Source of the DNA: Candidatus Nezhaarchaeales archaeon
GTDB lineage: Archaea; Thermoproteota; Methanomethylicia; Nezhaarchaeales; WYZ-LMO8
NCBI GenBank assembly: GCA_038887515.1
Contig: JAWAKK010000002.1
Span: forward strand, 128,001-192,000
Direction of reading: 5' to 3'
Length of the DNA stretch: 64,000 nucleotides
Part shown: one piece after another, positions 1-64,000 of the stretch
Position numbering within the stretch: position 1 is the stretch's first letter
How the letters are laid out: the number at the start of each line of letters is the position of its first letter
Notes under the pieces: model-generated
What the model saw: the letters and a program-made list of their open reading frames with translations, nothing else
Told to the model about the DNA's origin: nothing
The model's database searches: none
Made by a program: the position numbers and the translations under genes

Positions 1-724
1 TGATGTCAGTACAGAGGTGGACGAGGGAAGGCTCGTAGGAAAATTGTTTGAATACGCTATTTGCCCCCAATATCTCAGAAAGAAACTCTTCCCTTTAGAC
101 CCAGATTTAAAGTACGTCGGTATCTTACCACCCCTCAATACCCCTAACCATCCGATGGAGAAAAGTATTGAAGAGTTGCCCGATGTAACTTACCGAGAAG
201 GACTTGTGGTTAGTAGGAAAGGTAGGAAGTGTTTGGTAGATGTAGGGCTCGATAGGAACGTGGTCCTTTATAACGCAGGAGAATTGAAGAAAGGGGACAG
301 AGTAGTTCTAAAGATAACTAAGAAGAATGGTACTATCGAAGCGTACAAGGTTAAGAGGGAAGATGTCCCCCAGTACTTTGGATACGAAGTTTGTATTACC
401 GACTTTAACCTTAAAGGAGTAATATCTTCCTTTAAAGGTCGCGCGCTAATCGTAGCAACTTCAAGATATGGAAGGAACATAAATGAGGATGCTCCTATTC
501 TTGTAGAGAGGATGAAGGAACACCGTTATAGCGTGCTTTTACTTTTCGGCTCACCATTTAGAGGACTTTATGAGCTCGCAAAGAGGGAGGGATTTGATCT
601 AGATAAAACGGTGGACATGGTCTTGAATTTTGTTCCAGAGCAAGGGGTTAGAACGGTTAGGGTTGAAGAGGCTTTGTACTCAACGCTCGCAATAATAAAT
701 TTCCTCTATCATTACTTTAAGTAG
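1..724 (+). CDS. SPOUT-family RNA methyltransferase (DUF171/MTH1-like), 5' end truncated by the window edge
   Basis: PQYLRK...LKYVGILPPLNTPNH, YREG and FVPEQGVRTVRVEEAL motifs; usual position upstream of rpl3 in archaea. Confidence 0.85.
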   Translation, partial: DVSTEVDEGRLVGKLFEYAICPQYLRKKLFPLDPDLKYVGILPPLNTPNHPMEKSIEELPDVTYREGLVVSRKGRKCLVDVGLDRNVVLYNAGELKKGDRVVLKITKKNGTIEAYKVKREDVPQYFGYEVCITDFNLKGVISSFKGRALIVATSRYGRNINEDAPILVERMKEHRYSVLLLFGSPFRGLYELAKREGFDLDKTVDMVLNFVPEQGVRTVRVEEALYSTLAIINFLYHYFK

Positions 725-837
725 CTATGAAGGGCGAAGCAGATTCGAATACTTCAAGGAAATAAAGATTAAATAGGGGGCTGGGCATTTTTACTCTCCA
801 AAACGACGTTAACTTGTAAGGTTAAGAGGGATTAAGC

Positions 838-1851
838 GTGGGAAGAGGAGTTCACGCACCACGTCGAGGGTCTCTAGGCTTCTACCCACGAGTAAGGGCT
901 AGAAGGATAGTTGCTAGAATAAGGAGATGGCCAAAAGTAGAAGTAGAAAGACCTCAATTGCTAGGCTTTGCTGCGTATAAAGCCGGGATGACTCATGCTG
1001 TCATAATTGAGGACAAGCCTACTAGCCCATTTTATGGTAGGGAAGTAGTGAAAGCTGTAACCATACTGGACGCACCACCTCTCTTCGTATTTGGCATCAG
1101 GCTGTACTCCTCGACTACCTATGGTCTTAGAAGTATTTTTGAAGTTATATCAGATAAGTTGCCGAGGGATTTAGGAAGGAAAATACCTATCCCTAAGAAT
1201 TATAATAAGGAGGATGCCATCTCTAAGGCTCAACAATTAATAAGTAAGGCTTCGGAAGTCAGGGTTCTGGCGTGTACCCAGCCGAGATTATCAGGACTGA
1301 AGAAGAAGACGCCGGAAATCGTTGAGATAAAGGTGGCGGCAAAGAGTGTCGAAGACTCATGGAACTATGCTCTATCGTTGCTTGAGAAAGACGTTAGGGC
1401 AACTGACGTCTTTAAGGAGGGACAGTACGTCGACGTCGTAAGTGTAACTAAGGGTAAAGGTTTCCAAGGGGTTGTAAAGAGGTATGGTGTAAAGATAATG
1501 CCCCGCTGGCATAAACATCGTAAAGGACATAGAAGGATAGGTAGCGTCGGTCCTCAGAACCCCTCCATGCCATTCACGATACCAAGACCTGGACAACTAG
1601 GATATCATCAAAGGACAGAGTATAATAAGCGTATAATAAAGATGGGTGAAGATGGGCTATCTATTACGGTGAAGGGCGGCTTTGTAGGTTATGGTATCGT
1701 AAGGGGATCGTACATAATATTACTGGGTTCAGTACCGGGACCTAGGGGAAGGTTGGTAAAGCTAAGGTATCCCATGAGGCCTCCTAAGAGCGTACCTACA
1801 TCTCCCCCGAGAATAGTAAGTATAAACATAGACTCTAAGCAAGGTGGTTGA
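838..1851 (+). CDS. rpl3: 50S ribosomal protein uL3
   Basis: PRRGSLGFYPR, YKAGMTH, VTKGKGFQGVVKR, GYHQRTEYNKR. Confidence 0.98.
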   Translation: MGRGVHAPRRGSLGFYPRVRARRIVARIRRWPKVEVERPQLLGFAAYKAGMTHAVIIEDKPTSPFYGREVVKAVTILDAPPLFVFGIRLYSSTTYGLRSIFEVISDKLPRDLGRKIPIPKNYNKEDAISKAQQLISKASEVRVLACTQPRLSGLKKKTPEIVEIKVAAKSVEDSWNYALSLLEKDVRATDVFKEGQYVDVVSVTKGKGFQGVVKRYGVKIMPRWHKHRKGHRRIGSVGPQNPSMPFTIPRPGQLGYHQRTEYNKRIIKMGEDGLSITVKGGFVGYGIVRGSYIILLGSVPGPRGRLVKLRYPMRPPKSVPTSPPRIVSINIDSKQGG

Positions 1852-2648
1852 AGTTGCAAAGTTTAACTAAAGTCACCGCTTTATATGACCTTGAAGGCAA
1901 GGAAGTCGGGATAATAGAAGTGCCTAAAGTTTTCAACTACGAAGTTAGATTGGACATCATAAAGCGAGCTTACTTATCAGCTTTCACAGCAAAGATACAA
2001 CCTCAGGGAAGAGACCCTATGGCCGGTAAGAGGACTACAGCTGAGAGCTGGGGGGTAGGCTACGGTATCGCCAGGGTACCCCGAGTCAAAGGAGGAAGGT
2101 ACCCTCGCGCAACTAGTGCAGCATTCGTGACTATGGCTGTTGGTGGTAGAAGAGCTCATGCACCAACAATAGAAAAGAAGGTTCATGAAAAGATAAATAG
2201 GAAAGAGAGGAGACTTGCCATAAAGTCTGCCATAGCGGCGACAGCAGTCAAAGAGCTCATAGAGAGGAGGAGACACGTCCTTCCGCAGAACATCTCTCTG
2301 CCAATAGTAGTAAAGAGGGAAATAGAGGACATTGAGAGTACGAAGCAAGCTAGGGAGTTCCTAATCAAATTAGGTTTATGGAGTGACGTAGAGAGAGTTC
2401 GTGACAAGATAAAGGTAAGGGCTGGTAAAGGGAAGATGAGAGGGAGGAGGTACAAAGAGGGCAAAAGCCTATTGGTCGTATTTTCCGGAAGGTGCAAGGC
2501 CGTAAGAGCTTTTAGAAATCTTCCTGGAGTTACAGTCGCTTATGTAAATAACTTATCGATCTTACACCTAGCTCCCGGAGGAGTCCCTGGACGCTTAACC
2601 TTGTGGAGCGAGGATGCGATAAAAATGTTGGCTAAATTGGAGGAGTAG
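1848..2648 (+). CDS. rpl4: 50S ribosomal protein uL4
   Basis: AESWGVGYGIARVPR, RAGKGKMRGRR, LHLAPGGVPGRLTLW. Confidence 0.98.
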   Translation: MKLQSLTKVTALYDLEGKEVGIIEVPKVFNYEVRLDIIKRAYLSAFTAKIQPQGRDPMAGKRTTAESWGVGYGIARVPRVKGGRYPRATSAAFVTMAVGGRRAHAPTIEKKVHEKINRKERRLAIKSAIAATAVKELIERRRHVLPQNISLPIVVKREIEDIESTKQAREFLIKLGLWSDVERVRDKIKVRAGKGKMRGRRYKEGKSLLVVFSGRCKAVRAFRNLPGVTVAYVNNLSILHLAPGGVPGRLTLWSEDAIKMLAKLEE

Positions 2649-2651
2649 TTT

Positions 2652-2930
2652 ATGGGCGAGGAGACAACTATAAAATTTTACGACGTAATCCTAAGACCTA
2701 TAGTCTCGGAGAAGGCACTTTCATTAATTGAGAAAAATAATACCTTAACGTTCATAGTCGATATAAAAGTTAACAAACCCCGCATAAAAGAGGCTATAGA
2801 GAAGTTGTTCGATGTCGAAGTTGAAAAGGTTAACACCCTGATAACGTCAAAAGGGGAGAAGAAAGCATACGTAAAGTTAAAGCCGGAGCATAAGGCGTCT
2901 GATGTGGCGGTTAAGTTAGGCATACTATGA
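2652..2930 (+). CDS. rpl23: 50S ribosomal protein uL23
   Basis: RPIVSEKA...NNTLTFIVD...KVNTLI...KKAYVKL. Confidence 0.98.
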
Positions 2931-2946
2931 TGAGGAGAGAATCAAA

Positions 2947-3666
2947 ATGGGTAAGCGGATATTAGCCCAACGTAAGGGTCGTGGAGGTTCGGTATTTAGA
3001 TCGCCGAAATGGATTCATAAGGGGCCTGCCAAATATCCCAACCTTAACATGAAGGAAAAGGAGAATGTAATTGAAGGAAAAGTTGAAGCAATAATACACG
3101 ATCCAGGTAGAGGGGCCCCCCTAGCATTGATTAAATTATCTGATGGAACTAGGTTTCTTAACGTAGCTGCCGAGGGTATTAGAATAGGGCAGAAGGTACA
3201 GATCGGAGATAAAGCTGAAGTAGCTCCTGGAAATATCCTGCCTTTAAGGAGCATACCCGATGGGACTAAGGTTTTCAACATAGAGTTAACATATGGAGAT
3301 GGTGGGCGCTTAGTTAGAGGTTCAGGTTGTTACGCTATAGTTTTAGGGCACTCAGCCGAAGGCGTATACGTAAGCCTTCCATCGGGGAAGACCAGGCTCG
3401 TAAGCGGTTTAGCGAGAGCGACGGTAGGCGTCGTAGCAGGTGGTGGTAGAACTGAAAAGCCATTCATAAAGGCCGGAGCTAAGTACCACCTATCCAAAGT
3501 CAAGGCATGGAAGTACCCTGAAGTAAGAGGTAAGGCGATGGGTGCCTATGCTCACCCGCACGGCGGAGGAGCACATCCAAAGGGTGGCACGCCAGTGAGT
3601 CATGGAACACCGCCCGGAGCAAAGGTAGGTCACATCTCTAGTAGAAGGACCGGGAAGAAAGAGTAG
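2947..3666 (+). CDS. rpl2: 50S ribosomal protein uL2
   Basis: MGKRILAQRKGRG, HDPGRGAPLA, HPHGGG. Confidence 0.98.
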   Translation: MGKRILAQRKGRGGSVFRSPKWIHKGPAKYPNLNMKEKENVIEGKVEAIIHDPGRGAPLALIKLSDGTRFLNVAAEGIRIGQKVQIGDKAEVAPGNILPLRSIPDGTKVFNIELTYGDGGRLVRGSGCYAIVLGHSAEGVYVSLPSGKTRLVSGLARATVGVVAGGGRTEKPFIKAGAKYHLSKVKAWKYPEVRGKAMGAYAHPHGGGAHPKGGTPVSHGTPPGAKVGHISSRRTGKKE

Positions 3667-3768
3667 AAGGGTTATCACATCAGCTCGTAGCATTTAACCT
3701 ACGACTACGAGGAAAAATGCTATTTTGATCATTAATTTCTAAAATTATAGTCTCGTCATAAGTTTAAT

Positions 3769-4161
3769 TTATTTTAAGGGTACGTACATTGAACTTCTCG
3801 TGGCCCTTAGACCGGGCTCACCGTGCTCCACTTTTTTGCACGTTATAGCGAATTCTCCTAAGTAATGCCCTATCATCTCTTCAGTTATAGTTACGGGGAT
3901 GAACTCTTTGCCGTTGTAGACGTGGACCGTTACTCCGACCATCTCCGGTAATATTATCATGTCTCTGATGTGAGTCCTAACAATCGATTTTTTGCCTGTC
4001 TTGAGCTCTCTAATTTTTTCGAGGAGCTTCTTCTTCTCGTCATTAAACCCCCTTGCGAGGGACCTCCTCTGCCTCGCTGGAAGCAACTTTATGAACTCGT
4101 CCATAGGCATCTCCAGCAATTGCTCTAAAGTGTAACCCCGATACGTAAACTTACTCGACAT
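3769..4161 (-). CDS. rps19: 30S ribosomal protein uS19, inverted relative to the cluster
   Basis: [35 protein letters not shown]. Confidence 0.98.
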
Positions 4162-4294
4162 AGTTTTACCTCTTCCTTCCAGCTTCTTACTTTCAGACTC
4201 CTAGCCTAGTTATAAGAATTACCCTATTTAAGCGGAAACCTAATATTAGAGAGTTTTACTCTTCAATTACTAACAGCACGAGGAAGAATGCTCT

Positions 4295-4756
4295 ATGCCA
4301 GAATTCGGCTATTCCCTTCAAAACTATGAAGCTGACAAGATGGCGAGGGCTAGCGGAAGGGATCTTAGAATAAGCTGGAAGAAGGCTGTAGAAGTTTGCC
4401 GATTCATAAGGGGCAAGAGACTCGTCCAAGCCAAAGAATTACTTGAAAAAGTTTTAAGAAAGGAAGTTATGATACCGTTTACTACTTTTAACAAGAAGCG
4501 TGCCCACCATGGTAGCATAAGTAAGTACTCATGCGGAGGCTACCCAATAAGGGTCGTAAGAGAAGTTTTGAAGATTCTTAGAAATGTGGAGGCTAATGCC
4601 GAAAACAAAGGGCTCGATGTAGAGAAGCTCATTATAGTGCACGCAGCCGCCCATAAAGGACCTATAGTTAAAAAGTATATACCGCGTGCATTTGGCAGGT
4701 CAACTCCATCCTTCCAACAATTAGTGCATATAGAGGTGGCAGCCAAAGAGGTTTAG
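4295..4756 (+). CDS. rpl22: 50S ribosomal protein uL22
   Basis: RISWKKAVEVCRFIRG, NAENKGLD, PRAFGRSTP. Confidence 0.97.
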   Translation: MPEFGYSLQNYEADKMARASGRDLRISWKKAVEVCRFIRGKRLVQAKELLEKVLRKEVMIPFTTFNKKRAHHGSISKYSCGGYPIRVVREVLKILRNVEANAENKGLDVEKLIIVHAAAHKGPIVKKYIPRAFGRSTPSFQQLVHIEVAAKEV

Positions 4757-4767
4757 ATCGAGGTGAA

Positions 4768-5418
4768 ATGAAGGTGCCGGATGTAGAGAAGAATTTCATA
4801 TCGAAGGCACTAAAAAGACTCGATGTGGACTCTTTCTTGGAACAAGAGCTAGCGAGGGCCGGCTATGTAAAGGTTGATTTGCAAAAGACCCCGCTAGGGA
4901 CTAATGTAACGATATTCTCTGAGAAGCCAGGAATGGTTATAGGGAGACATGGTTCTACAGTTCACGAACTAACACAAAAACTGGAAAAGGTTTTTGGAAT
5001 AGAAAGACCGCAAATCGTAGCGGTGCCGGTAGACGTCCCAGAGCTTAATGCTAAAATCATGGCTCAAAGGATTAAGAGCGCTCTTGAGAGGGGTATTCAC
5101 TTCAGGAGGGCAGCTTACATTGCTTTGAATCAAATAATGGAGGCTGGCGCTCTAGGCGCCGAAATAAGAATTAAAGGGAAGCTTAGAACCGAGAGAGCTA
5201 GATACGAAAAACTTCGTACAGGAATAGTTCTAAAATCAGGTCAAATATCCTTAGAAAACGCCGACGTAGCCGTTGAACATGCACTCTTAAAGCAAGGCAA
5301 GATAGGTATAAAAGTTAAGATAGTCTTGCCATCGGCGGCCAAAGCCATAGAGGCGCTAGATAAAGGCAAAGTTGTCTTGAAGGCGGAGGGTGAAGCTAGT
5401 GGCAATACTCAAAGTTAA
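4768..5418 (+). CDS. rps3: 30S ribosomal protein uS3
   Basis: KH motif KPGMVIGRHG; ELNAKIMA...RGIHFRRA; GKIGIKVKI. Confidence 0.97.
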   Translation: MKVPDVEKNFISKALKRLDVDSFLEQELARAGYVKVDLQKTPLGTNVTIFSEKPGMVIGRHGSTVHELTQKLEKVFGIERPQIVAVPVDVPELNAKIMAQRIKSALERGIHFRRAAYIALNQIMEAGALGAEIRIKGKLRTERARYEKLRTGIVLKSGQISLENADVAVEHALLKQGKIGIKVKIVLPSAAKAIEALDKGKVVLKAEGEASGNTQS

Positions 5419-5614
5419 TGACATAAGGAGAATGACAAAGGAGGAAAGGATATCCAAGTTGAAGGAACTTAAGGCAGAGCTCATGAGACTTAGAGCTCGC
5501 CAAGCTTCAGGAGCCCCTCTAGAGAAGCCGGGGAAGATAAGGGCTATAAGAAAAACAATAGCTAGGATTCTAACGATAATAAACGAAGAAGAAAAAAGGT
5601 CTAAGCGTGCTTGA
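5390..5614 (+). CDS. rpl29: 50S ribosomal protein uL29
   Basis: IRRMT...LKELKAELMRLR...PGKIRAIRKTIARILT. Confidence 0.95.
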   Translation: MKLVAILKVNDIRRMTKEERISKLKELKAELMRLRARQASGAPLEKPGKIRAIRKTIARILTIINEEEKRSKRA

Positions 5615-6728
5615 ACCTATCTTTAAGTTTCTCTAATATCTTTGGTAGTGTGGTGTATTCCAATTCTTCAGGTCCAACCCTAGCTGGCATAAACTCTCCC
5701 ATCCTTCTAATGTAGTCAGTTATTTGCATCGCAAAGTTCCTAGCTACATCGAAGGCTGGATCATCGAATAAATCGGCAGGCTCAGACCCCCTAAGTCCTA
5801 CTAGCTCTCCATTTGACAGTTGAAATCCCAGAGCTACGACCCTTGGCGGACCGTCAAAAAATGTGCATCTAGCATGTTTTAGGCTAACTGGCATAAGAGG
5901 ACCGTAATGCGAGCCTCTCATCCAGCCTGCCACGAGATGCGGGTAAGCGAATGGCGCTAATATTTCTCCAACGGCTGGAAAGCCATGCTGAGCCCTAACT
6001 ATGAGGGCTGGATCGTCCTTCCCCACGTACTTTCCAGCTATTAGGCTAAGCCTTGTCGTACTTGCTACAGCTGCGATCTCCTTGTCTACCTTTCTAACAA
6101 CTCTCTCAACGACGTATCTACCTGTTGTTCCTAATAGGGCTACTAAACTGTAAAGCTCCTCGGGGCAGCTAAGATCTACTACCTTGCCCTCCATGACGTC
6201 CATAACTCTGAATATGAAGCCTTCATGCATGCTTGGATCTATTACCAAACCTGCGGTGTTGTCAGGCGAAGCGAATATCTTATAGAGGGGGTAATTCCAT
6301 GCTCCCGGCTCCGTCTTGTCTGCAGCAAATACAATTATTGGTTCGCTAGGCCTTTCAACTATCTCCATTTCGGCAACTCCAGGCCCCATGCCTTTGACGT
6401 TACCCGAAAAAGTATCTGAAAGGAGGTCCTGGCCGGCAGCATAAAGCTTTAAAGGTTTAGAAACTCTTTCGGTAACCTCCTTAAAGGTACTCCAAGCCAA
6501 ACCATGTATTTCTGAGCTGGCTTCTCCCTTATTATGTGTCATTAACAGCTCCAAGTCATCACCACAATTGAAAACGAAGTAATCTATTATTAGGCCGCTC
6601 TTCTTAGCTTCCTCAAGTTTCTTATTCGCTACCTCAAGCTGTTTTGGGTGAACAACGTGGTGACCACACAGAGAACCTACATCCGCCTTTATCAAGCTAA
6701 TAGTTATCTTCTGCGGCAAATTTATCAC
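5601..6728 (-). CDS. fbp: Bifunctional fructose-1,6-bisphosphate aldolase/phosphatase (class V)
   Basis: IKADVGS..GH, GDDLELLMTH, AGQDLL, DKTEPGAWN, GKYVGKDDP, GWMRGSHYGP. Confidence 0.97.
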   Translation of the reverse strand: MINLPQKITISLIKADVGSLCGHHVVHPKQLEVANKKLEEAKKSGLIIDYFVFNCGDDLELLMTHNKGEASSEIHGLAWSTFKEVTERVSKPLKLYAAGQDLLSDTFSGNVKGMGPGVAEMEIVERPSEPIIVFAADKTEPGAWNYPLYKIFASPDNTAGLVIDPSMHEGFIFRVMDVMEGKVVDLSCPEELYSLVALLGTTGRYVVERVVRKVDKEIAAVASTTRLSLIAGKYVGKDDPALIVRAQHGFPAVGEILAPFAYPHLVAGWMRGSHYGPLMPVSLKHARCTFFDGPPRVVALGFQLSNGELVGLRGSEPADLFDDPAFDVARNFAMQITDYIRRMGEFMPARVGPEELEYTTLPKILEKLKDRFKHA

Positions 6729-6787
6729 CTAACATAAAGAAGGTATCGAGATGACCGTATAAACCTTTGGCGCTTTACTTAAGAACG

Positions 6788-8596
6788 TTATTGTTCCTCT
6801 TTTTCCTCTACTTCCTCCTTTTCCGGGATGTAATAGTATTCTCCTATGCTCTTCTGCTTCCTATGAAGATAGGAATCAGGCTTATTTATTCTAACCCTTC
6901 CGCTATGTAAATCTCTTCTAAAGGTGACGTCGATCTCCTGCAGGAAGAGGTTAAAGCCACTCCTCAAATCCATGGGGCTTGACGCAATGCCGTAAACTCC
7001 CGGTTTACCGCTGAAAACCATTATCGAATCAGCAACGGCATCCATAACTACAAGATCGTGCTCAACGACGAAAGCTGCTGCCTTCCTTTCCTCTACGATC
7101 CTTCGAATGAGCTTTGCCATGATGAGGCGTTGCTCTACATCTAAGTAGGCGGAAGGTTCGTCAAGTAAATATATGTTAGCCTCCTTGGCTAAGGTACACG
7201 CTATGCTGACTCGTTGAAGTTCGCCACCGCTTAAAGAGGAAAGCCTACGATCAAAAAGTTGTTCAAGCATAAATGGTTGGCATATCTCGCTCTTAAACCA
7301 AGGCGTGAACATTATGTCCCCCAAGTTCCTGTGCATATATTCGTAGACCATCTCCTCGCTCTCAAGAGTTATGTATTGTGGTTTATAACTGAACTTTATG
7401 TTAATATTCTGTTGGTTCGACAATAGATCCACCAGGGCCTTTACAAAGGTCGTCTTACCGATTCCGTTAGGACCTAATATGCCAATGACTTCCCCTTCAT
7501 GTATAACTCCTTGGTTTGCGCTTAGCTCGAAGCTCTCCCCTACCTTGACCTTGAATGAGGGCCACGAAAACAAATCGGTGACGGCGTAGGATTCTCTTGG
7601 TCTAGGTCTCAACTTAAACCTCACGGGCTCGCTCCTGAACTTTATGTTCTCGCTAGGTATGTAACCGTCGAGATATACGTTTATGCCCACTCGAACACCG
7701 TATGGTTGCGATGTAATTCCATAAGCTCCTGGCTTGCCGTACATTATGCAGACCCTGTCTGAAACGTAGTCCAGAATTGCAAGGTCGTGTTCAGCTATTA
7801 TGACCGCTTTACCTTCTTGAGACAGGGATCTTATGACTCTAGATGCTTTGAGCCTCTGCATAACGTCTAGGTAACTAGCCGGTTCGTCGAATATGTAAAC
7901 ATCAGCATCGCGGCAACACGCAGCAACTATAGCTAGTCTCTGAAGCTCCCCACCGCTTAGTGCTGCTACTTCCCTATCAGCTACATCAATTAGGTCGAGG
8001 TCTGTAGCTAAGTCCTTCCACATCCCCCTTTCATCAACTTTATTTAGTAACTCTTTAATGGTACCTTTGACGTATTTGGGTATTAAGTCCACGTACTGTA
8101 CTTTGTGTACAACGCGAAGCTTCCCATGATACAAGTCCCGAAAATAGGGTTGCAGTTCTGTTCCAGCAAAAAAGCGTATCACATCGTCCTTTGTTGGTTG
8201 ATGTTCTATAGCACCGAGGTTCGGTGTAAGTTCCCCTGACAAAATGCGAAGTATTGTAGTTTTTCCCGTCCCGTTGGGTCCTATCAAACCTATAACTTGA
8301 CGTCTTCTAGGGGAAGGAAGTCTATAAAGCCTAAACCCATTAACGCCATACTGATGAACGCATTCGCTTTCCAGTTCTTCGGGTAAATTAACTATTGTTA
8401 TGGCCGAGAAAGGGCACTTTTTAACGCAAATACCGCAGCCAACACATAGGTTCTCTCTTATTACTGGTCTATAGATGTCTTCGTCAAACTCGATGGCCAT
8501 AACTTTATTCTTCACCAATGGACAGAAACGATAGCATTCTCTACTACACTCTTTTGGCTTGCATAGATCTTTATCTATTACAGCTATTCGGGGCAT
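6788..8596 (-). CDS. rli1: Ribosome recycling ATPase ABCE1/RLI
   Basis: N-terminal Fe-S cysteines (CKPKEC...CVGCGICVKKCP) and two ABC domains with LSGGELQR; start placed at MPRIAV behind AGGAG. Confidence 0.97.
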   Translation of the reverse strand: MPRIAVIDKDLCKPKECSRECYRFCPLVKNKVMAIEFDEDIYRPVIRENLCVGCGICVKKCPFSAITIVNLPEELESECVHQYGVNGFRLYRLPSPRRRQVIGLIGPNGTGKTTILRILSGELTPNLGAIEHQPTKDDVIRFFAGTELQPYFRDLYHGKLRVVHKVQYVDLIPKYVKGTIKELLNKVDERGMWKDLATDLDLIDVADREVAALSGGELQRLAIVAACCRDADVYIFDEPASYLDVMQRLKASRVIRSLSQEGKAVIIAEHDLAILDYVSDRVCIMYGKPGAYGITSQPYGVRVGINVYLDGYIPSENIKFRSEPVRFKLRPRPRESYAVTDLFSWPSFKVKVGESFELSANQGVIHEGEVIGILGPNGIGKTTFVKALVDLLSNQQNINIKFSYKPQYITLESEEMVYEYMHRNLGDIMFTPWFKSEICQPFMLEQLFDRRLSSLSGGELQRVSIACTLAKEANIYLLDEPSAYLDVEQRLIMAKLIRRIVEERKAAAFVVEHDLVVMDAVADSIMVFSGKPGVYGIASSPMDLRSGFNLFLQEIDVTFRRDLHSGRVRINKPDSYLHRKQKSIGEYYYIPEKEEVEEKEEQ

Positions 8597-8935
8597 AATC
8601 ATATCTCCTGCCTGACGATATATCGAACGCTGATAACTATGCATGTCGAGCCTATACTTCGATCCTAACTACTTCACCTTTTGCTCGTCCTTATTTCATT
8701 ATCGGTCGCATTTTCTCAATAAACTTAGTCCTATAGTGACTTAACGGCCGGGTTATAAAGACCTTCATTCTTCCATGAATGTCCAACTGTTGTCTAATAT
8801 AGTATTATCTAATAGCAGCTGTGTGGATAATGTAAATTCGCGAAGATTATGAAGATTGCCAAGAAAACAGAAATATGTTTTGTTAAAAATTTTAGGTTAA
8901 AAATAGTTGTGTTGTATTGAGTTGAATTAATACGT

Positions 8936-9010
8936 CTACCACTCCTCTTCCCATTCCTCTTCCTCTTCCCATTCCTCTTCCTCTTCCCATTCTTCCCATT
9001 CTTCTTCCAT
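8936..9010 (-). CDS. 24-aa Glu/Trp micropeptide MEEEWEEWEEEEEWEEEEEWEEEW
   Basis: ATG to TAG ORF using only GAA, GAG and TGG codons; SD-like AGGGGG 7 nt upstream; TTTAAATA box at 9053-9060; T-runs downstream. Confidence 0.7.
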   Translation of the reverse strand: MEEEWEEWEEEEEWEEEEEWEEEW

Positions 9011-9052
9011 CTTTCTGCCCCCTGAAACGGTGTCTTAGAAGATTTATGGCTT

Positions 9053-9068
9053 TATTTAAAGTTACCGA
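9053..9068 (-). promoter_or_regulatory. TATA box with upstream BRE-position sequence for the E/W micropeptide
   Basis: Minus strand reads TCGGTAAC-TTTAAATA about 43 nt before the ATG. Confidence 0.55.
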
Positions 9069-9134
9069 TAGGTTTGTGGAGAAGCTTTTAAGAAAAGCCC
9101 TCCTTTAAACATGCATGCTAAAAGGTGTTTAGCG

Positions 9135-9656
9135 TTGAAATTTAACTTACTGGTCTCCACGTACAGGAGCAGAGAAGATGAGTGTATAAGCGAGCTATGG
9201 TATTTATTCCGAGAGCTAGGCGACGATCAGGTAGAGATACGTAGAGCACCGGTTCCCGGACTACTGTTCGTAAGAACCAATCTTGATCCTTTTGAGGCAT
9301 CTAAAAAGATTGGAGAGATAGCCAGAGAGAGACCTTGGGACGTAAGGTATACCTTGAAGCTTACTCCAATCGATGCCGTTACTAGCGACGATCTGGATGA
9401 AATTAAGAGTGTAGCAGTTGCACTAGCAAATAAGAAGATACGTGAAGATGAAACTTTTAGGATAACGGTGAACAAAAGGCTTTCCAGCATTAGTAGTAGG
9501 AAGCTTATAGAGGAAGTAGCCAAGGAGATTAATAGGAAAGTTAGCTTAAAGAAACCCGATAAGATTCTACAAATAGAAATAGTCGGGAAAGACGTAGGAA
9601 TAGTCGTGTTAAAGCCAGAAGACGTAGTTTCAATAGTTAAGATAACTACCTCTTAA
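9135..9656 (+). CDS. THUMP-domain RNA-binding protein
   Basis: FNLLVST...E..CISE, ETFRITVNKR, KVSLKKPDKILQIEIVG; TTG start after AGGTG. Confidence 0.9.
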   Translation: MKFNLLVSTYRSREDECISELWYLFRELGDDQVEIRRAPVPGLLFVRTNLDPFEASKKIGEIARERPWDVRYTLKLTPIDAVTSDDLDEIKSVAVALANKKIREDETFRITVNKRLSSISSRKLIEEVAKEINRKVSLKKPDKILQIEIVGKDVGIVVLKPEDVVSIVKITTS

Positions 9657-10242
9657 TTTTTAAAAGGGCCATCCTCGTTAAAACGCTCTTCAACTCGGCG
9701 CTTAAAACGGACGATTTGTAGCTAGTAGTAGATAGCTCATCGCTCTTAACGTTGAGCATCTTTAATAGAGAACCTGATTCTGGTGCCTTCAAAACATTAA
9801 GTGGCAACAAAACTTCAACGGGCAGGGAAGATAAAGCCGATAGCGATTCTTCTAAGACGTCCTTGTTAGGAGATATGATGTAAAGGCAAAACTCTCTAGC
9901 CCTATCATCTAACCCAGCAATTTTAAGAGCATTAGTTATCTGATCTTCACATGTAAGGCGTACCAAGAACTCTATGTTAAACTTGTTACTTATGTTATCT
10001 CTAGTGACAAATGCTTTTAGAGTATGATAAAAGACGTGCAAGACGTGGACCGGCGATATTGCAAGTCCGGGGCGTGTTACCGCCCATAAAACCTTGAAAG
10101 GTTTGAAAACCTTCTCCAATGATTGGATTATTTCCTGCGATGGAAGTTCACTTCTTAACTTTATGTATATGATGCCTAAGCCTGTTTGATCCTTGTTGCT
10201 TATAAGGAGAGATAGCAATTCCCTTGCGAAATCAATGTTCAT
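9646..10242 (-). CDS. cgi121: KEOPS subunit Cgi121-like
   Basis: HVLHVFYHTLKAF...NISNKFNIEFLVRL...QITNALKIAG, C-terminal LTRMALL. Confidence 0.8.
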   Translation of the reverse strand: MNIDFARELLSLLISNKDQTGLGIIYIKLRSELPSQEIIQSLEKVFKPFKVLWAVTRPGLAISPVHVLHVFYHTLKAFVTRDNISNKFNIEFLVRLTCEDQITNALKIAGLDDRAREFCLYIISPNKDVLEESLSALSSLPVEVLLPLNVLKAPESGSLLKMLNVKSDELSTTSYKSSVLSAELKSVLTRMALLKIKR

Positions 10243-10531
10243 GATTGGATCCACCATGAACTGATGGTATTAACGATATCTCTTTAATATCGCCTTGAGA
10301 AGTATTGACACCGCCGATGACGTTTACGTCAACGCCGTCAACCATAACTATTATATCGCTCCTTATGTTTCCTCCACTAGGTTCAAAGACCCTCTTAAGG
10401 AGAGACTCGTTGTCTTTGCATGCCAAGCGTATTATGTCTATTATCTTGATACCTTGAGGTACATCCACTTCAATAGAGCTAGACTTCGCTAAACTTCGAA
10501 GCACCGCTAAGAAGTTCACTTTAACTTTCAT
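10232..10531 (-). CDS. Ubiquitin-like MoaD/Urm1/SAMP family protein
   Basis: MKVKVNFLAVLR beta-grasp start, IIVMVDGVDV, ISLIPSVHGG followed by a SNHEH tail. Confidence 0.88.
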   Translation of the reverse strand: MKVKVNFLAVLRSLAKSSSIEVDVPQGIKIIDIIRLACKDNESLLKRVFEPSGGNIRSDIIVMVDGVDVNVIGGVNTSQGDIKEISLIPSVHGGSNHEH

Positions 10532-10549
10532 ATTTTAAACCTCATAAAG

Positions 10550-10605
10550 AGGTCAGTTGAGGTACATGTCTTCACCTTTCAGTGCAGGTCAGCTTCTTCA
10601 TCCCT
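10550..10605 (-). ncRNA. C/D-box methylation guide sRNA
   Basis: Minus strand: AGGG-ATGAAGA(C)-12 nt-CTGA(D')-AAG-GTGAAGA(C')-12 nt-CTGA(D)-CCT; TATA-like TTTAAATA about 25 nt upstream. Confidence 0.8.
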
Positions 10606-10653
10606 ACTCCTAGAAGTACTTTGTAAGCATATTTAAATGTTCACGTAGGGTTT

Positions 10654-11871
10654 ATGTTATTGGTGGCTGCAATATCCTATGGTTATGGTAATAAGGAAAG
10701 CCCAGTACTTCTTAAAAGATCCCTACTTAGCATTATAGAGAAGAAGTTAAAGAGAGAGAAACTCAAAGTTGCTAAGAATGATAGCCATTCTAAACGTAAA
10801 CCCATAAGCTGTGGTCTTACGGTACATCCCGGTTCCGGTTGCCCCCTTCAATGTAGTTACTGCTATATTTACGACATGGGATTTAACACGTATGCAACGC
10901 CATACTCTCTTGAAGGGCTTCAGCTCGTGGCAGCCCTTCTTTATAACAAGTATTTTTATCCTACTAGATGGGGTACTTATCTTGCATTCGGTAGCGTAAC
11001 AGAACCCTTCCTTCCAAATATAATGCCTAAAACGTTGGAGTATTTGAAAGCCGTGTCAGAGTATTTAGGCAATCCTTGTCAAGTTTCCACTAAGATGGTT
11101 ATCCACGACGAAGTGATAGAAGAGCTCGTTGGCATAAAGGATTTAAAAATATCATTTTTAATCACGGTAACGAGTCTCAGACAATTCCTCCATCTAGAGG
11201 AGAAAGCTCCTCACCCCTTCAAACGATTGGAGAACTTGAAGAGGTTGAGGAAAAAAGGGTTTAAACCGTTCGTGTTCTTGAGACCCCTCTTGCCTGGATT
11301 AAGCGATGAAGAGCTAAGTGAGATAGTAGACCAAGCACGAGCTTCAGGTGCTTATGGCATTGTTATCGGCAATTTAAGGTTATCACAAAACATAATTAAA
11401 AGGCTTTTAGGCAAAGGTATAAACCTTTCAAAGCTCTTTACAACAGATTTTAGATCTCTAAAAAAGGGATTTATCGATATTAGAGTTAATGGTAGGGTTT
11501 TATCATGCATTAGAGAAAGAGCTTTAGAGAGGGGACTCATCTTCGTGAAGAGGGCGTGCTGTGCCAATACGCTTTCGCAGTACCTCCAAGGACACAGTGA
11601 TGTGGTGTGCCCCTCCTTATGTTTCCTAAACGAAAATGTATGCGAACCAACATGTCCTTCTCAATGTAGAAGAAAGGCTCTAGGAGAACCTAATCACATA
11701 GATATGTATGAGACCATAGGAGAAGTTCTCGGATCAAATAAGTACGAAGTAGACGTGGAGAATCACGTTATTTCCATAAAGCTTAAGGAAAGCTTGAGAG
11801 ATGAAAAGTCAGCATTATTCTCATTGATGTACCTCTTACGGAGGAAAATTAGATTTATAAAATCCACTTAG
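10654..11871 (+). CDS. Radical SAM protein (spore photoproduct lyase-like, function unknown)
   Basis: CPLQCSYC motif, GSVTEPF, STK, LRPLLPG; Cys-rich C-terminus. Confidence 0.85.
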   Translation: MLLVAAISYGYGNKESPVLLKRSLLSIIEKKLKREKLKVAKNDSHSKRKPISCGLTVHPGSGCPLQCSYCYIYDMGFNTYATPYSLEGLQLVAALLYNKYFYPTRWGTYLAFGSVTEPFLPNIMPKTLEYLKAVSEYLGNPCQVSTKMVIHDEVIEELVGIKDLKISFLITVTSLRQFLHLEEKAPHPFKRLENLKRLRKKGFKPFVFLRPLLPGLSDEELSEIVDQARASGAYGIVIGNLRLSQNIIKRLLGKGINLSKLFTTDFRSLKKGFIDIRVNGRVLSCIRERALERGLIFVKRACCANTLSQYLQGHSDVVCPSLCFLNENVCEPTCPSQCRRKALGEPNHIDMYETIGEVLGSNKYEVDVENHVISIKLKESLRDEKSALFSLMYLLRRKIRFIKST

Positions 11872-12077
11872 GTTTGTACTTGCTCAGCTACTTTATAGCG
11901 TCTAGCAAGTCTAGTTAAGTACCCGCTAACTCTATTTAAGAAGTGTTTAGCTCTAACAGTTGAAACTTCTAGGACCAACTTCTTGTTTTGTGCGTAATCT
12001 AAGCTCACCTTGTCGTAGTACTGTTGAAATATCTGGATGGCTAACCTTTTCACGGTCAGCGGTCTTATCTTCCCCAT
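11868..12077 (-). CDS. rps17e: 30S ribosomal protein eS17
   Basis: MGKIRP..VKRLA...NKKLV...NRVSGYLTR. Confidence 0.95.
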   Translation of the reverse strand: MGKIRPLTVKRLAIQIFQQYYDKVSLDYAQNKKLVLEVSTVRAKHFLNRVSGYLTRLARRYKVAEQVQT

Positions 12078-12195
12078 GCGGTCTCGACCTATGCCTATCG
12101 TTTAGGCAGGCTTTATTTAACCTTTTCTTTGAAGAGGTCCTAAGAAAATACTAATAGTAACTAAAGTTCATATTGATATACTGAGGTGGGGTGGT

Positions 12196-12432
12196 CTGGC
12201 AGAACTACCGTTAGCTCCAATAGATAGGATTATTAGAAGAGCTGGTGCTGAGCGTGTGGGAGACGACGCTGTCAAAGCTCTATGTAAAATACTTGAAGAT
12301 GTCGCACTCGACATTGCGCGGGAAGCCGTGGAACTGGCTCGTCACGCCGGTAGAAAGACCGTCACAGCTGAAGACGTCAATTTAGCTGTTAAACATGTCC
12401 TCCGCTGGCTTAGCGTAAGTATGTATAAATGA
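12196..12432 (+). CDS. Archaeal histone (HMf family) with short C-terminal extension; CTG start
   Basis: Translates (M)AELPLAPIDRIIRRAGAERVGDDAVKALCKILEDVALDIAREAVELARHAGRKTVTAEDVNLAVKHVLRWLSVSMYK; GAGGTG 7 nt before CTG; absent from the ORF track. Confidence 0.93.
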   Translation: MAELPLAPIDRIIRRAGAERVGDDAVKALCKILEDVALDIAREAVELARHAGRKTVTAEDVNLAVKHVLRWLSVSMYK

Positions 12433-12487
12433 TGAAATGCAGTTTTTATATACCGCAAGATAGTGATGTAGCAATTTTCTTTTCATA

Positions 12488-12503
12488 AGAAAAAGTTATA
12501 TAG
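12488..12503 (+). promoter_or_regulatory. BRE/TATA promoter of the thermosome gene
   Basis: AGAAAAAG-TTATATAG upstream of SD GAGGT and the ATG at 12559. Confidence 0.55.
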
Positions 12504-12558
12504 AAGCCCTTTCTCATAACTCTCCGAAGAATATATCTTGAGGTAGAGGTGGCTCGCT

Positions 12559-14223
12559 ATGGTCGCAACAGTAGGCCAGGTTGGTCAAGTTGGTGGCATG
12601 CCCGTCTTAATTCTAAAGGAGGGCTCTACTAGGACATATGGCAGAGAAGCTCAGAGAGCTAACATAGCGGCTGCGAGGGCTATTGCTGAAACTCTAAGGA
12701 CTACCTTGGGACCTCGAGGAATGGATAAGATGCTCGTAGATAGCTTAGGGGATGTCACGATAACAAATGACGGGGCTACTATACTTGACGAGATGGATGT
12801 ACAACATCCTGCCGCTAAGATGCTTGTAGAGATAGCTAAAGCTCAAGATGAAGAGGTTGGCGATGGGACCACGACTGTTGTAGTTTTAGCTGGCGAACTT
12901 TTAAAGAGAGCTGAAGAGCTGATGGCCAAGAACATCCACCCAACGGTAATAATCGACGGATATGGCAAAGCCCTTGAGTTCTGCCAAAAAGAAGTTGAGA
13001 AGTTAAGTTTCCCTATAAGCCTTCAAGACGAAGAGCTCCTAAAATTGATAGCTAAGACTTCTATGCACGCTAAAGTAGTAAGTGCTGCACGCGATTATTT
13101 AGCAGATTTAGCTGTTAAGGCTATCAAACAAATAGTCGAAGAGAGGGATGGTAAGTTCGTTGCTGACGTAGAGCAAGTACAACTAGTTAAGAGACAGGGA
13201 GGTAGCATAACCGATACAAAGCTAATTCAAGGAGTCATAGTAGATAAAGAGGTCGTTCACACAGGAATGCCAAGACATGTAGAGAAGGCAAAGATTGCTC
13301 TACTTGATTGTCCATTAGAGGTTGAAAAGACGGAGATAGATGCAGAAATTAGGATAAGTGATCCGGCTCAAATGAAGGCATTCATCGAAGAAGAAGAGAA
13401 AATATTGAAAGGAATGGTCGAAAAAATAAAGAGTGTAGGCGCTAACGTTGTCTTCTGTCAGAAAGGTATCGATGACATGGCGCAGCACTACTTAGCTAAA
13501 GCCGGAATTTTAGCCGCTCGTAGAGTTAAGAAGTCAGACATGGAGAAGCTTGCGCGCGCAACTGGTGCAAGGATTGTTACGAACATCGAAGATTTAACGC
13601 CCAACGACTTAGGATACGCCGAGCTCGTAGAGGAAAGAAAAGTAGCCGATGAAAAGATGATATTTGTTGAGAATTGCAAGAACCCCAGGTCAGTGGCTAT
13701 ATTGATTAGAGGGGGACTAGAAAAGTTCGTAGACGAAGCTGAAAGGGCGCTGAAAGACGCTTTAAGTGCAGTTGCAAGCGCCGTTGAATGCGGGCGCTAC
13801 GTAGCTGGTGGTGGAGCGACAGAGATGGAGTTGGCCAAAAGACTACGTGAGTATGCTGCTAAAGTTGGAGGTAAAGAGCAGCTAGCAATAGAGGCTTTCG
13901 CCAACGCTCTAGAGGTCGTACCAAGGACACTCGCAGAAAACGGAGGACATGATCCAATAGATGTTATAATGGCTCTACGCGCAGAGCACGAAAAAGAAAA
14001 CAACTACTATGTCGGTGTAGACGTCTATGCTGGAAAGCCGGTAGACATGCTTAAGCTGGGTGTCATAGAGCCGTTGAGCGTTAAGTTGACAGCGCTAAAA
14101 TCCGCTACCGAGGCTGCGGCAATGATTTTGAGGATAGACGACGTCATAGCTGCTGCTCGAAGCGAAGCAGGAAAGGAAAAAGGAGGAACTAAAGAAAAAG
14201 AGGAAAAAGAGAGTGAAGAGTAA
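12559..14223 (+). CDS. ths: Thermosome (group II chaperonin) subunit
   Basis: [37 protein letters not shown]. Confidence 0.98.
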
Positions 14224-14230
14224 GACATAA

Positions 14231-14256
14231 CTTTTTTGTTCCATTTGTTTTTATTT
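14231..14256 (+). terminator. Oligo-T archaeal terminator after the thermosome gene
   Basis: CTTTTTTGTTCCATTTGTTTTTATTT directly after the stop codon. Confidence 0.5.
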
Positions 14257-14889
14257 ATGGACGTTAAACCTCTAAGGATATTGATAGCTGGGACACCTTC
14301 TGTAGGTAAAACTACTATCGCAAAGAAGCTCGCTGATATTATTAACTATCATTATGTTGATGTGGCTAAAGTTGTAGTCGAAAACCAGCTGTACAAGGGG
14401 AAGGACTTTAAGAGAGGTAGTTTAATAGTTGATATTAAGAGGGCTAGGGAGTTCTTTTCTGACTATATCGTAAGACTTGGAAATGTTGTCTTAGACAGCC
14501 ATGTAGTAGAGATTTTTCCTAAACGCCTTGTAGACAGGGTGATAATACTAAGAGCACATCCATTGTTAATCTTTAAAAGATGTATCGAAAGAGGATGGTC
14601 GCTAGAGAAAAGTTTAGAAAATGCTCAAGCGGAACTCTTGGGTGTTTGTTTATTTGATGCGATAAGGGTTTATGGTGTGAGAAAAGTTTGGCAGATTGAC
14701 TGTACGTGTCGACCTATGGAAGATATAATTTCGGAAACTCTAAAAGTCCTCAGGGGCAAGAAGCGGAGAGAGTACGTCGATTGGCTTAAGAGGATTGAGT
14801 CGGAGGAAAAGCTGGACTTGTTACTAGAGCTAGAAAAGGCTCGAGATTTGCCTAAAGATTTCTTCGAACTTTTGGGCGACTGTAGATAA
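14257..14889 (+). CDS. AK6/Fap7-type adenylate kinase
   Basis: P-loop GTPSVGKTT, LDSH, RGW..EKSLENAQAE. Confidence 0.88.
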   Translation: MDVKPLRILIAGTPSVGKTTIAKKLADIINYHYVDVAKVVVENQLYKGKDFKRGSLIVDIKRAREFFSDYIVRLGNVVLDSHVVEIFPKRLVDRVIILRAHPLLIFKRCIERGWSLEKSLENAQAELLGVCLFDAIRVYGVRKVWQIDCTCRPMEDIISETLKVLRGKKRREYVDWLKRIESEEKLDLLLELEKARDLPKDFFELLGDCR

Positions 14890-15063
14890 GAAATCTCCAA
14901 CAGACTTACTTGCATTACCAAGCGTTGTATTGACCCCTCCCAAGAGCCCTATTATCATTGATAGAATTATCGATAGCACTACTACAGAAATTCCTATGAG
15001 CATACCTTCTTCCAGTAATATAGATCCTCTAACCCCTCGCTTATTATCACCCATCTCAATCAT
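14830..15063 (-). CDS. Small type IV/Flp-like pilin with class III signal peptide
   Basis: KRGVRG|SILLE with Glu at +5, then a hydrophobic helix; last gene of the ATPase/membrane-platform cluster. Confidence 0.65.
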   Translation of the reverse strand: MIEMGDNKRGVRGSILLEEGMLIGISVVVLSIILSMIIGLLGGVNTTLGNASKSVGDFLSTVAQKFEEIFRQISSLF

Positions 15064-15089
15064 CGTTTTTAAATAGAAATTAACGGCTC

Positions 15090-15903
15090 TTAAACTCCCT
15101 CATAAGGGGGTAGTACTATGAAGGCTATAAGAATTAGTAGAGGGATGACGAGTTCTTTAGATGAAGGGTAACGTAGTTGAACGAAAGATGAGAATATCAC
15201 GGAAAGGACTATGGAGAAGAAAGCAAAAGCTATGATAACTAAAAACCCGTTGATAAACTTGTATACGAGAACTCTATAAACATGAGAAAAGTCTTTATCA
15301 TGAACCCTAAGGTCATCGCGGAGGCTGTTTGTAGTACTCGGTACTTCATCCGCTCGGCTACAATTAGATCCTTTAATTTTTTGCGTTGGAATACACTGAA
15401 AAGCTAAGATTGTGAAATGAAATAACAAGACTTCTTAGTGAAAACTCGTCAGCGAAGTCTAGCCTTCTAATGATTGAGAGTATAAAGTTGGTTAAGGGCG
15501 ATGAAACTTTCGTTTTATTTGCTAACTTCAAGTTTTTAATCGTAAGTAACTTTTTATAAAGTAAGGTTCTTAGAGTATCCCTCATCCTTAAGGCAGTAGA
15601 CGGCGTGTTTTGAGTGTCTCTATAGGCCCCTTTTAGGAGGGAAAGCACGTTTCTCCGACCTTCAGCAATGGAAGAGACGAGCCTATTAGAGAGGAAGTAA
15701 AGAAATTCGTAATCTGCTAAACGATCATTCAGTTTTATTATAAATTTTAAGCAATCTCTTATAGTTGTGTAAATAAAGAAGGTGACAATTAAAGAGCATG
15801 CTATGGACAATAAAGCGTTTGACGATATTGAAAGAGATAGAGTGAAAAAGCTTAATCCAAATAAGGAGACCCAAAACAACATTTTTATCGAATTTAAGAC
15901 CAT
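15090..15903 (-). pseudogene. TadC/FlaJ-like membrane platform protein, frameshifted
   Basis: Hydrophobic ORF pieces in different frames; breaks at the A6 run near 15377-15382 and probably again near 15241-15250. Confidence 0.5.
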
Positions 15904-15912
15904 TTTAATCGC

Positions 15913-16512
15913 CTAAACGAGAATTTTCGTGTATCTCCTTAATATTATGACGACAAGTTGCAGAGAAACCCCGTAAAACATTGATGCTACGATTGGTAAT
16001 GTGAGTAGTACGTTTTGCTGATAAAATAACGCCATTAGGGTTATGGGGATTGGAGTTATGGTAATACCCGATACTATTAACGTGGTAATACTTCGTATGT
16101 TAGATGTAAAAAGCTTCCTTCGAATATTCCTAAGAGATTCTTGAAACATATAATCGCTCATAAGCTTTCTTTGCAAGAAGATATAAGAATGAAAGTTAGA
16201 TAAAGGCGTTGAGGATTTAAGTTTCTCAACGTCGTAACCTAGAGACACCTTTTGGGCAACCGACCTTAGTGATGGACTTATTAATCCATGTCGATGGCTG
16301 AGCCTGGTTAAGGCGAGAAGAACTGAAGGGACATTCCTGTGAGTGTAGGATAGCATGGATGCTATTTTAAGCGTCAATGCGTCAAAATCTGCTAAGTAGC
16401 TTTGACTTTTTAAGTCCATAAGCTGATGCTTGAAGACTAGGCTAAAAGTAACGATAAAAAATGTTGAAAAAAGCAGAGTTACTGAACTAAATTCAAACAG
16501 CATAAAACCCAT
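15913..16512 (-). CDS. TadB/TadC-like membrane protein of the pilus assembly cluster
   Basis: N-terminal TM, soluble helical part, two C-terminal TMs; overlaps the ATPase stop. Confidence 0.5.
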   Translation of the reverse strand: MGFMLFEFSSVTLLFSTFFIVTFSLVFKHQLMDLKSQSYLADFDALTLKIASMLSYTHRNVPSVLLALTRLSHRHGLISPSLRSVAQKVSLGYDVEKLKSSTPLSNFHSYIFLQRKLMSDYMFQESLRNIRRKLFTSNIRSITTLIVSGITITPIPITLMALFYQQNVLLTLPIVASMFYGVSLQLVVIILRRYTKILV

Positions 16513-18648
16513 CCTCTACGAACCGCTGAATGTAAGAATCAAACATTTTAGTAAAAGACGCGACGTCTGGAGGATGTGTAGTTATTAAAGATTCTAACAG
16601 TGTTTTGAGAACTTCGTATTCTCTAACCAATAATTCGTAGCTGACTCCCAGTTCCATGATTTTAAGTATCGATGGCGATTTAAGGACATTGTCGATGGTT
16701 GCTTTGTGAACATCGTCTTCGGGATCCCACTTAAAAACTAAAGTTAAGGGTATATCTACATCGCTTAGAGGACCTTGAATTAAAGAACCAACTGCCCATA
16801 TTTCTGCTACACGACGTAAGAGTTTAGAGCCTTTATAGCACTTTACCACGTGGACTATTAAATCTATACCTACTATATCTTCCTTTGAAATCCCACAGTG
16901 AAATAACCAGCGCCTCATTAAACCGAGAACCGAAGAGGCGTGACACGTATGTATTCCTCGAAGACCGGCCGATATTGCGTGAAACAAAGCTTTAAAGTGT
17001 TCTTTTGTTTGTAGTTCTCCCATGCAAATCCAATCAGGCGATCTGTGTAGAAGCTTTATCATTTCTGCAGATTTCTTTCGAGTATTCTTATGTGTTTCAA
17101 AGGGTTCAACATATAACCTGAGCTGATGGCGACCTTGAACCCTCTGATCGAGGCTTTCAACTACATCTTCTACGTATACCTTATGCCAATTTTTTGGTGT
17201 ACATAAGTCGAGGGCGTTCATTAAGGTTGTTTTCCCTGTCCCAGGTTCGCCACATATTATGATGTTCCTTCTATTTAGAATATGAAGAATGAGGAAAGCT
17301 GCTTCTTCCAGCGAAAGGGTATTGTTAAGTACTAAGTTTAATATCGTATAGTTTCTATGCTTAATCTTTCTAAGGTCAAGCGAAGGACCTTCATGCGACA
17401 AGGGTGGTATGTCAACTGAAGCCCTAATGGTGAAGTCGTCGATCTTAATGTTCCACTTTAATGAAGGATTTGAAGGATTTAATGGTAATTTGCTTTCCAA
17501 CATTATGTGGTTTATAAAACGTTGTGCCTCCCTGCACGTCATGGTTATATTGCTCACGCATCGTCCTACATCGACATGATCTAGATATACTTTCGTTCCA
17601 GGCTTATCTAGGTATACCTCGTCGACATCTCTATCTAATAGAAAAGGCATTAACTTGTGGATACCCAAGATCTTGTAGGCTGAGTACGAAGCTAACTTCT
17701 CAACTACAGAACTATCCTTGTTAGAGAGATCTATGGTCTTCATATGGTCTTCAACTGTTCTCTAAACTTTTCTTTTAAGAAAAGTATCTTCTCCTAGAGG
17801 GAGTCTAGCTTGACTACGTGATCTAAGATGACTCTATTAATACCGTTGATTAACATATTGGAAATTAGCTTAATAGAATAAGGGAAATGTACTGAGACTT
17901 GATATACGTGTTCTAGCTCTTGAGACCTAAATATTCTTATCCGGTAAGTGTCTACAAAGTACTCTTTGACTAACGACAACTCATTAAAGTTCTTCAAAGA
18001 AACCCTTTCTATTACTTTATACGGACGAAAAATTTCGTGATAAACGCCCTCATTAACTCGTCTATAACGGTCCTTGAATAAATATATCAATTGAGATCTC
18101 TCAACTTCCCTTAGCGATAGCATGAGAATGGCTGTTAACTTTTTAAAGCACTTATTATTACGACACCAAGGCCTATCGATCCTACTAATAGCAGTCTTTA
18201 AGCATTCGAAGAAACCGAATGGATCTACATAAGCCATACCTATGCGATGAAAAAAGAAGAGATGCTCTCTGCACGATAAGATTTCTTGAAGCAACTTGCA
18301 TGAACCATAGCAGGACTGCTTACTACCAGTTAAGTGGTTATAATCTCCTCTCTCGATACATAAATTAAAGAAGTGCTCTCTAATCTTCGAAAGCCTAGAC
18401 GAATAATCGCATAACATCTTCAACGTGGAGGGACCATACTCTATTATGAAATCACCTTTCTGGACTAAGAGTCCAAGTTTTTCCGGGCTTTTCTTTAAGA
18501 CTGATAGCTTTAAAATAAGCTTCCCCCTACAATTACCGTTGTTTACCAAGTCTGGTTCGCGATAATTACATTTCATTAGAAAGAGAGCTTTTCCACCTTT
18601 AAATAACATCCTTATACAGTTATCTGAAAGGCATGCAAACGACATCAC
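16493..18648 (-). pseudogene. VirB11/CpaF/FlaI-type secretion ATPase, split into two ORFs
   Basis: Walker A GEPGTGKTT, VED..E, LHRSPDWICMGE, His box HTCHA; N- and C-parts separated by a TAG (17794-96) and an 11-bp tandem duplication (17732-17753). Confidence 0.75.
17732..17753. repeat. 11-bp tandem duplication TATGGTCTTCA x2
   Basis: Seen directly; removing one copy puts the two ATPase ORFs in the same frame. Confidence 0.9.
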
Positions 18649-18856
18649 TACAATCTTTAAATTAAAGCAATTTATAGAGCCACATAAATTCTTAGAAGTT
18701 GACTTATTTTTGTAAAATCCCTACTGTAGATGTTTAAGGCCGTCGAATGTTAAAAATGGTTAGCTTCACATCACATCGTTGATTTCTTATCGATGGTAGA
18801 GAGCTACCTTTAAGTTTAGCTTTTGATGCTTTAATCTAACTAAGTGGTAAGAGGGG

Positions 18857-19582
18857 ATGACGTGTATGTCGATCAACATTGTCCTCAAAAACGATCTCCC
18901 TAAAGATGCAATATTCGTCACTGGGTTCCAGGGAATGGGATTAACGGGTTACATAGCAGTTAGACACATGGTATCTACGCTAAACGCTAAACCACTGGGA
19001 TTTGTAATGTCGAAAAGAATGCCTCCTTACGTATGGATGGAAGATGGTAGGTTAGCTACTCCGATACAGCTCTTTAGGTACCAAAACCACGTATTTATGC
19101 TCGTAGAATTCATACCGCCAATGCCAGACCTTTACAAGTTTATAGACGAAGTCTGCCGGTGGGTATCAAGGAGTTTCACAGAGGCATTTCTAGTAGGAGG
19201 GCTTGACTTAAGAGTTAAGAAAGAGGGAGAGGGAGAAAAGGCTAAATTTGCTGCCACAACAAGAGCCGTAGACAGAATAGTAAATCGAGGGTATAAGATG
19301 TTAGATAAGGGTCTATACGTAACGGGACCCCTTGCATTGATGCTCATGAAGTTTGAACAGTTAGATTTTCCGGCACTAGCAGTACTAGCTTACGCAAATG
19401 CTTCGAGACCAGACCCTATGGCTGCTGCAATCGCAATAGAGTACTTTAGCGAAATCTATGGAATTAAAATAAGTGTGGAACAACTCATTAAGGATGCTCA
19501 AAGAATAGAAGCAGAAATCGAAGAGAGCCTAAAGATGAGACAAGAGAGAATGAAAGCTGATGTAAGTACGCTCTACATTTAA
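18857..19582 (+). CDS. PAC2-family proteasome assembly chaperone
   Basis: FVTGFQGMGLTGYIA, VGGLD, TGPLALML, RPDPMAAA. Confidence 0.9.
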   Translation: MTCMSINIVLKNDLPKDAIFVTGFQGMGLTGYIAVRHMVSTLNAKPLGFVMSKRMPPYVWMEDGRLATPIQLFRYQNHVFMLVEFIPPMPDLYKFIDEVCRWVSRSFTEAFLVGGLDLRVKKEGEGEKAKFAATTRAVDRIVNRGYKMLDKGLYVTGPLALMLMKFEQLDFPALAVLAYANASRPDPMAAAIAIEYFSEIYGIKISVEQLIKDAQRIEAEIEESLKMRQERMKADVSTLYI

Positions 19583-21192
19583 ATGCTCGACCGATATTGA
19601 TTAAGAAGTTCTTTCATCATGAGCTGTAGCCCTTCTAGATCTTTTATAGAATAAGGTTCTCTCGTAGAGAACACCTTAACGTTCGTACAAGATCTTCTAC
19701 AAGCATTCTCTATATTATTACCCCATCGTTCTATATCGTTATAAAGTAGTATGCTTTTAGGGTTTAAGGCTCTTAGGAGCTTAACTAGCTTTGAGCTTAC
19801 AAAAAGTTTGGAAAACGTATCAAGCCTAACAGATGTTTCATATTGTGATAGGGGGAAAACACCTTCAAGTTCTATGGGGATTAAGCAAAAAGGATAATCA
19901 TAGAAGAGAAACTTCACTTTCACGAAATCCTTAACCTCGCCATCATAGCTCTCCAATAGTTTCTTGATGAAAGTGTTTGATGAGACCCCACCCTTCTTGG
20001 GTAAAAGGAATAAAATCTCGTTTCGTAGGCTCGCTAAGCAGTTCCTAAGTTTCTTAAAGTGTCTCCAGACTTTCGGTCTAAAAGCGTCACGATGGTCACA
20101 AAAGAAGAGACCGGATATCGAGGGCTTAGTTATGGGATCTAAACGCTCGAGAAAAATCCTGTAATTTTTAAACTTTAGAAAAGCCGAAAATAGACGAGGA
20201 TGTACTCTGGATCTAGAAGAAACCAGTTCCCACAGCGTCCCTTCTCTTATCGATTGTTTGATGTTCTTAATTTCACTTGCAAGGATGTATAGATTGTGAA
20301 GAGCTATTGTCTTCACTTTCTCGCTATCAGGCATTTCCTTAACGTCCTGTGGCGTATACTTCGAGCATACAGGACAAGAACAGGGAAAGTACTCAAGGTC
20401 TTGTAATTTATAAGTACCAGTGCAAGTCATATACCTCAATTCTTTTGCATATAAAATGTAAGAAGCAGAGTCAAATAAGTCACATCCCAACGCGACAGCT
20501 AATGGAAGCATCATTGGATGTCCTGCCCCAAACAAGTGTACGGGTTTCCCTAAAGGCAGCGTCTTCTTGGCCGCATATATGATGTCAGCTAATACATCAT
20601 AGTTATAAGACTCCATAATGACCGTTGGGCTTCCTATGGCATAAATGTCAAAGTTGAGTGCTGAAAGCTGTTTAGCACAGTATTTTACTAGATCGGTGTA
20701 CGGCGCTCCTTGGACTGGGCCGACCCATAGTATTGATCCATCGACTTTCATAGAATCCAAGGCCTTAGCCCTTTTTATGGTTTCGTTTACTCTACGTAGT
20801 GCCTCATCGAAGGACGTCATTCCTGTTGGGAAATCGAGTATAACCGCTATGTCACTACCACATTTCTCTTGTAGCGCTACTACTTCCTCCGGTGTTATTT
20901 CAACGTATCCATATACCAGTAGTTGGTAAGCCCCTGAATCCGTCATTATCGGGCCTTGAAAACCTAATAGCTCATGGACGTCTACCACACCAAGTTCCTG
21001 GAAAGCCCTTCGAACGTGTAATATGTTCGTTATGAAAGCATTGAAACCTAGTTTTTCTATGTCCTTTACCGTTATTGTCGTGTTAAAGGGGTTTATAACC
21101 GGAAAGAGGTATGGAGTCTCTATACTACCTCTCCTTGTCTTTAATTTCCCTATCCTCCCCGCTAAGTCTTTATCTAAGACTTCGAACGTCAT
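19579..21192 (-). CDS. tgtA: Archaeosine tRNA-guanine(15) transglycosylase
   Basis: DLAGRIG, MTDSGAYQ, HLFGAGHP, DLFDSASY, CSCPVC...HNL. Confidence 0.95.
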   Translation of the reverse strand: MTFEVLDKDLAGRIGKLKTRRGSIETPYLFPVINPFNTTITVKDIEKLGFNAFITNILHVRRAFQELGVVDVHELLGFQGPIMTDSGAYQLLVYGYVEITPEEVVALQEKCGSDIAVILDFPTGMTSFDEALRRVNETIKRAKALDSMKVDGSILWVGPVQGAPYTDLVKYCAKQLSALNFDIYAIGSPTVIMESYNYDVLADIIYAAKKTLPLGKPVHLFGAGHPMMLPLAVALGCDLFDSASYILYAKELRYMTCTGTYKLQDLEYFPCSCPVCSKYTPQDVKEMPDSEKVKTIALHNLYILASEIKNIKQSIREGTLWELVSSRSRVHPRLFSAFLKFKNYRIFLERLDPITKPSISGLFFCDHRDAFRPKVWRHFKKLRNCLASLRNEILFLLPKKGGVSSNTFIKKLLESYDGEVKDFVKVKFLFYDYPFCLIPIELEGVFPLSQYETSVRLDTFSKLFVSSKLVKLLRALNPKSILLYNDIERWGNNIENACRRSCTNVKVFSTREPYSIKDLEGLQLMMKELLNQYRSSI

Positions 21193-21193
21193 T

Positions 21194-21652
21194 TTACGTT
21201 TTACTTTGAGGTTGTCTTGAAGATACAAACTCTTCGTATATCTTTTTGACTCTTTCAGCTATAGGACCAGAACCTTCAATAACTCCTGACTCCGAAACAC
21301 GTATCCTATCCATCACAGTTATGACACCAGCATCTTCGTGTAAAACAACCATATTTGGGAACGATTTTTCAAGAAGTTCGGCTAGTCCTTTCAGGTCGAA
21401 AGGTTCTTCAAGTCTCAATATTTGAGCTACATAATGACCATTTATGAGGACTCTAGCATATGCTCCTCCCTTTTCATCTCTAGCATTTGCAAGTATGAGG
21501 TTAAGGGTACTCTGATCATAAGCTATTAGCTTACCTTCGTAGCATGTCCCGCCTGCCATTACTACCTTCACTTTTTTGTCGAGAAGAGAAGATAGTTCTG
21601 TTGAAAATCTCCGAGATGCTAGAGGTTGAAAGCTACTCACTCCACATGGCAC
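21194..21652 (-). CDS. Extended Sm-like protein (SmAP3 type)
   Basis: Sm fold (YEGKLIAYD..LNLILANA...VLING) plus a C-terminal domain ending GPIAERVKKIYEEF. Confidence 0.85.
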   Translation of the reverse strand: MPCGVSSFQPLASRRFSTELSSLLDKKVKVVMAGGTCYEGKLIAYDQSTLNLILANARDEKGGAYARVLINGHYVAQILRLEEPFDLKGLAELLEKSFPNMVVLHEDAGVITVMDRIRVSESGVIEGSGPIAERVKKIYEEFVSSRQPQSKT

Positions 21653-21743
21653 CTCACTTTGCTATTTACTGGTTCTAGAGTCAGTAAGTGCGTGCAAATT
21701 AATTTATATTTTCAGATAACTTCTTTCCCGTGAGGTGTAGCAG

Positions 21744-22133
21744 ATGACTAGCAACATACTATTAGATGTTCAGGGCGAGGTGAGCAAAATCGAAAAAAGT
21801 GATTTTAAAGGTATAAGTGTAATCGAAGTTCTGACGCCAGAAGGTATAGAGGTCAAAATGGAGGTCCCCCAGCAACTCCTTCAAATCAAGGAAAACACGA
21901 AAGTGCGATTATTGGTAAGCATGGAACCTTCCATCGAACAGGCTATCGGACAAGAAGTTGACGGCCTATTCCTTTGTACCATATACGGCATCGAGAGGTA
22001 CAAGAAAGGAAAGGAGGAAAGAGCACGCATATATGGATCCATTGGAGGGTTACAGGTAAGAATAGACGGGAAGGGCATACACAAGAAGGTTAAGATGGGG
22101 GATAAAGTTTACGTAGGACTTAAGGTTCTATAA
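21744..22133 (+). CDS. rpoG: DNA-directed RNA polymerase subunit Rpo8/RpoG
   Basis: OB fold, VSKIEKS, conserved SIGGLQVRI and KVYVGL end; neighbour of the Sm gene. Confidence 0.7.
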   Translation: MTSNILLDVQGEVSKIEKSDFKGISVIEVLTPEGIEVKMEVPQQLLQIKENTKVRLLVSMEPSIEQAIGQEVDGLFLCTIYGIERYKKGKEERARIYGSIGGLQVRIDGKGIHKKVKMGDKVYVGLKVL

Positions 22134-22287
22134 GAAATACTTTCGCTCATCCCTCTCTATCCACGGTTTTAGAAGTTAATTAATAGAGAGGTTTCGATGA
22201 TTTGTAGTTTCATAATGAAGTTTGTTTAAAGACTACAACACAAACTTTAATTTTTGCTCAGCACGTGATGAGCCTTGGTGACGTTTA

Positions 22288-23543
22288 TTGTCTCAAATTT
22301 TATGCAACGAATGTGGTGGAGGTTTAGTAATTTCAGAGAAAGGAGAGTATATTTGCGAGAGATGCGGACTCGTTTATGAAGATGTCAAGATAACTTCGCT
22401 TACCAATCCGAAAATTGAACTTAAAGAGGCAAATAATCACTTTGAAATACTTAACCGAACTCCTTTCAAAGTTCCGATATCTTGGAATAAAGTTGGCGAC
22501 AAGAATCTTGTAAATGGAGTAAGAGCATTAAGGCAGATTAACAGGTTGGATTTCATTCAACGATATTACCTCGATAAAATTTCAATAAAAGCCGTTAGGA
22601 AGTCTTATGCTGTTCTGCTGTCATTATGTTCCTTAATACCATTACAGTTTTCGGGGACCATCAAAAGGAGAGCTTTGGAAATATACTACATTACTATAAC
22701 GAGGATGAGGCGCGTAAGGAAGAACCACGTAGCATTGATCACTGCTAGCTTCTACATTGCTTTAAGAGAGATGTGTAAAAATTGTGACTTAACGTTAAGG
22801 CAGTTAATGGTACACTTGAAAGGTATGGGCATCAACACGTCGCTTAGCGACGTATTCAAAGCGTTCTTCATGCTAAGGAAGGCGACAGGAGTTGTTCTGA
22901 GGCCTAGAAGGGCTGAGGACTTACTATCAATGGTCATAAGGAAGCTAGTCAATGATGAAAAGCTCAGAAAAAAGCTTGAAAAAACCGGATAGATGTTTCC
23001 TTATATTCGAAGGAGCTCTACGTTAAAGCGGCGTCGTTACTTAAAAAAACATGTCACCATAGAAGCCCTCTATCTCTAGTTGCCACTGCGCTTTATACGG
23101 CCGATAGAATGCTAGCCTTAAAATATCAATGGAAAGAGGTGTTAACACAAAAGGTTTTAAGCTCAATACTGAAGGTTAGTCCCTTCACTATAAGAGAACG
23201 TACTACAAAGCCTTTAGACGATACATTTTCAGTGATGAAAATGAAAAGTAAGACCATAAAAATAACCCTCGAAAACCTATTCGAAGTACTATTAAGTCAC
23301 GGTATCCAGGTCCAGACAGTTGAAGAGATAATGTTGCACTTAGGAGTCCCACGAAGTTACGTTGAAAGAGCCTTGGCAAATATAATCACGATCTTCCCTT
23401 TAAAAGAGGCGAGTAGTAACGCAGAGCATTTACATAGCCGTATTGAATTAGCAACACAATTAAAGGAAGTTAAGGAATTAATAGAGAAAGTTTATAGTAA
23501 GTTATCCTTGCTCTCGCAAGGAAGTGGGCCGGCCCGGACTTGA
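22288..23543 (+). pseudogene. Divergent TFB (TFIIB) paralogue, frameshifted
   Basis: Zn ribbon CNECGG...CERCGLV and cyclin repeat 1 in 22288-22992; cyclin repeat 2 with HTH (RSPLSLVATALY...LTQKVLSSILKVSPFTIRER) continues in the -1 frame after the A6 run at 22979-22984. Confidence 0.7.
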
Positions 23544-23598
23544 ACCGGGGACCTCCCGCGTGTGAGGCGGGCGTTCTGGCCGTCTGAACTACCGGCCC
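23525..23598 (-). tRNA. tRNA-Val(CAC)
   Basis: GGGCCGG acceptor stem, anticodon arm CCCGC-CTCACAC-GCGGG, GGTTCAAGTCC T-arm. Confidence 0.95.
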
Positions 23599-23631
23599 CT
23601 CAAGAAGAAAGGTCGAATTCGAAAATAGTAG

Positions 23632-23793
23632 TTACTTCTGGACTGAGCGTTTCTTCCACCTTAAGTTGTAGGAGCGACACTTTCTACATCTCTCAGCAGT
23701 AGCAGCATTTCGTGCACCGCATTTTCTGCATACCTTTACTAACAATAGCTTCTTCTGAGCTAGCTGTAATTTAAGAGGGTCTGCTATTGGCAC
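23632..23793 (-). CDS. rpl40e: 50S ribosomal protein eL40
   Basis: GTG start after GGAGGT; MPIADPLKLQLAQKKLLLVKVCRKCGARNAATAERCRKCRSYNLRWKKRSVQK; below the ORF-track size cutoff. Confidence 0.95.
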   Translation of the reverse strand: MPIADPLKLQLAQKKLLLVKVCRKCGARNAATAERCRKCRSYNLRWKKRSVQK

Positions 23794-23928
23794 CTTTACA
23801 ACCTCCTACGCTCATTTTAAATGTCTGGCAAATAAATTTATTCTTGATCTTACCCTATAGGCAACAGAAGGTGAGGCCTCGGAAGCGTTTAATCCTAGCT
23901 ATGTTGAAAAGATTTTGAGGAGAAGGCG

Positions 23929-24201
23929 ATGAAAGAGAACGTCGTAATCGTTGGGCAGAAGTCTACGATGAGCTACGTCTTAGCGTGCCTCACTTTGTTC
24001 CACCAAGGTTTTAACGAGGTCGTAATAAAGGCTAGGGGAAAAGCTATATCAAAAGCTGTAGATGTCGTGAATATTGTAAAAGAAAAGTTTATTCCCACGG
24101 CTAAAGTTAAGAGTCTAGAACTTGGTAACGAAAGGCTCGTAACAGAGAGAGGGGATGTCGTTAATTTAAGCACCATAACGATAATGTTATCAAAGGAGTG
24201 A
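23929..24201 (+). CDS. albA: DNA/RNA-binding protein Alba
   Basis: VGQKSTMSYVLA, IKARGKAISKAVDV. Confidence 0.95.
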   Translation: MKENVVIVGQKSTMSYVLACLTLFHQGFNEVVIKARGKAISKAVDVVNIVKEKFIPTAKVKSLELGNERLVTERGDVVNLSTITIMLSKE

Positions 24202-24213
24202 GGGGGTTATGAA

Positions 24214-24714
24214 TTGCAATTTCCAGTATGCAATTTTTGCTTGAAGAGCGGACTCCTGTGTAAGACTTGCGATGAGAAGATGAAGAAGGGTGAGATAACT
24301 GAGCTTGATATAGAAATTGCTAAGTGGTTCTTGAATAATGAAGGGAAGTACCCCCAACTTAAGGACTGTACGTTTCACAAAGCTGTTCAGAGGGATAATC
24401 TTCTGGTAGTCCTCATTGGATGTAAGAATAGAGGTCTAACAACCTTATGGAGGAAAATCGGAAAATTGCTTAGCGAAGAGAGGGGGGTCAACGTAAGGAT
24501 CGTAGAAAAGACTTCTTCTCTAAGAGAGTTTTTAAGTCAATTACTTTTTCCGGCTAAGATTATCTCTTTAAATACGATATGGCTGCCCGACGGCTCTTGC
24601 GAGAATACCGTTAAAGTGGCATATGAGGACTTAAAGAAATTACCAGCCGATGTAAAGGTGCTAGAAGAAACAATACGTGAACTAATTGGAGAAATAGTTT
24701 ATATTGCTACATAG
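24214..24714 (+). CDS. Archaeal NusA-like (Zn-finger/KH) protein
   Basis: FPVCNFCLKSGLLCKTC..K...GEITELD, LLFPAKI..LNTIWLPDGS. Confidence 0.7.
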   Translation: MQFPVCNFCLKSGLLCKTCDEKMKKGEITELDIEIAKWFLNNEGKYPQLKDCTFHKAVQRDNLLVVLIGCKNRGLTTLWRKIGKLLSEERGVNVRIVEKTSSLREFLSQLLFPAKIISLNTIWLPDGSCENTVKVAYEDLKKLPADVKVLEETIRELIGEIVYIAT

Positions 24715-24735
24715 TTAGAACCTCTCTGACCTACG

Positions 24736-26058
24736 ATGCCAAACGTAGATTCCATGGGTTCATGGAGGAAAACGCACAGGAACAACGAGCTCATCCTCTT
24801 GCCCGATGGGACCGAAGTAATATTGATGGGCTGGCTCCACGAGATAAGAGATCTTGGAAGTATAAAGTTCCTAATTTTACGAGACCCAACCGGTCTAGCT
24901 CAAGTAACCGTCAAGAAGGGCTCCGTAAATCAAAGTGTGCTCGAAAAAATAGAGAGAGTCACGCGCGAAAGCGTAATAGCCGTTAAAGGTGTGGTTAAGA
25001 AGAGTAAAATAAGTAAGCTTGGATTCGAGGTCTTGCCTCATGAAATCAAGGTTCTCAATGTATCAAAGGCTCCTTTACCTCTCGAAGTTTCAGGCAAAGT
25101 TCCAGCAGACTTTGAAACTCGCATGAAGTCTAGGTTCATGGACTTAAGAAGGCCAAGCGAGGTATTTGTCTTTAAATTACACCACGAAGTTTTGAAAGTA
25201 ATAAGAAACTATTTAGAGGAAAGAGGATTTATTGAAGTAATAACGCCAAAAATCTTAGTTTCTGCAACAGAGGGCGGTGCACAACTTTTCAAGGTACAGT
25301 ACTTTGAGAAAGTTGCATATCTTGCTCAAAGTCCACAGTTATACAAGGAGGTTTTGACGAGCTGTTTTGAGAAAGTGTACGAAATAGGCGTCTACTTTAG
25401 AGCCGAAGAATCTAACACTCCTTACCACCTCAACGAGTTCACGTCAGTGGATATCGAAGCTGCGTTCATGGATTATAGAGATGTAATGAGAATTTTAGAA
25501 GACTGCATTGTCCATGTGTACGATTACATTAAAGAAAAGTATTACGAAGAACTTAAGAAAATACATGGAGACTTTGCTGAGCCTCGTAAACCCTTTCCAG
25601 TGGTAACATATTTTGAGGCCATAGAGTTGCTGAATAGTAAAGGTTTGAATATAAGGTGGGGTGACGATTTAACTACTCCAGCTTTAAGGCTGCTAAGCGA
25701 AGAATATGGAGACTATTACTTTATAGTGGATTGGCCTATAGAAACTAAGCCTTTCTACATAAAGCCCCATCAAGGCAATGGTAAGATAAGTGAAAGCTTT
25801 GATCTCATATGGCGACATATAGAGCTTGCTAGCGGAGGAAGTAGGATATACCTTCGAGAAGAACTAGAAGACAGTATTCGGCGAAAGGGATTAAACCTTG
25901 AGAACTTCAAGGAGCACTTAACAGCATTCGATTATGGGATGCCGCCGCACGCAGGTTGGGGGCTAGGTTTTTCGAGGCTCTTAATGGTTTTAACGGGGAG
26001 ACAGAATATAAGAGAAGTAGTCTTATTTCCGCGCGATAGAACGAGGTTGACTCCATAA
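24736..26058 (+). CDS. aspS: Aspartate--tRNA ligase
   Basis: GWLHEIRDLG, YLAQSPQLYK, FRAEES, YGMPPHAGWGLG, FPRDRTRLTP. Confidence 0.97.
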   Translation: MPNVDSMGSWRKTHRNNELILLPDGTEVILMGWLHEIRDLGSIKFLILRDPTGLAQVTVKKGSVNQSVLEKIERVTRESVIAVKGVVKKSKISKLGFEVLPHEIKVLNVSKAPLPLEVSGKVPADFETRMKSRFMDLRRPSEVFVFKLHHEVLKVIRNYLEERGFIEVITPKILVSATEGGAQLFKVQYFEKVAYLAQSPQLYKEVLTSCFEKVYEIGVYFRAEESNTPYHLNEFTSVDIEAAFMDYRDVMRILEDCIVHVYDYIKEKYYEELKKIHGDFAEPRKPFPVVTYFEAIELLNSKGLNIRWGDDLTTPALRLLSEEYGDYYFIVDWPIETKPFYIKPHQGNGKISESFDLIWRHIELASGGSRIYLREELEDSIRRKGLNLENFKEHLTAFDYGMPPHAGWGLGFSRLLMVLTGRQNIREVVLFPRDRTRLTP

Positions 26059-26071
26059 AAGGTCATTGCGA

Positions 26072-27940
26072 ATGAAAGCCAGCGCTTTATATTGGTGTTT
26101 GAAGTGTAACGTCCCCTTGCTTACGAAAAATTGTGATGTATGTGGTGGGCATAGTATTAAAGAGGTAAAGGTCACGCCTCCCGGTAACATAAAGCCTATG
26201 TTTAATAATGAAAAGGTAAGAATAGAAAATAGCATAGTCAAAGAGTATGGGAAGACGGTAATACCGCTCATAGTTCCCGAGGACAGAATAGTACTACTTA
26301 ACAAGGTACCTCACATGGATGTAGCTTACGAAATAATAGTTGACGGGCACGTAGTGGGATTATGGGAATTTGATGTAGGTTTGCAGAACTTCCGCTTAAT
26401 GCCCTACATGGAAGGAGCGAGAAGAATGGCTATTAGTAGAGCGAGGAAGTGGATCCTTGTTGACCGGGGCGCTGAAAAGGCAATAGCAATGGATGGGAAA
26501 AACCTCTTAGCACCTGGTGTAGTGGAATATGATGAAAGTATCAGCGAAAATGACATAGCCTATGTAGTAAATGAGGACTGGAAAGCTATAGCAGTAGGCA
26601 AGGTTTCCTACGGCTTTAAACAAAGGCTGAAAGAAAGAAGAGGCATGGTGGTTAAGATAAAGCACTTTGGCGAACCTAAAGATGCAGAGATCCTAGAGAA
26701 AAAGGCTACATGGAGCGATGCCATAGCCGCTAACAATAGTTTCTTAGGGGCAAAGGAAAAAGAGGCTATATCTCTAATACAAGATATCTGCGCCAGAAGT
26801 AGTAAACCAATATTAGTATCCTTTTCGGGAGGCAAGGATAGTTTAGCTACGCTTCTATTAGTTAAAAAAGCTTTAGAAGAATCAAGGAAGGACTTTTTCG
26901 TATTATTCTTAGATACTGGAATAGAGTACCTTGAAACTATAACCTATGTAGAAAGGATTTTGAAACAATTGGGCCTTGAAGATAAGACCATAAAAGTTAA
27001 GGCGTTTGCCCGCTTCTTTGATGTGCTCGACGTTTTCGGCCCCCCGGCTAGAGACTTTAGATGGTGCTGTAAAGTGTGTAAACTGGCGCCAATTTCCTAC
27101 GCTGTAAGAAACTTGGGAGGAGAGTGCTTAGCGTTCATCGGTCTACGTGGAGTAGAATCTATAAAAAGAGAGAAGCAAGGTGCTATGTGGAGGGGTATAT
27201 GGGTTAAAGGTCAAACAGGGATATCTCCGATATACGACTGGAGCACGCTCAACATTTGGCTTTACTTGTTCAAAGAGGGTGTTGAGGTAAACCCCCTTTA
27301 CTATAAGGGACTTGAAAGGATAGGTTGCTGGGTTTGCCCAAGTATGGATTTAGCTGAAATGCGGATAGTCGAAGAGTTGCTAGGCGACTCTTGGAAGTAT
27401 TACTTGGAGAAAGTTTCTAAGTTACTACATTTGAGCGAAGAAGAAATGAACTTAGGCTTATGGAGATGGCGCTTTAAGAGACCTGGCTGGTTAAAAGACG
27501 AAGAAAATGTAATACTACGTAGAGACCCAATCCAGCATATACGAAGAAAAAGGAAGATTCTATTGAAAAGCGAGAGGGACTTTGATAAGTTGATTAATAT
27601 ACTGAAGACTCTATATGACGTGCACAAAGAAGGCAGAGATGTAATACTTACTATCGGAGGAAGAAGGGTTGCAATCTTGACGAAGGAAGACATGAAAGTC
27701 TTAGTTAAGGCAGACGAAAAGGAGTGGATAAAGATCTTTAGAAGTGCGTCACGTGCGTTAGAGTGCGTGAAGTGTATGTTATGTTTAGCTACATGCCTTC
27801 GTAACGCCATATCGATAAGCAATGACGGTATCGAAATATTAAGCGAAAGGTGTATTGCTTGTGGAGAGTGCAACTATACATGCCCCATATGGGCTTACAG
27901 CTTGAAGTCCTTGCATATTGCGAAAAGGTTATTAGATTAA
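26072..27940 (+). CDS. PAPS-reductase-family protein with Zn ribbon, PUA and ferredoxin domains
   Basis: SFSGGKDS, RWCCKVCKL, RIGCWVCP, C-terminal 2x[4Fe-4S] motifs. Confidence 0.85.
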   Translation: MKASALYWCLKCNVPLLTKNCDVCGGHSIKEVKVTPPGNIKPMFNNEKVRIENSIVKEYGKTVIPLIVPEDRIVLLNKVPHMDVAYEIIVDGHVVGLWEFDVGLQNFRLMPYMEGARRMAISRARKWILVDRGAEKAIAMDGKNLLAPGVVEYDESISENDIAYVVNEDWKAIAVGKVSYGFKQRLKERRGMVVKIKHFGEPKDAEILEKKATWSDAIAANNSFLGAKEKEAISLIQDICARSSKPILVSFSGGKDSLATLLLVKKALEESRKDFFVLFLDTGIEYLETITYVERILKQLGLEDKTIKVKAFARFFDVLDVFGPPARDFRWCCKVCKLAPISYAVRNLGGECLAFIGLRGVESIKREKQGAMWRGIWVKGQTGISPIYDWSTLNIWLYLFKEGVEVNPLYYKGLERIGCWVCPSMDLAEMRIVEELLGDSWKYYLEKVSKLLHLSEEEMNLGLWRWRFKRPGWLKDEENVILRRDPIQHIRRKRKILLKSERDFDKLINILKTLYDVHKEGRDVILTIGGRRVAILTKEDMKVLVKADEKEWIKIFRSASRALECVKCMLCLATCLRNAISISNDGIEILSERCIACGECNYTCPIWAYSLKSLHIAKRLLD

Positions 27941-27989
27941 ATACATTATCTTAGGCTGAGCCATCCAATAGCATAAAGGAGGTACATAC

Positions 27990-28721
27990 ATGTTTACGCC
28001 GCCAGGCTTAGGATATGATAGAGCAATAACGGTGTTCTCGCCCGAAGGAAGGTTATACCAAGTTGAGTATGCATTAGAGGCCGTTAAAAGAGGGTGGACT
28101 ACTTTAGGAATAAGATGTAAAGACGGTATAGTTGTTGCTGTAGAAAAGAAGAGGATATCTCCTCTCGTTGATCCTGAAACCATGGAGAAGATATGGAAAG
28201 TAGACGATCATGTAGGGATCGCTTACGCTGGGTTGGCATCTGATGGGAGAGTTCTTATCGATAGGGCTAGGATTGAGGCGCAGATTCACAGGTTAATATA
28301 CGATGAGCCAATAGACGTAGAGGTTTTAACCCGTAGATTAAGCGATATTAAACAACTATATACTCAACATGCGGGTGTTAGACCTTTTGGTGTATCTTTC
28401 ATAATTGCAGGAGTTGATCAGACGGGGCCTAGACTTTATATGACCGAACCTAGCGGGGCATATGCAGGCTATTATGCTGTGGTCATAGGTGCTGGATCGC
28501 AAACCGCTACAGAGATATTAGAGAAGCATTACAACCAAGGCATTAGTGTCGAAGATGGGGTCATGCTAGCTTTAAAGTGTATGGAAGCTGTTGTTGAGGG
28601 TGGGTTGAACGTCGAGAAAATTGAAATAGCAATAGCTGAAGTAAAGAGTGGACGTTTTGACAAGCTTAAAACTCAAGAGGTCAAACATTTAATAGAGAAG
28701 TTTAAGGAACGGATGAAATAG
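27990..28721 (+). CDS. psmA: Proteasome alpha subunit
   Basis: GYDRAITVFSPEGRLYQVEYA, RPFGVS. Confidence 0.98.
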   Translation: MFTPPGLGYDRAITVFSPEGRLYQVEYALEAVKRGWTTLGIRCKDGIVVAVEKKRISPLVDPETMEKIWKVDDHVGIAYAGLASDGRVLIDRARIEAQIHRLIYDEPIDVEVLTRRLSDIKQLYTQHAGVRPFGVSFIIAGVDQTGPRLYMTEPSGAYAGYYAVVIGAGSQTATEILEKHYNQGISVEDGVMLALKCMEAVVEGGLNVEKIEIAIAEVKSGRFDKLKTQEVKHLIEKFKERMK

Positions 28722-28723
28722 GT

Positions 28724-29425
28724 ATGGGTAGCGAAAGCGAACATTCAGTAGCTAGATTAGTTTTGGGGTCGGAGAGGTTTGAGATCCTCATAAATCCTGA
28801 AAAGGCATGGCAACTAAAACAAGGAGCAAAGGTCGATATAAGAGAGGCTATGATAAGCGACGTTATATATAAGGATGCTAGAAAAGGTCTTAAAGCCTCT
28901 CGAGACGTATTACAGAAAGCCTTCAAGACGTTAGATCCCTACGAAATAGGAAAAACCATAATCCTACGAGGAGAAATCCAGCTGACCGCTAAGCAAAGAA
29001 AAGAACTCATTGAAAGTAAAAGAAGACAGATAATAAATTTCATATCGAGGAATTGCGTGGATTCTAAAACAGGTTTACCAATACCTCCGACAAGAGTAGA
29101 GTTATTATTAAATGACGCCAAGGTTTCCATAGATCCATTTAGAGATGCTGAAGAACAAGCGCTAGAGGTAATTAAGGTTTTAAGAAAAGTTATACCCATA
29201 AAGATATCAAAAGTGGTGTTAGAGTTAAAAGCCCCTCGTCAATATGCTAGCAAAGTTTATGCATTGATACCTCGATATGGAGAGATCTTAAAGAGCAACT
29301 GGTTAGAGGACGGATCGTGGAAAGGTGAGATAGAAATACCAGCGGGGCTACAACTAGAATTACTTGATAAACTAAACAAGATGACTCAAGGCGATGTCGA
29401 AGTAAGGACAGTAAGTAAGAGCTGA
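28724..29425 (+). CDS. Ribosome maturation factor SBDS/Sdo1
   Basis: ARL..GSERFEIL, GEIQLTAKQRK, superoperon context. Confidence 0.95.
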   Translation: MGSESEHSVARLVLGSERFEILINPEKAWQLKQGAKVDIREAMISDVIYKDARKGLKASRDVLQKAFKTLDPYEIGKTIILRGEIQLTAKQRKELIESKRRQIINFISRNCVDSKTGLPIPPTRVELLLNDAKVSIDPFRDAEEQALEVIKVLRKVIPIKISKVVLELKAPRQYASKVYALIPRYGEILKSNWLEDGSWKGEIEIPAGLQLELLDKLNKMTQGDVEVRTVSKS

Positions 29426-29437
29426 GGGGATAAGTCT

Positions 29438-30127
29438 ATGCCGGTTTACGTTAAAGATTGGGATCTAGTAGTTCCGGGAGAAGTCTTAGCAGAAGGAGAT
29501 TATGCAGCCGGTCCTTACGTGTACAAAGATAATGATAAGTTGTTGGCCATGACTGTTGGGATAGTAGAGAGTAAGAAAGGTGCTATAAGGGTTGTTCCGC
29601 TACAAGGTCCCTACATACCCAAGGTAGGTGACATCGTGATAGGTATAGTGGTAGATTACTCTTCTACTGCGTACATCCTTGACATAAACTCATCTTATAA
29701 GGCTGTATTACAAGCCAATGAAGTCGTACCTCCTCGAAAGAATTTGTTGGCCGAGGATTTAGTAAAGTACCTGGACCTAGGGGATGTTGTCGTTTGTAAA
29801 GTCGCAAGATTTGATAAGTACTCTGACGTCACGCTTACTTGTAAAGGTAAAGAACTAGGTAAAGTAACTGACGGAAGACTTATTAAAATAAGCCCGGCAA
29901 AGATACCTAGGCTCATAGGTAGAAAAGGTTCTATGGTTAACTTAATAAAGAAGGAAACTGGTTGCAAAATAGTTATAGGACAAAACGGCTTAATATGGAT
30001 AAAGGGTAAGGACCGCAAGTCAGAGGAGCTAGCGGAAAAAGTTATACGGAAAATCGATGAAGAAGCTCATATAAGCGGACTTACACAACGAATACAGCTT
30101 ATGTTTCAATTGGAGAAAGGGAGTTGA
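29438..30127 (+). CDS. rrp4: Exosome RNA-binding subunit Rrp4
   Basis: VVPGEVL, YIPKVGDIVIG, KH motif PRLIGRKGSM, GQNGLIW. Confidence 0.95.
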   Translation: MPVYVKDWDLVVPGEVLAEGDYAAGPYVYKDNDKLLAMTVGIVESKKGAIRVVPLQGPYIPKVGDIVIGIVVDYSSTAYILDINSSYKAVLQANEVVPPRKNLLAEDLVKYLDLGDVVVCKVARFDKYSDVTLTCKGKELGKVTDGRLIKISPAKIPRLIGRKGSMVNLIKKETGCKIVIGQNGLIWIKGKDRKSEELAEKVIRKIDEEAHISGLTQRIQLMFQLEKGS

Positions 30128-30130
30128 TAG

Positions 30131-30886
30131 TTGTTGAGCGCGAAGGGTAAAGAGACCGTACTAATAGATCCAGATGGAAGGAGACTCGATGGAAGGAGAC
30201 CCGACGAGATAAGGAATATTAAAATTAAGGTTGGAATACTCGAAAATGCTGACGGTTCTGCTTACGTTGAACAGGGCAACACTAAGATATATGCAGCGGT
30301 CTACGGTCCCCGAGAGGTACATCCTAGGCACCTTGCATTGCCTAATAGAGCGATCTTGAGATGTAGGTATCACATGACGCCCTTCTCAGTCGAAGAGAGA
30401 AAATCGCCGGCACCAACAAGAAGAGAGATAGAGCTCTCAAAAGTAATAAGAGAAGCTTTGGCCCCTGCAATAATGGTAGAACAATTTCCACTTTCAGCTA
30501 TAGACATCTTTGTTGAAGTAATAAATGCTGATGGAAGTACGCGTTGCGCAAGCATAATAGCTGCATCAGTTGCATTGGCTTCGGCAGGCATACCTATGAG
30601 GGATCTTGTAGCTGCTTGCTCTGTAGGAAAGGTAAATGGCGTACTTGTTTTAGATGTAACAGATGTTGAAGACAAGTACGGAGAAGTAGACATGCCTTTT
30701 GCAATGATGCCTAATCTAAACGAAGTTACACTATTTCAATTAGATGGAGTGTTAAGTCTCGAGGAAGTGGAGAAAGCGCTTTCCATGGCAAGTAAAGCCT
30801 GTAAGGAAATTTATGAAAAGCAGAAAGAAGCGTTAAAGGAAAAATTCCTTAAATTGCGCAAGGTTGTTGAAGGTGACAAAACATGA
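30131..30886 (+). CDS. rrp41: Exosome catalytic subunit Rrp41
   Basis: [37 protein letters not shown]. Confidence 0.97.
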
Positions 30887-31683
30887 TACCCAAGATACGA
30901 AGGCAACAGATAATTGATCTGCTCTCGTCCGATGTTAGAGTTGATGGTAGGAAGTTGGAAGAGTTGAGGCCAATAGAAATCAAATGTCGATGCGTGGCAA
31001 ACGCCGACGGCTCAGCGGAGGTGAAGATGGGCAAGACCTTAACAATAGCCGGAGTGAAGACTAGTATAGGGACACCATTTCCAGATACCCCTGATATGGG
31101 GGTAATGATAGTTAACGCGGAGTTCCTCCCAATAGCGTCGCCAACTTTTGAGCCAGGTCCTCCAGACGAAAATGCCATAGAGTTAGCGAGGGTTATAGAT
31201 AGAGGGCTGAGAAGAGGCGAATTGATAGATCTAAAGCAACTCTGCATAGTTCCCGGTAAAGCCGCGTGGGAAGTATGGATAGATATCCATGCCTTGAATC
31301 ATGATGGCAATCTCATGGATGCCTCTGCAATAGCAGCGGTTGCAGCGATTTTAACAGCTGAAATCCCCAAGGCAACGGCAAACGAGAAGGGCGAGATAAC
31401 AATAAACAGAAGCGAACGACAAAAGGTGCCAATAAAGGGTATACCCATTACTGTTACCGTGGCTAAAATATGTGACAAGTTGCTTGTCGACCCCTGCTTA
31501 GAGGAGGAAGAAGTGGCCGACGCATTTCTAACTGCAACCTTCGTGGGCGATAGAGTATGCGCAGTCCAGAAGAGGGGTGAGGGAGGTTTAACTATCGACG
31601 AAACATTAAAATGTCTCCAAATAGCACAGCGTAAGTCGCAAGAAATCCTCAAGCTCGTCAAGGAGGCGGTGGGCTATGGGTAG
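30883..31683 (+). CDS. rrp42: Exosome subunit Rrp42
   Basis: [34 protein letters not shown]. Confidence 0.97.
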
Positions 31684-31903
31684 AACCAAAAAAGTTGGAA
31701 GAGCTGGTAGGTTTGGGGCAAGATATGGTGCAACAATAAGGAAGAGGGTGGCTGAAATAGAGGCAACAATGAAGGCTCTCCATAAATGTCCTTTCTGCTA
31801 CTCAATAGGCAAGGTGAAGCGAAAAGCTGTAGGTATATGGTACTGCAAAAAATGTAAAGCTGTCTTTGCTGGAGGAGCCTATACGCCTGCCACTGGACTA
31901 TGA
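31676..31903 (+). CDS. rpl37ae: 50S ribosomal protein eL43 (L37Ae)
   Basis: [12 protein letters not shown]...GIWYCKKC...GGAY. Confidence 0.97.
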
Positions 31904-32463
31904 TTGACTCTCAAATTAACGTAAAGTACCTGATATCAACTTCTCTCAGACCCTCAAGAAGAATGCGTACTTTTGGTCGAGACCTGGCCCACGCATTGAT
32001 TTACGGCTACTACGTCACTAGAGGAAAAAGGAACCTAACTGACTTAAGGTCATTAGCTCTAAGTCTAAAAGCCTCAAGGCTTATTGTAATCCAAGCCAGA
32101 AAAGGAAATCCCAGCAAACTGGACTTTTATGATACTACTTTGGAGGAAGTACCCCTGATCGGCTCAATAAATATATCTGGCGTGAAGCTCGTGAGAGAGC
32201 AACCGCACGTCACAAGAGCTCCTTCTAACGTTAAGATAGCTGTTTGTTATGAACCGGGAACGATTCCTCCGGAAATTAAGAGGTCCATAATGTTAATACC
32301 TACATTATTTGATTTAGAAGTAAGTACTTCGCAGGATGATAGGTGGGTTGTAAAGATTTCTTGGAGAGAAAAGTGGCTTGAAATATCGTTTATTGATAGA
32401 GAAACAACTTTATTCTTTGGTCCCACTATAAGAGTGAGGAACGTTGTCTTATCGACAACATAG
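31900..32463 (+). CDS. Brix/Imp4-domain ribosome biogenesis protein
   Basis: [26 protein letters not shown]; superoperon position. Confidence 0.8.
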
Positions 32464-32704
32464 CGCCACGATAGTTGTCCAGACCGAAAAAGATGATGAG
32501 TGCGATCTAAGTAAAGTTTTGTTTTCAGCCCTTAAACCTGAAAGTGAGGAAAGAGGGAAGGGATTCTCCGTGGAGATTTCAATGGAAGGAGAAAAAATAA
32601 TAGTAAGACTTAGAGCTAAGAGCTTGAGCAGGCTAAGAGCAGTAATGAATTCGTATTTGAGGTGGATAAAGTCTATATCTGAAATTATTGGTGGAGGGAG
32701 GTAA
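32444..32704 (+). CDS. pcc1: KEOPS subunit Pcc1
   Basis: ALKPE, LRAVMNSYLRWI. Confidence 0.88.
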   Translation: MSYRQHSATIVVQTEKDDECDLSKVLFSALKPESEERGKGFSVEISMEGEKIIVRLRAKSLSRLRAVMNSYLRWIKSISEIIGGGR

Positions 32705-33061
32705 ATGCAACCTCAAATTCCACAGGAAGTTCAATACAAAATCATGCAGTTTCAGGAATTACAGGAGAGAATTAGGGCGCTAATAGTTCGAAGACAACAG
32801 CTAGAAGTCGAGTTAAGGGAAGTTGAGAGTGCGCTCGACGAGCTTAAAACCTTAAGCGGTGAAACGCCTATATTCAAGTTCGCTGGAAGAATCTTAATGC
32901 GTGTCAATAAAGATTCTATGATTAAAGAGCTTAGCGAAAAGAAAGAAACACTGGAACTACATATAAGGACTTTAGAGAGGCAAGAAGTGCATGCGCGGAA
33001 GAGGCTCGAAGAGTTAAGACAAGACTTAAACCAAGCACTTTCAGGAATCTCTGGAACCTAA
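32705..33061 (+). CDS. pfdB: Prefoldin beta subunit
   Basis: Coiled coil with central IFKFAGRILM hairpin; ETLELHIRTLERQE. Confidence 0.93.
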   Translation: MQPQIPQEVQYKIMQFQELQERIRALIVRRQQLEVELREVESALDELKTLSGETPIFKFAGRILMRVNKDSMIKELSEKKETLELHIRTLERQEVHARKRLEELRQDLNQALSGISGT

Positions 33062-33302
33062 GTTAGGATAGGAAATACTTATCGCGATATCTTCAAGGGG
33101 TTGTTGGAACGCGTTAAGCTACACGATAAGCTCGGCCTAACATTAAGAAATATATGTAGGTATGGAACTATCACTCAATGAAGAGTTTCTAAGGGTTTAT
33201 GCTAGAGGATTTTGTAGAAGGACCATCTTTAAGAAGTCTAGTGATATGATGAAGCCCGCAAGACATACCGAGCATCATTCAACAAAGCATGGAGGAGGAG
33301 TC

Positions 33303-34298
33303 TTGGACCTAGTCCGCCTATTAAGGTTAATTAAACATGCTAGTAAGATAGTTGTAACCAGTCATCAGAATAGCGATGTAGATGCCGTATTGAGTTGCTA
33401 CGTCATAAAGGAACTTATCAATAGGCTCAACCCTTCGGCCAACATCAATATAGTAACATCAGGGATGAACCTGCAAGCAAAGAAAGTAGTAGAAAGTTTA
33501 GGGATTTCGCTGGAAATCCAGGAGGGAAGCGTGTTACTAGACTATGATGTATGTATTTTTGTGGACGTTAACAATCCAATGCATATAGGTGCGCTGAAGG
33601 ATTACATAATCCACGACAAACCTATAGTTATCATAGACCACCATAAGCCATCTATTAACATGCCTCAAAACGCTCTAACCATAATAGATGAGAAAGCTGT
33701 AGCTGCAGCTGAAGTAGTGTGTGACCTCATACGTTACATGGATTTTAAGCCTACGAAAGAGGAAGCTCAATGCTTGTTAGTTGGCATACTTTCAGATTCG
33801 AGGAGGTTATCTATAGGGTCTATTAAAACTTTGAGAAATATGGCTTTTCTACTTTCTTGCGGCGCCTCCTTATCCGAAGCGATCGCCGTACTCGGTATGC
33901 CTATGAATTTCTCAGAGAAGATCGCAAGGCTAAAGGCTTCTCAAAGAGCTTCAATCTACTGTTTAGGTCAATGGATCATTGCGATCTCTAATGTAGGTTC
34001 TTATGAGGCTTCGGCAGCGAGGGCGTTGATTGATCTAGGCGCCGACGTAGCTGCGGTATGTAATGAATTAAATGGTGAAGTTAGGCTTTGCATTAGGGCG
34101 AGCGAGGACTTTGCTAAGAGAACCAATATACATCTAGGAGAGATTCTAGAGAGACTTAGCTTATCAATGTCCGGCTCGGGCGGAGGTCACGCGACTGCCG
34201 CGTGTGCAACCATACCAAGGCGATACAGTGAAGTCGTAAGTGGGCTCTTGAATTTGTTAAGTGACGCTCTCGGGCATGATGTTAAGAAGATGGGTTAA
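33303..34298 (+). CDS. DHH/DHHA1 phosphoesterase (NrnA-like)
   Basis: HQNSDVDA, FVD, IIDHH, GILSDS, GGGH; TTG start after GGAGG. Confidence 0.88.
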   Translation: MDLVRLLRLIKHASKIVVTSHQNSDVDAVLSCYVIKELINRLNPSANINIVTSGMNLQAKKVVESLGISLEIQEGSVLLDYDVCIFVDVNNPMHIGALKDYIIHDKPIVIIDHHKPSINMPQNALTIIDEKAVAAAEVVCDLIRYMDFKPTKEEAQCLLVGILSDSRRLSIGSIKTLRNMAFLLSCGASLSEAIAVLGMPMNFSEKIARLKASQRASIYCLGQWIIAISNVGSYEASAARALIDLGADVAAVCNELNGEVRLCIRASEDFAKRTNIHLGEILERLSLSMSGSGGGHATAACATIPRRYSEVVSGLLNLLSDALGHDVKKMG

Positions 34299-34347
34299 AG
34301 ATATCGTGTCGAAGCATATATGTAAAACTTTGCCAGCAACTTTTTCC

Positions 34348-35907
34348 TCAACATGAACTCACAATCTTCATGGCTTCCTCGAAGCTTTTTAAGAGAAGCT
34401 TCTTATCGCATCCAACGTTGATTACATCCCATGGGGTTTTAGAATCTAGCGATAAAGAGATTTTAGGCAATCTTCTTACAATAGCGGTCCAAGACTCCAG
34501 TCCTTGCTTCACGAGTTCGACTAGGCGTAATCCAAAGCTTTCATCTCCAAGAGATACTAAAGCTTGGTAAGTTGCATTATAGGGGTTTAAAAAGTCAAGT
34601 CGAATCCTTGAGCTTTTGAAGGCTCTTAAGCAATTTCTGTAACTTTCTTTAATTACAGGGGGTTCAGGAGGCGGAAGCCACTGAAATGGTGTGTGCGGTT
34701 TCGGGATCAAGGGGTTTACCGATAAATGTAATGTCAGTTTGCTTTTAGATGCTAGCTTTAATAGTCTCCTTAACAATTGAGCGCTTTCATTAAAATCTTC
34801 CTTAGGTAAGCATGTGATTAGGTAGACCTTGATCTCGGTAAACCCTTTATCGGCGGCTAACTGCACAACTTTCTCTAGTACATCATCGTCGTACGTTTTT
34901 CCTAAAAACATCCTACTTGTATTTGAGAAAGACTCAACTCCCAGGGCTAAGCTCTTCTGACCTGCTTGTCCGATGAGCTCCAAGAGCTCTTCATCTATAG
35001 CATCTGGTCTAAGAGAGGGCATAGAGAGGGTCATACCCCTCGCTATTATCTCCGAGCATACGTCTTTGAGCCAGGGAACATCGAATATTCCTGCACCTAT
35101 GAGTACGACGCGGTTAGCTTTGCTCTTAGAAAGGCCTTCGTCTAATATCTCCCTTATCTTACTTAGGCTTCTGAACCTTAGAGGACCATTTGTCCACGAT
35201 AATAAGCAGAAGCGACATCTTCTATTGCACGAACGAGATATCTCTAGGTAAAAGGCATTTGGAAATATGGGGTCTACAAGCCCTCTTTCGCTACTTGAAG
35301 TAAGTTGAGCTAGTATGTGGGGGGCACTGTCGAGGTTAAAGGCTATGCATCGCTCGACCTTTTCCTTACCAAAACGGTACATGGGCTTTAAGTTGCTTAG
35401 TTCGTCGAGCTTCTCCTTCTTGCCTCTATTACTTTTTAACACCTCTAATAATTCAGTAAGGTATGGTTCTAGCTCACCAATGAATATACAATCAAATATA
35501 GTTGAGACAGGTAATGGATTAGCAGATACCGCTTGGCCGCCAGCGATCAGTATTGGATCTTTTTCGGTACGCTTTTCCGCTAGAGGGTTTATACCAGCGT
35601 TTATGAGCATCCTTATCGTTTTAACGTAATCTTCTTCGTATTGCAACGTAAAAGCGACAACATCGAAAGCCTTCAGCTCCGCACCGCTTTCTATTGTCTT
35701 TGGGGTTTCACTTAGAAAACACCGTTCACATAAAACATCGTCATCTAAATTAAGTAAAAAGTAGAGTTGCTGAACAGTTAAGCCGGTCATACCAGCCTTG
35801 TAGAAATTCGGGTAGCATAGGGCTATTCTCAACCTGCTTCTTTTCCAGTTCTTCCTTATAACGTTGTATTCTAAGAAAACTACCTTCTTCGTCGAGTTTG
35901 TTTCCAA
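34348..35907 (-). CDS. B12-binding-like radical SAM protein
   Basis: YPNFYKAGM..L, CERCF, EISRSCNRRCRFC, PSLRPD, PKPHTPFQ. Confidence 0.85.
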   Translation of the reverse strand: METNSTKKVVFLEYNVIRKNWKRSRLRIALCYPNFYKAGMTGLTVQQLYFLLNLDDDVLCERCFLSETPKTIESGAELKAFDVVAFTLQYEEDYVKTIRMLINAGINPLAEKRTEKDPILIAGGQAVSANPLPVSTIFDCIFIGELEPYLTELLEVLKSNRGKKEKLDELSNLKPMYRFGKEKVERCIAFNLDSAPHILAQLTSSSERGLVDPIFPNAFYLEISRSCNRRCRFCLLSWTNGPLRFRSLSKIREILDEGLSKSKANRVVLIGAGIFDVPWLKDVCSEIIARGMTLSMPSLRPDAIDEELLELIGQAGQKSLALGVESFSNTSRMFLGKTYDDDVLEKVVQLAADKGFTEIKVYLITCLPKEDFNESAQLLRRLLKLASKSKLTLHLSVNPLIPKPHTPFQWLPPPEPPVIKESYRNCLRAFKSSRIRLDFLNPYNATYQALVSLGDESFGLRLVELVKQGLESWTAIVRRLPKISLSLDSKTPWDVINVGCDKKLLLKSFEEAMKIVSSC

Positions 35908-35985
35908 ATAAGTTCTAGACCCCCATTATCGAAAGGAAGGCAAACGATATAAAAATTAGTTGGACGCACGATTAACCTTTAAGAA

Positions 35986-36618
35986 CTAAGAGACTTTAAG
36001 TTGAGTCGATTGGTAGACGACCTTAGCCTCTTCGCTTTCCTGTGGAACACCTAAGAGCTTACTTTTCATTGCTTCAACTTTTCTAAGGGGATAAATCTTT
36101 TTAGCCTTGTTATATGCGTCGGATGATATTTTCCCCAATACAAGCTCTTGGACAAAATCTTCAAAGTTAAGTTGAGAGGCTTTCTCTTCCACGACTTGTC
36201 TCATTATAGCTCTTATTGCAGACTTTTGAGATGTCTTAGCCCTCTTGACCGTAACAGCTAACATGAAAACCCTCATTCGATAACCGTCCCTAGTCTCAAC
36301 GTCAAATATGCTGTCTATCCTTGAGGAGCCCCTTCTAACTAGGCTTCTTATATAATCCCTCGCAAGTTCATGGCCTTTGAAGATAGTATAGGCCTTGTCT
36401 CCCTCAACCTTAATTATTTGAAAACGTAGCTTTATGTGTTGGTGGGAAAAATCGTTCGTAATGTTGTAAAGGGTTGTCCACATAGTTCTCTTAATAGCCC
36501 TATCGGGAGATGAAACCAAAGCCTTACCTAATTCGGTAAAACCAAAATACTTAGGTGCCACTACTGTAATCCACGTTTTTGGTTGTGCTTTTAATGGTTT
36601 TGCCCTCTTCGAAGACAT
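35986..36618 (-). CDS. rps3ae: 30S ribosomal protein eS1 (S3Ae)
   Basis: W..VVAPKYF, RDYIRSLVRRGSS, KKIYPLRKVE. Confidence 0.97.
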   Translation of the reverse strand: MSSKRAKPLKAQPKTWITVVAPKYFGFTELGKALVSSPDRAIKRTMWTTLYNITNDFSHQHIKLRFQIIKVEGDKAYTIFKGHELARDYIRSLVRRGSSRIDSIFDVETRDGYRMRVFMLAVTVKRAKTSQKSAIRAIMRQVVEEKASQLNFEDFVQELVLGKISSDAYNKAKKIYPLRKVEAMKSKLLGVPQESEEAKVVYQSTQLKVS

Positions 36619-36722
36619 CCAAGATACCCCTTTACTTACCGTAACGCAAATAGAGTTTTCAGCGTAGCGTAAAATCTCGAAAGCAACAATTTAAACCTTT
36701 TTTGTTATGAGTAGCTTTAAAG

Positions 36723-36974
36723 CTACCCCTTGCTCAGCACCTTCAAAGAAGGTCGCAGACATGCAAATATGTCATTCGCTGTGCTTATAATGGTTCCTAT
36801 ATCATCTGACTCGATAAGTATCTTTAGGCTATCCTCGCTTGTCTCTACGACCTGTAACTTTAAGTTTGAAGGAAGTACCTTATTGTCTGGCTCTAATGCT
36901 TTAGCTAGAGCTTCAACGTGGCCTGGAGCATATACGCAAATCTCTAGCAAAAGACGTATTTTACCTCTTTTCAA
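36723..36974 (-). CDS. Pcc1 paralogue (Pcc2-like)
   Basis: ALEPDN, TIISTANDIFACL; located between recJ-like and rps3ae. Confidence 0.7.
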   Translation of the reverse strand: MKRGKIRLLLEICVYAPGHVEALAKALEPDNKVLPSNLKLQVVETSEDSLKILIESDDIGTIISTANDIFACLRPSLKVLSKG

Positions 36975-38421
36975 GCGCGGCCCCCTGTTGTAAAGCTTTT
37001 TCGACTAAGGTATCTACTAGTTTGAAAAATTTGTCTAGAGCTTGGAGGGGTATCGTAGCCCCAGCTGCGACTTCGTGTCCACCGCCACTCCCACCTACCT
37101 GTTCAGCGGCCGACTTAATTATGAAGCCTAAGTTGACTCCACGTTTCAGCATCGATTCATGCATTCGAGCTGAGACCTTGATTTTACCTCCGCTAGAGAG
37201 AGCTATTGATATTAGAGGTTTAGTTATGTTGCATATGTAAGATGATATCGCTATGGAGGATACAGCACCTAAGATCCTCTCGTCAACGATGTTTTTTAAA
37301 TCCATGACTTGGATGCTCTTGAGAGATCTTATGTAAGATGAATCGTTTCGTATTAGAGAAATGTATTGAGCGAGTCTTCTCCTATATTCTAAGGAGATTG
37401 CCTCTGCTTGCATTAAGACCTTCCTATTGCCTAGACCTATCGCCAGTCCAATACTAGGTCTCTTCAGCCTACCGCACGCGTTTAGCGTTTGCGCAAAATC
37501 ATGAGCATATCTTAATGACGAGTCTTCGAATTCGTATAAAAATTCGTAGATACAGCCGAAGAGAGAGTTAGCTGCTTGGGGGCTAAACCCCTTAATTAAC
37601 ATATGTTTTATTAATGCTGTAGCTAGCTTAGAAACCTCGTCAGCGCTTAGATCCTTGTAAGTCGTCAGAGTACCGTCTGGTTTCTTCGTTGGTATCCCAA
37701 TACTTTCAAGGAAACGGTGGCAGGCCACTTCGTCGTAAGTTAGACCAGGTAACAAAGGATCTATGGTATACATAAGCGATTTCACTAGAGGCTGACGAGG
37801 GACTCCGTAGAGTCTTAGTCCCATGTTCTTTCTGACCCAACCCTTTTCTAAAGAGTCCTGTACTATGGATCCATTTATCCCTGTTAAGCCTTTAGCCCCC
37901 TCTTCTTGCCTATCGCCCACGGCCCCCGCTATAGCTAAGTAGGCCATCAAATGGTCTTCGCACTTCATATTTTTAGCTACAAGGTAAGCAAGCCCAGATG
38001 CGCTAACTTCCTTTCCACCGTTGATTCCAAAGGCATGTGGGTTTAACTCATGAACTCTCCGTTCAATAATGGGCTTGGGTCTCAAGGGTTCATGGTGATC
38101 TATTACGCTGGCAGGCTTAAACCCCATTTCAATGATTTTATCTATGGTTGAACTACCCAAGTCAGTAAATACGTAGTAATCGCCTTTAGGGAGGAGACTT
38201 AAAGTGTCGCCATCTACTTGATCTACGACCCTTATTATGAAAGGTCGATCTTGCTTTACGAGTACTCTTGCTATTATCGATGCTGCAGCTAGCCCATCGG
38301 CATCGTAGTGGGTTATTATAACGTACAGGTTAGCTGAAGAGGCCTCAATGGCCTCAGCTACTTGTGAGGCAGAGGCCTCGAGTAGAGGTAGGCTTTCTAG
38401 CGATCCATGGCTTGAAAGCAT
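36961..38421 (-). CDS. RecJ-like DHH exonuclease (GAN/Cdc45-type)
   Basis: HYDADG, DLGS, IDHH, AGAVGD, LNACGR, GGGHEVAAGA; rps15-recJ-pcc-rps3ae synteny. Confidence 0.88.
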   Translation of the reverse strand: MLSSHGSLESLPLLEASASQVAEAIEASSANLYVIITHYDADGLAAASIIARVLVKQDRPFIIRVVDQVDGDTLSLLPKGDYYVFTDLGSSTIDKIIEMGFKPASVIDHHEPLRPKPIIERRVHELNPHAFGINGGKEVSASGLAYLVAKNMKCEDHLMAYLAIAGAVGDRQEEGAKGLTGINGSIVQDSLEKGWVRKNMGLRLYGVPRQPLVKSLMYTIDPLLPGLTYDEVACHRFLESIGIPTKKPDGTLTTYKDLSADEVSKLATALIKHMLIKGFSPQAANSLFGCIYEFLYEFEDSSLRYAHDFAQTLNACGRLKRPSIGLAIGLGNRKVLMQAEAISLEYRRRLAQYISLIRNDSSYIRSLKSIQVMDLKNIVDERILGAVSSIAISSYICNITKPLISIALSSGGKIKVSARMHESMLKRGVNLGFIIKSAAEQVGGSGGGHEVAAGATIPLQALDKFFKLVDTLVEKALQQGAALEKR

Positions 38422-38434
38422 ATTCGAATCAGCT

Positions 38435-38881
38435 TTAAGGTATTACGCTTATTTTTTGGGGTTCATATTTCCAGTCGGGGGGCAAAAGTCCTATTCGCTT
38501 GTAATACTTTATGAGTCTATGTATCTTAGACTCTACCAGCTGAAGGCCTCTTAGCGAGAAGTAGTCCTTTGGGTGTTCTTCCAAATGTCTCCTTATCCCT
38601 ATGGCCTTCTTTATTAAGTTAGCGAGGTCCTCTGGAACTGAAGGAGCCAATCCCTTTTCTGCGAGAATTTGAGTTATCTTCTTGCCTATGACCATCTTAG
38701 TTAGAGCTATTCCATGCTGATCTCTAAGTAGGGTCCCTATCATAGATGGAGGATAACCCTTTTTAGCATAGTCTACTATTAATGATATGACCTCATCCTC
38801 AGAAAACTTCAGCTTTGAAGCAACATCACTCGTTACGGGTCTAGTCGAATGCGACTTACCCTTCTCCTTGCCCTTTCGCAA
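38435..38881 (-). CDS. rps15: 30S ribosomal protein uS15
   Basis: GKSHSTRP, PSMIG..LRDQHG, PEDL, ESKIHRLIKYYK. Confidence 0.97.
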   Translation of the reverse strand: MRKGKEKGKSHSTRPVTSDVASKLKFSEDEVISLIVDYAKKGYPPSMIGTLLRDQHGIALTKMVIGKKITQILAEKGLAPSVPEDLANLIKKAIGIRRHLEEHPKDYFSLRGLQLVESKIHRLIKYYKRIGLLPPDWKYEPQKISVIP

Positions 38882-38951
38882 TGCGCCTACCACCTTTCAG
38901 TTAGTCTCTATGAGGGTACACATAAATATTACGTACTATCAGAACACTACT

Positions 38952-39518
38952 ATGAAAAAACGCTTAACTTACGTCACCAGCAACCCTCATAAAGCAAGCG
39001 AGAGCTTGTCTATATTAAGGGAACTAGGAATAGATGCTGAGGTCATACATATCAGCGTTCCTGAAATTCAATCTGACGACATAATAGAAGTAGCCAGCTT
39101 CAGAGCAAGAGAGGCTTACAAACTATTAAGAAAGCCCCTCATAGTTGAAGATGCTGGCTTGTTTATTGATGCACTTAATGGGTTTCCGGGACCTTATTCT
39201 TCGTACGTCTTTAAGACCATAGGAATTAGCGGGTTATTGAAACTGATGAAGGGTATAAGGAAGAGAAGTGCTACTTTTAAGTCAGTGGTAGCCTTCAATG
39301 ATGGAAGGAGGCTTCGCATATTTATAGGTCAGGTTAAGGGTAAGATATCGTTTAAACCTAAGGGGTCTTCATGGGGATTTGATCCCATATTTGAGCCTAG
39401 AGGGTTGAACGGGTTAACTTACGCTCAACTACCTTTGGAACACAAGAATAAAGTATCTCATAGGAGAAAAGCGCTTGAGAGAGCGGCCCGTTACTTAAGA
39501 AGATGGCTAAACATTTAA
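38952..39518 (+). CDS. Non-canonical purine NTP pyrophosphatase (RdgB/HAM1)
   Basis: TSNPHK, EIQ, EDAGL..LNGFPGPYS, GFDPIF, KNKVSHR. Confidence 0.95.
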   Translation: MKKRLTYVTSNPHKASESLSILRELGIDAEVIHISVPEIQSDDIIEVASFRAREAYKLLRKPLIVEDAGLFIDALNGFPGPYSSYVFKTIGISGLLKLMKGIRKRSATFKSVVAFNDGRRLRIFIGQVKGKISFKPKGSSWGFDPIFEPRGLNGLTYAQLPLEHKNKVSHRRKALERAARYLRRWLNI

Positions 39519-39565
39519 AAATAGAAGAGAGCTAATGCTCTTTGACCGAGAAGGGGGTTTAGCTT

Positions 39566-39964
39566 TTGTCTCGAAAACCTGTAGACGCCGGCTCGCTTAA
39601 AGAAGGGTCATTTATAGTTATAGATGAAGAGCCTTGTAGAATAGTTGAGGCTGAAAAGTCAAAGCCTGGAAAGCATGGTTCAGCTAAAGTTCGAATAACT
39701 GCCATAGGGATCTTCGACGGCGTCAAGAGGAGCATAGTCGTGCCAGTAGATCAAAAAGTTGACGTTCCTGTAATCGAGAAGAAGGTCGCTCAAGTTATAT
39801 CGATCACACCAACGACCATACAGCTGATGGATCTGTCAAGTTACGAAGTTTCCGAGGTAGCTAAAGAGACGGTCGAACCCGAAATAGTAAATAAGATTGG
39901 CGTAGGCACTGAAGTAGAGGTCTGGGAAATACTTGGTAAAAAGAAGATTATGCGAACAAGATAG
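39566..39964 (+). CDS. eif5a: Translation factor aIF5A
   Basis: Hypusine-site motif KSKPGKHGSAK. Confidence 0.97.
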   Translation: MSRKPVDAGSLKEGSFIVIDEEPCRIVEAEKSKPGKHGSAKVRITAIGIFDGVKRSIVVPVDQKVDVPVIEKKVAQVISITPTTIQLMDLSSYEVSEVAKETVEPEIVNKIGVGTEVEVWEILGKKKIMRTR

Positions 39965-39999
39965 CTTATCTAAAGATATCTTAAATAAGGTGATGAGCG

Positions 40000-40881
40000 T
40001 TAAAGATTCAGCGCGTAGGCATTCTATCAAGGATTGATCTAAAGAGTGCTCTAAGGCTAGTAGAGGATGTAACCCTTTACTTAAGTGAAAAAGGAATTGA
40101 AGTGCTCGTAGACCAAGAAGTAACTAATTACTGTAAAAAGTCTGAAGTAAAAAGTCGTGCTTCAGCAGTTGAGATGTTAAAAGGCGCTGACATGATTATA
40201 ACGATTGGGGGCGATGGAACGATCCTCCGAACGATAAGGAGGCTCGGCCCTCCTCTTAGAATCTTGAGTGTAAACATGGGTTATATGGGCTTCTTATGCG
40301 AAGTAGAACCTGATGAGTTTAAGAAAGTTTTGGACGAAGTTCTCGAAGAGAAATATAAGATACAGAGAGTAAACTTGTTGTCGGCGAAGATCGGAGGTAT
40401 CGAGAAAAGCCTTGCGTTGAATGAAGTATTGACCTTCACCTCTGAGCCAGCCAAAGTCCTGGACATCACCGTAAAGGCTGACGATGTTAAGATATTTAGT
40501 GGTAGGGCTGATGGAGTTCTAGTGGCATCGAATATTGGTTCTACCGCTTATGTGGTCTCGCTCGGCGGTCCCTTAGTTGATCCATATGTCCAATGCTTAA
40601 TAGTCGTCGTGCTAAATCCCCTAAGGCTGGGGGTTAGACCAATAATATTGCCAGCAAATAGCAAGGTCGAGATATTGCTCTCTAGACAAGGCTCAAGAAA
40701 GGCGTTCGTTTATGCCGACGGAGTTCTTGTAGACCGGATCGATCGAAGCAAGACCGTAGAGGTATCAATGTCAACGTTATATGTAGATTTTATCAGGGTA
40801 AAGGACGTTAAAAGCTCTTTCTATAAAAAGTTTTACGAGGTACGTATTCGTGGAGGAAAGGAGGATTACAGAGAAGCATAG
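40000..40881 (+). CDS. nadK: NAD kinase (start codon uncertain)
   Basis: GGDGT, NE, ADG...GSTAY..SLGGP; homologous frame extends upstream to 40000 (LKIQRVGILSR). Confidence 0.9.
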   Translation, partial: LKIQRVGILSRIDLKSALRLVEDVTLYLSEKGIEVLVDQEVTNYCKKSEVKSRASAVEMLKGADMIITIGGDGTILRTIRRLGPPLRILSVNMGYMGFLCEVEPDEFKKVLDEVLEEKYKIQRVNLLSAKIGGIEKSLALNEVLTFTSEPAKVLDITVKADDVKIFSGRADGVLVASNIGSTAYVVSLGGPLVDPYVQCLIVVVLNPLRLGVRPIILPANSKVEILLSRQGSRKAFVYADGVLVDRIDRSKTVEVSMSTLYVDFIRVKDVKSSFYKKFYEVRIRGGKEDYREA

Positions 40882-41392
40882 TAGGGCTTGCATAGTTTTA
40901 GATACGAGTGCCCTCCTTACGAATAACCTTGTAGGCATCTTACAAGGTTATCATTGTTTCACGGTACCTGATGTCTTAGAAGAAGTAAAGTCTCTGAGAC
41001 ATATGATCTCTGTAGAGGTACTTCTTGACCTTAAGGCATTAAGGGTCGTCGAACCTGATAACTACTACATCGAAAAGATACTTGAAGCTGCAATGGAGAG
41101 CGGGGATATTACATCTCTCTCACGTACGGACGTGAAGGTGCTGGCTTTAGCTCTTCAACTTCAAGCGCAAGGGTTAAATCCAATACTCATGACCGACGAC
41201 TATTCGGTACAGAACTTAGCCTCGCGTTTCAAGGTAGGATACCGTAGCGTTAAAGTAAGCACCATAAAAAAGAGGATAAAGTGGCGTTATCGGTGTACTG
41301 CATGCAGTGCAATTTATGATAAATACGCAAAGACCTGCGCTATTTGTGGACACAAATTAAAAAGAGAGATTGCAAGATATGAAGATCTATGA
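40850..41392 (+). CDS. nob1: Nob1 PIN-domain endonuclease with Zn ribbon
   Basis: [28 protein letters not shown]...CAICG. Confidence 0.92.
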
Positions 41393-42558
41393 TACCTCAA
41401 TACCGACCATCAAAAACTGCCATAAATATTATTCGCTTGATATATGGAGAAGACGTGGACCGAGTTATAAGGGCCTTGTCATCTCCAGGTTCGTGGTACA
41501 CGGTCCGTGTAAATACATTGAAGAGTTCAGTGTATAAGGTTGAAAAGTACTTCGAAGCCTTAGGTTTCGAAGTGAAGGTGTTTGCTGAACTCGATGCTGT
41601 GCTAATTAAAGTGTTGGGTCCCTTCGAGATACCTGAGTTGGGGAAGAAGATAATAGTTGATAAATTGACGGCTGAGTCGGTTATGGTTGGTGCCGATGTC
41701 TATGTGCCGGGAGTGAAGAAGACGGATTTCTTCGAAAGGGGGGATCTCGTAACGATAACGGATCCCAAAGGAACCCCGGTTGCAATTGGAAGGACATTAA
41801 TTAGTTCAAGGGACTTGAGAATTTTAAATAGGGGGTTGGTCGCCGAAACATTGAGATCTATATATAAAATACCGCCTATAAGGAGCCTAGATGTATACTT
41901 GAGAGGAGAAATCTACCCTCAATCATTGCCGTCGATTCTAGCTGTCAGAGCTTTAGAACCGAAAGAAGGAGAACTCATAGTCGATTTGACGGCATCTCCA
42001 GGAGGTAAGCTTACATATGCAAGCCAACTTATGAATAACCGAGGATTAATAGTGGGGATTGATAGGTCATTATACAAAATAAAAACCTTAGACGAAAACA
42101 TTCATCGTTTAGGGGTTAAGAACGTTAAGACTTTGTGTCTCGACTCAAGGTATGCCGACTTAGAGTTAAGGGAGTTAAGGGGTAATGTAGATGCAGTCAT
42201 GGTTGACCCTCCATGCTCGGCGATAGGTGTAAGACCTAAACTTTACGATATGCTCACCGAGAAAGCCCTTAAAGACCTAAGTGAATATCAAAAGCAGTTT
42301 ATTAGAGCAGGATTTAACTTACTCAAGAAAGGGGGCAGAATGTTGTATTCGGTATGTACTGTGAGTGCTGACGAGTGCGAGCACAACATTAATTACGCTA
42401 TAGAGGATCTCGGCATGCGACCACTTGAGGTCCCGCGGTTAATTGGCGATAAAGGGGTAGAAAGGTTCTCAAAGTATGCAGATAAAGTTGTTAGGTTTCA
42501 TCCACATATTCATGATACTCCAGGCTTTTTCTATGCAGTCCTCGTAAAAGATTGTTGA
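41389..42558 (+). CDS. RsmB/NOP2-family RNA m5C methyltransferase with PUA domain
   Basis: RVNTLK, ASPGGK, DPPCS, YSVCT, HDTPGFF. Confidence 0.92.
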
Positions 42559-42562
42559 ATAA

Positions 42563-42826
42563 CTACAATTTTACCTTCCTGAATAGAGTGCTACCACGGA
42601 CTCTGTCTCTTATGAGTAAGACCCTGTGATATGGAATAATCTTCTCGTCGCCGTCTAAATCCCTAAACTTAAAGCAACTTCTAAGAACCTTAGTTATACT
42701 TTCGACTGGTATCACCTTAATATCGTTGGGCGCACCTCTATGTATGATGTGAACCTCAAAGTCCTTAGGATTTAACTCGCCATGCCACCTTATCTTATTT
42801 AGTAGCGCTCTGATGTGTGACGTCAT
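42563..42826 (-). CDS. DUF504/UPF0248 family protein
   Basis: IRALLNKIRW, HRGAP, IPYHRV. Confidence 0.85.
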   Translation of the reverse strand: MTSHIRALLNKIRWHGELNPKDFEVHIIHRGAPNDIKVIPVESITKVLRSCFKFRDLDGDEKIIPYHRVLLIRDRVRGSTLFRKVKL

Positions 42827-42832
42827 GAAGCT

Positions 42833-43411
42833 TCACTTCGATCCCCCATTCCTCCTAGTAATTAGGTTCAGGGTTTGCTGTCTGCCTAAAATTACTATGT
42901 TGTCAACAGGATCCAATTCTCTTAAAATATAACTTTGTAGCTTAGCTTCGAGCATCCTTACTTCCTTTGACCGCTTAGGATAGCTGAGAACCAATACACC
43001 ATTATTTGATAATACCCGTAAGAGTGACCTGAAAGCCCTTAAAGGATTACAGTTCTGTATGACCGTGAGGCTTACGACTAAATCGAAGGCTTTGGGACGG
43101 AAGGGTAGATATTCGACGTCGCATATCACGAAGTCTACTTCCACTGTTTCGTTTAATTTTTCTTTAGCTTTTTGAATCATACCTTTCGAAAAGTCTACAC
43201 CGACCACAAGAGCTCCCTTGCTCCGAAGCTTCTCAGTGACTAGCCCGGTTCCACAGCCGGCATCAAGAACTACCTTGAATTTTGATTCTTTAAGTATTCC
43301 GAGGTTGAACACGGACGTAAACTTCTTAATCTGTTCATAGCCGTAAAGCTCATCATAAAATTTCGAGGTGATATCATATAAGTAGCGGAGTCTAGCCTTC
43401 TCAGGTCTCAC
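42833..43411 (-). CDS. Class I SAM-dependent methyltransferase
   Basis: YDELYGYEQ, VLDAGCGTG, GVDFSKGM, LPFR..FD. Confidence 0.85.
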   Translation of the reverse strand: MRPEKARLRYLYDITSKFYDELYGYEQIKKFTSVFNLGILKESKFKVVLDAGCGTGLVTEKLRSKGALVVGVDFSKGMIQKAKEKLNETVEVDFVICDVEYLPFRPKAFDLVVSLTVIQNCNPLRAFRSLLRVLSNNGVLVLSYPKRSKEVRMLEAKLQSYILRELDPVDNIVILGRQQTLNLITRRNGGSK

Positions 43412-43621
43412 GAGTTATTTTTCTATCGAACTTAAATATCATTTTTGCTCAAATACGTTATGCAATATAAATAATAACGAAGAGGGCCAGCCCAAATCAG
43501 CGCGAATCTAGGAGTCTATATCAAAGGTTTCTCTCGAAACATTTATTTTCTTGAAGGTTGTCTCCACTCATTCAAAGGGGGTCCTTCGAAGGTTAACCAA
43601 GACTTAAAAGGAGTGATAGAG

Positions 43622-44167
43622 ATGTCAGAAAAATTTGGAAACCCTGCAGCTCTAGGCCTGGCAGCATTCGCACTAACAACATTCCTACTCAGTCTTACTA
43701 ATGCTAAACTTGCACCGCCACATCTCTTATATCTCATTGTTCCCACCGCGCTTATCTATGGAGGAGCAGCGCAGTTAATAGCTGGCATAATCGATCTCGT
43801 TAAAACCGGATCAACGTTTGGTGGAACTGCCTTCTGCTCTTACGGAGCTTTCTGGATAAGCTTGGGGATCGCAGAGCTATTGAAAGCCCGAGGAGTTTGG
43901 TACTACTATGAACATGAAATGGGTCTCTTTCTAATTGCATGGACGATATTTACGTTTTATATGTGGATTGGAACCAGAAAGCTTGGTCGAGAACTTAAAT
44001 CACTATTTACGCTACTGTTACTTACATTCATAGCCCTCGACGTAGGACATGTGCTACATCCATACGTGGAGGTAGCAAATACCATTGGTGGCTACATTGG
44101 AATACTGACGGCCTTCAATGCATGGTATATCTCTGCAACCATTGTGTTAAAAGGGGGCCATCACTAA
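43622..44167 (+). CDS. Acetate uptake transporter (SatP/GPR1/FUN34/YaaH family)
   Basis: NPAALGL signature, YGG.AQ, SYGAFW; six TMs. Confidence 0.92.
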   Translation: MSEKFGNPAALGLAAFALTTFLLSLTNAKLAPPHLLYLIVPTALIYGGAAQLIAGIIDLVKTGSTFGGTAFCSYGAFWISLGIAELLKARGVWYYYEHEMGLFLIAWTIFTFYMWIGTRKLGRELKSLFTLLLLTFIALDVGHVLHPYVEVANTIGGYIGILTAFNAWYISATIVLKGGHH

Positions 44168-44290
44168 GGGAGGGGCCATAGCTCAGTAATGAAGATGGTA
44201 AGATACTACGATCAATTATCTCATTTTATTATTTTATTATGACAGGAGCCAAAGCGATCTCTCTGGTTAAATGAAAATATAACAAAACGA

Positions 44291-44368
44291 TGGTAGCGGG
44301 GGGTGGATTTGAACCACCGATCTCGGGGTTATGAGCCCCGCGGGATAACCTGGCTTCCCCACCCCGCT
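44291..44368 (-). tRNA. Initiator tRNA-Met(CAT)
   Basis: AGCGGGG...CCCCGCT-A-CCA with A1:U72, G-C-rich anticodon stem, loop CTCATAA, encoded CCA. Confidence 0.96.
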
Positions 44369-44506
44369 CTAAAATTTGCGTAACATTAAGTATAGAAGGG
44401 TTTACAAAAACTTTTCCTTCAAAAGATAGAGACTTTCGGATATGATGCTTAACTGTGGGTAAGTTAGGAGCATATTTCATTTTTAGCTTTAAATCGAACG
44501 AGACAG

Positions 44507-44694
44507 ACCCCTCTCTTTCCAGTGGAACTCGCTCTCTTCATTGTAAGGTTAAAGAAGAAATGAAGATAGCTTCTCAAAAATGAGTAAAAGAAAGAGTAAA
44601 ATTTTTTCTAGAGAAGAAAAAACATTTGTACAATTTTTAAGCATTATAGTTTTTACAAAGTGCTAGCACCTTTCTCCAGTGGAAATCCAGGGGT
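44507..44694. other. Putative replication origin: two inverted ORB elements flanking an AT-rich tract
   Basis: 44507-44528(-) GTTCCACTGGAAAGAGAGGGGT and 44673-44694(+) TCTCCAGTGGAAATCCAGGGGT match the archaeal ORB pattern TCCAnTnGAAAnnnnGGGGT; inside a ~700-bp non-coding region. Confidence 0.75.
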
Positions 44695-45069
44695 GTAGGT
44701 GGTAAGTTTCCTTCCCCTTTAATAATATACTTTTTCTACCTGTTTCTTGAACAGAAAGTGACTCGCGAAGAACTCTTTCAGGTCTTCTTTCTTTTAACAT
44801 TTTATGAAAATTATCTTTTTATTATTTAATTATTTGTAGTAAAGAGTGAATTTCTAGTTTTCGGTGGATTCTATTCTAGTTCTCTTTGAAAAATTAGTCT
44901 ACTACTCCCCTAACATTATGTGAAATCCATTTAGAATAGAATTTCGATCCCCTATTATCCCGATATAGGGGGTTACCTTTGTTCATGTAAAAGTTTTACG
45001 ATAGTAAGTTTAAAAAACTGTGAATTGTGAAAGTAAATTGTGAGCTGTAGACTGTAGAAAGTGGTATCT

Positions 45070-45474
45070 ATGGCTTTCAACGACTTCAGATTTACAGTGT
45101 CTTTTCCTGACGGCTCTAAGATGATCATAATATTTCAAGGTAAAGACATTCCATGGAAACGCATTCAGATGGTTAAGGACCTCATTGACATAGTGTCATC
45201 AGCTGAAACGCCAAACACTCAAAATGAACCACAAGAACAAACACTTATGGAGAGGTTTAAACAAGTCATAGAAGGAAACTTCGGTGATGGCTCTTGGTTT
45301 ACAAGCAAAGACATCTTAGACGCATATCGAAGAACTTTCAACGAAGACTTGAAGCCGTCCACGGTCTCTACATATTTATTAAGGTTATATAATGGAGGCT
45401 TCTTGGAGAGGCGTGGCGAAAGAAAGAGCAGAATGTATCGTCTTGTAAAGAAGGTTGAAGTTACAAGAATTTAA
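45070..45474 (+). CDS. Small winged-helix DNA-binding protein
   Basis: C-terminal WFTSKDILDAY...LKPSTVSTYLLRLYNGGFLERRG...YRL wHTH pattern; N-terminal beta-rich domain with a Q/E/P linker. Confidence 0.7.
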   Translation: MAFNDFRFTVSFPDGSKMIIIFQGKDIPWKRIQMVKDLIDIVSSAETPNTQNEPQEQTLMERFKQVIEGNFGDGSWFTSKDILDAYRRTFNEDLKPSTVSTYLLRLYNGGFLERRGERKSRMYRLVKKVEVTRI

Positions 45475-45512
45475 ATTAAGCGCTAGGATTTAATAGGTGC
45501 CCGCCTTCATCG

Positions 45513-47849
45513 TTGAAGGTTATGAGTGGTCTAGTGAAAGCAGTAATACATGTAATAGGGCTAGTGCAAGGAGTGGGGTTTAGGCCATTCGTATATCGCT
45601 TGGCTAGGTCGTTGAATCTTAAAGGATATGTAGCAAATCTTGGCGATGCTAGTGTAGAAATAGTAGCCGAAGGTTGCAAAGACTCTATCGATGTTTTCAT
45701 TGAGAAGCTTAAGTCAGAGAAACCTGCTCCTGCACGCATTGACCATATCTCAGTAGAATGGTTTAAGTATACCGGAGATTTTAAAGACTTTCAAATTTTA
45801 TCAAGCATATTTAAAGTTAAGCTAAGCGGCTCTTCCGTTCCACCTGACATAGCAATATGTCATGATTGCATAAACGATATCATGAGCAACGATCCTCGTT
45901 GGTCGAACTATCCATTTACATGCTGTGCAATTTGTGGGCCTAGGTTCTCCATAATATTTGATTTGCCTTATGACCGTGAGCGCACGTCAATGGCCAAGTT
46001 CCCCATGTGTAGTTATTGTCGACGAGACTACGAGGATCCTATGAGTAGGAGGTACCATGCCGAGGGCATTTGTTGCAAGTTTTGTGGCCCTAAAAACGAG
46101 CTGTTAGATCGAGCTGGATCAAAGATCTCCTGCGAGGATCCTATCAGAGAAGCGGCGAAGCTAGTCAAAGAGGGTTTTATAGTTGCAGTGAAGGGCGTGG
46201 GAGGCTTTCATATAGCTTGTCTCGCTACAGATGATGACGTTGTTTTAGAGTTAAGAAAGAGGAGAAGGAGACCTCAACAGCCTTTTGCGGTCATGTCTAT
46301 GTCTGTTGACGATGTCGAGAGCTTTGCCTATGTCAATCAAATCGAGAAGGAACTTCTTACGTCTAGAGAACGACCAATAGTAATCTTGAAGGCTAAACGT
46401 GATGGGCCTATATCTCCTTGGGTATATCCAGGTCTTGATAGCATAGGGGTCATGCTTCCTTACACAGGTATACACTTATTGTTGTTAATGCAAGTGGGGG
46501 AACCAGCAATTGTAATGACTAGTGGAAACTACCCTGGAGAGCCTATGGTTACCACGACTGAAGAAGCTTTAAAGAAATTATCAGGAATTGTTGATTATTA
46601 CTTAACTCATGATAGAGATATAGTGAATAGATGTGACGACTCTGTCATACGTGTGTCTAATGGAGTGCCAACCTTCTTACGCCGATCTAGAGGCTACGCT
46701 CCATTGCCTATAGAGTTTCCAGGGATACGCAACAACGACTGTATTGTTGCGTTTGGAGGGGACTTCAACGTAACAGTTTCTATACTTAGAGGAAACAAAT
46801 GTTACATCAGTCAACACATAGGGGACCTAGAAAACTTGGATACAGTAAAGTTCCTAGAGCAAGCCTATGGTTTTCTAAGGAAATCTCTGAGGATAGAGAG
46901 GATTGACGCTGTTGCTTGCGACCTAAACCGCCTCTTCCCCTCAACTAGATACGCTGAAGAGCTTAGCCGCGCATTGAACATTCCTTTAATAAGGGTTCAA
47001 CACCACCACGCGCACGCAGCATCGCTCGCCGCGGAGAGCGGTCTTGGACCCGATGAGGAGGCAATCTACATAACGATTGACGGAGTAGGATTAGGCGATG
47101 ATGGAACTGCTTGGGGCGGAGAGGTCCTATTGGCCTCAAGCCGACGATACGAGAGGGTTGGTCATATAAAGCCATACCCCCTACCTGGAGGCGATCTCTG
47201 CGCGTATTATCCAATTAGAGCTCTCGCTGGGTTGCTGAGCCAAGCTATGGATTTGAGTGAACTGGAAAGCTTGTTGACTGAGAGGTATTCAAAGGCATTT
47301 AAGTATGGAGAGCGTGAAGTGACTGTCGTGATGAAGCAGTTACGTTCAGGGTTAAACGTTGTTATGTCTTCAAGTACAGGTCGTTTCCTAGACGCCATTT
47401 CAGCTATGCTTGGTATCTGTACATATAGATCTTATGAAGGTGAGCCAGCTATGAAGCTTGAGGCCCTTGCCTGTACAAGCAACGACATTATTGGTATCGA
47501 CATCCCTATAATAGATGAAGGAAAGAGAAGCATGATTGACGTCGCTAAAATATCCTTGGAACTCATGAATTATACAAAGAACATGTCTCCTAACATAATT
47601 GCTCGCACCGCTCACGTTGCTTTAGCTAAGGGGCTTGCAGGCATAGCCTGCTCAAAGGCCCTCGAAGAGGGCGTGAAGATCGTAGGGCTCTCGGGAGGGG
47701 CTGCGGTGAACGAAATAATACTTGAGGTCGTCGAAGACGAAGTTTTAAGGTATGGGCTTAAATTTATGAGGCATAAAGCTTTACCTCCTGGAGACGGGGG
47801 TCTCTCGGCTGGGCAAGTAGTTGTCGGTTACTCCTACCTCAATGCTTAA
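45513..47849 (+). CDS. hypF: Hydrogenase maturation carbamoyltransferase HypF
   Basis: [11 protein letters not shown], Zn fingers, [22 protein letters not shown]. Confidence 0.97.
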
Positions 47850-47877
47850 ATCGGAGAGGAATCAGAACAAAATCTGT

Positions 47878-48369
47878 ATGAGCGGAGTTCAAGTTAAAGC
47901 GATTCCAATTGATATACCAAGTGGGTCGAACGTAATAATCGGCCAAGCACACTTTATAAAGACGGTCGAAGACCTTTACGAAGCATTAGCAACCTCCTCT
48001 CCACACATAAGGTTTGGCCTAGCATTTAATGAGGCGTCAGGACCTAGACTTGTAAGGAAGGAAGGTAATGACCCGGAACTTATCGAAGCCGCCGTTAAGG
48101 CATCGTTGAGTATAGGCGCAGGTCACATCTTCGTGGTATTCATAAGGAACGCGTACCCGATAAACGTTTTAAATGCTATAAAGATGATTCCAGAGGTTTG
48201 TAGGATATTTTGTGCTACAGCGAATCCACTACAAGTAATTGTGGCAGAAACGGATCAAGGCAGGGGAGTAATAGGAGTTGTGGATGGTTACACTGTTGTA
48301 GACGTGGAAGATAGAGAAAAAGAGGAGGAAAGAAAGGGATTCCTGAGAAAAATTGGCTATAAAAGGTGA
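47878..48369 (+). CDS. Adenosine-specific kinase family (DUF355)
   Basis: [34 protein letters not shown]. Confidence 0.9.
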
Positions 48370-48375
48370 TATCAA

Positions 48376-48939
48376 CTGCATGACATTACGCCAAGCCACA
48401 TAAACACGTTTAAATCTTACTGCTTTGCGTGTGGTGGAGAGTCCCTAGTAAGCGAACTATGCTACGAGTTTCCAGGGTTCGGAAGCGTCTACCTTTTGTC
48501 AATGATATGTCATAACTGCGGGTTCAGGCATAGCGATATTATGGAGATAACCCCTCATCAAGAACCGTTAAGGTTAATCGTTAAGGTTGAGGATCCCACA
48601 GATGTAAACCATATAGTTGTACGTTCAAGTTTTGCCACTGTGAAGATCCCCGAACTAGGGGTAACAATAACTCCTGGCCCATATGCCCAGGGGATTATAA
48701 CGACAATAGAGGGTTTTCTTCATAGAACCAAAGAAATTGTAGAGTTTCTGACGTCAGACGAAACGGACAACGATCGGTTATGCAAATGTCTAGAGACGCT
48801 CGATAAGTTGACAGCTGCAATAGAGGGTAGGCTTAAGTTTACTTTTATAATCGAGGACCCTAGCGGGCTAAGTACCGTAATGCCTAAGTGTGGGCAGGCT
48901 TCAAAGATATTGAAAGAGCCTTTAAATGTAGAGGGCTAA
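48376..48939 (+). CDS. ZPR1 zinc-finger protein; CTG start
   Basis: CFAC...CHNCGF, IPELG, TTIEGFL, IEDPSGLS; the first CxxC lies upstream of the ORF-track start; AGGTGA 6 nt before CTG. Confidence 0.88.
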   Translation: MHDITPSHINTFKSYCFACGGESLVSELCYEFPGFGSVYLLSMICHNCGFRHSDIMEITPHQEPLRLIVKVEDPTDVNHIVVRSSFATVKIPELGVTITPGPYAQGIITTIEGFLHRTKEIVEFLTSDETDNDRLCKCLETLDKLTAAIEGRLKFTFIIEDPSGLSTVMPKCGQASKILKEPLNVEG

Positions 48940-48943
48940 AGAT

Positions 48944-49150
48944 ATGTCCAAAAGAGTCAAGGTTAAGTCCAGCGGCAAGAGTCATAAAGGTAGGGGTAGA
49001 TCCGAGCTTACTCCCATAGCCGGAGCAGGTCTGATAAGGTTTTTCAGAGAAGAGACAGGGGGTCTGTCGATACCGCCTTACCTAATAGTGATCTTATCAA
49101 TTATCCTAATAGCACTTGTGTTATCCCTTCCAGCTTTACTGCCCCTATAA
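48944..49150 (+). CDS. Preprotein translocase Sec61-beta
   Basis: AGLIRFFREE plus a single C-terminal TM. Confidence 0.85.
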   Translation: MSKRVKVKSSGKSHKGRGRSELTPIAGAGLIRFFREETGGLSIPPYLIVILSIILIALVLSLPALLPL

Positions 49151-49169
49151 TGATAGGCGTGGCTTCCCT

Positions 49170-49460
49170 ATGCATATAAGAGAATTTCAAGCACTCGTAA
49201 AGGATATGTATTGGCATAAAGACTCGCAACGTCCTATCGAAGCTAACTTTGTCTATCTAGTAGAGGAAATAGGTGAACTAGGTAGTGCAATAGTCAAGGG
49301 CGATAGGAAGCTTATAGAGGAAGAATTGGCTGACGCTCTTGCATGGCTTGTGTCTGTTGCTAATGCCCTCTCAATAGACATAGAGGAAGCAGCGTTGAGA
49401 CGTTATGGAAAGAATTGTCCTAAATGTGGAGGAAGCCCTTGCCGATGTTTAACGAAGTAG
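49170..49460 (+). CDS. MazG-like nucleotide pyrophosphohydrolase
   Basis: EEIGEL, EEELADALAWL.S.AN, C-terminal CPKC..PC.C. Confidence 0.88.
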   Translation: MHIREFQALVKDMYWHKDSQRPIEANFVYLVEEIGELGSAIVKGDRKLIEEELADALAWLVSVANALSIDIEEAALRRYGKNCPKCGGSPCRCLTK

Positions 49461-49464
49461 AGCC

Positions 49465-49692
49465 TTAAATCTTCCTGAACTTAGACTTAAGCTCCGAAAT
49501 CAGTATCTTCAAGTCGGTTTTTAATAGAATGTTGTCCTCTTTTTCTGCTTTTTCCTCGAGTTTACCCATGAATTCATGGATGTCTGAGCTCTCCTTTAGG
49601 GCCCTAGCTATTACTTCTTCAACTTCCCTCCAACATGTCAAGTATGGCTTACAATCCATAATTGCTTCCTTTATCGCTTCTTCGTCCTTCAT
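49465..49692 (-). CDS. Hypothetical protein
   Basis: Clean 75-aa ORF with GAGGAG SD; no family recognised. Confidence 0.55.
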   Translation of the reverse strand: MKDEEAIKEAIMDCKPYLTCWREVEEVIARALKESSDIHEFMGKLEEKAEKEDNILLKTDLKILISELKSKFRKI

Positions 49693-49802
49693 TTCTCCTC
49701 TTCTCGTGCTAACGTCTGATATAGTATCACTAAGACTAATACAATTAGTGGAAGCACGTAAATTAAGTATGAAGAGAAAAGATCAAAATAGTTCATAGCC
49801 CA

Positions 49803-50867
49803 TCACACAAACCCCTTTTTAACCATTAATTCACCTATAAGAATTGAGTTGCCTGCTGCTCCCCTAATAACATTGTTGCCTAAAACTACATACTTCAGCC
49901 AGCCATCCTTCCCGCTCCTTAAACGTCCGATCACCACACTCATTCCCTTCCCCTCTTCTCGGTCAAGTCTCGGCTGCGGTCTATCATTTTCTTCTCTGAC
50001 AAGTACTGGCGTTTCTGGAGCTAATGGCAATCCGAGCTCTTGCGGCAGTCCCTTAAAACTTCTTAGAGCAGCCTTAATTTCCTCAAGATCTACTGGTCTT
50101 TTCAGTTTAACAAAGACATTCTCAAGATGTCCGTCAAGGACGCAAACTCTGTTGCACGAGGCTGAAATAGTTATGTCCGCGTATTTTATTGAGTCTTCTG
50201 ATAATCTTCCCAATATTTTCAAGCTTTCCGTTTGAATCTTCTCTTCCTCGCCAGCTATGAATGGTATCACGTTATCTATTATAGCCATGGATGTAACGCC
50301 CGAAAAACCGGCGCCCGATACTGCTTGCAGAGTAGTTACATGAACAGTATCTATCCCTGCACAGTCCATTATAGGTTTTAAAGTCAATGTAAGGATAATA
50401 GTGCTACAATTAGGGTTAGTAACAATAAAGCCTTTCCAGCCCCGCTTCCTCCTTTGAGGATAAATTAAATGTAAATGATCAGGATTTATCTCTGGCACTA
50501 CTAACGGGATATCGTCGAACATCCTCATAGCGCTAGCGTTGCTAATAACGTTAAAGCCTTCTTGAGCGAATTTAGGCTCTACTTCTCTCGCTACATTTGC
50601 CGGTAATGCTGAAAACACTAGATCGACGCTTTGACCTGTCTTTTTGAGGGCTTCAGGGCTTGTTTCTAGCACTTCTAAGTCCTTAACTACCTCAGGGTAA
50701 TTCGGACCCAATATCCACTTCGTGGCTTCGCAGTATTTCTTGCCAACGCTTTCGCTTGAAGCTGTTAACGCCACGATCTCGAAGAATGGATGGTCAGCCA
50801 ACAGCTTGACAAACCTCTGCCCGACGAGACCGGTCGCACCGAGCAACGCTACCTTAAGTTTATCCAT
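49803..50867 (-). CDS. asd: Aspartate-semialdehyde dehydrogenase
   Basis: [27 protein letters not shown]. Confidence 0.95.
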
Positions 50868-52254
50868 GCCAACCACCCACGAAAGCGTCATGCAAAGCCC
50901 TAACGGCTTTAATAGCGTCCTCTCTTTTTACCACTAGGGAAATGTTAAGTTCCGAAGCTCCTTGCGCTATCATTCTAACGTTTACGCCTTTTTCTGCTAC
51001 CGCGCTGAAAACCTTAGCGGCAACACCAGGTCTCCCCCTCATTCCTGATCCGACAACTGCAATCACGCAGACATCACTCTCCCAAGTGATGTCGCAGTTT
51101 CTGGGTAAAATTTCTTTTAGTTTCTTCAAAAGAACGTTTAGCTTTTCTTCTGAGACTACTATAGATATGTTTGTCTGCGATGAGCTTTGAGAAACCATTA
51201 CTGCGTTTGCACTTACGTCATACAATGCTTCGAAGACCTTAGCGACTATTAGTGGTGCCTCGTAAAGCCCTGCTCCGCTAACAGTTATTATGGCTACCCT
51301 AGGTATCATGGAGACGGCCTTAACTATTGCGTCGTTACACGTCTCTCGATGAACTATTGTGCCCGGATTTTCTAGGTTGAAGAAGCTCCTAACCCTTAAT
51401 GGAATGCTTTTTTCTATTAGTGGCTTTAATGCTAATGGATGTAAAACTTTTGCCCCAAAATATGCGAGCTCTGTAGCTTCATCGTAAGATATTTTTGGTA
51501 TAGGCTTTGCATCGGGTACGATCTTTGGGTCAGCGGTCATAATTCCTTCTACGTCCTTCCAAACCCATACTTCGTCAAACTCTAAAGCCGCTCCAATGAT
51601 CGTAGCGGAGTAGTCCGATCCGCCCCTGCCAAGGGTTGTTTCTACGCCCTCTATCGTTTGGCCTATAAAGCCAGTAATGACTGGAACAACGTCTCTTTCT
51701 ATGAGCGGCATTAAGGTCTTCTTTAGAAACTCTTCACATAAGCTCGGTAATGGATTTGCTTGACCAAAATTATCGTCTGTTACTATCCCTGCCTGTCCTC
51801 CAGTAAAGTACTCGGCTTTGATATTCTCAGATAGCAATGCTCTCCATACAACCCTGGTAGCCATTTTTTCTCCAAACGCTAGGACTCTATCTCTTGTTCT
51901 TGCGGAAGCTTCTTTAAGATAAGAAATCACTTTTAACATCGTTTGAAGCTCTTGAACATAGTTCTCGACGTCCTGAATTGCCTCTTTTCTCAGCTTCTCG
52001 TTTTTAATAGCCTCTATACAAGCCTGAATATGCCTATACTTAATGTTTGACAATAACATGTCAATTTCATTGACGTCTCCGAACAATGCTTTATTTACGA
52101 GATTAATCAGCGTGTCCGTTACCCCCGCCATAGCGGAGATGACTAATATTACCTTGTCTCCCTTCTCGACGTGTCTCCGCACAATATCTACAATTCTCAG
52201 TATATTAGCTCCCGATGATGTACAGACGCCTCCGAACTTCATGACGATCTTCAT
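50860..52254 (-). CDS. lysC: Aspartate kinase
   Basis: MKFGG, TTLGRGGSDYSA, GAKVLHP, two ACT domains. Confidence 0.96.
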   Translation of the reverse strand: MKIVMKFGGVCTSSGANILRIVDIVRRHVEKGDKVILVISAMAGVTDTLINLVNKALFGDVNEIDMLLSNIKYRHIQACIEAIKNEKLRKEAIQDVENYVQELQTMLKVISYLKEASARTRDRVLAFGEKMATRVVWRALLSENIKAEYFTGGQAGIVTDDNFGQANPLPSLCEEFLKKTLMPLIERDVVPVITGFIGQTIEGVETTLGRGGSDYSATIIGAALEFDEVWVWKDVEGIMTADPKIVPDAKPIPKISYDEATELAYFGAKVLHPLALKPLIEKSIPLRVRSFFNLENPGTIVHRETCNDAIVKAVSMIPRVAIITVSGAGLYEAPLIVAKVFEALYDVSANAVMVSQSSSQTNISIVVSEEKLNVLLKKLKEILPRNCDITWESDVCVIAVVGSGMRGRPGVAAKVFSAVAEKGVNVRMIAQGASELNISLVVKREDAIKAVRALHDAFVGGWHG

Positions 52255-52267
52255 AGACTCCTCACCA

Positions 52268-52738
52268 TTAACTCTTAGTTTTAAAGGTGTTTGAAATCAT
52301 GAATAACGTAATCGACGCAAAGCCTAAAGGTCCTAAATCGTCTTCTACGTTTATATGCATGGGAATTCCTAGTTCCATCTCCTTGATCGATATCCCTGGT
52401 TCACTCCCTCCAAATATCACTGCTACAGGACCTCTTCTGGTCTCAGAGGTTATGCGTTCAACGTCTAAAGGTTCCTTAGCATACTTCTTTGGCGTGATGA
52501 AGACGATCTGTGAAGGCTTAAATAGTTCAATTAAATCCTCTAGGCCACTAAGCACTATCAAGGCTCTACCTTTCTTAAGTGCAAGCTTCTGAGCCTCGGG
52601 GAGCCCTGCTTGAGCCGCTGCACCACTAGGCTTGCTTATGACTATCGTTTTGAAACCTAGGCCATAGCACAGTTTGGCAAACTGCTTTACTACCTCAGCG
52701 CTGAATACATTATGCAATACTGGTATTACTTCATCCAT
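52268..52738 (-). CDS. DUF2122 family protein (SPOUT-like fold)
   Basis: VLHNVFS, GAAAQAGLPEAQKLA, FGGSEPG. Confidence 0.7.
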   Translation of the reverse strand: MDEVIPVLHNVFSAEVVKQFAKLCYGLGFKTIVISKPSGAAAQAGLPEAQKLALKKGRALIVLSGLEDLIELFKPSQIVFITPKKYAKEPLDVERITSETRRGPVAVIFGGSEPGISIKEMELGIPMHINVEDDLGPLGFASITLFMISNTFKTKS

Positions 52739-52759
52739 CTTCAGTCGCTTACTACTTCT

Positions 52760-53725
52760 TCAAGACCTCCTTAATAACTTAAGCGCTTCTTTAGCTATAG
52801 CACTTGAAAGTGGTGGAGGAACCGCTTCCCCTATCACGTTATACTGCATGTCGAATCCTCCTTTAAACACGAAGTTGTCTGGGAAGCCCATCAGCCTCGC
52901 CTGCTCTCTTACTGTTAGAAGCCTGTTTTCGTAAGGATGTATGAACCTAGATCCCCCAAGGACTGTTGGCGCTAATTTAAATGGATGTAACCTCACCCAA
53001 TTAGGCAGAACCTTTCTTCCGGCGCCTTTATACAACACAAGCCCTTCGCCCCACTTCAATCTAGCTATCTTCTTAAGCTTCTTTAGAGGTAAAGGCTTTA
53101 TTACATGGTTGGGCACATCATTTACGTATTCAGGACTTGGAAGACCTGTTAAAGCTTCTTCTACAATTACGAGCTTCCGTATCGGTCTAGGCCTAAGTCT
53201 GTAATTTGATATGAAGACCCTCTTTCTATGCGATGGCGTTCCATAGTTCTCAGCATAAAGCACGTTAAAGTAAACTCTATCGTAACCTACAACTTTAAGC
53301 TCGTACTCTATCGCTTCTCTTAACGACCCTTCAAGTATTGAAGGGACGTTCTCAATTATGAAGAGTTTCGGCCTTAAATCGCCTATAATCCTTATGGCAT
53401 GAAGGAAGAGTCTTCCAACTTCGTCGCTATAAAGTCTATCGAACGCGTTGACTTCCCTTCGAGGATTAGCCCCGGTGAATGGCTCGCATGGGGGACTTGC
53501 TATTACAACGTCGACATCATCACCTATTATTTCCTTTATATCGATGGCGTGAAGATTCCTAACATCTTCGCACAGAACATCTACCTTAAGGTTTTCTCTG
53601 CACGTCTCTGATACCGTTCGATCCACGTCAACTCCCAGTAGAACCCTAAACCCCTCCATGACAAAGCCTAGCGAAAAACCACCTGCCCCACAGAATAGGT
53701 CTAAGACTTTATACGTGTTAATCAC
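52760..53725 (-). CDS. C5-cytosine methyltransferase (orphan)
   Basis: DLFCGAGG, SPPCEPF, ENV, R.RVF, LTVREQARLMGFPD, GEAVPP. Confidence 0.92.
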   Translation of the reverse strand: MINTYKVLDLFCGAGGFSLGFVMEGFRVLLGVDVDRTVSETCRENLKVDVLCEDVRNLHAIDIKEIIGDDVDVVIASPPCEPFTGANPRREVNAFDRLYSDEVGRLFLHAIRIIGDLRPKLFIIENVPSILEGSLREAIEYELKVVGYDRVYFNVLYAENYGTPSHRKRVFISNYRLRPRPIRKLVIVEEALTGLPSPEYVNDVPNHVIKPLPLKKLKKIARLKWGEGLVLYKGAGRKVLPNWVRLHPFKLAPTVLGGSRFIHPYENRLLTVREQARLMGFPDNFVFKGGFDMQYNVIGEAVPPPLSSAIAKEALKLLRRS

Positions 53726-54122
53726 CTCCTACTAAGTCTTTAACATCAAAGCCCATTTTCCTCAACTCTTCAACAATGAACCTTCTATGGCAAAACTTTC
53801 TATCCCTCTCTAGGCACATCAAACACGTTATTTTATCACGTGCAATTATTGAAAGAACTTCCAACCCCCTTCTAAAGCTCTCTTTCTTCACATAGTTTTC
53901 ATAGCCTTTCTTTCTAAACCCTCCAAGCTCCTTCCCAAGCCATATGTAATCTACACCGCTTCTATTAAGCTCCCCCTCCAATTCATCAAAGCTAAAACCC
54001 TTAATCCTTGATCTAGGAAATGCTCTCACGTCGACAACTACTTGAACACCCTTAGCTTTCAGCAATTTTAGAAATTCATCAATACATTTAAAGGTTCCGT
54101 AACCGACATCGTATACAAACAG
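53718..54122 (-). CDS. DUF488 family protein; CTG start
   Basis: (M)FVYDVGY...EFLKLLK...VVDVRAFP, ELGG, CLE...CHR; CTG preceded by GAGGT/GAGG. Confidence 0.82.
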   Translation of the reverse strand: MFVYDVGYGTFKCIDEFLKLLKAKGVQVVVDVRAFPRSRIKGFSFDELEGELNRSGVDYIWLGKELGGFRKKGYENYVKKESFRRGLEVLSIIARDKITCLMCLERDRKFCHRRFIVEELRKMGFDVKDLVGGD

Positions 54123-54295
54123 GGCCTCTCTACCTCAAGACGGAATTACATAAGGAATACTATAAACCTAAGCTTCAGGCTATGACCTTTCTCTATTGTA
54201 GGTTAACGATGCAATAAACCGATCATAAGATGTCGAGTAGAGAAAGTAATAATAAAAGAAGTAGTAATGAGGTAACCACACTTAGATACCTTCAA

Positions 54296-54931
54296 CTACA
54301 AAGACATTAATGGGTGCTGTTGCGTTGTTGAAGGTGGCTGGGCACTATGTTTTCTAATACTATCTTCTAGGGCAACGTAGAGAAGCACCCAAGCTACAAA
54401 CCCTATTATTGGTACGAAGATCGCTATTATGAATAAGACTCCAGCTACTACGTAAAGGGTGCATTGCTCAACTTCACTAAGCCTAAAGCACACTATTATC
54501 ACACCAATATAGCCTAACAATAATAGTATGAGACCGGCAATTACTATCGGCAAGCCAACGAATAGTAAAACCAGCGGCGTTCCAACGATGAGCAATATCA
54601 ACCCCCATATATATCCTACCTTGATTAAAGTGGCTGTCGTTGAGTAGCGCGGGTCAATCGAAGCCAGCTTGGCGGTCCCCGGTATAAAATAAGCATATAG
54701 CCCTACGAGACCTATAATTGACCCAGCTATTACGAGTGCAATCATGGTAATCGCAAGCCCAAATGCCACTGCACTCCTCGCGACGATAGCAAACATTCCG
54801 AAAAGAATAGCCATCAGTCCTATACCCATTAGCAACCATCCAATCATAATGTAGAGGATGCCTTTCCTCATAGAACTATAGGTCTCTATAACTCCTCGGG
54901 GATAAGAAGTCGGCAAACTCGCTAGGCTCAT
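54296..54931 (-). CDS. DUF973-like membrane protein
   Basis: Multiple Gly-rich TMs and a Pro/Gln/Thr-rich tail. Confidence 0.55.
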   Translation of the reverse strand: MSLASLPTSYPRGVIETYSSMRKGILYIMIGWLLMGIGLMAILFGMFAIVARSAVAFGLAITMIALVIAGSIIGLVGLYAYFIPGTAKLASIDPRYSTTATLIKVGYIWGLILLIVGTPLVLLFVGLPIVIAGLILLLLGYIGVIIVCFRLSEVEQCTLYVVAGVLFIIAIFVPIIGFVAWVLLYVALEDSIRKHSAQPPSTTQQHPLMSL

Positions 54932-55110
54932 TTTAACCAATCTATGATATTGCGAAGTAGACACTTAAACCTTTACTTTAAGTCAAGAGGAGTATCTATG
55001 CTAAGTTAGGTCGAGCATCTTTAATAGTTAAATTCTATGTTCCATCTATAAAACAACTTCATTTCAAAATCCATCCGTAGTAAAAGCGGTCAAGCAGACT
55101 ATATGAGTTA

Positions 55111-55198
55111 TGGCGCCGGGTGGGGGACTCGAACCCCCGCTCCCCGGAGGGGAACGGGCTTAGCAAGCCCGCGCCCTACCAATCTAGGCGAACCCGGC
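55111..55198 (-). tRNA. tRNA-Ser(GCT)
   Basis: Anticodon arm CGGGC-TTGCTAA-GCCCG, long variable arm, G73, encoded CCA. Confidence 0.95.
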
Positions 55199-55316
55199 CC
55201 CTCTTTAATAATTGATTAAAGAAGGGCGACACTTAAATAAAAGCTTAATTCAAGAAGAGCTTAAGCATGTTAGTCGACTCAACATTTTTATGGCCCTTCA
55301 AATGCTGATAATCTGA

Positions 55317-55389
55317 GCCCCGGTCGCCTAGCGGTTATGGCGGCGGCCTTGTAAGCCGCAGGTCGCGGGTTCGAATCCCGCCCGGGGCT
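55317..55389 (+). tRNA. tRNA-Thr(TGT)
   Basis: GCCCCGG/CCGGGGC acceptor stem, GCGGC-CTTGTAA-GCCGC, GGTTCGAATCC. Confidence 0.95.
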
Positions 55390-55553
55390 TCAACCTCTTA
55401 ATTCTATGTTCTCTACATAGTCTCTTCAATTCATTATTCACGCCCGTACTCAATGTTATAGTTAATAGCCATGATGTTTTGCCATAGACCCTTAATAGCA
55501 TATCAAGCACTATCACGCGTTTAAGGGTCATTAATTATCGAGTAAAAATCTAG

Positions 55554-56726
55554 CTAATGATGCGAGTCCTGGGGGTCGAGTTGTCTATTTAATACAATCA
55601 ATATCAGGAGTGATAATGCCTGCGCTAGGGTTGCATAACCTATTGTTACGGGTAAGGATAATTGTAATAGGAGGGTTATTATAAAGCCCCCTATACCCCA
55701 TGATATTCCGTAGAGCATACCGAAGATACCGTAGGCTATTGCCAGCCTACCTCTATCAACTATATCGGCTATTGATGCTCTCATTATAGTCTCCGAGATG
55801 CCCATTGTGATTCCCCAGAGAACCGCCATTACATACGCTAATGCTGTAGACTTTGTAGCTAATAGTAACGTTACCATTAGTGTTGTTATCGGAGCTATAT
55901 AGAGGCTCCTGTACTTCACAACATCGTATAAGTAGCCTACCGGAAAAGCTATGAGAGCATCTACTCCCATTGCTATGGCGTACAACATCGCTATTTCAGC
56001 ATCTCCTATTATCCCCCAACATTTCAGGAAGTAGGACGCTATAGCCCAATGTACAAAACCTAGAGACTGCAGACTCATAGATAACGCGTATAGCCAGAAT
56101 CTCTTACCCAGGCCTTTAAACGAAAGTTTTTTCGGTGAAACTTCAACGCCCCTAATCTTCGGATAAAGAGACCACGCTGTTAATACAAACATCATAGCTA
56201 ACGTTCCTGGAATTAGAAGCACTAGAAATGCTTTGGAGTAATCGTAATGTACAAGCATGTATGCAAAGAAAAGTGGGCCTACTAAAGCACCAACTTGATC
56301 CATAACTTCGTGGAGACCAAACCCCTTCCCTCTACCAACCCCTTCCGTAACCTCGGCTAGAATCACGTCTCTCATAGGTGTCCTCAAGCCCTTTCCAACT
56401 CTTTCCAAGAGGTACAATAATGTCGCGATCTGCCAGGAACCTACGAAGGCAAGGAAAGGTAAAACCATGACGTTCATAGCGTAACCCAATGCCACAAAAC
56501 CCCAGAAAGCGGCCGAGGACCCTAAATAGGACGCTACTACACCGCTTACGAACCTAAGGACGTACCCTACAAATTCACCCACGCCAATAATTGATGAGGC
56601 AATAGGTGGAGCCTTCAAATTCTCTAAGTAAGCCCCACTAGCTGATCTAGCACCCTCATAAACCATATCAGCAGCTAAAGAAATAAGCCCGAGCAACACA
56701 AATACGATCAATATCTTTTTCTTCAT
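55554..56726 (-). CDS. MFS transporter
   Basis: About 12 TMs; ADMVYEGARS, ERVGKGLRTP.RD, DQVGA..GP. Confidence 0.9.
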   Translation of the reverse strand: MKKKILIVFVLLGLISLAADMVYEGARSASGAYLENLKAPPIASSIIGVGEFVGYVLRFVSGVVASYLGSSAAFWGFVALGYAMNVMVLPFLAFVGSWQIATLLYLLERVGKGLRTPMRDVILAEVTEGVGRGKGFGLHEVMDQVGALVGPLFFAYMLVHYDYSKAFLVLLIPGTLAMMFVLTAWSLYPKIRGVEVSPKKLSFKGLGKRFWLYALSMSLQSLGFVHWAIASYFLKCWGIIGDAEIAMLYAIAMGVDALIAFPVGYLYDVVKYRSLYIAPITTLMVTLLLATKSTALAYVMAVLWGITMGISETIMRASIADIVDRGRLAIAYGIFGMLYGISWGIGGFIITLLLQLSLPVTIGYATLAQALSLLILIVLNRQLDPQDSHH

Positions 56727-56816
56727 CTCTTAACGCCACTACATCAAAAAGGATAGGTATTAATAATCACTTAAGAATGTTATCTTAAACGATACGTAAG
56801 CTCGAAGGCATTTAAA

Positions 56817-57371
56817 ATGAATAGGTACAACGATTTAACAAGTGAAGAAGTTGCTAAGAGGTTCGAAATTTACGGTCTAAATAAGGTCCCCGAAAAGAAA
56901 TAGAGCGTCGCAACATCTTCCTTCAAAGAGCTTACAGGGTTAACGTCGCATACCACGAAGTAACTGCTGCAACATCCTCTATTTTAGGGAAATATGTAGA
57001 CCTTGCAGTAATGATTTCATTACTCCTTGTAAATGCAATTATCGATGTTGTCCACGGATACCGGGCCGGTAAGGTCATTGAAGTACTTAAATCAAAGTTA
57101 AGAGTAACCGTAAAGGTTCTCAGGGACGATAAGTAGACCGATATTTCAGCTGAGCAAGTCGCGTTATTAGCTATAACTTTTGATCGCATGATTGCAACGA
57201 TACTAGTACTAGAAGGCATAATGATACCTCCATTGCCCCCACACGCTGTAGCGTTGGTTTTTCTCTACATCGTTACGGTAACATTACTGGTCACCGATAT
57301 TGCTAAAATCGCAGTATGCAAGTTGTTTGACCTCATATATGCTCTTCTTAACTACGTTGCTTAAATATTAA
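56817..57371 (+). pseudogene. P-type ATPase (H+-efflux type) remnant with a large internal deletion
   Basis: LTSEEVAKRFEIYGLNKVPEKK*, then LLLVNAII...RAGKVIEVLKSKL...KVLRDDK*TDISAEQV joined directly to C-terminal TM-like sequence; no DKTGT. Confidence 0.75.
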
Positions 57372-57498
57372 GCTACTGTAAATAGTGCTTCAATTCATAG
57401 GTACATTATTGATAAGGTATAACCTTAGAAGAACTTTTTTATGCTTCCCACAGACTGCCAAAACTTTTTCTAAACCTCGTTTATAACTTCTAGAAACA

Positions 57499-58926
57499 TT
57501 AATTTCGCATAAAGCGAGGTCTAACGATTTTCTCTTTGAGTCTCCACGGTATCGTACAATCAAGGATCATCTTCACATCCCGAACGTGTTCAGCTAGCCC
57601 TTGCCACGACTTAGTTCGATCTATTACTATGAGGCCATCTTTTGGATTAAACCTTGTTGTAAACGCCCACCACAACTCCATAGGATCAAATATGTCTACA
57701 TCGTCGTCTACAACGATTACACATCTTGCTTCAAGCCTTGTTGCTAGAGCTGTTAAGGCAAGGTTTCTTACCTCTACGTCATCTTTAATGTCATTTTTAC
57801 TTACTTGAAGTACGCACAACAATTTTCCTGCACCGGCTGGCGACAAATACACGTTCTTTAAAAGATCCTTAAAGCCAGCCCTTTGGGCAGCGAATAATAT
57901 CTCCGCTTCGCCTGCAACGCCCACTATCACGTTGTGCTCCTCTCCAGGTGGAATGATGGCTTGATATATTGGCTTCCTCCTATAAGTTACCGCTTTCACC
58001 TTCATTACGCTGGCTATGGCTGCAGCTCCCATGTATCCAGCCATTTCGGGCATTGACCATCCCTTCTTGGTTAACACATCTTCCATAACTGTTATGTTCG
58101 GTTGAATTTCGCCCTCAATAACTATCTCAGCGTTAGCTAAAGCCTCGCAGTCAACAGTCTTGCACGATACGACCTCGATGGGAGATCCCTTCAATGCCCC
58201 TGCTACTGCAAGCTCGTCGAGGTTCGTTGCGGTTGGAGAGGAGAGTCCAGCGGCTAGCGCAATAAAGGGGTCTACGCCTATGTTTACTGAGACTTGAAGA
58301 GGTTTACCCTTTGCCTCGGCTTTTAATAAGGCCTCTTTTATGTGTCTTCGATTGCTTAATAGTATAGTTAACGTGTCCGGGCCTATCACTATCATTCTAT
58401 GAAAAGTCACGTCTCCCAGTCCGGTATCGGGATCTATGGCCCTAACAAGCCCTGCAGTGATGCTTGGGCCAGCGCTATCGTATGATAGTAGAGGTATTGG
58501 TAGCAATTCCAATAGGTTAACGTCCTTATCCACTACGACTTCTTGGCAAGGAGCATCGTTAACATGCTTTGGCGGGAGGGGTTTACGCATTGCTTCAAGC
58601 AGTTTTAAAGGTAAATTCTTCTTATCTACATCGAGGTAGTAGGCAGCTCTTTCCCGACTGCCCAAAATGCCAACCACAACAGGTATTTCGTATTGGACTT
58701 TCCTAGAACCTATACATCGAAAAACGTTCTCGAAAAATACTATAGGACCTATCTTGGTGGGTGGCGGAGAAGGAGTTCCACCCGCATACTTGAGATATTC
58801 CCCAGCAAGTTCGAGCTCAACATTAATTGGCCTCTTTATCCTAATGAGGTCACCCATTTCTTCAACTAGAGAAATAGCATCCCTCAAGTCGTTTATTTTC
58901 TTGCTACTCATAACCTTTTTAGTCAA
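57499..58926 (-). CDS. UbiD-family prenylated-FMN-dependent decarboxylase
   Basis: HRM, AEIVIEGEI, PEMAGY, VVDDDVDIFD..ELWWAFTTR. Confidence 0.92.
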   Translation of the reverse strand: MTKKVMSSKKINDLRDAISLVEEMGDLIRIKRPINVELELAGEYLKYAGGTPSPPPTKIGPIVFFENVFRCIGSRKVQYEIPVVVGILGSRERAAYYLDVDKKNLPLKLLEAMRKPLPPKHVNDAPCQEVVVDKDVNLLELLPIPLLSYDSAGPSITAGLVRAIDPDTGLGDVTFHRMIVIGPDTLTILLSNRRHIKEALLKAEAKGKPLQVSVNIGVDPFIALAAGLSSPTATNLDELAVAGALKGSPIEVVSCKTVDCEALANAEIVIEGEIQPNITVMEDVLTKKGWSMPEMAGYMGAAAIASVMKVKAVTYRRKPIYQAIIPPGEEHNVIVGVAGEAEILFAAQRAGFKDLLKNVYLSPAGAGKLLCVLQVSKNDIKDDVEVRNLALTALATRLEARCVIVVDDDVDIFDPMELWWAFTTRFNPKDGLIVIDRTKSWQGLAEHVRDVKMILDCTIPWRLKEKIVRPRFMRN

Positions 58927-59095
58927 TATACTTCAATCCTCCACCAAGTCCTTCATATTATAGTCACCTTTAAAATATTTTGGAGCACTGAAGTTTAGGT
59001 TTCAATAAAACAGGTCTCCCTACAATACTTTATGTCGAGGAGCGTAAAATGCCTCGCTTGCCTAAATAGCCTCTAAGGGTCTTGGAACCAAAACG

Positions 59096-59611
59096 TTACT
59101 GGCGTTTAGACAACGTATCTCTGATGGTTTCAAGTATTTTCTTATGCCTTTCTTCATCTTCAACGATCCAGTTGAGTACGGCCTTAAAGTCATCGAGATG
59201 AACTCCTTCCTCGAAACTAATAAATTCAATCAGCTTAACGTGTAAAACCGTAAGGTATTCCTCGGCAGCGAAACCCTCAATTGCGTACAACGCGTCTATG
59301 ATGGAGTTAAGGTCAGCTAGGCCAATCTTCCGATGTTCAAGGATCCTTTCAGCATCCTTGACGGCAGCTAGCCACGAGTTACCCCAAGCTTCTACACAAT
59401 CTTCGGAGCTAGCATCAACCTCTCGAAAGAGAGCTTCGGCCATCGACTTAAAGCAACTCGCATGCTTAAATGAGTCGTACGCAATAAATTCTAGAAGACC
59501 CCTTATGATTTTATCGTTGGTAAGCTTGGCTACATGTTCATATACCTTCGCGACCTTTTCCTCGAGCAGGCCTGAACACAAGAAGAGTTTTCCTAAGTTT
59601 ATCTTAGTCAA
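59096..59611 (-). CDS. Ferritin/rubrerythrin-like four-helix protein
   Basis: LEEKVA..Y, IAYDSFKH, EEY, EDEERH di-iron-type motifs. Confidence 0.75.
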   Translation of the reverse strand: MTKINLGKLFLCSGLLEEKVAKVYEHVAKLTNDKIIRGLLEFIAYDSFKHASCFKSMAEALFREVDASSEDCVEAWGNSWLAAVKDAERILEHRKIGLADLNSIIDALYAIEGFAAEEYLTVLHVKLIEFISFEEGVHLDDFKAVLNWIVEDEERHKKILETIRDTLSKRQ

Positions 59612-59713
59612 GGATCTTCGAGAAGAAGTTGGAACATCTTAATTTATAAATTTAACTTCTAACTTTCTCTCTGTACCAACAAGACCCCTAAAGGAAAGGC
59701 TGTAAGGGTACAC

Positions 59714-59789
59714 TGGTGGGGCCGCCAGGATTTGAACCTGGGTCACGAGGGCCCAAGCCTCGCAGTCTACCAGGCTAGCCTACGGCCCC
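59714..59789 (-). tRNA. tRNA-Pro(TGG)
   Basis: GGGGCCG acceptor stem, CGAGG-CTTGGGC-CCTCG, GGTTCAAATCC, encoded CCA. Confidence 0.95.
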
Positions 59790-59817
59790 TTTTACTTGAC
59801 GGAAGGGGAGGGCTAAT

Positions 59818-60612
59818 TTAAGGCTTATCTCTCATAAACGACGTTATCTTCATCTGTTCCTTACTGCCTTTGTCTACATCTTTAACTTTGCACAACTTAA
59901 TCGTCGTAAGCTTCCTAGTTGCTGGAAACGATACATTATATACTTGCGTACCATCAATAGTTACCGCGTGAACCTTACTATTATGTGCATGTCCGTGGAC
60001 AACGATGTGAGGGCCACGCCTCCTTATGACGGTTTCAAATCTGCTAGATCCTAGTTCGGGCCAAGCCCAACGGGGCTCTCCGATAAGGGTTCTAAACGTC
60101 GTAGAGTAGTGAGATAGCAAGACTACGAAGTCCCACCCTTTAAGGGTTGCAGAAGCCAACATCTCATCGATCTTCTTCAATCTCTCTTCGTAAATTTGAT
60201 TTATGTTAACTATGTTCTTTCTTTGCCATGCCGTCGGCCTATCTAAACAGCCTTTAGTTCCGATAATGTTGATGCCGACATCGTTGATATCGATGCTTGC
60301 TTCGGAATCGTTAAGCCACGTGACTTCATTATAGCTCTCCATTATATTAACGATTTTATCTTCGTACTCTTCGTTACCGAAGCACGCTACTATTTTGCAT
60401 TCTCCGTACCTGCTTTTAATAGCACTTAAGACGTTCTCGTACTCTTTTACTTGACCTTTATATATCATATCTCCGGCTAGAAGCATTAAACCTACATCGG
60501 GACTGTTCTTTAACGCCCTCTTAAAGTCTTCGAGATACTTAGGTGAATGAACGTCGGATACGGCTCCAATCATTAGCTCGAGGGTCAAGTTAGACACCTT
60601 TATTTTGTCCAT
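59818..60612 (-). CDS. Calcineurin-like metallophosphoesterase
   Basis: SDVH, AGD, GNEE, SHY, HGHAH. Confidence 0.88.
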   Translation of the reverse strand: MDKIKVSNLTLELMIGAVSDVHSPKYLEDFKRALKNSPDVGLMLLAGDMIYKGQVKEYENVLSAIKSRYGECKIVACFGNEEYEDKIVNIMESYNEVTWLNDSEASIDINDVGINIIGTKGCLDRPTAWQRKNIVNINQIYEERLKKIDEMLASATLKGWDFVVLLSHYSTTFRTLIGEPRWAWPELGSSRFETVIRRRGPHIVVHGHAHNSKVHAVTIDGTQVYNVSFPATRKLTTIKLCKVKDVDKGSKEQMKITSFMRDKP

Positions 60613-60706
60613 ACGTGATGTTTTTAACGAAGTATATAGCTCAACATAGCCCTCTAAGTTTAAGAAAGCAAAAACCCTAATATAGATCTCTGGCTGTCTA
60701 CTCTTT

Positions 60707-60770
60707 GGCGGATGAAGAAATGACGGTCTTAGAGCTGGGCGCAATGATGGCTGATGGGCGGACTGACGCC
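60707..60770 (+). ncRNA. Candidate C/D-box sRNA
   Basis: GGCG/CGCC terminal stem, ATGAAGA box C, ATGATGG box C', 12-nt guide then CTGA box D; D' degenerate; BRE/TATA-like AAAAACCCTAATATA upstream. Confidence 0.6.
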
Positions 60771-60822
60771 TTAAAATCGTTAGACTTAAACCTTAGCTTT
60801 ACATCAATACGATTTACTTGTT

Positions 60823-62400
60823 TTATGGCCACTCCAACGTCTTAACAACTCTATAAGGCCCATACTTTTCGTATAGGTCTTTTACTTTGTTGGGCCAATC
60901 GTCACAATTAAAGCCGTAATGAGCTAAGAAAGCGGTAGCCCATCTCGTAAGTCCATGACCAACACAGCCGGTCCATATTTCCCTATTTTTAACTTCTTTT
61001 ATCTTAAAGGCCGTTACGTAATGCGTGTAGTGCACGCTAGCAGCGGTTATTTCTAGCCATTCTGCTTCGTCCCTACTTCCCCTATAGGGCAGGTAGCACT
61101 CTACGTCTAAGGTCGGTATCTTCTCCCTTGAAGATATGTCTATCTTCCTCTTGCTGGCTTCTTCGCTTGAAAGGTAGAAGGGGGCTCCAACAACTACCCT
61201 CCACTCAAGATCCAAAACCTTATCAACCAGTTCTATAGTCCTTGAGACGACCCTCTCTCTTATATCAACCACATCCTTTGGAGAGCCTAAATATACCATC
61301 TCCATACGCCAAAACTCGTTTGTCCTAGCCAGGCCTTCGACGCCGCCAGCCTCGTTTCTCCAAGTCCATCCGCCCATGCATTCGTAAACCTTTATCGGCA
61401 AATCTTCAAGCCTTACGGTCTCTTCGCTGAAGAACTGATAGAAAGGTGGGCACTGTACAGCATCGAGGACGTACTCCGGCTCGCCCAGTATCTCCTTTAG
61501 CAGGTCTTTGCGTAATACTCGCTTAAGTGCGTATTCCCTCTTATATTCTTCAAACGCTGAAGGCTCTCTAGGGGGTACGCACACGTAGAACATGCCTTCT
61601 GGTAGGTGTTCTACGTAACTTGATAGCTTGGCTAGGACGTTCATTGGTATGAGCCTTGGAAACATCCACTCTTCAAACCCTAGGGGCCTACAGACATGTT
61701 CTATTATCAGGTCACGTAAGGCCTTTAGTAGGCCGACCATTGGGGCTGTGAAAATCCACTGACCCTTTGCTGGGAACTTCTTGATCCATCCGAGCTTCTC
61801 GGCTTCATTAGCAATTTCAAACTTAACTTTTGCGTCTTTTGGTTTCGAATGTTCCAGGACGTATCCGAAGGGAACTAACTTAGCTTCCTCCTTAACGCCT
61901 TCAATTCCTCCCTCTAGAATCTTCTTTACAAGCCTATCAACAAGTCTCGCTTCAAGGTCCTCCTCCTTCAACTCCATAAGCTTGACTACCAGCTTTCCAT
62001 CGACCTGTTCGACGACACCCATATCACCTACAAGCCTCTTAACGTCTTGGATATTGCCCTTGAAATCAAGCACTTCGATTTCATAAGTTAACACGCCAAG
62101 TCCTCTTATCCCAACCCTAAACTCTCTCCCCAGCGTTAAGCTCAAGCTATTCTTTAACCTAAATAGAGCATCGTGGGCTCGGACGTGTCTACCAGACTTT
62201 ATCTCCAAGTATAGCTTTTCATTATCAATAGACCAGCTAACAATTTGCGCAGCTTCTCCCTCTTTCCCTTTGGGAACCCCCTTTATTAGCAGCTTCTTGT
62301 TGGCTTCAGATATTAGCTCGGATAGCCTCTTAATAGCCTCAGCGTCAAGGGGCTTACTTAGAACCACGTAACCTTTTAAGTGGAACTTCATATTCTCCAC
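60823..62400 (-). CDS. serS: Methanogen-type serine--tRNA ligase
   Basis: N-terminal domain with SGRHVRAHDA; QCPPFY, WRNE.GG..G..R.NEF.R.E, WTGC.GHGLTRW. Confidence 0.92.
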   Translation of the reverse strand: MENMKFHLKGYVVLSKPLDAEAIKRLSELISEANKKLLIKGVPKGKEGEAAQIVSWSIDNEKLYLEIKSGRHVRAHDALFRLKNSLSLTLGREFRVGIRGLGVLTYEIEVLDFKGNIQDVKRLVGDMGVVEQVDGKLVVKLMELKEEDLEARLVDRLVKKILEGGIEGVKEEAKLVPFGYVLEHSKPKDAKVKFEIANEAEKLGWIKKFPAKGQWIFTAPMVGLLKALRDLIIEHVCRPLGFEEWMFPRLIPMNVLAKLSSYVEHLPEGMFYVCVPPREPSAFEEYKREYALKRVLRKDLLKEILGEPEYVLDAVQCPPFYQFFSEETVRLEDLPIKVYECMGGWTWRNEAGGVEGLARTNEFWRMEMVYLGSPKDVVDIRERVVSRTIELVDKVLDLEWRVVVGAPFYLSSEEASKRKIDISSREKIPTLDVECYLPYRGSRDEAEWLEITAASVHYTHYVTAFKIKEVKNREIWTGCVGHGLTRWATAFLAHYGFNCDDWPNKVKDLYEKYGPYRVVKTLEWP

Positions 62401-62402
62401 CC

Positions 62403-63494
62403 TTAAGACAATTTAATGCATCCATGATTGTCAACTAAGAATACATCTTCATGTCTTACCCCAAACTTCCCCCTAAAGTAAACTCCAGGTTCCACGGTTA
62501 TGACATTACCCCTCTCTAATATATCTTCGCTTAAAGACGACATCGTGGGCTTCTCGTGAACCGAAAGCCCTATGCCATGACCTAACCCGTGGAGAAATTG
62601 TTCATGAAGTCCTCTCTCCTTTAACAGGCATCTAGCCTTTGCGTCTATTAATGAAGCCTTCGTCCCACTCCTTATCTCTAAAGCACATTCCCTTTGTACA
62701 TCTACGACGCAGGTCAATAAGTCCTCTATCTCACGATTGCTTCCAACAATAAAGGTCCTAGTCAAATCTGAGCAGTAACCTTGAACTCTTACTCCTAAAT
62801 CTATCACGACGCTTTCCCCCCTCTCTATACGCTTAGTCGTGGGTTTGGCATGAGGGTATGACGATCTGTACCCCGAGGCTATTACTATGTCGAAGGCCAT
62901 ATTCTCTACACCTTCTTCTCGCAATACCTTTTCTATTTCCGCGGCGAGGCTAACTTCTTTAATTCCCTCCCGCAAAACCTCCAAACCCCTTTCTAGGCCT
63001 TTCTTCGCCTTTTCGACAGCCTCCTTTATACATGATACTTCATAATCGTCCTTCTTTGCCCTAAGCCCCTCTATGTAAGGATGTATAGATCTTAAATCTT
63101 CGATTCCGAGTTTCCTTCTAATAAAATTCATCAATTCTTGGTTGTGTAGGTCGTCCAAGCATATCGGTCCAAACATCCTCTTTTCTACTAGGAAATCGGT
63201 GATGGCCTCCATCACCCTCTTATCTTTGTTTAAGAGTACTACTTCCGCACTTTCGACTTCATCTAGAGCCTCGTAGTACTCTAGAGCCGGTACTAGGAGG
63301 TACGCTTCCTCGTGTTCCTCAAGGATTAGAGCCCAAGAGCTTTTAGGAGGGTTTCCGACCACGTTGAATCCCGTTACATACTGTACGTTCTCAGGCTGAG
63401 TTAATAAAAGCCCATTAGCGTCTAATTCGAGCATGAGTTCCTTTAACTTCTTAACTCTTGACTTAATTACTTTTTTTGGGACCTTACCCTCCAT
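62403..63494 (-). CDS. Xaa-Pro aminopeptidase/dipeptidase (M24B)
   Basis: PH, DLG...YCSDLTRT, HGLGHGIGL.VHE.P, TVEPG, GVRHED. Confidence 0.93.
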   Translation of the reverse strand: MEGKVPKKVIKSRVKKLKELMLELDANGLLLTQPENVQYVTGFNVVGNPPKSSWALILEEHEEAYLLVPALEYYEALDEVESAEVVLLNKDKRVMEAITDFLVEKRMFGPICLDDLHNQELMNFIRRKLGIEDLRSIHPYIEGLRAKKDDYEVSCIKEAVEKAKKGLERGLEVLREGIKEVSLAAEIEKVLREEGVENMAFDIVIASGYRSSYPHAKPTTKRIERGESVVIDLGVRVQGYCSDLTRTFIVGSNREIEDLLTCVVDVQRECALEIRSGTKASLIDAKARCLLKERGLHEQFLHGLGHGIGLSVHEKPTMSSLSEDILERGNVITVEPGVYFRGKFGVRHEDVFLVDNHGCIKLS

Positions 63495-63497
63495 TTG

Positions 63498-64000
63498 TTA
63501 ACACACCCTAGGAGTGGGTTCTCCGAGAGGCGGCTCTAACAACTTTCTGCCACCAACTACAGTCTCAAGAACGACTTTACGTTCGGGTTCTCTCTTAACT
63601 TCACCTATGATAGATGCATTGGCGCCATGTTTGGTCTTCCTTATAGCTTCTAAAACTTCATCTGCAATAGAATAGTCAACTACGAGGATCGCAACGCCCT
63701 CGCATGTAACTTCAAGGGGGTTCAATCCTAACATTTCAGAAGCGGCCTTGACTTCTTCTCTTATGGGCACATCTTTTTCTCTGACCCATATTGAAAGACC
63801 AGATTTTAAGGCCATTTCGTTTAAAGCCATTGAAAGCCCACCCCTTGTGGGATCCTTTGCTGCGTGAACTCCTCCAACTTTCAAGGCTGCCTCGATGACG
63901 TCCCATACCGGGGCTACGTCTGACTTTATGGACGTCTCAAACTCTATCCCTTCCCTTACCGACGCTAACGCTATTCCATGATCTCCGACGAACCCCGACA
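63498..64000 (-). CDS. hypE: Hydrogenase maturation protein HypE, 5' end truncated by the window edge
   Basis: SDVAP, KDPTRGG, CEG, C-terminal PRVC. Confidence 0.95.
   Translation of the reverse strand, partial: SGFVGDHGIALASVREGIEFETSIKSDVAPVWDVIEAALKVGGVHAAKDPTRGGLSMALNEMALKSGLSIWVREKDVPIREEVKAASEMLGLNPLEVTCEGVAILVVDYSIADEVLEAIRKTKHGANASIIGEVKREPERKVVLETVVGGRKLLEPPLGEPTPRVC

Follow-up and report, generated by a model that had tools for sequence, protein, structure and literature searches.

A glutamate- and tryptophan-only micro-gene near ABCE1 in Thermoproteota: a probable coding gene with a possible role in translation

The micro-gene described here lies on the minus strand at 8936..9010 of the window, that is, the whole 64,000-nt stretch of archaeal DNA analysed, and is composed of an ATG, 23 codons that are exclusively GAA, GAG or TGG, and a TAG. 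Its product, read from the DNA and the ORF list, would be MEEEWEEWEEEEEWEEEEEWEEEW; the description of this ORF in the initial annotation (strand, ATG, 24 residues, TAG) agrees exactly with the ORF list. We estimate at about 0.9 the probability that the ORF, called EW hereafter after its two main residues, is a real translated gene. We further infer, at roughly even odds, that its product acts in trans and has a role related to translation or to ABCE1, the ribosome-recycling ATPase.

The EW reading frame and its signals

Besides its single Met, the 24-residue peptide has 18 Glu and 5 Trp and is devoid of Lys and Arg; its mass is 3404 Da, and its net charge at pH 7 is about -18. With 75% Glu and 21% Trp, against 7.1% and 1.07%, respectively, across the ORFs of at least 200 aa of this genome, it stands at the extreme of protein sequence space. 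Residues 2-4 are Glu, the Trp residues are spaced 3-6 residues apart and the C-terminus reads ...WEEEW. EW is the sole ORF of its kind in the 1.29-Mb genome; the motif GARGARTGGGARGARGAR occurs three times in the window, every copy being located within EW, and is absent from each of 100 shuffles.

The comparison of orthologous sequences indicates that EW codes, that it stands alone and that it is far beyond a chance repeat. Among 10 orthologs of the same family, the numbers of variable sites at the first, second and third codon positions are 0, 0 and 16, of 23 each. All 16 are third-position GAA/GAG changes, none of the 46 first and second positions varies, and both GAA and GAG are found in 16 of the 17 Glu columns. 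Pairs of these orthologs differ by up to 12 of the 23 codons, every difference being synonymous, and the sole indel is that of one codon. The synonymous-only divergence bears out the initial annotation, which had claimed a stand-alone protein-coding gene whose frame is preserved by the GAA/GAG variation; the frame-breaking indels and the loss of ATG or Shine-Dalgarno (SD) motif in relatives, which it had set in advance as grounds for refutation, were looked for in the relatives and did not appear. At a larger scale, the 3771 in-frame codons of 120 unique EW members include 1483 GAA, 1170 GAG and 569 TGG, and just 77 other all-purine codons. These members end in TAA (54), TAG (40) or TGA (26). 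The alternative frames (MGRMGRGRG... and KKNGK...) were considered and rejected, their start, their end and their sequence all being without conservation.

The same data bear on a non-coding explanation, in which EW would be a purine-rich RNA or DNA element that is open in one frame by chance. The EW DNA is indeed a tandem repeat (18-nt unit, 2.8 copies, 100% match) and contains many SD-like GAGG words. However, the strict GAR/TGG periodicity, the synonymous-only divergence, the conserved ATG and the stop that comes straight behind the final TGG all speak against such an element, and the EW region matches no family in Rfam (top score of 18 bits for a gathering score of 88). We regard this explanation as scarcely credible.

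The SD motif, the TATA box and the T-runs that the initial annotation had assigned to the ORF are kept in the relatives. The SD-like AGGGGG (9018..9023, minus strand), which would pair with the 3' end of the 16S rRNA, lies 7 nt 5' of the ATG; GGGGG is found at the identical distance in 10/10 orthologs of the same family, and an SD-like motif within positions -18 to -4 in 84 of the 120 members. Further upstream, 43-50 nt 5' of the ATG, a promoter-like GGTAAC followed by TTTAAATA occupies 9053..9066 on the minus strand (TATA box at 9060..9053). The box 'ctttaaataaa' is nearly invariant among the 10 orthologs, and over the 120 members the TATA-like words are most frequent at -40 and -50; the position of this box implies a predicted transcription start some 20 nt 5' of the ATG. 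Two T5 runs (8903..8899 and 8889..8885, thus within 8885..8903, minus strand) lie 33-51 nt 3' of the stop and resemble an archaeal terminator, to which they putatively correspond; a run of five to seven T is present 3' of the EW stop in nearly all the lineages inspected. Over 7900..9400, 0 reads were obtained in each of three metatranscriptome runs of the same study, a figure that is no test of expression.

The initial annotation had placed EW 5' of ABCE1 and had suggested a check of the synteny with ABCE1 and a THUMP-domain gene; this synteny holds among relatives. The ABCE1 gene, whose product carries an N-terminal Fe-S domain and matches the Pfam families ABC_tran, Fer4_RLI and Fer4, begins about 335 nt 3' of the EW stop on the same minus strand. 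It is listed at 6788..8644 and taken here as 6788..8602. Its start is likely 8602 or 8596, the alignment of the orthologs beginning at residue 15-19 of the listed ORF and an AGGAGAT preceding ATGATTATG. On the other side, the THUMP-domain gene (9111..9656, plus strand; PF02926, 38.7 bits) is divergent from EW, and this synteny is maintained throughout the family and the order. The conserved box GAAGCTTTTAAG (9081..9092, plus strand) is probably the TATA box of this divergent gene, to judge from the family alignment and from its position relative to the ATG at 9111, and would yield a leaderless or short-leader transcript.

A family of acidic-Trp micro-proteins and its linkage to ABCE1

Micro-ORFs of the same D/E-W type, 18-59 codons long, occur across the phylum Thermoproteota, and we propose on the basis of their sequences that the EW peptide belongs to an undescribed family of 18-59-residue micro-proteins of this phylum. 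The pattern EEEWEEE is present in 221 of 401 sampled phylum genomes, for 7 with the reversed control, and a D/E-W micro-ORF precedes ABCE1 in 12 of 30 genomes that are negative for this pattern. At 19/19 related loci drawn from 40 relatives, an E/W ORF with a terminal W is found. The gene is also present in records labelled Pyrodictium, Hyperthermus, Ignisphaera and Thermogladius, and in another family that has complete genomes of 1.8-2.2 Mb. In a set of 60 fetched ORFs, for which a terminal Trp was no selection criterion, the last residue is W in 52, F in 3, M in 2 and E in 3; the acidic-Trp tail is always at the C-terminal end. The homology among such low-complexity members is beyond proof by alignment statistics.

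The initial annotation had supposed that gene callers would drop an ORF of this kind. The number of curated families covering the EW peptide is 0: no match was obtained with the Pfam and NCBIfam profiles. No paper on the family was found in a literature search whose scope left aside subscription journals, arCOG tables and supplements. The search of viral contigs gave 17 pattern matches and 0 EW micro-ORFs. A 59-aa EW relative is present letter for letter in the ESM Atlas, where the nearest clusters (0.81) are uninformative, and a protein search with a 52-aa relative returned 0 scored matches, composition filters being the probable cause.

The strongest and widest signal in the surroundings of these genes is the neighbourhood of ABCE1. 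At 46 of 60 phylum loci an EW-type ORF precedes ABCE1 by 30-615 nt in the same orientation; in a second set this order and orientation are found at 44 of 73 loci, and the ORF is located just 3' of ABCE1 in 5 more. The smallest gaps between the two genes are of 10-60 nt. Immediately 5' of ABCE1 is the position that we would assign to the ancestral gene. This adjacency may in part be an inherited gene order rather than a functional coupling, the order of the region being generally conserved (Urm1-like, Cgi121-like, eS17 and FBP aldolase/phosphatase genes). In all, 13 of the 60 and 18 of the 73 members are unlinked from ABCE1, and in 5 genomes of 3 families the ABCE1 gene has no EW-type ORF within 1.5 kb while the ORF is present elsewhere. 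In the unlinked groups that face aEF2-like, ArgH-like and Cgi121-like genes (the names are our own reading), the downstream neighbour is convergent; no common partner gene was found among the remaining unlinked loci inspected. Several families (0/5, 0/4 and 0/3 genomes in three of them) have no EW-type ORF near ABCE1 though ABCE1 is present, and ABCE1 can thus do without it.

Action in cis or in trans

The frequent position of EW directly 5' of ABCE1 and in the same orientation, at distances that can be as small as those given above, is what would be expected of a leader ORF acting in cis, such as the regulatory leader peptides trp leader and MgtL. Its acidic N-terminus would destabilise the ribosome (intrinsic ribosome destabilisation, IRD) or stall it, or the T-run would attenuate transcription, and either event would control ABCE1; the expression of the latter would then report translation, recycling or the supply of Trp/Glu-tRNA, the peptide itself being a by-product. 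EW shares with such leaders and sensors the very short ORF 5' of a gene, the richness in the rare Trp codon (5 of 24), the N-terminal acidic residues and the T-run between the ORF and ABCE1. Runs of consecutive D/E in the N-terminal region, which EW possesses, abort translation in bacteria and eukaryotes (PMC9718836, PMC12673854), and the EW sequence would be an extreme case of them; two other studies are reported to describe the relief of such sequences in E. coli by ABC-F ATPases, which have twin NBDs (PMC11162784, PMC11282234).

Several observations speak against a leader, however, and argue for an action in trans rather than in cis. A leader peptide would be lost when unlinked from its gene, whereas the 13/60 and 18/73 unlinked copies persist and the ORF is found elsewhere in the 5 genomes mentioned; where the downstream neighbour is convergent, EW has nothing to lead. 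It also follows ABCE1 in 5 loci, and in one family it forms the C-terminal tail of an 85-90-aa protein, behind a LysW-type ribbon, which likewise argues for trans. The conservation spans the whole length of the peptide and the terminal Trp, beyond any N-terminal arrest segment, and all three stop codons are in use. Furthermore, the T-runs that follow the EW stop are themselves followed by TATA-like boxes before ABCE1, an arrangement that suggests two tandem, separate transcription units. The Trp/Glu-sensing leader that the initial annotation had offered as an alternative is weakened by the persistence of the gene away from ABCE1 and beside convergent genes; we consider regulation in cis to be unlikely, though it is the foremost competitor of an action in trans. 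The all-acidic ORF may nevertheless be hard to translate, and it may act through translation itself.

If the peptide acts in trans, it might be a general polyanionic mimic or chaperone, as the initial annotation had suggested alongside an activator-like peptide. It would then resemble single-stranded nucleic acid and bind basic proteins that normally contact DNA or RNA, such as ribosomal proteins, Alba, histones or polymerases, and ABCE1 would have no particular place among its partners. A charge of about -18 with a Trp every 3-6 residues suits this function, as does the survival of the gene after moves into unrelated neighbourhoods. Bacterial SSB and T7 gp2.5 have acidic tails ending in an aromatic residue. 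Like these tails and the DNA mimics, EW pairs a polyanionic chain with an aromatic last residue whose carboxylate is free, a combination that would dock into basic pockets. Acidic tails with an aromatic end recur in unrelated small phage proteins. On the other hand, the tails of SSB and T7 gp2.5 belong to folded DNA-binding proteins, whereas EW is the entire protein and is found in a translation context; the recurrent neighbours of EW include no chromatin or SSB gene, and the ABCE1 neighbourhood is the dominant signal. The surroundings of the gene favour ABCE1 and translation over chromatin proteins, and we judge a general mimic to be rather improbable.

The fused tails bring in another system, the amino-group carrier protein LysW, whose acidic C-terminal tail with Trp (EDWGE) resembles the EW sequence. 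EW would then be a carrier tail or a ligase substrate, recognised by an ATP-grasp ligase of LysX/RimK type that builds on or modifies the acidic tail. EW tails do stand behind LysW-type zinc ribbons in 4/4 genomes of one archaeal family (PF21344, 27.1-30 bits) and in Chloroflexota (TIGR01206, 52.6 bits), one EW clade has an EDWGE motif inside the peptide, and the genome contains 5 RimK-family genes above the family cut-off (at least 115 bits) as well as a weaker sixth match. The peptide of the window, however, has no zinc ribbon with the 3-4 Cys of the LysW/ArgW families (PF21344, TIGR01206, NF041070), and it ends in Trp (...WEEEW) instead of the C-terminal EDWGE by whose last Glu LysW carries its substrate (PMC10433800). 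It lies outside any lysine or arginine gene cluster, no GSWGR ATP-grasp ligase is adjacent to it, no RimK-type gene is near it, and no ATP-grasp gene recurs beside the archaeal EW genes. The true LysW of this genome is on another contig and ends in EDWGE; the GSWGR motif, which reads EDWGE, is found only in the two ligases at that locus. An orphan LysX-like ligase reading the EW tail was also considered and rejected, the 3 extra RimK-type genes being without GSWGR. A LysW-type function of EW is in our opinion quite improbable.

Finally, a radical SAM gene at 10654..11871, 1.6 kb from EW, evokes a PqqA-like precursor of a Trp/Glu-derived cofactor or RiPP, which this nearby enzyme would process; the size of PqqA is like that of the EW peptide. 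Homologs of that radical SAM gene nevertheless occur near EW at just 3 of 120 loci, each of which bears the label Nezhaarchaeales or Nitrososphaerota, and at none of the 60 phylum loci; no other maturation gene recurs beside the ORF. We give this possibility very little credit.

A possible ligand of ABCE1 and its implications

The mechanism we favour for the trans-acting peptide would start from an independently transcribed micro-gene with its own TATA box, a short leader (about 20 nt) that bears the SD motif, a frame of 24 codons and a terminator of oligo-T type. The 3.4-kDa product, with its charge of about -18, would probably be disordered, its Glu runs being punctuated by Trp up to the free C-terminal Trp. 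A basic surface that binds RNA or factors would attract the polyanionic chain, and the Trp side chains, above all those of the terminal W-E3/4-W-COO-, would fill a hydrophobic pocket. Docking could follow the model of the acidic tail of aP1 (L103/L106/F107) or of the N-terminal segment of eIF3j at the NBD1 patch of ABCE1, and the binding would tune the recruitment of ABCE1, its ATPase activity or its release from the 30S subunit.

The analogy is with two published ligands: the C-terminal 18-mer of aP1 binds the NBD1 of aABCE1 with a Kd of 3.9 µM (PMC6125642), and the N-terminus of eIF3j touches the aP1-peptide patch of ABCE1, near the nucleotide-binding site I, and stimulates splitting (PMC7780240). 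With the aP1 tail, EW shares an acidic stretch whose free C-terminal end is hydrophobic or aromatic, which is a likeness of composition; in the case of aP1, a short peptide suffices to bind (PMC6125642), and the partner is the protein whose gene adjoins EW. The hydrophobic tip of the aP1 tail binds translational GTPases as well as ABCE1. The present genome has a single aP1 (PF00428; C2:366320-366592), with the C-terminus EEVSEETIAEGLSSLFG. The differences are clear: there is no sequence homology, EW has no P1 N-terminal dimerisation domain (no Pfam match), the tip is a helical L..LF(G) in aP1 and W-E3-W in EW, and aP1 is tethered to the ribosome whereas the EW peptide would be a free molecule. 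A replacement of a missing aP0 tail by EW was considered and rejected, the open-frame length of aP0 (283-358 aa) being independent of the presence of EW in 30 genomes. eIF3j/Hcr1, for its part, is like EW a small acidic protein, works with ABCE1 in splitting, and carries a conserved Trp within the acidic motif of its N-terminus; however, it is about 10 times larger, forms a dimeric helical bundle and reaches into the mRNA channel with a C-terminal tail that is basic, it has no homology with EW, and archaea are without eIF3. The mimicry of a ligand of the NBD1 patch by EW is accordingly offered by analogy, as a tentative proposal that is more readily doubted than believed.

In conclusion, our observations bring to light a micro-gene that escaped annotation through its shortness and its low complexity, and they illustrate that deeply conserved genes of this kind are missed by gene finders and HMM tools. 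ABCE1 itself is an essential protein that all archaea and eukaryotes possess. We know of no dedicated archaeal partner of this protein beyond the stalk, aPelota and aRF1, and our literature search for further dedicated archaeal partners found none. EW is a candidate small partner of the translation machinery that can be tested cheaply, with a synthesisable peptide and the published ABCE1 binding, ATPase and splitting assays. It also runs counter to the reported avoidance of N-terminal acidic runs, and it offers a test of whether archaeal ribosomes undergo intrinsic destabilisation and of the way in which cells deal with it. Could EW be the first recognised representative of a phylum-wide family of dedicated ABCE1 accessory factors that mimic the stalk tail or eIF3j, gate splitting or release, and act in addition as a sensor of recycling capacity? 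We hold this to be a long shot. The terminal Trp residues would dock on NBD1 or on the 30S interface, and the synthesis of the peptide could report the recycling capacity of the cell, since an all-acidic ORF would be prone to ribosome destabilisation. If so, one 75-nt gene would be cofactor and sensor together.

Selection on the Glu/Trp reading frame

The position assigned by the initial annotation to a stand-alone gene for a Glu/Trp peptide, 8936..9010 (-), was confirmed from the window sequence and the ORF listing. This EW ORF consists of an ATG, 23 codons that are exclusively GAA, GAG or TGG, and a TAG; its product, MEEEWEEWEEEEEWEEEEEWEEEW, is a 24-residue peptide of 3404 Da with a net charge of about -18, containing 75% Glu and 21% Trp versus means of 7.1% and 1.07% in the long ORFs of the genome. 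It is the sole ORF of such a kind in this 1.29-Mb genome (94% complete) of an uncultured member of the Thermoproteota; records related to it bear the label Nezhaarchaeales, Methanomethylicia or 'Nitrososphaerota'. An SD-like AGGGGG (9023..9018, -) stands 7 nt 5' of the ATG, a TATA-like TTTAAATA (9060..9053, -) lies upstream, and two T5 runs (8903..8899 and 8889..8885, -) are found 3' of the stop. The DNA is a perfect 18-nt tandem repeat of 2.8 copies, and the window contains the motif GARGARTGGGARGARGAR three times, each time within the EW ORF; 100 shuffles gave no copy. An Rfam search of the region gave no family match. An overlapping 35-aa ORF in another frame of the repeat (MGRMGRGRGMGRGRG..., 8892..8999, -) is unconserved as a frame in relatives and was set aside as something the repeat generates incidentally.

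In a DNA search across 40 relatives, the region was present in 9/9 same-family genomes at 78-88% identity, the match spanning from about 80 nt 5' of the ATG to the stop codon, and 19/19 related loci fetched had a same-frame E/W ORF ending with Trp and a stop. Among 10 family orthologs, the variable sites at codon positions 1, 2 and 3 number 0, 0 and 16 (23 sites each), both GAA and GAG occur in 16/17 Glu columns, pairwise codon differences (at most 12/23) are synonymous without exception, and length varies only by one Glu codon. In a non-coding purine tract, A/G changes would be expected at codon positions 1 and 2 too; the idea of a non-coding repeat is contradicted by this pattern and is scarcely credible. 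In the relatives, neither of the other frames (one K/R/N/G-rich, one R/G/M-rich) keeps its start, end or sequence. The EW ORF encodes a protein, and purifying selection on it is strong. Upstream of its ATG, a TATA box, ctttaaataaa, and a GGGGG are almost invariant in the family orthologs, and a conserved box GAAGCTTTTAAG (9081..9092) lies at TATA distance from the start of a divergent THUMP-domain gene (9111..9656, +); downstream, conservation in the family alignment ends at the stop codon and a T-run comes next.

Spread and composition of the family

The pattern (E)2-x-(E)3-W-stop, scanned against prokaryotes at one genome per species, matched at least 120 loci. Among the matches listed, 73 of 120 loci held ATG-started micro-ORFs of the EW type, a few further ones with non-ATG starts being excluded from this number by the classifier; the 73 are labelled Desulfurococcales, Pyrodictiaceae, Ignisphaera, Thermofilales, Thermoproteales, Bathyarchaeia, Methanomethylicota, Nezhaarchaeales and 'Nitrososphaerota', and most of the other listed loci are unremarkable bacterial proteins whose ends are acidic. 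When 401 genomes were sampled evenly from the window's phylum, EEEWEEE was matched by 221 of them and its reversed control by 7. Matches are close to saturation in some families (9/9, 4/4, 15/16, 16/17, 22/23) and sparse in others (4/32, 12/56, 0/12, 2/15). The pattern undercounts, since 12 of 30 pattern-negative genomes carry a D/E-W micro-ORF, some with a TTG or GTG start, in the 700 nt 5' of the gene for the ribosome-recycling ATPase ABCE1 (5/5, 4/5, 2/3 and 1/1 by family). None was found in these 700 nt in three other sampled families (f10, 0/5; f21, 0/4; f24, 0/3); the same result came from four single genomes belonging to other families and from one genome apiece in f20 and f27. With homology among these low-complexity peptides based on composition, length, terminal Trp and synteny rather than on alignment statistics, the family is judged to be phylum-wide.

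A set of 120 unique members are 18-59 aa long (median 30.5) and use all three stop codons; GAA, GAG and TGG account for 1483, 1170 and 569 of their 3771 in-frame codons, and the remaining all-purine codons total 77. An SD-like word occurs at -18..-4 in 84 of them, and the peaks of TATA-like words lie 40 and 50 nt 5' of the ATG. No family match was obtained for nine EW-only peptides in Pfam (one spurious hit, E = 6.8) or for eight in NCBIfam, and the curated HMM libraries hold no model for the family. The ESM Atlas contains one unnamed 59-aa relative, and a literature search, with subscription papers, arCOG tables and supplements outside its reach, returned nothing on the family.

The EEEWEEE list, which demands neither terminal Trp nor ABCE1, was chosen for sampling 60 loci in order to avoid circularity. 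Their ORFs end in Trp (52), Phe (3), Met (2) or Glu (3); the N-termini vary (MF, ML, MVF, MFRF, MKRF, MSRKKTPPK, MSEDF), and the body is made of Glu or Asp runs interrupted by W or WW, at times by F, P, L or G. Within larger proteins, an E/W tail is always C-terminal. Several small proteins of phages, mutually unrelated and about 78-85 aa long, also end in EEEEEEW (fetched loci L226, L228, L230, L237, L238 and L240, from IMG/VR contigs), which suggests that an acidic tail with a terminal Trp is a recurrent docking motif.

In 4/4 genomes of one family the E/W tail is fused behind a zinc ribbon of the type found in LysW, the amino-group carrier protein; these proteins of 85-90 aa, with a long tail and terminal Trp (L013:1499-1756, -; L050:6123-6392, -; L217-L220), are the sole over-cut-off matches to the ribbon family in the four genomes, which seem to have no canonical LysW. 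A carrier or ligase substrate of the LysW type is a very unlikely identity for the EW peptide, as three defining features are lacking: it has no zinc ribbon, it ends in Trp and not in the attachment Glu of EDWGE described in the available part of PMC10433800, and the GSWGR reader motif is confined to the pair of ligases encoded where the true LysW lies. Bacterial LysW homologs (TIGR01206, 52.6 bits) ending in EEEEEEEW and not EDWGE were also met (L041:2412-2612, L071 and L088, Anaerolineae-labelled; L070 and L125); at three such loci a 438-aa KamA-type-aminomutase-like ORF and two ATP-grasp-like ORFs follow, named from reading the sequences.

Linkage to ABCE1 and its exceptions

In the window, the next gene 3' of the EW ORF on the same strand is ABCE1 (listed at 6788..8644, -, likely start 8602 or 8596; Pfam ABC_tran, Fer4_RLI, Fer4). 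The same holds for 46 of the 60 EEEWEEE-list loci, with gaps of 30-170 nt and a single exception of 615 nt; ABCE1 is absent within about 2.4 kb in 13, and one locus is incomplete. Among the matches listed in the W-stop scan, ABCE1 lies downstream in 44/73, the ORF is 3' of ABCE1 in 5, 18 are unlinked and 6 loci are incomplete. A T5-7 run occurs about 15-40 nt 3' of the EW stop in almost all lineages inspected, and in many a TATA-like box stands between this run and ABCE1 (for example ...gattttttaagctataaatattttt..., about 25 nt 5' of a GTG start). The layout resembles two units in tandem, a putative EW terminator adjoining a putative ABCE1 promoter, with read-through between them possible.

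Within the window's family and order, the genes run THUMP (divergent), EW, ABCE1, FBP aldolase/phosphatase. Cgi121-like, Urm1-like and eS17 genes are further recurrent neighbours, adjoining the EW gene in many lineages; in the window the corresponding ORFs lie at 9646..10531 and 11868..12077 (-), the Cgi121-like match (PF08617, 19.5 bits) being under cut-off and the Urm1-like ORF (PF09138, 26.2 bits) ending in ...HGGSNHEH. A radical SAM neighbour is unconserved, and a PqqA-like precursor can be given very little credence. The initial annotation had also proposed a general nucleic-acid mimic or chaperone, which the chemistry of the peptide fits but the genomic context does not; we hold it to be unlikely.

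Another small gene of about 93-103 aa, absent from the window, intervenes between the EW ORF and ABCE1 in 5/5 genomes checked of a second family (f5) and in part of the genera that make up the window's own family (L009:1689-1979, +; L007; L274-L279; L072:1826-2104); its product has an RPB9/RpoM-type N-terminal zinc ribbon (PF02150: L072, 46 bits; L009, 22.9 bits) and an acidic C-terminal tail. In L296 and L297 (genomes G070 and G056, one family), ABCE1 is matched from query residue 56 onwards, within an open frame of 924-925 aa, suggesting a fusion at the N-terminus or replacement of the Fe-S domain.

The unlinked loci are the part of the genomic context that matters most. In five genomes of three families an EW-type ORF is absent within 1.5 kb of ABCE1 and present elsewhere, and one genome has two copies, the first linked and the second unlinked. 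By names taken from reading the sequences, unlinked ORFs have an aEF2-like, ArgH-like or Cgi121-like convergent neighbour, or are flanked by hydrogenase-maturation-like genes. These copies bear on the possibility that the ORF is a leader or uORF, which gains some weight from the literature on intrinsic ribosome destabilisation. ABC-F ATPases reportedly relieve N-terminal D/E-run sequences. In the available parts of two reports, such runs make translation abort in bacteria as in eukaryotes, and proteomes avoid them (PMC9718836, PMC12673854). Against a leader stand the unlinked, ABCE1-downstream and fused copies and the fact that both the entire length and the final residue are conserved, and we regard it as possible but doubtful.

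A candidate partner of the translation machinery

Genome comparison establishes a gene that is coding, conserved, linked to ABCE1 and persistent away from it, with a C-terminal aromatic end that is, as read from the sequences, free. The peptide would act in trans, as a disordered polyanion bearing aromatic anchors, and we place at about 0.5 the probability that it belongs to the broad class of trans-acting partners of the translation machinery.

The nearest mechanistic precedents, the tail of archaeal aP1 (a stalk protein) and eIF3j, both concern ABCE1 itself. As described in the available part of PMC6125642, the aP1 C-terminal 18-mer binds the NBD1 cavity of ABCE1 via L103, L106 and F107 (Kd, 3.9 uM) and is required for ribosome-dependent ABCE1 ATPase activity; in that of PMC7780240, the eIF3j N-terminus touches the same patch and eIF3j stimulates splitting. 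In the window's own genome the C-terminus of aP1 is EEVSEETIAEGLSSLFG. The stalk protein aP0 of this genome has only 290 aa (L225:502-1374; contig C2:365321-366193), without the acidic, hydrophobic C-terminal tail present in its aP1, and aP0 open frames in 30 genomes of the phylum fall into a short class of 283-317 aa and a long class of 333-358 aa. Beside the aP1 tail may be set the terminal W-E3-W of the EW peptide, whose two Trp are spaced by one helical turn. From these precedents and this spacing we tentatively choose, with much lower confidence than for the broad class, as the single likeliest mechanism, a stalk-tail or eIF3j-like peptide that may modulate ABCE1 or its ribosomal complexes.
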